Part shown: positions 1 to 26,361 of the stretch, piece after piece
How positions within the stretch are numbered: position 1 is the stretch's first letter
How the letters are laid out: every line of letters begins with the position of its first letter
Program-made: the position numbers and the translations under genes
Notes under the pieces: generated by a model
The model's database searches: none
What the model was told of the DNA's origin: nothing
What the model saw: only the letters and a program-made list of their open reading frames with translations
Origin: Octopus sinensis
Lineage: Eukaryota
NCBI RefSeq assembly: GCF_006345805.1
Contig: NW_021835614.1
Location: 1-26,361, forward strand
Reading direction: 5' to 3'
Length of the DNA: 26,361 nucleotides

Positions 1-71
1 ATCATCTCTCATGATATTCATATAGCAATAATTCAGGAAACACTTTTACTACCAGAACACTTAATACCTAC

Positions 72-286
72 CGCTCCAAACTGATGGTGGAGTTGTTGAT
101 GATGGAATTCTTGTTGCTGTTATTGCCACCAAATTTCCTTCGAGTAACACCATATCGCTTTAAGAAGGGAAGAAATATAGGATATTTTTTTTCTCCATAA
201 AGTAGACTTTCAAAACGTGAAATGGACACAGAATGTCGTCTTTGATCACGCTTCGAGCCAGTCAGAACTGATCTGAAACTAGACAT
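72..286 (-). CDS. Candidate host-gene coding exon, possibly an alternative first exon (MSSFRSVLTGSKRDQRRHSVSISRFESLLYGEKKYP...)
   Basis: Non-repetitive sequence. ATG at 286-284 opens a frame that runs into a consensus donor CG|GTAGGT (intron would start at 71). Contains an RRHS PKA-type motif. No homolog recognised. Confidence 0.4.
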
Positions 287-367
287 CCTCAACAAAAATG
301 CTTGAATTCAAAAGAAGTTTTAATCAAAATTTTTATAGCTAGCTTTATTCATTTCTGAAGAAATCCA

Positions 368-861
368 CTCTCTTTACTCTTATTCTTTTTTACTCTTTTA
401 CTTGTTTCAATCATTCGACTCCGACCATGCTGGAGCAAACGCCTTTAGTCGAGCAAATCGTCCCAGGACTTATTCTTGTAAGCCTAGTACTTTTCTATCT
501 CGGTCTCTTTGCCGAACCGCTAGGTTACGGGGACCTAAACACACCAGCATCGGTTGTCAAGCGATGTTGGCGGGACACACACACAGCACACACACACACA
601 CACACCACACACATATATATATATATATATTATATATTACATAGATATATATATATATATATTATATATATATAGATATATATATAATATATATACAACG
701 GCTTATTTCAGTTTCCGTCTACCAATAATCCACTCACAAGGCTTTGGTTGGCCTGAGGCTATAGTAGAAGACACTTGCCCAAGGTGCCACGCAGTGGACT
801 GAACTCGGAACCATGTGGTTGGTAAGCAAGCTACTTACCACACAGCCACTCCTGCCTGCGC
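368..861 (-). mobile_element. tRNA-derived SINE, family 1 (CORE-like octopus SINE), full length
   Basis: Minus strand has A box TGGCTGTGTGG, B box GAGTTCAGTCC, CORE-like CCTTGGGCAAGT, an internal (TA)/(TG) microsatellite and a GAAACAAGTAAAAGAGT tail. Closely similar to 10268-10691. Confidence 0.9.
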
Positions 862-887
862 TTACAATAAGACTTCATTAAAATACT

Positions 888-1092
888 GATTTCAAATTTT
901 GGCACAAGTCCAGCAATTTCCGGGGAAAGGTTAAGTCAATTACATCGACCCCAGTGTTCAACTGATTCTATTTTATCAACCCCCGAAGGAGTAAAAGGCA
1001 AAGTCGACCCGACGGCATTTGAACTCAGAACGGTAAGACGGACGAAATGCCGTAAAGCATTTTACTCCGCTGCTACCGATTCTGCCAGCTCG
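888..1092 (-). mobile_element. tRNA-derived SINE, family 2
   Basis: Reverse complement begins CGAGCTGGCAGAATCG, has B box GAGTTCAAATGCC and GGGGTCGATGTAATTGAC. Homologous to 1474-1658 and 18463-18679. Confidence 0.85.
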
Positions 1093-1275
1093 AGCCTGAC
1101 TGCATCAAGATATTGCCACTCCCCACCTTGAGGAACATTGATCTTTATTATTACTTTCCTAGTCACGATATGTGTTCGAACGTAGCGCGTTTAAGACTCT
1201 TAAATGTAGAAGGAAATAGATAATATAATCAAAATCTTCCGTACGACGAAACAATTCGAGTATTACTATTTAAGC

Positions 1276-1395
1276 CACTGATTCTCAATTGGAGTCCATA
1301 TGAACCCCTGGAGGCCCATATAAGATTTTTGGGGTTCACATAAGCAAAATGATAAATTGGGTGCCTTCGCTAGTATTTTAGGGAGTCCACGAAAT
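1276..1395. mobile_element. Possible hAT-like MITE fragment
   Basis: CACTGATTCTCAATTGGAGTCC resembles CAGTGGTTCTCAA-type hAT termini. No partner TIR found. Confidence 0.25.
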
Positions 1396-1430
<35 letters not shown>

Positions 1431-1473
1431 ACATCGTCGTCGCCGTGGTTATTACTAATATTATTATTATCAT

Positions 1474-1658
1474 GGACGGCGAGTTGGCAGAATCGTTAGC
1501 AGACTGGACAAAATGCTTAGTGTTACTTCACCCGTTGTTATGTTCTAAGTTCAATTTCAGGGTCGATAATTAAGTACCAGTGATACACTAGGGTCGATGT
1601 AATCGACATATCCCTTCTCCCCAAAATTTCAGGCCTTGTCCCTTTAGTGGAAAGGATT
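1474..1658 (+). mobile_element. tRNA-derived SINE, family 2 (internal deletion)
   Basis: GGCGAGTTGGCAGAATCGTTAGC head and GGGTCGATAATTAAGTACCAG (Deu/Nin-like) core. The tail runs into a (TTG)/(TTA) microsatellite. Confidence 0.85.
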
Positions 1659-1876
1659 GTTGTTGCTGATGTGTTGTTGTTGTTGTTACATTGTTATTAT
1701 TAATATCATCATCATCATCATCGTCGTCGTCGTTGTTGTTATTGTTGTTGTTATTATTATTATTGTTATTGTTGTTGTTGTTGTTGTTGTTGTTTTTGCT
1801 GTTGTTGTTGTTGTGGTTGTTGTTATTATTATTATTATTATTATTATCATCATTATTATTATCATTATTATTATTA

Positions 1877-1908
<32 letters not shown>

Positions 1909-1916
1909 GTTGTTAT
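1657..1916. repeat. Compound trinucleotide microsatellite (TTG/TTA/TCA)n
   Basis: Directly visible; source of the poly-N, poly-L and poly-I ORFs. Confidence 0.95.
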
Positions 1917-3306
1917 TTATTGTCTTTGCACAGCTTCTAACGCTGGAAATGTACTGCGGTGCCAGCTTTTCACTACAAGTGAACAAAGGTATCACCCCAT
2001 ATTTTTCGAGCACCATCCGGAGTATTCGAGCAGTTCCAAGCAGTACTACTTTCTGCAAGTGCGCCACCTTTATTGCAGCCCCTATTTGTTTCATGTACTT
2101 TTCAAGATTTTTACTCACTGTTCCCAGGGCTCCGACAATTATTGGTACTACTACCACCTTTTTCAGCGACCATAACTGCTTAACCTCCCAAGCTAACCTG
2201 TCATATCTATCGACTTTTCTTTCTTCCTTATCGAATACCTTGTTGTCAGCTGGTTATGCTATATCTATGATCCAGCATCGTTTGCTTTCTTTCTCAATTA
2301 ACACTATGTCTGGTTTCCTATTCTCTATCTCATGGTCGCACTAAATCATAAAATCCCATAGGATCTTTGCATTATCATTTTCGATGATGCCTTCGAGTTT
2401 ATATTCTTACCACTTTTTTGCACAGTCAAGTCCATACTCGTTGCAAAGTGTCCAATGGACATTCCTTGCTATATTGTAAAAAGGTGTGTAGTGTATATTC
2501 TTTTTCACTGAGTTAGTATTCAATGCCTGATCCTGGGCAGCGATGATTAGGCTTTCAGTATTCTTTTTTAGGTCACTCTTGTTGAGCCAACCCCACGATG
2601 CTTTCTGGTTTTCTAATTTGTTGGTTTCACGGTGGAACTGACTATGTAATTCCGTGCGGAGTAGGGTATCTTGTCTCTTGTTGTTGATCGGAATTCACGA
2701 GCACTCTCCAGTCCATTTTTGGTAAATTCTTCTGTATTGGCAGCATACTATAGCAAGTCTTGTTCACTGTTTATCAAATATTCTGCCATGTTTTTTTCTT
2801 TCACTGCTGGTACACTCCCGTACCAAGTCCACCTTAACCTCTTTTCATGTAGAGCCTGTGTACCTTTGCCTTAGGGTGGTGGGCACCATGCATTGTCATT
2901 GTCTTTCGGGTAGTGTGATCGAGTTGGTCAATCTCCGCTTGTGTCCATCTCAGGGTGGGGGCACTATGGTGGACTACAGCAACAGCCCCTGTGTTGATGC
3001 CAGTCACAAGGTTCCATGAGTTGAGTTTTGATTTCAAGAGAAGTTTAGTGCGCTTAAAATATGTAGTGTTGATCTTGTCTTCCATTTATTAGTGCAAGAT
3101 ATTGTCCAGCTCCAGGATCCCAAGGTACATGTACCCATTGTCATCCGGGTCTTCCATTCTCTCTCCGCTTGGCAATTCTATGTTCCTACAATTTACTCTT
3201 TCTCTCGCTTCAAAGTAAGCTCCGCACACTTCGAGACACCGAATTCCATCCCTGTATCATTGCTGCACATTTCCACTATCTCAACCAGCTTCAACATTTC
3301 AGGCTC

Positions 3307-3310
<4 letters not shown>
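1917..3310 (-). mobile_element. 5'-truncated, degraded R4/Dong-like non-LTR retrotransposon (RT C-terminus plus restriction-like endonuclease)
   Basis: Minus-strand peptides YLGILELDNI, LLKSKLNSWNLVTGIN, RKTMTMHGAHHPKAKVHRLYMKRG, TESLIIAAQDQALNTN, KILWDF, RKPDIVLIEKESKRCWIIDIA and VPIIVGALGTV...LQKVVLLGTARILR (PD-(D/E)xK RLE). Has stops and frameshifts; the CCHC knuckle appears deleted. The 3' end abuts (AAC/AAT)n. Confidence 0.9.
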
Positions 3311-3369
<59 letters not shown>

Positions 3370-3536
3370 CATCGTCATCATCATCATCGTCATCATCGTC
3401 ATAGTCATCGTCATCGTCATCGTCATCACCATCACCATCACCAACATCATCATCATCGTCATCGTTATCATCATCATCGTCGTCATCGTCGTCATCGTCA
3501 TCGTCGTCGTCATCATCATCATCATCATCATTATCA
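3311..3536. repeat. (CAT/CGT)n microsatellite
   Basis: Directly visible. Confidence 0.95.
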
Positions 3537-3700
3537 TTTCGTCCGCCTTTACGTTCGGAGTTCGAATTCCGCCAAGGCCGACTTTGCCTTTTCATTCTTT
3601 CGGAGGTTGATAAAATAAGTACCAGCCGCATACTGTGGTAGATGTAATCGACTATTCCCCTCCCCAAAATTTCAGGCCTTGTGCCTTTAGTAGATAGTAT
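3537..3700 (+). mobile_element. tRNA-derived SINE, family 2, 5'-truncated
   Basis: B box GAGTTCGAATTCC, CTTTGCCTTTTCATTCTTTCGGAGGTTGATAAAATAAGTACCAG, and the same tail as 1474-1658. Confidence 0.85.
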
Positions 3701-3775
3701 TATTATTGTTATTATTATTGTTATTATTATTAATATTAATATTAATATAATAATAATAATAATTATTATTATTAT

Positions 3776-4168
3776 TCAGTAGTTCTATTTTTATAGCGTG
3801 CTTTCACTTCACTACTGAGCGCAGCTCTGTGTGCCTTGGGTATGTGCTGTGGTTTGTTGTGATGCTCTGATGGTTATTGTATGGAAAGTGTTCTGCGTAG
3901 GATGTGTGCAGTGCCTAGTAGTGCAATTTTCTGTATGTTATATGTGTTTGTAAGTCCTGGTGTTTTTGTTATGTATTTGTCTGAATATTTTTTATCATGC
4001 CTAATGCACCTACTCTGATAGGAATTGTTTCTGTTTTTAGATTCCACATTCTGGTTACCTGTATTTCCAGGTCTTTGTATTTTGAAAGTTTCTCCATTTC
4101 TTTTAGGGACACGTTGTCATCTGCTGGTATTGATACATCAATTAGAAAGCATTTTTTTCCTTCATGAT
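3776..4168 (-). mobile_element. Second R4/Dong-like element (different subfamily), RLE end and 3' UTR
   Basis: DHEGKKCFLIDVSIPADDNVSLKEMEKLSKYKDLEIQVTRMWNLKTETIPIRVGALG...IQKIALLGTAHILRRTLS. The 3' end reads ACTGAATAATAAT into a TAA tract. Confidence 0.88.
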
Positions 4169-4169
4169 C

Positions 4170-4228
4170 TATCATCATCATCATCATCATCATCATTATT
4201 ATTATTATTATTATTATTATCATTATCA

Positions 4229-4267
<39 letters not shown>

Positions 4268-4269
4268 TA

Positions 4270-4301
<32 letters not shown>

Positions 4302-4307
4302 GTTATT

Positions 4308-4356
<49 letters not shown>
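4170..4356. repeat. (TCA/TTA)n microsatellite
   Basis: Directly visible. Confidence 0.95.
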
Positions 4357-4358
<2 letters not shown>

Positions 4359-4699
4359 CGTTCGTTTGCATCATTAAAATATCTGGTGGCATAGAATCCA
4401 CGCCGTCGGCAGCTGCAGCAGCAGTTGGATCTACCTTGGGATTTATGTAAATCGAGTGTTGACTAATAAAACATGCTCTTTCGCTAGTTACATACAACAT
4501 TATTAGATGTGTCATATAGATCATCCAGTTATGGTGCGCGGTGGGCGGCTTGGTGGGTGTGTAATGATTTTGTGGAGGTGGGCACGGGAGGTGGGGTGAT
4601 TTAGAAAGTAGAGCTATGGTGGTGGGGGTCGGGAAGACGATTTCAGAAAAACGCGAAGTAAAGTTAATTAGCATCTAGATTAAATGAAGTGTTCCGATG

Positions 4700-5372
4700 G
4701 GAGAGAGAGAGAGAGAGAGATAGAGAGAGAGAAAGAGAATAATGGAAGCAAGAGAGAAGGAGAGGGGGAGTGAGCAAAAAAGTAAGTGAAGAAAGAGAGG
4801 AAAGGAGTGAGTTATAGTCACACATATGACAAGTAATATATATATATATATATATATAATTAAATATATATATAATATAGATGTTATGTGTGTTGTGTGT
4901 GAATGTGTGTGTGTGTATGTGTATATATATGTGTGTGTATTTGTGTGTGTGTATGCGTGCTTTTGTATGTGTATTTCTGCGAGTGTTTGCGTTGTGTGTT
5001 CTTGTGTACAAAGAGAGAGAGAGAGAGAGAGAGAAGAGAGAGAGATGATTAGAAAAGATAAAAGAAATTTTGACATCGGAGAGGAAGGGAATTCAAACAC
5101 ACATACACACACACATATACATACATACATACATACATTCATACATACATACATATATACATTCAAACATACATACATACATACATACATACATGCATAC
5201 ATACATACATACATACATACATGCATACATACATACATACATGCATACATAATACATACATACATGCATACATACATACATGCATACATAATACATACAT
5301 ACATACATACATACATGTATACCTCACGTTCGTTGTTTTCCTTCTTTTCCTTCTTTCGTTTATTTGAATTGA

Positions 5373-5423
<51 letters not shown>

Positions 5424-5430
5424 CACAGAG

Positions 5431-5477
<47 letters not shown>

Positions 5478-5620
5478 CAAAGAGCAAGGGGAAAGAAGGA
5501 GAGAAAAATTGGGAGAAAGAGAGGAAGACAGAGAGGGGTAGAAAGAGGGGAAAGAGTAAGCGATGGGAGAAAGAAATGGTTATGTATGTATGTATGTATA
5601 TATATATATATATTTGGAGG
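4700..5620. repeat. Cluster of (AG)n, (TA)n, (TG)n and (TACA)n microsatellites
   Basis: Directly visible. Confidence 0.9.
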
Positions 5621-5974
5621 GTTGTGTGAATGTATGTAGGTATGGCGATGAGAGATATGGACTGAGAGAGATATTAAGTAAATCAGGGTTTCGATATCCA
5701 CAGCTGCCCCAACAGCAGCCGAACTTCTTTCAAATACCCATCTAGTGTTATAAAATAGAAAGACACGTTTGATAAAGTAATTCGAGATCCCTATGGAATG
5801 GCAATATCAGAGGAATTTGGTAAATCGAAGCTTTACTGATGTCGTGAATGTGTGTATGTGTATGGACATGCGTATGTGAGTGTGCGTGTGTGCGCGTGTG
5901 TGTGTCTGTGTGTGCACATATCTGCACATAAAGATGCATACATAGTCACATGTATACAAATATTCATACATACA

Positions 5975-6470
5975 TCTCTTATTATAAAAGGCAGATTTTA
6001 TCTGCCTCCCTTTGGGAGTTATACAAATCTACAATATAGGATTTCTTCAATTACAATTTACCTAGCATTTTTAAGAGTACAATGCATTGCGTCATGCCAG
6101 GTCCAGTTCTTAAAATTTAAACTCCAATTAAGCAAAATTTACAGAAAACTCACGTTCTGGTGTGTGTGTCAAATGCTTTTCTTAGTCTGGTTTACACCAC
6201 ACGCAAACGCACACACACAGTGGGCAACGAATAAAATGAAAGTAATTGACTTACTGTAGTGAGTGATTCTTTCACTCTGCCTCCCACTTCCTCTTTCCAC
6301 ACATAGACACGCAAATATATAAATAAAATTGTAAGCTAACGTGCGTGTGTGTGAGTGGGTGTGTGTGGGTGTGCGCGTGTGTGTGTGTGTGAGGGTGCGT
6401 GTGTGTGTTTGTGTGTGTGCGTGTGCGTGAGTGTGTGACAGGAAAGTTTTTTACGACGAATATAACACCT
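5975..6470 (+). mobile_element. Possible Helitron-like non-autonomous element, 5' part
   Basis: A|TCTCTTATTATAAAAG start resembles the start at 7527, with a GGCAGA-TTTTA-TCTGCC hairpin. No 3' CTAG end seen; the right boundary is approximate. Confidence 0.35.
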
Positions 6471-6488
6471 ATATCCAAGTAGCAGAAA

Positions 6489-6750
6489 GATAAGACAGTA
6501 AGGTGTGATTTGAGGGAGATTTGGCTGCTATTTCTACCATGTCTAGCTGCCATGTAGGGGTCTCCCTCATACGCTCATACATACATATATACATAGATAA
6601 GACAGTAAGGTGTGATTTGGGGGAAATTTGGCTGCTATTTCTACCACGTCTAGCTACCATGTAGAGGTCCCCCTCATTGGCTCATATATATATACATACA
6701 TAAGACAGTAAGGTGTGATTTGAGGGAGATTTGGCTGCTGTTTCTACCAG
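6489..6750 (+). repeat. Tandem triplication of a ~105-bp unit
   Basis: TAAGACAGTAAGGTGTGATTTGRGGGARATTTGGCTGCTRTTTCTACCA occurs at about 6491, 6598 and 6701. Confidence 0.9.
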
Positions 6751-6821
6751 TCTGTTAGGCCTTCTCATGTAAACTCAGCTTTCTCATGCCTGAACATAAG
6801 ACCAAAGCAGAGAATGTATTC

Positions 6822-7035
6822 TTTTATTCTTCTGCTTTTTCCAGCCATTGGTCTGTGGCCATGCTGGGGCAATGCCTTGAAGAATTGTAGTTTAATGAAT
6901 CAACTCCACTTTTATTTTTGTAAGCATTGTACTTATTCTATCTGTTTCCTTTGTCAAACCACTAGGTGACAGGGATGTAAACAAACCAACATTCGTTGTC
7001 AAGCAGTGGTGGAGGACAATCACAAGCACAGACAC
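6822..7035 (-). mobile_element. SINE family 1, diverged 3' half
   Basis: TGGCCATGCTGGGGCA, GTACTTATTCTATC and GTTGTCAAGC match the 368-861 copy. Confidence 0.75.
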
Positions 7036-7113
7036 GCACACACACACATACATGCATACACATATACACACATACATACATACATACATATATATAATGT
7101 GTGTATATATATA

Positions 7114-7432
7114 TTGCAGCGTGGAAGGTGTTTGTAAGCCATTTAGAAACACACAAAAACCGTTACATTCACTTCAACGTTTAAATTTAATTGCCAAAAT
7201 ATTTTCGTCGCTTTGAGACCGCGACCTGGTCACTGACAAAATTATCGTGCTAACAGGTTGCGGTCTCAAAGCGATGAAAATATTTTGACAAATTAAATTT
7301 AAATGTTGAAGTGAATCTAACGGTTTTTGTGTTTCTTAAATGGCTTATAAACACCTTCAACGCTGCAACTGTTTTCGTTCCAGCACACGATCTCAGATCA
7401 AGTCACTTGCTATGCAAGTACATCTCTGTAAC
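7114..7432. mobile_element. Penelope-like inverted-repeat remnant with a one-sided tail, between (TA) tracts
   Basis: ~115-bp inverted arms (7114-7228 and 7254-7368). Only the right arm has an extra ~60-nt tail. Each arm carries a hammerhead-like motif. Confidence 0.65.
7192..7238 (-). ncRNA. Type I hammerhead-ribozyme-like motif with a G3-C8 swapped core
   Basis: RC: UGUCA GUGACCA G GUCGC ggucucaaa GCGAC GAAA AUAU UU UGGCA. Stem I and stem II are 5 bp each; stem III is palindromic AAUAUU. Confidence 0.6.
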
Positions 7433-7526
7433 TATATATATATTTATATATATATATGTATATGGTTAAAAACAGTAAGATAACAAAAGAAAGAAAGAGA
7501 CCTCAATATTATGTAAATAGAGGAAA

Positions 7527-7917
7527 TCTTTATATATAAAAGTGAGGTTTGTGTCTGTCTCCTACGATTAGATTCCTAACTACTCCCACATTTTGCGGTG
7601 CAGTTTAACCAAAACCGGGTATCTTATAGTCGTGATTCATATCGAGACCGTCTGGGTATTAGCGCGCGTCTACGATGAGTCTACGATTTAAAAAAAAATT
7701 ACCATCATTTTTCCCATTTTTAATCCATTTTTGACATATATAAGAGAAGTAACTCTCTAAAATTTATTATTAAATCTCAGAACGTAAAAAGCTACAGTAA
7801 CACCCCTCCCCCTTTGTGGTTAGCCATATTGAGATGGCTATTATACTTTACATCTCTAAAAATGCTTATATAATTATTTCCCTTACAAACCCGAGCAACG
7901 CCGGGCGATACTGCTAG
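7527..7917 (+). mobile_element. Non-autonomous Helitron
   Basis: A|TC start, subterminal hairpin CCCG-AGCAACGC-CGGG, CTAG|T end: canonical AT insertion with no TSD. Confidence 0.8.
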
Positions 7918-7941
7918 TACATACATAAATGCATACACATA

Positions 7942-7974
<33 letters not shown>

Positions 7975-7989
7975 GTATGTATCTATATG

Positions 7990-8080
7990 TGTCATTATGT
8001 CTGTGTTCGACTCCCACCACTGCTTGACAACCGTTGCTGGTGTGTATACGATCCCGTAACTTAGCGGTTCGGTAAAGACA
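7990..8080 (+). mobile_element. SINE family 1 fragment
   Basis: TGCTTGACAACCGTTGCTGGTGTGTATACGATCCCGTAACTTAGCGGTTCGG is the reverse complement of the segment near 510-562. Confidence 0.75.
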
Positions 8081-8257
8081 CTGTAGTTTGTCGCTTCTGG
8101 TGAATCAACACACACACATACATACATACACACACACACACAGACACACAGACACACAAACACACAGACACACACACGGTGTACTGTTCCGTGATGGTGA
8201 GATCAACGAAAAATGTACTTCATCTGGTGAGCGATAAATATTAATTAATAAGCACAA

Positions 8258-8476
8258 TATATGTCTTTATGTGCTCTTTTAGTTTCATGTGTTGAGAACA
8301 TGCCAAATAGTGTCTTATAACACGTCCGGTGTGTTAGCACAATCCTCAGACGCTGCTCACATAGCATAACCATGTGGGCAGAGTTCGATGATCGTGCTAG
8401 GACACCAGACGTGTTATAAAATACTGTTTGGCATTGTCTCAGCACATGAAGCTAATAGTAGCACGTAAAACATATA
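8258..8476. repeat. ~220-bp imperfect palindrome (foldback, MITE-like)
   Basis: Arms TTATAACACGTCCGGTGT / ACACCAGACGTGTTATAA and TTCATGTGTTGAGA / TCTCAGCACATGAA, with inner stem CTGCTCACAT / ATGTGGGCAG. Confidence 0.85.
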
Positions 8477-8534
8477 ATTTTTAAATAATATACATACGTA
8501 CACACACACACGCACACATACACACACGCACACA

Positions 8535-8577
<43 letters not shown>

Positions 8578-8761
8578 CCTGTCTGTCTATGTAGAAAAGC
8601 TTATATACATATATATATAAATTTATTGATGCGTGTTTATATATGTTTGTTTGCATGTTTACACATATGCACGCACGAAGACACACACAAACGGATGTAT
8701 CTCACCCTGGGAAGCTTGTATTAGTTACAACTACTTCCAAATTAAGGATGTATAGGATGGA

Positions 8762-8912
8762 CGTTCAGTTTCTGTTGATCCAATTCACTCAGAAGACTTT
8801 GGTCGACTCAAGATTAGTTTAGAAGACTTGCCCTAAGTGCCACGCAGTGGAACTGAACTCAAAACCATACGCCTGTTATGCAAATTTCTTAACACAGTTA
8901 CGCTTGTGCCTG
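8762..8912 (-). mobile_element. SINE family 1, diverged tRNA-head half
   Basis: TTCAGTTTCTGT...AGAAGACTTGCCCTAAGTGCCACGCAGTGGAACTGAACTC aligns with 708-850. Confidence 0.75.
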
Positions 8913-9596
8913 TTAGCTGCGCCGGCGTCTTACACTTTTGTTGCCAAAGCAGGGCTAATGAAGTTTGGAACTGTTTTGTGTACTCGATGAAGGAAAGAAA
9001 GAAAAACAGCAGAAGCACCTGTTCTGATTTGACAACAATATTCCATACAAAGGCGAATAAGATGAAGAATGTATTCAAAGAAATATATAAAGACGAAACT
9101 CACTATAAAGAACCGACCTCTACAATGGCTGGTTTAGCAACAGATGTAACACAACCATTTCTAATGATGTATTGAAAGAAAATTTAATCTAACTGACGAA
9201 AACTAGAAGAATCGGAAAGAATAGAATCGGATTTTAAAATAGAAACATCAGAAGAGTTCTTGTTGCGATTAATAGAATGAAGTTGAAATTTCGTGTTTTT
9301 GTTCTTAGTAATCAAGCAATGTCACCACCAGTTTTTCAAATATGGGAATAAATTGGGTTTACTGTAGGTTTCCACAATGAGCGTTTCCATTGTTTAATCA
9401 ACTGAGTTTTATTCTCATTGTATTATTCAATATGTTGCTGAGTATTCCTCAGATGCGTATACCATTATTCTAATCCTTAGAAAGAATCAGCGTGGCGTTA
9501 AATGGCAAGCTTAGGCCTTTTGAATTATTGAGGCCGTCCTAAAGGCTTCCATTCAATAATTTGAGTTAAACCAATTTCGATCATAAAGCCAGGCCC

Positions 9597-9687
9597 ATTC
9601 GGATTACTCCGTCATTCGGATCACTCCGTCATTCGGATAACTCCGTCATTTGGCTACCTCCATCGTTAGCATTCGGATTACTCCGTC
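9597..9687 (+). repeat. 17-bp tandem repeat ATTCGGATHACTCCGTC, about 5 units with one degenerate
   Basis: Directly visible; each unit holds a CGGA-NNNN-TCCG mini-hairpin. Confidence 0.85.
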
Positions 9688-9771
9688 AAATGTAATGCTT
9701 ATTCATTCGCATTGTGTTGTATTAATCAGGAATTATCTCATAACTTTGAGACTTCGATGATGTAACCGATT

Positions 9772-9833
9772 TATGTATGTATGTATGTATGTATGTATGT
9801 ATGTATGTATGTATGTATGTATGTATGTATGTA
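9772..9833. repeat. (TATG)n microsatellite
   Basis: Directly visible. Confidence 0.95.
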
Positions 9834-10005
9834 TATTTGAAAAAGGAAAAGAATGACTTCACAGGTTGTTCTAATCAATTAAAATTTTTACTAATATACT
9901 TTTATAGTTTGGTTTGCAGATCTAGGAAGTTCTTTGTTAACTTCAGTGGGGAGATTTTTTAAAAGATTCCTTGTTAACTTTTCTGGAGAACTTTCTCGCA
10001 TTCCT
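9831..10005 (+). repeat. Left copy of an inverted repeat pair (partner 11789-11936)
   Basis: GTATATTTGAAAAAG...AGTTTGGTTTGCAGATCTAG...GTTCTTTGTTAACTTC.GTGGGGAGAT...TTTTCTGGAGAA match the reverse complement of 11789-11936. Confidence 0.8.
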
Positions 10006-10267
10006 CATATGATTTCGTAGTTAGTGTACATTGCGGCTGAATCTGTTTTTAAGAGACGACTTCCCAGTTACATTCCTTCGCTGTCGGTACACTCTATATT
10101 TATTAAGGTAGTTTTGACTTTAAGAGTCCCTTATAGCGTGAGGTATTTACGTGTACTAATGCCCTTAATATAATAAATGTATTTAAAAGGAATAAATTAA
10201 TTATATATTTTGTATAAAATTTCCCCTTTATCGGTTTTTCACGCTGACTACTTGATAAATTCATATA

Positions 10268-10691
10268 CTCTTTACTCTTTTACTCTTTTACTTGTTTCAG
10301 TTATTTGACTGCGGCCATGCTGGAGCACCGCCTTTAGTCGAGCAAATCGACCCCGGGACTTATTCTTTGTAAGCCCAGTACTTATTCTATCGGTCTGTTT
10401 TGCTGAACCGCTAAGTGACGGGGATGTAAACACACCAGCATCGGTTGTCAAGCAATGCTAGGGAGACAAACACAGACACACAAACACATACACGCACGTA
10501 CATATATATATATATATATACATATATACGACAGGCTTCTTTCAGTTTCCGTCTACCAAATCCACTCACAAGGCATTGGTCGGCCCGGGGCTATAGCTGA
10601 AGACACTTGCCCAAGATGCCACGCAGTGGGACTGAACCCGGAACCATGTGGTTAGTTAGCAAGCTACTTACCACACAACCACTCCTGCGCC
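10268..10691 (-). mobile_element. tRNA-derived SINE, family 1, full length, inserted at a TATA site
   Basis: A and B boxes, CORE-like segment and (AAAAGAGT)n tail. The empty site is visible in the paralogous unit near 11195. Confidence 0.92.
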
Positions 10692-10907
10692 TATATATAG
10701 ATTTTATCCTTATATTTAATTTTAAATTTAATCGGAATATATTCAGTGCTGAATTATTTCCAATATGCACGTGTACCGAGATGTAATTTGAAAAGCCCGC
10801 TTTTCACATGGATATATAAGTGTGAATATTTCTATGTGCTATGTTGGATATATTTGGTGTTTGTCTGGTATGCGAATTTTGCTCATTTTTACGTGTTCAG
10901 ATTATGC

Positions 10908-10967
10908 CTGCACTGACGATTAGAAAGTGGATTATGTACAATAACTATGAAATCACATGATTTGCGG
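10908..10967 (+). ncRNA. Type I hammerhead ribozyme
   Basis: CUGCA CUGACGA U UAG..UUAU-guaca-AUAA CUA U GAAA UCA ca UGA UU UGCGG: intact core and all three stems can form. Predicted cleavage after AUU at 10962. Confidence 0.65.
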
Positions 10968-11788
10968 CTGAATCAGCTTTTAAGAGACGTCTTCCAACTT
11001 GCATTCCCCCGCTGTCTGTACACTACATATTTATTAAGGTTGCTTTTACTTTAAGAATCCTGTATAGTGTGAAGCATTTAAATGTGGTAATGCTTTAATA
11101 TGATAACTGTATTTAAAAGGGAATAAATTAATTATATATCTTGCATAAATTTTCCCCTTGCTTGTTTTTTTTACGCTGACTACTTAATAAATTCTTATAT
11201 AGATTTTATCCTCATATTTAATTTTATATATATGTGTGTATACTTCTTGTATGTTTATATGTAAGCTAGCATGATCTCCCTACCTCCTCTCCCAAACCAA
11301 TATAAAAAGTACATTTCTATCAACGAATATTCCAAAACTAACCTTATTTTTTAAAAATCTCTGCTATAATCCCCTTTTTATTAACAGGTGTATCTTACAC
11401 ATCATTAACCCCCTCCCCGCCCCGACACACACCTAAACTCATCATAAACTTAGAAAATTACTGAAGTTTCTCTTTATGAAATTAAGATAGTTGATTCAGC
11501 CATCTGACCATTATATTTTTCACCAAAGGTCAACTGTTCAAAAGGAACCAGAGGGTGGGCACTTTCACAAGCCCTTCATAAAAGACTCCTTAAACACTCC
11601 TCCTCACCTCAACTCCACTTTCAATCTTGCTTTTACCCTTCACTATTTTCTCTCAGCTCTTGTTCATCAACACTCCTTCACTCACACAGTTATTAACAAA
11701 CCCCAACCCCAATCCAGACACATCCAAATCTCTTATATATAGAATCCCACAGCACAACCCAACCTGATGTCAGTTTGACAATCGCCAC

Positions 11789-11936
11789 GAGCGAATGCAA
11801 GAAATTTCTCCAGAAAACATCTCCCCACCGAAGTTAACAAAGAACTCACTAGATCTGCAAACCAAACTGTAAAATTAAATTATTAAAAAACTAAAGTTAA
11901 ATTGATTAGAGTCATTCCTTTCTTTTTCAAATATAC
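11789..11936 (-). repeat. Right copy of the inverted repeat pair
   Basis: Reverse-complement homology to 9831-10005. Confidence 0.8.
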
Positions 11937-11959
11937 CTAACTGTAAAGGATTTCGTACA

Positions 11960-12002
<43 letters not shown>

Positions 12003-12006
<4 letters not shown>

Positions 12007-12240
12007 CATGCAACAACACACATACTTTTCTTCGCATTTATCTGGTCTTTCCTTCTTTTCCTCTTCCCGAGACTTTCTTTCTTTATCCGACGAAGAGCTA
12101 TACTCGAAACGTCAAATTTTTTACACCTATTTTCCTCTCAAATACTTTCACTGAGCCTCAATCCAATATATACACTCTGTACGTTCAATTGACTTTTGTT
12201 GCTTATCCTGTTCTTATTTTCTCTTTGTTCCCGAATTTGC

Positions 12241-12241
<1 letters not shown>
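12003..12241 (+). mobile_element. Penelope-like 3' remnant with a degenerate minimal hammerhead (12087-12113)
   Basis: CCGACGA A GAG ctata CTC GAAACGTC in pyrimidine-rich context, with (TA)n on both sides. Confidence 0.6.
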
Positions 12242-12271
<30 letters not shown>

Positions 12272-12484
12272 ATATATATATATGTATGTATATATACATG
12301 TATATATATATATATATGTATGTATATATGAATATATGTGTATGTATGTGTGTGTGTAATATAATATAATATAATATTATATAACGTATATTTGGTTATC
12401 GTTGTGTGGAAGTAAATTCTCTTTTAAGAAAACCTGGGAAAGGCATAAAAGTCACTATTCTATATCAACACTCTGCCCTCTTCT

Positions 12485-12660
12485 ATCTAATATTCATTGA
12501 AATCTGGCAGAGTTTTTCTTTATCGCCTTCATGAACTATCGTTTATATGAACACAGACTGGCAATAACATATTGCTTTCAGAATCCAATTTTTCAATCCA
12601 ATTCAATTATTTCGACTGCAAAATTACAAATAAAATACGAACAGACAAAGCAGAAAATAT
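12485..12660 (+). repeat. Diverged dispersed repeat, copy 1 (copy 2 at 15380-15540)
   Basis: Shared TGAACACAGACTG..ATATTGCTTTCA..AATTTTTCAAT..TATTTCGACT..GACAAA.CAGA. Confidence 0.7.
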
Positions 12661-13501
12661 TATTTCCAGACATATTGTATTTAGGACTACTTTATCAAAT
12701 GTGCAATTCTTGTTGCTGGTTAACCCTAGGCTTGCTGTTATGTAATACACCAATGATAAAAGGCGTTCTGGCCGTGGTAATCTCGTCTTTTCAGTCGTAA
12801 TGTATCTCTGACTACATTATCTGCCACGCCTCTTCAAATATAAAAGGTGGTAAGGAATGGTTTGGAAAAAAGTACATAGCTGCTATTTCTACCAGGACGA
12901 GCATTCGTACCATACACATGTTTCACAATATTTTACATTCTGTAAACAGGAAGAACAAGTATTTAGTCATGAAACCGAAAAAAACTTTGAAACATTAATA
13001 AAATGCTTAAATTTTGTTTATTATTGAGAAATTTAACACGACTTAAACTCAGTGGATTCCAAGATAGAAGAGTTGCTGGGAATTCTAATTAAGCGAAAAA
13101 TGCCTCAAAACTGACTGAGATTGGTCTGTGGGACATTAAAGACAGACATTGAATAGCATTCCATGTACGTGTACATATGTAAAATAGTAACAGGTAATAC
13201 TAAACGCTAGAAAAAGCAGTCAAAACGACCAAAACCATATTTAAGAGCAATTTCGAAGAGAAAGAAAAATAAAAACTTTTACCTTGTAATTTTTTTTACT
13301 GTTATACTTTGACATATATTAAAAGCTGAGTCCGTGTGTCCCGAAAGCTAACGATAGAGAGTTTGGCCTGAGAAATGTAAACGACAAAAATGGTGGAGCA
13401 TCTCCCGTACAGTCAACCTTGAATAACTCTCTCTTCATCTATTGCCTTTCTATCTCTTCCTCGTTCCTTCTTGTCTTTCTTGTAATCGTCCTCGCATCTC
13501 T

Positions 13502-13566
13502 CTCCCGTAGTCTACCTTGCTCTCCCTCTCACTCCCGTAGTCTACCTTGCTCTCCCTCTCACTCCC
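13502..13566 (+). repeat. Exact 30-bp tandem duplication
   Basis: CTCCCGTAGTCTACCTTGCTCTCCCTCTCA occurs twice. Confidence 0.9.
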
Positions 13567-14104
13567 ACCCAGGAAGATTTTTACTACATAATCCACTCAC
13601 CTGTCTTTGTCATAAGTCAATTACTTTCTCTCCCGTCGCCATTTCTCTCTCCTTTCCGTCCGAGGAATATTGTAAGAACAATCAAATATTTACTTTACTT
13701 CTGCGTTACTTCTATGCATAACTGTCCCTTGGTCTGTTCCGTGTATTTCAGTTGTAATACCATAATATAGATTTTTTTCTTTCGTCCTTCGTATATTTGT
13801 TGTCCGCCCGATGTCATCTGACTCTATGTACATAGTGTTCCGTGTTTTGTTTCATTTTTTTCTTCTGCTGAAATATCTGAATCCATTTTTCATATCCTTT
13901 CCTGTCGCCCTGTTCTTACTACATTATTCATTAGCAACATTTTTTCTTCCATCTGCTGACATTACTGAATAGCAATGATCTTGTAAGGTGGCAAAATCAC
14001 CACTATCTCGAAAACGGCAGATGATAAACGTTGACTTCTTTCCTTGATCATTTCCTGTTGGATTTGAGTCCCATAAAGCTTACGATCATGAGACCGTGGG
14101 TTCG

Positions 14105-14778
14105 GTTTTCGGACCAGGTTACCCATTGTGCCTTTGTGTTTCAACTAGGCGACCCCTTGTGTCCTTGTGTTCCGACCAAGTGACGCATTGTGTCATTGCT
14201 TTTGAACCGGGCGACCCATTGTGTCCTTGCATTCGGAGCAGGCGATCCATTGTGTCCTTGCGTTTGGAGCAGGCGACCCATTGTGTCATTGCGTTCGGAC
14301 CAGGGGACTCATTGTGTCCTTGCGTTCGGACCAGGGGACCCATTGTGTCCTTGCGTTCGGACCAGGGGACCCATTGTGTCCTTGCATTTGAACCGGGTGA
14401 CCCATTGTTTCCTTGCATTCGGACCAGGGGACCCATTGTGTCCTTGCGTTCGGAGCAGGCGACCCATTGTGTCCTTGCGTTTGGAGCAGGCGACCCATTG
14501 TGTCCTTGCGTTCGGACCAGACGACTCATTGTGTCCTTGCGTTCGGACCAGGGGACTCATTGTGTCCTTGCGTTCGGACCAGGGGACCCATTGTGTCCTT
14601 GCGTTCGGACCAGGGGACCCATTGTGTCCTTGCGTTCGGACCAGGGGATCCATTGTGTCCTTGCGTTTGGAGCAGGCGACCTATTGTGTCCTTGCGTTCG
14701 GAGCAGGCGACCCATTGTGTCCTTGCATTTGGAGCAGGTGACCCATTGTGTCCTTGCGTTTGGAGCAGGCGACCCATT
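14105..14778. repeat. GC-rich 31-bp minisatellite, about 22 units
   Basis: Unit CCCATTGTGTCCTTGCGTTCGGACCAGGGGA with variants ...GGAGCAGGCGA and 30-bp ...TGAACCGGGYGA. Most degenerate at the left edge. Confidence 0.95.
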
Positions 14779-15218
14779 ATTGTCAAAATGAGTACAAGGC
14801 GAATGTTGGTGCAACCCTCTCTTCTTCCATCTGTTACATTCTCAGTGTTTCGCTGTGTCATGTATGACAGGATCAAGAATATCGACCCGTGGCTACATAG
14901 GCACCCAAAACAATTACCGGAAGCACAGTACAAGTTACAAAGTCATACTCGCTTGCGAGTGACAGCTGTGATTGGTTTGTGATTGGTTTGGTTTGTTTAT
15001 GTTGTTCAAATATATTTTACTGGCCACTGATTATTTCTCTTAGATTTTCGTTCAAATTATGTAAATTACCTACGCCACAAATGTGTTCTAGTCCCTTTTG
15101 TATAAGTCTAAGTCCCAAGGTTACTGCAGATATGTTTGAGCAACTGTGCTGACGATGGCTATTGAGCTAGAAACACGTTTCCACTACTGTCCTCTTATCT
15201 CCAGAGCAGAAGCCTCTA

Positions 15219-15223
<5 letters not shown>

Positions 15224-15254
<31 letters not shown>

Positions 15255-15346
15255 TGTATGTATGTATGTATGTATGTATGTATGTATGTATGTATGTATG
15301 TATGTATGTATGTATGTATGTATGTATGTATGTATGTATGTATGTA
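15224..15346. repeat. (TATG)n microsatellite
   Basis: Directly visible. Confidence 0.95.
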
Positions 15347-15379
15347 TACACACATATATATATATGCATTCTTTCCTCA

Positions 15380-15540
15380 CTCATTTGATATTCACTAAAA
15401 TCTATCTTTTCTCACTAATGTCTCTGTGAACACAGACTGACGTGATATATTGCTTTCACAATTGAATTTTTCAATTCAACTATTTCGACTACGAAATCAC
15501 ATCAAAACGCAATTGTATGAACTGACAAAACAGACATTTG
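15380..15540 (+). repeat. Diverged dispersed repeat, copy 2
   Basis: Aligns by eye with 12485-12660. Confidence 0.7.
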
Positions 15541-16020
15541 GGTTAACTCCATCGTTGAGTTGGCTGACTTGTTAGAACGTCTGACGTAATTATTTATGAT
15601 GCCTGTTATTGTGCTTTGAGTTCAAATCCCACCGTGGTAAACGTTGTTCAATGTTGTTACCAAAGCAAGGACATAGCTTCTAGTTGAAACAAGAAAAAGT
15701 AAACTTGTGTAAAGATATTTGTTTTTAGAATTACATTATTAAATGTGTAGCCGGAGTATTTAACAATTCCAAAACTTAAAAACCGAACCCGGATCGCTAT
15801 ATCCGATGCAGAAAAGCAACAAAAGATCACGGTCGCAATTTGATAAAACATTACCAACATCATCAAAAATATCTGACCGTTTAAGAACCGCATCTAATAA
15901 CAATTTCCTCTCTAGAATAGCTTTTCTGACCCAAACCATCACTATATATATAATATATATATAGCGCATTTTAGCCCACACATATATATATTTTAGCCAT
16001 ATATATATATATATATATGG

Positions 16021-16091
<71 letters not shown>

Positions 16092-16108
16092 TATATATAT
16101 ATATATAA

Positions 16109-16266
16109 TACAAAATGGGACAAGAACGCAAAACATCGGACAACTAGGTGATACACAAAGGGACGAACCAAAGATAGACGATACAAAGAAAACAAGGACG
16201 GGTCATTCGAAGTTTTCTATCTTCAGTCAAGAACCAGAATATCCTCGCAATTTCGGCTGTTTGTAT
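16109..16266 (-). mobile_element. Short repeat remnant inside (TA)n, possibly a Penelope-like 3' end
   Basis: (TA)n on both sides and a pyrimidine-rich minus strand like the other remnants. Only a partial hammerhead-like word is present. Confidence 0.35.
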
Positions 16267-16274
16267 TATATATA

Positions 16275-16312
<38 letters not shown>

Positions 16313-16353
16313 CAGCATACGTATACTTTGTTCTTTTATATGTAAGTACACAT

Positions 16354-16400
<47 letters not shown>

Positions 16401-16965
16401 GCGCATTTTTGCCGCAGCGACCAGGCGGCTGGTAGCAATCAGAAGATATAGAGATAGTGGACAACAGCAGCAGACCACGGCACTGTCACAACACAAAAAC
16501 AATGGACGTACCGGCAGCCATACACCATGACCGACTAACTTCAAGAAACTCATGATGGCCATTGATATCATACATTGTCCATCAATAATAAGCTTCGAAC
16601 TATCTCGGTGTAGACACCATTTCTTTGTCATCGGTTGTAGCGACAGCATTCATCTTGGTAACGATAAAAATAGATATTTTTGCATTAAAATCCCCAGCAG
16701 AATTTGTGTTACTGATAGTAACAAATGTTTAATACTTGTTGAATCAGCTAGACCTGATTCCACAGAGCATCTGAGCAGAGCTATCTTGTCTTTTTGGTCG
16801 CAGTGTATCTCTGACTGCGTTATCCAGTAAGTTTATTCCAGTATTTAAACAGTTGAAAACAGCAAATACTAATTTGGAAGATATTTGGCTGCTATTTCTA
16901 TAAAGGCGAACGTCCCCGTTTCTTTTTTGCCGTTTCATCCCTAGGTTTCACTTCATTTAAGATAT

Positions 16966-17096
16966 TTACTTCTTTATTGCCCACAGGGGGCTAAACATAG
17001 AGGGGACCAAACAAGGACAAAGGGATTAAGTCGATTACATCGACCTCAGTGCGTAACTGGTACTTATTTAATCGACCCCGATTCTGCCAGCTCGCT
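16966..17096 (-). mobile_element. SINE family 2 with internal deletion
   Basis: Matches the tail of 18463-18679 and the head ATTCTGCCAGCTCGC. Confidence 0.8.
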
Positions 17097-17548
17097 GCTT
17101 TATCCTCATTTAAGATATTGAAAACAAAAAGGGCAAGTATTTTTATAAAATATAACCAAATAAAACAGTGAAACAAAAGGGAAAAAAACCAAAAAAAACA
17201 TCCCAAAACATTTATTTGTTGTGTCATTGTTAAATATGGTACTTCTTCGAGTCAATGAATTCTAAGATACCAGAGGTGATAAACATAACAAGCAAAATAT
17301 ATCAGTCAAGAACAGAAAGACAAAAAAAAAAAAAACAACTTAAAAACAGTGGCACTCATATAATTTCGCTGGTCGAGTATACTTGATGGAGTGGAAATCG
17401 GTAGCGATTTACAATAAGCTTTCTAGAAAAGATTCTACGGAATAATTACACACACACACACACACATACACACTCACACGTATACATATCCAGAATACAT
17501 GCATATAAATATATATATATATGTATACACACACATACATACATACCT

Positions 17549-17579
<31 letters not shown>

Positions 17580-18113
17580 TATCACAAATGTTGGGTTGTA
17601 TTATAACTGAGTGTAAAGAAAATAATTGTAGCAACAAACATGTGAAATTGAACGTAACTTAGACGGTTGCCCCGAGATATCGAACGACTAATGCATAAAA
17701 TTCATTTCCACTCCCGGCTCTGAAGCATCGCTCGGTTACGATACAGCCGACGGCAACTGTTAATTCTGTTAGCACGTTCGAGGTTGGTGGATATACACTC
17801 CATTGTTTAAAAGTGATTATATAATTTGACAAATTACTGCTTTAAACGTGAGAGCTGCATTACATCTAAATACTTATGGCGTAAAAGTTTTCGTATCCAT
17901 TCTTTTGATAGAAGAATGGATGTGAAAAAAAAGAGACGTATTGCTTACATTGCAGAATTTTAATTTAAAACAAGAGAAATTTGTCGAAATTTAGCCATAA
18001 ATAGAGAAAATAAAATAAATTTACTGATTTAGCTATAAAAAATTCGGGCAACATTAATTTGAGTATTTGATATAGTATACTACTGAAGTAAAAATGGCGT
18101 ATGAGTTTGTGCG

Positions 18114-18171
18114 TATACATACACACACACACACATACATACATACATACATACATACATACATACATACA

Positions 18172-18205
<34 letters not shown>

Positions 18206-18366
18206 CATACATACATACATACATATATACATACATATATACATACATACATATATACATACATACATATATACATACATACATACATACATATATATAT
18301 ACATACATACATATATACATACATACATACATATATACATACATATATACATACATACATATATAT

Positions 18367-18397
<31 letters not shown>

Positions 18398-18424
18398 CAT
18401 ACATACATACATACATACATACAT
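18114..18424. repeat. (TACA/TATA)n microsatellite
   Basis: Directly visible. Confidence 0.95.
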
Positions 18425-18462
18425 GGATCCCGGCCTTTTTACACCTACGGATTACTGTTACC

Positions 18463-18679
18463 TATTTCTTTACTACCCACAAGGGGCTAAACACAGAGGA
18501 GACAAATAAGGACAGACAAAGGGATTAAGTCGATTACATTGACCCCAGGGCCGATGTCATCCCGAAAGAATGAAAGGCAAAATCGACCTCGGCGGAATTT
18601 GAACTCAGAACGTAACGGCAGACAAAATACGGCTACGCATTTCGCCCGGCGTGCTAACGATTCTGCCTGCTCGCCGCCT
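18463..18679 (-). mobile_element. SINE family 2 with a 17-bp flanking duplication
   Basis: RC head AGGCGGCGAGCAGGCAGAATCG and B box GAGTTCAAATTCC. TACGGATTACTGTTACC occurs at 18446-18462 and 18691-18707. Confidence 0.9.
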
Positions 18680-18859
18680 TCTATTACCATTACGGATTAC
18701 TGTTACCATTCACCTGGAGTATGCCACTGTAATTGTGATTGGAGATCATCAAAAAATTTGTTCGTGACTCTTCCGCTTCTTCTCGTCCTCTTTTTACCTG
18801 TCTTCTTTCTTCTACTTCTACTTTTCTCCTTTTGTCACCACCATTTACACCTACACCGA

Positions 18860-19180
18860 CATTCACACCCTCTCACCATGCCTGACCTCCACTCCTTCCT
18901 CCAACACCTTCAATCCCTTCTCTTGCCTTTTTTCTTGCCCTCTCCTGTCTTTGAAAGAATTTTTTCTTCACCCATTCCCTTCCGGTCAGTTCAATATGTG
19001 ACCGCGTGTGAACCGTTGGCGATTTTCTTTCTCCGTCTTCCCTTCCTGGGATCTTTCCTTTTCCTATGTTTCTGACGAAAAGCTCCGCTCGAAACGTTAT
19101 ATCCTTCTTTCTTTCCTTTCCTGAGCATCCAATAACACTATACTTGTTCCACGTCCTCGCGTTGTAGTCTTTTCTACATT
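18860..19180 (+). mobile_element. Penelope-like remnant with a minimal hammerhead (19068-19101)
   Basis: GTTT CTGACGA AA AGC tcc GCTC GAAACGTTA with palindromic AACGTT stem III, ending at (TA)/(TACA)n. Upstream DLHSFLQHLQS weakly resembles PLE RT. Confidence 0.65.
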
Positions 19181-19395
19181 ATATACATACATACATACAT
19201 GCATACATACATACATAATACATACATACATACATACATACATACATACATACATACATACATACATAATACATACATACATACATACATACATACATAA
19301 TACATACATACATACATACATACATAATACATACATACATACATACATATATACATACATACATGCATGCATACATACATATATACATACATACA

Positions 19396-19429
<34 letters not shown>

Positions 19430-19510
19430 CATACATACATGCATGCATACATACATACATACATACATACATACATACATACATACATACATACGTATAT
19501 ATATACATAC
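19180..19510. repeat. (TACA)n microsatellite
   Basis: Directly visible. Confidence 0.95.
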
Positions 19511-19544
19511 CTATACTGTATATGTCTGTATAAATATGTATACA

Positions 19545-19702
19545 TAGGCACAGGCGTGGCTTTGTGATGAGAAGCTTGCTTCCCAGCCACGTGGTTCCGG
19601 GTTCAGTCCCACTGCATGGAACCTTGGGCAAATGTCTTCTACTATAACCTCGAGCCAACCAAACCTTGTGAGAGGATTTGGTTGATGGAAACTGAAAGAC
19701 GC
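19545..19702 (+). mobile_element. SINE family 1 tRNA head and CORE-like part
   Basis: AGGCACAGGCGTGGCTTTGTG..GGTTCCGGGTTCAGTCCCACTGC..CCTTGGGCAAATGTCTTCTACTATA. Confidence 0.85.
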
Positions 19703-20025
19703 TAATAATACATATATATATATATATGTATATATTTGTATATATACGACTGGCTTCTTTAAGTTTCATATTTGTATGTATAGGGCGGTCTTCTTTCAGT
19801 TTCGGTCTACCAAATCCACTCACACGCGCGCGTGTGTGTGAGTGTATAAATATAGATATATATGTATTCCATGTGACAGGTTTGATAATCGTTAAGGAAT
19901 ATCTCTCCGAACGTGAAACCAATGGGAGCCTCTTTAACCCACAAGTAAAAAGTATTTATCCACCAATGCGTTATTTAGTACTCATTCTCATTTTGATATC
20001 AGCTTTGATATCTCGTTTGATACCA

Positions 20026-20048
20026 ATGTGTGTGTGTATGTATGTGTG

Positions 20049-20094
<46 letters not shown>

Positions 20095-20096
20095 TA

Positions 20097-20163
<67 letters not shown>

Positions 20164-20234
20164 CATATATATTATATATATATATATATACATATATATA
20201 TGTATAAATGTGTATATATAAATATTATACATTT

Positions 20235-20309
<75 letters not shown>

Positions 20310-20380
20310 GTTTATATATATATTCGTTTGTTTATACATATATAAACAAATGTGTGTGTGTGTGTGTGTATATATATATT
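20026..20380. repeat. (TA)n-rich microsatellite
   Basis: Directly visible. Confidence 0.95.
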
Positions 20381-21109
20381 TTATATGACTATATACATAT
20401 GAATTTTCTTGCATAGACAAATACACACATACCCACACATACATATCAATAAACAAGTGTTATTGTGTATGTATGTTTGTGTTAAGATGTTCTCTGCCTT
20501 TCTTAATATTCGCGTTCTATGTTTCAAGATGAATTTGCGTACTGTGTACTGGTGAGCAAATAATAAACATGCTAGATTGTGTCGTTTCGGTATTTTTGCG
20601 ATTACGAAAGTCAAACAGGCCAATTTTCGTCATCCCACTGTGTATTGTACACTTTATGGCAAGAAAACGACGTGAAATGCCATTTACTGTGAACAGCAAA
20701 AGACCTTTGAATTAACGAAAAAGTCGCTTGATTTCTTGCTTGCTAGAAACTTAACTGGGAGCGCAAAATATCTGTCAAATATCTTTGGTCACACGGGTTT
20801 GGATTCTAAATTACTAATTATATATCTGGCTTTCATCAAAGCTTTCCCGCCTAATATAGCTTCTAGAAAGATGTCCGATCCCCAGCAACGTTAGCGGAAA
20901 AATCCGTGATGCGATATTCCAATTGCAGCTGAAATGTCCCTGGTGATCTGAGTTAAGATGTAATATAAAATTTGTTAGAAGTCTTTTGTTGTTTGTTTTT
21001 ATTATCGGAGATATGGAGTCATTGGAACGATAAATCTAACAGCAATTCTCAAATGAAAAATGCGATAAAAGCTGACCCCTCCCTTCTAACACAAATATAG
21101 TCATATCCA

Positions 21110-21518
<409 letters not shown>

Positions 21519-21950
21519 GTTTCTCCGAGTCTTTCCAACACCCATATAACTGTGAGCTTGTTTTTTCTAACTATATATCTAACTAGCCAATCTGCTAGAA
21601 ACAGCAGCTGAATATCCTTCACATCATATATACTCTGTCGTGTTAGCTATCTGATATTACAGTCCTGGATGATATTATCTATGTTCAAATTATAAGATCG
21701 TCATAGACTCTATGTTCATACGCATGTATGTATGTATGTATGTATGTACTCATTAATATTATCTACATTCTGACTCAGTTCTTCGTGATGTTGTTCTTGT
21801 TACTGTCGCTCCTATTTGGTGAGTATTCTGCCTTGTAATTATCTGTGTGTCTCCATAGGTGAATGTATATACGCATATATGGAAATACATACATAAATAT
21901 ATACATATATATGCATACAAATATATACATATATATATATATATATATGC

Positions 21951-22371
<421 letters not shown>

Positions 22372-22486
22372 TTGTGTGTGCGTGCATGTGTATGAATGAG
22401 CGCTTGTATGTATGCATACATATATATATATAAATATAAGCACATAAATACACATGTATAAATATATATGTATATTTATATACACA

Positions 22487-22700
22487 CGAGGGGATGCTGA
22501 AAAGTTCCTGGTTTTGGGTAAAAGAAAATAGAGGAGGATCAGTAGTTAATTATAATTTTATTCAACACATTCCGCTCTCGGATTCACACATTTATTGCAG
22601 CAGTCCTTCAGTTTTTCTGAGCCCTGTAAAAGAACTCGGAAGGTTGGGCCTCCAACCAGGCCTTTCCGAAACCCTTAAAGCCAGGAACTTTTATCACCCC

Positions 22701-22703
<3 letters not shown>
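22487..22703. mobile_element. mariner-like MITE
   Basis: Imperfect TIRs CGAGGGGATGCTGAAAAGTTCCTGG / CCAGGAACTTTTATCACCCCTG in TA-rich context. Confidence 0.7.
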
Positions 22704-22767
<64 letters not shown>

Positions 22768-22771
<4 letters not shown>

Positions 22772-22940
22772 AGAATTCACAAAAAAAAACAAAAGCGAAG
22801 TTAGGTGGTGTAGACAACAAACAGATGTATTAGTCTAATGCTTGGGAAGTGAAAAAGTTTTTAACGTTTCGAGCCTACGCTCTTCCACAGAAAGGAACAC
22901 AGAAAGAAACAAGGAGAGAATAAAGAATGTGTAGTGCTAG
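22768..22940 (-). mobile_element. Penelope-like 3' remnant with a variant hammerhead (22859-22893)
   Basis: RC: UUU CUGUGGA A GAGC guag GCUC GAAACGUUA AAA. The 3' end is at (TA)n. Homologous to 25190-25353. Confidence 0.6.
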
Positions 22941-22969
22941 CTATACGCACACACACCACACACACACAC

Positions 22970-23024
<55 letters not shown>

Positions 23025-23324
23025 ATATATATATAGATATATATAATAATATATATATATATATATAATATATATAATAATATATATATATATACAAAAG
23101 AGATACCGAAGAATAGGATATCTGACTCGCTAGAAAGAGCAGTTAAACCTCTAAGCCACCAATTGTTGTAATTCCGAAAGTGATTGAAAAATAAAAACTT
23201 TTACCCTAATCCTAGACCCTGCAAGGTTTCTGCAGACTTAAATACAGACTGAAATAAGATAATTTCTGTATATATTTGGCGCTGCGTCATATATATATAT
23301 ATATATATAATTAACATGCCTAAT

Positions 23325-23448
23325 AATGTCTGCTAAATACTAAATATTCTCATTATAAAAATCAATAAATAATTTGAATGTATAATTTCAGATTTAAATA
23401 GATTTTAATGATTATAGGGGTGTCTATTTACTTCCGTCATGTCTGTAT
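23325..23448 (+). mobile_element. 3' terminal fragment of a related Tc1 element
   Basis: ATGTCTGCTAAATACTAA (MSAKY*, compare MSTKY*) and right TIR GGTGTCTATTTACTTCCGTCATGTCTG followed by TA. Confidence 0.75.
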
Positions 23449-23453
23449 ATACG

Positions 23454-24726
23454 CAGATATGCAGGAAGTAAATAGACACCTTTAATTTTCAAAATTTTCA
23501 AAATTTCTGATCTAATATGTTTTCAGCGGTGTAGAATTTACAATGCAATTTTCCTTTTTCATTCCAGGTGCCATTATATTAAATATTTGCGAAGAGTAAC
23601 CATGCCATGCACAAAATATTCAGCAGAACTGTCAGATTTTCAAATCGGTCAATTTGTTGGGCAATCTGAAGCTAGTCTTAGCCAGCGAAAAATTGCCGAA
23701 TATGTTCAATTTCCTCTTGCTACTGTTAATAGAATTATAGTGTAGTTCAAAAGCTAAGGAAAAGAATCAACAGATTCTCGTCACGGCCGACCTGGGCCCT
23801 CGGAAAGGAAGCTTTGCCGTTTGAAGAAAATTGTGGAAAACGAACCCTGTTCGAAGGCTTCTGACATTGCAAAACAGCTGGAAGTTAGTCCAAGAACATG
23901 TGTTATATATCTGCATAAGCTTGGGTATTATGGACGAGCAGCTAGAAGAAAACTCCTTTTTCAACCAATTAATATCATGAAAAGAAAGAAATGGGCTAAG
24001 GAGACGTCAGAAGCATCCACTTCATTTTGGGATAGAGAGATTTTCTCAGATGGATCCTTATTTGCATTATTTTCAGACAGTGGATGTTTTTGGGTCTGGA
24101 GGCTTCCCAATCAAGAATTTGATTTGAAGCGACTCCAACCAACTGTGAAACATGGCGGCATCTCTGTAATGGTATGGGGAGCTGTCACCAGCAATGGTCG
24201 TTCTGAGCTGATCGAATGTGTTGGGACCATAAACTCTGAAAAATACATCGAAATATTTAAGCAAGGACTACTTCCGATGTATTCACACGATAACATAACG
24301 AAGAATGAGTTGTTATTAATGCAAGATGGGGCTCCATGGCACACAGCGAAAAGGAATCAACAATGGCTGAATGAAAATGGAATCAAAAAGCTTCATTAGC
24401 CGAGCCAATCTCCTGACATGAACCCAATTGAAAATCTTTGGAGCATACTAGATAGAGCTATACGAAAAACTCGACAGAAACCTAAATCTAAAGATGAATT
24501 ACTTCGATTGTTGCGTGAAAAGTGGGTAGAAATTCCCCAAGAGACCATCACAAAGCTCATCAGTTCAATGCCAAAAAGAGTTTCTGAATTAAAAACTACA
24601 AAGAGAATGTCAACTAAATACTAAAGCATGTAGTCTTACCTATCGATTATATTTCAACTGTTCGCTTTGCGTAATAAATAAAGGATTTTGAAAATTAAAG
24701 GTGTTTATTTACTTCTTGCATGTCTG
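23454..24726 (+). mobile_element. Full-length Tc1 DNA transposon
   Basis: ~42-bp TIRs CAGATATGCAGGAAGTAAATAGACACCTTTAATTTTCAAAAT / ATTTTGAAAATTAAAGGTGTTTATTTACTTCTTGCATGTCTG. The expected TA flanks are mutated. Confidence 0.93.
23602..24624 (+). pseudogene. Tc1 DD34E transposase pseudogene (340 codons, no frameshift, 3 nonsense codons)
   Basis: Motifs [31 protein letters not shown] and SPDMNPIENLW, with 34 residues between the second D and E. Stops at 23743, 23755 and 24397. Confidence 0.93.
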
Positions 24727-25189
24727 TGCACATATATTCATACAAATGTACTCCACCCAGACAATAAGATCTTCCTTATGATGATCTTACATTGATGGGA
24801 ATGTAAACTGTATATGAATGTATGTATTTATGCCTTATCAGTCATATTATCTCTATTTGCACCCTTGTCACTTTATATGCATATTGCCACACCACATCAC
24901 ACCACCCCACACCATTCCACACACACTAGCACTGACTACTTCCCAGATCCCACTCCACACACCTTCATCTGTACACCCACACACCATCATTCACACAACC
25001 ACACATTACAGACACACACACTGACACACGCACACATTCACACGTCAAAGTCACTAGCTCCTATCTACATACACACACACACAGCCTTCGTTTTGGGATC
25101 ACCAATACTTCATAATCTCCCCTTCTTTCTACCTCTCCTGTCAAACTTTTTTCCCAACCAGTCGCCATGCTTGATCACTAAATGTACAA

Positions 25190-25353
25190 GCTTTTTTTAT
25201 TCTCTCCCTGTTTATTTTCTCTTATTCTTTTGTATTGAAGAGCGTAATCTCGAAGCGTAAAATACTTTCTCACTTTTCCGAGCGTCAAACTAACACACCT
25301 GCTTGTTGTTCATACACCTGTCTTCGTCTTTTGCTTTTCTGTAAATTTAAGCC
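25190..25353 (+). mobile_element. Penelope-like 3' remnant with a decayed hammerhead
   Basis: GAAGAGCGTAATCTCGAAGCGTAAAA aligns with the reverse complement of 22768-22940 and ends at (TA)n. Confidence 0.55.
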
Positions 25354-25614
25354 ATATATATATATATATATATATATACAAAAATTATTAGGGAATATTA
25401 CTTCCATGTACACAGGAAAAAGTCATTCAAATTAGATGTATTAAAACGAACATCTCTCAGTGTTTAATTCGTATATATAAAAGTAATCTTAGAGACAGAA
25501 CCACATTCAACTCAATCAAAACTGAAAAGTTTTATACTCACCATTCCATAAAATGTTAAAAATTAAATCTCATACTAACTATATCTATTCTGAATCCTGT
25601 ATTTTCCGTTTATA

Positions 25615-25714
25615 AGACTACACGTGTTTCATGAAAGTACGTCGGTATTGATTAGATACGAGGTATCTAGTTTTAATACTTACTCGGGTCAACATACTCC
25701 CAATCTTCAGGTCT
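25615..25714 (-). ncRNA. Type I hammerhead ribozyme with a long stem II insertion
   Basis: RC: AGAC CUGAAGA U UGGGAGUAUGUUG...UAGAUAC cuc GUAUCUA...CGACGUACUUUCA U GAAA CACGUG UA GUCU. Confidence 0.7.
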
Positions 25715-25886
25715 GGATTCCTCAACATTTTTCACTACCCCTATCTCTTATATACTTCCATGATACTCTATATCTTCAATATAATATTACTTAACATGAA
25801 CAAATGAATAGAAATGCAAATAATAAATAAAACTAATAACTTAATATTAAAAATTTAAGGAGTAACGCTTCTCCCGGGCCATCTCC

Positions 25887-26060
25887 TCACTCACTCATTT
25901 CACTCACTCACTCACTCACTCACTCACTCACCCACTCACTCACTCACTCACTCACTCACTCACTCACTCACACCCTCTCTCCCTCCCTCCCTCCCTCCCT
26001 CCCTCCCTCCCTCCCTCCCTCCCTCCCTCCCTCACTCACTCACTACTTCACTCACTCATT
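25887..26060. repeat. (CACT)n and (CCCT)n microsatellites
   Basis: Directly visible. Confidence 0.95.
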
Positions 26061-26230
26061 CATTCTATTCATCCCTCCCTCATTTACTCTCTAATTACTC
26101 TATCACTCCAACTACTAATCACCGAAACCATAAAAGAAATCAATTAATCGAACACGTAGTTATCGATTTACATTCAGATCTCCTTACACATTGTAAATTT
26201 ATTTGTTTACATATGAACCTATCGTTACAC

Positions 26231-26231
<1 letters not shown>

Positions 26232-26322
<91 letters not shown>

Positions 26323-26361
26323 GTCTGTCTGTCTGCCTGTCTGTCATCTATCTATCTATCT
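26232..26361. repeat. (TCTA/TCTG)n microsatellite
   Basis: Directly visible. Confidence 0.95.

Follow-up and report, generated by a model that had tools for sequence, protein, structure and literature searches.

The hammerhead motif

The window (the whole stretch of DNA analysed, 26,361 nt) is an entire 26-kb contig of microsatellite-rich animal DNA from Octopus sinensis, and carries a type I hammerhead motif on the minus strand at 25714-25615 (Table 1). An earlier note, made from the letters alone, had listed a core, cleavage triplet, stems, palindrome and hairpin for this site, and all of these parts were recovered at the minus-strand coordinates it gave. The motif combines a CUGANGA and GAAA core with an NUH triplet, and three stems surround the core with stem I open: stem I is 4 bp and covaries, and stem III is either 2 bp or an 8-bp duplex in the dimer. 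The base of stem II is a U-U, a natural variant of G10.1-C11.1 that is counted as tolerated for hammerhead membership. Stem II, hereafter the arm, spans 73 nt and consists of a 13-bp helix (P2a), a 10-nt loop, a 5-bp helix (P2b), an A-rich bulge and a 7-bp hairpin (P2c). The 13-bp helix forms only on the minus strand, as had been proposed, the plus-strand fold being without it. In families A and A2 only (see below), GGAUUC at 25597-25592 is able to pair with GAAUCC at 25720-25715, lengthening stem I.

Table 1. Coordinates of the hammerhead motif and its element in the window
Feature	Position	Strand	Remarks
Family A Penelope-like element, 3' end (3' UTR / pLTR)	25384..25865	-	480 bp, 5'-truncated; homology ends at 25865 and at about 25383
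Stem I, 5' strand AGAC	25711..25714	-	Pairs with GUCU 25618-25615
Catalytic core CUGAAGA (C3-A9)	25704..25710	-	N7 is A/U/C across families
U10.1	25703	-	Faces U11.1 at 25631, giving the U-U at the stem II base
P2a, 5' strand	25690..25702	-	13 bp with 25644-25632, four G-U pairs; 25691 is a private C>U
One-sided internal loop, 10 nt	25680..25689	-	CCG 25687-25685, predicted pairing partner CGG 25608-25606 (post hoc)
P2b, 5' strand	25673..25679	-	Partner 25651-25645; 7 bp in the family, here 5 bp (GUAUU/AAUAC) through G>A at 25674
Terminal hairpin P2c	25653..25669	-	25669-25663 / 25659-25653, UAGAUAC/GUAUCUA; A-rich bulge before the hairpin
P2a, 3' strand	25632..25644	-	From the fold and cross-family pairing
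GAAA core (25630-25627) and palindromic stem III ACACGUGU	25620..25630	-	Stem III of dimer type
A17 (25619) and stem I 3' strand GUCU	25615..25619	-	Predicted cut 25619/25618
3' tail	25592..25614	-	17-nt bulge containing CGG 25608-25606, then GGAUUC 25597-25592
Inner fixed 3' end of family A	25472	-	Lies ~90 nt short of the outer end, as in the 'tail' of PLEs
(TA)n at the 3' junction	25354..25378		Preferred Hydra target

The arm is the minimum-energy fold of its sequence (-19.7 kcal/mol, z -2.83), and 2 of 200 shuffles fold equally well. The minimum-energy fold of the whole motif (z -1.2 to -1.3) is without stems I and III, and the pair probability of stem I in the predicted ensemble of the window copy is ~0.01. 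Stem I measures 4 bp in families A and A2, 3 bp in B, D and E and 2 bp in C; with 2-4 bp that are rarely formed in the ensemble, the fold appears to need help. Stem III is unstable as a monomer hairpin (2 bp, +2.4 kcal/mol) and favourable as a self-duplex (-10.3 kcal/mol), which points to cleavage as a dimer, as described for other PLE hammerheads in the available text of PMC4209133 and in review (PMC6765202).

By themselves, the two core boxes at this spacing are not significant in the window (3 matches vs 1.47 expected, reached in 19 of 100 shuffles). Core boxes plus palindrome match once, and in none of 100 shuffles, with a pattern taken from the site itself. What supports the motif is thus its palindrome, its helices and its family. 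In an Rfam scan of the window, none of the 105 matches at E<=1 was to a hammerhead family, the matches being microsatellite noise.

Two further motifs of this kind were noticed on the plus strand. The earlier note had likened the U-U base to one at 10908; a U-U is indeed present there, but the plus-strand motif starts at 10914 (10914-10963), belongs to another repeat family (best 40 of 394 candidates scored) and has a 29-nt stem II. Its stem III is a longer palindrome and its stem I 5-6 bp, and this copy at 10914 is mutated in both stems. At 15142-15188 lies a short, degraded hammerhead-like motif whose 14-nt stem II region resembles the short class of the genome. Elsewhere in the window, a 31-bp minisatellite with raised GC occupies 14015-14872, and about 23400-24750 (plus strand) holds a transposase remnant with inverted-repeat-like ends, whose frame at 23758-24399 we take to be a Tc1/mariner-like transposase.

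The host element

A repeat search with the element, in which the best 40 of 425 candidates were scored, listed 45 matches that are 85-94% identical (family A). Other copies reach further upstream, so the window copy is 5'-truncated; tblastn found no PLE protein in the window, where the element has no coding remnant. Longer copies run upstream, on the strand of the hammerhead, into a GIY-YIG domain (~1 kb away in families A and D) and then a reverse transcriptase (RT). The order RT, then C-terminal GIY-YIG, was seen on that strand in L052, L053, L056 and L057, all copies examined being broken. In L056, from the sister family D, two same-strand motifs 3,780 nt apart flank the RT and endonuclease (EN). 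Protein matches associate families A, D and F with PLEs, and C and E weakly; there are none for B, and A2 is tied in by DNA homology (L054). Pfam searches with five PLE frame pieces and three homologues gave nothing significant.

The proteins nevertheless carry recognisable motifs. DKT replaces DKG (SDKT in L052, L053 and L056), the linker CxCX5C is present in L019, L051 and L056, CxxC and CKH (CxH) lie round E and N, and no CCHH motif occurs between GIY and YIG. The N-terminal motif is RLKWK in L053 vs RWK in Hydra, with RWR and RWK in the homologues P0001 and P0002 (Argonauta), respectively. Taken together, the DKT and CxCX5C motifs, with RLKWK as a candidate counterpart of RWK, the absent CCHH and the (TA)n targets fit a host in the Hydra clade of PLEs, as far as sequence motifs can place it. 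According to the available parts of PMC8557442, this clade has the same DKT and CxCX5C motifs and includes an octopus member. Assignment to Nematis or Neptune was dropped, since the linker is CxCX5C instead of CX2-5CxxC and the CCHH motif is absent. A non-LTR retrozyme, which the available text of bioRxiv 10.64898/2026.07.22.740005 describes as non-coding tandem monomers with a hammerhead in each, was likewise rejected, because family A continues into a coding PLE and its copies are dispersed and 5'-truncated.

The ends of the element are also those of a PLE. Ten of the 45 listed matches, including four of five short inverted arms, stop at the inner fixed end, and the others mostly near 25384; loose ends at 25472 also occur in two DNA-like runs. 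Short inverted arms with two fixed 3' ends are a PLE signature in the available text of PMC8557442 and PMC11167929, although the ~90 nt between the ends exceeds the 30-40 bp PLE tail given in PMC8557442. Neither fixed end coincides with the motif: they lie further downstream, by ~150 and 235 nt. We thus find pLTR repeats (the two-motif case being L056), inverted 5' arms and a 3' tail, as in EN+ PLEs. As with the (TA)n run at the window copy, the 3' flanks of other copies are microsatellites. Next to the (TA)n, on its 3' side, begins another repeat (25180-25350, minus strand), which is found after the element in L018 as well.

Conservation of the arm across six families

To sample related motifs, the 2.7-Gb genome to which the contig belongs was searched with a pattern comprising the core, the U-U followed by U-A, the palindrome and a spacer of 66-94 nt. 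There were 232 matches, as against none in the reversed control. Of these, 100 were listed. Loci L001-L168 yielded 109 motifs, and the analysis retained 76 different arms, 66-75 nt long, in families A (34), A2 (9), B (12), C (8), D (8) and E (5); left out were family F, two unrelated singles, an 83-nt foldback, a 63-nt deletion, two mis-parsed rows and duplicates. The six families are 48-81% identical in the arm, which is 68-73 nt long. When the majority sequence of each family was folded alone, A, B, C, D and E gave the same three-helix rod. The A2 majority folds differently beyond P2a (A2 copies have a mean z of -0.75), and the family D alignment fold is without the distal helices.

The earlier note had named covariation among copies as a check, and the stems are indeed kept across families, with paired mutations in each helix of the arm. 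At the level of families, 119 of 126 pair cells are paired vs 96.0 in shuffles (reached in 0 of 20,000), with double changes in every helix; the six families are related (two groups) and the distal anchors were hand-set, so such shuffle fractions are not probabilities. P2a has 67 of 72 cells paired (shuffles 50.6) and double changes in 8 of 13 columns, P2b 29 of 30 (24.5) and P2c 23 of 24 (20.8). The distal helices alone reach 52 of 54 vs 45.3 in shuffles, in hand-set registers that were corrected once; with misplaced anchors (P2b in C, D and E; P2c in A2) the counts are 23/30 and 22/24, not above shuffles. The core of P2c is AGA/UCU in five families and AAA/UUU in the sixth.

A structure-free alignment of 52 rows (14 family A rows and the other families' rows in range) gave a more independent view of the proximal part. 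Here pairing reaches 88.3% over stem I, the six arm pairs nearest the core and stem III, as against 35.7-54.5% when slid. For those six arm pairs alone it is 92.6%; A-U/G-C swaps occur in 20 rows and G-C/U-A swaps in 24. The stem I pair next to the core is C-G in all 52 rows, and the second covaries as A-U/G-C/U-A. A model trained on families C and E found the window copy as its single strong match at 33.9 bits, vs 23.1 for a sequence-only model and 26.9 for a control whose structure was shifted by one column. It aligned only P2a in the window copy, skipping the distal helices, and over 57 loci placed 14 family A loci at 30-37 bits. When sequence-only alignments were pooled, RNAalifold detected none of the arm in B+C+E and only nine P2a pairs in C+E. 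The search pattern itself accounts for part of the invariance of the core, but relatives found without it (L054, L056) keep the core boxes too.

P2a is therefore firmly supported, and P2b and P2c well but less independently so. Helices that stay paired across divergent families through double changes argue that the arm was selected in active lineages; from comparison of the sequences, the arm is a predicted three-helix rod kept by compensatory change across related families.

Decay of the window copy

Within family A the picture is different. Arm substitution rates are similar at paired (0.052) and unpaired (0.065) positions, and pairs were broken 63 of 96 times. Substitutions in the family A arm thus reflect drift once copies had inserted, whereas it was in the active lineages that selection acted. 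The four G-U pairs and the GUAUU/AAUAC helix described in the earlier note are present in the window copy, but the fourth G-U and the shortened helix are its private decay: 25691 and 25674 are private substitutions, also found in public contigs, where the family has a C-G pair and a 7-bp helix. The contig holds no same-family partner, so that this is a solo copy, and one that is likely inert.

Long and short arms in the genome

Among motifs with the same palindrome, long arms are the rule in this genome, with ~4,500 motifs against 138 short ones, a ~30-fold excess. Besides the U-U matches above, we counted 3,611 motifs with spacers of 33-63 nt (control 7) and 723 with spacers of 62-91 nt not starting with U (control 4), vs only 138 with spacers of 6-32 nt (control 6); the spacer ranges of this census overlap slightly. 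The other long arms (55-77 nt) are of unrelated sequence and layout and mostly start with G; a GIY-YIG frame also accompanies family F, at least. Their lack of kinship fits a tolerated insertion site as well as it fits a single function.

Family F (G000, e.g. L139-L168) has a 55-nt arm with G10.1-C11.1 and runs to thousands of motifs that are almost identical. These lie ~640 nt downstream of the GIY-YIG frame, often as inverted pairs, and are apparently young. In a further long-armed family (L174-L176, L180) the terminal loop grows by (CUA)n or U-rich expansion, from 62 to ~80 nt. Metagenome matches (73 loci) were treated as chance: the four with both stems are one sequence in the opposite-strand frame, with no PLE protein nearby.

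Comparison with published hammerheads

The comparisons below extend to the parts of the cited sources available to us. Hydra-clade hammerheads (PMC8557442) are likewise of type I, on the sense strand near the 3' end and in elements with (TA)n targets. In the Hydra rows of its File S2, 14 of 26 have the U-U base, 10 of these followed by U-A as here, and stem III is near-palindromic (ACAC-A-GUGU in two), whereas the palindrome here has no central nucleotide. The U-U base is known from PMC3088659 to support cleavage. It is not new, being in print for the Hydra rows and a known tolerated variant; the difference is in arm length. Published Hydra stem II plus loop is a simple hairpin of <=26 nt, compared with 68-73 nt and three helices here, so that the window arm is roughly threefold longer than in the published relatives compared. 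The element is also longer than the typical <3 kb of Hydra (3.8 kb between the motifs of L056, ~1 kb of 3' UTR) and has RLKWK for RWK. The earlier note had passed over the Hydra-clade host, the U-U as a common Hydra state, the decay of the arm and the majority of long arms among the genome's same-palindrome motifs.

Metazoan PLE pLTR hammerheads (PMC4209133) share the short stem I, palindromic stem III and dimer logic. They too are mostly solo truncated copies, with opposite-strand pairs 100-700 bp apart, but keep G10.1-C11.1 with an extra 5' base and a helix II of <=8 bp, unlike the window motif. The pseudoknotted and U10.1-U11.1 hammerheads of PMC3088659 combine a natural U-U base with a commonly base-paired contact between stems I and II; their stem II is often very short, whereas the contact proposed below would involve an internal loop 13 bp out. 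Anolis Poseidon (PMC11167929) likewise has a pLTR hammerhead and two fixed 3' ends (the 'tail'), which are two reverse-transcription start sites. It differs in clade, in an ORF that begins in stem II and in having demonstrated, protein-dependent cleavage, the present work being sequence analysis.

The nearest published case of a long arm is PLE-X1_sMoe of spike moss (PMC8557442 File S2), with ~53 nt of stem II plus loop, marked as deviating. It is an EN-less plant element of another clade with a 9-bp stem and a 35-nt loop, for which the available files report no three-helix arm. The proposal that length-limited searches would miss the window motif holds for Rfam and for the published limits that we checked: the minimal descriptor of PMC4209133 (Fig. 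S7) admits a stem II of <=7 bp with a 10-nt loop and cannot match this arm, and the core search of PMC8557442 a spacer of 7-17 nt. Legible rows of PMC4209133 Fig. S3 show short stem II hairpins. None of the papers listed in our literature searches describes a stem II that is both long and structured for Hydra-clade PLEs, although a paper on dimer-cleaving PLE variants may have long stems II.

Discussion

We consider it probable that the window holds a truncated and decaying Hydra-clade PLE hammerhead, whose 68-73 nt arm, maintained by compensatory change, likely steadies and gates a weak ribozyme that would cut only as a dimer. The anatomy, host element, cross-family covariation and within-family decay are observations; from them we infer the functional steps that follow. 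Where copies are in tandem or arranged as pLTR-ORF-pLTR, two palindromic stems III would pair and cut the precursor to unit length, and the motif would likely be a slow cutter that acts as a pair. The cut site is read through in most insertion templates, which suggests that templates are uncut or religated and that cutting is slow, regulated or followed by religation. Breaks in family F show no excess at the predicted cut, with about 20 vs about 36 at a single control site (at the cut, 16 in the best 30 of 38 matches; at control +10, 10 flagged in 30 of 216, being 5 true breaks and 5 small indels). At one family A locus (L194, G000:C8:94417983) an inverted arm is joined at the predicted cut to within one base, in one of three matches and with no baseline for that count. 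Family A also has two loci that at first looked like tandems; both are rearranged, and the pattern matched no intact pair of motifs in them.

There are two candidates for the help that the fold needs. The first internal loop may dock on the single-stranded tail 9-14 nt after the cut, replacing the contact between loops I and II, a possibility that we hold only tentatively. Post hoc, a 3-4-bp match between arm loop and tail was seen in five of six families (CCG/CGG, UCUA/UGGA, CAUA/UAUG, AAGG/CUUU, AAG/UUU); family B has none, and family C only A-U/A-U/G-U. The own-family pairing was equalled by 2/720 and 5/720 permutations, in windows chosen after inspection and with few contrasts. The protein of the element would be the other candidate helper, by analogy with the anole element, whose hammerhead cuts only with its protein according to the available text of PMC11167929. 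That the distal A-rich bulge and AGA/UCU hairpin serve as a handle for the RT-endonuclease is a proposal we find plausible, if not quite probable. The full combination, in which octopod Hydra-clade PLEs would have evolved a new hammerhead architecture that is a protein-gated switch, with the internal loop, 13 bp from the core, pairing to the 3' tail to replace the lost contact and the distal bulge-hairpin binding the RT, strikes us as unlikely.

A ribozyme that is active, but whose long arm has no task of its own, would account for part of these data: stem II would be a tolerated insertion site, kept as a rod to avoid misfolding of the core. In its favour, the arms of other families (55-77 nt) are unrelated and differ in layout, and the loop of one of them contains a simple repeat that is expanding; published Hydra hammerheads have arms of <=26 nt (PMC8557442), and covariation is strongest in the helix next to the core. 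It does not readily explain why the number of helices, the 9-11 nt spacing between P2b and P2c, and AGA/UCU with GU/AC stay fixed while sequence identity drops to ~50%, nor why long arms are so much commoner (~30-fold) than short ones among same-palindrome motifs, and we give it a minor share of the probability. We are more sceptical of a motif that no longer cuts in these lineages, its fold and arm being kept as a recognition or packaging signal on the RNA for the element's protein. In favour of this reading, stem I has dwindled to 2-3 bp in families B to E and breaks are not in excess at the cut; moreover, the available text of PMC11167929 reports anole hammerhead mutants without effect on insertion in vitro, and that of PMC8557442 Naiads thriving without canonical motifs. 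Against such loss stand the persistence of the core letters, the NUH triplet with A or U as H, the closing C-G pair (all 52 rows) and the covarying second stem I pair, the core boxes of L054 and L056, found independently of the pattern, and the fixed 3' ends well downstream of the motif. Least credible is an arm that makes the ribozyme competent as a monomer and leaves the palindrome as a relic. The possible loop-tail pairing and the distal stem I extension in A and A2 would suit it, but the 2-bp stem III hairpin at +2.4 kcal/mol and a perfect 8-nt palindrome common to ~4,600 motifs (selected by pattern) speak against it.

The window copy is itself an ordinary decayed insertion. Because the published descriptors that we checked overlook motifs by the thousand in a single genome, PLE ribozymes may be undercounted, and reports that they are absent may be affected in the same way. 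PLE hammerheads are poor cutters in vitro, and one tested case is protein-dependent. With an arm of 70 nt that is conserved and has compensatory variants occurring naturally in six families, constructs are at hand for separating gating by a tertiary contact from gating by a protein. If the protein-gated switch is true, it would time the processing or circularisation of the retrotransposon RNA.
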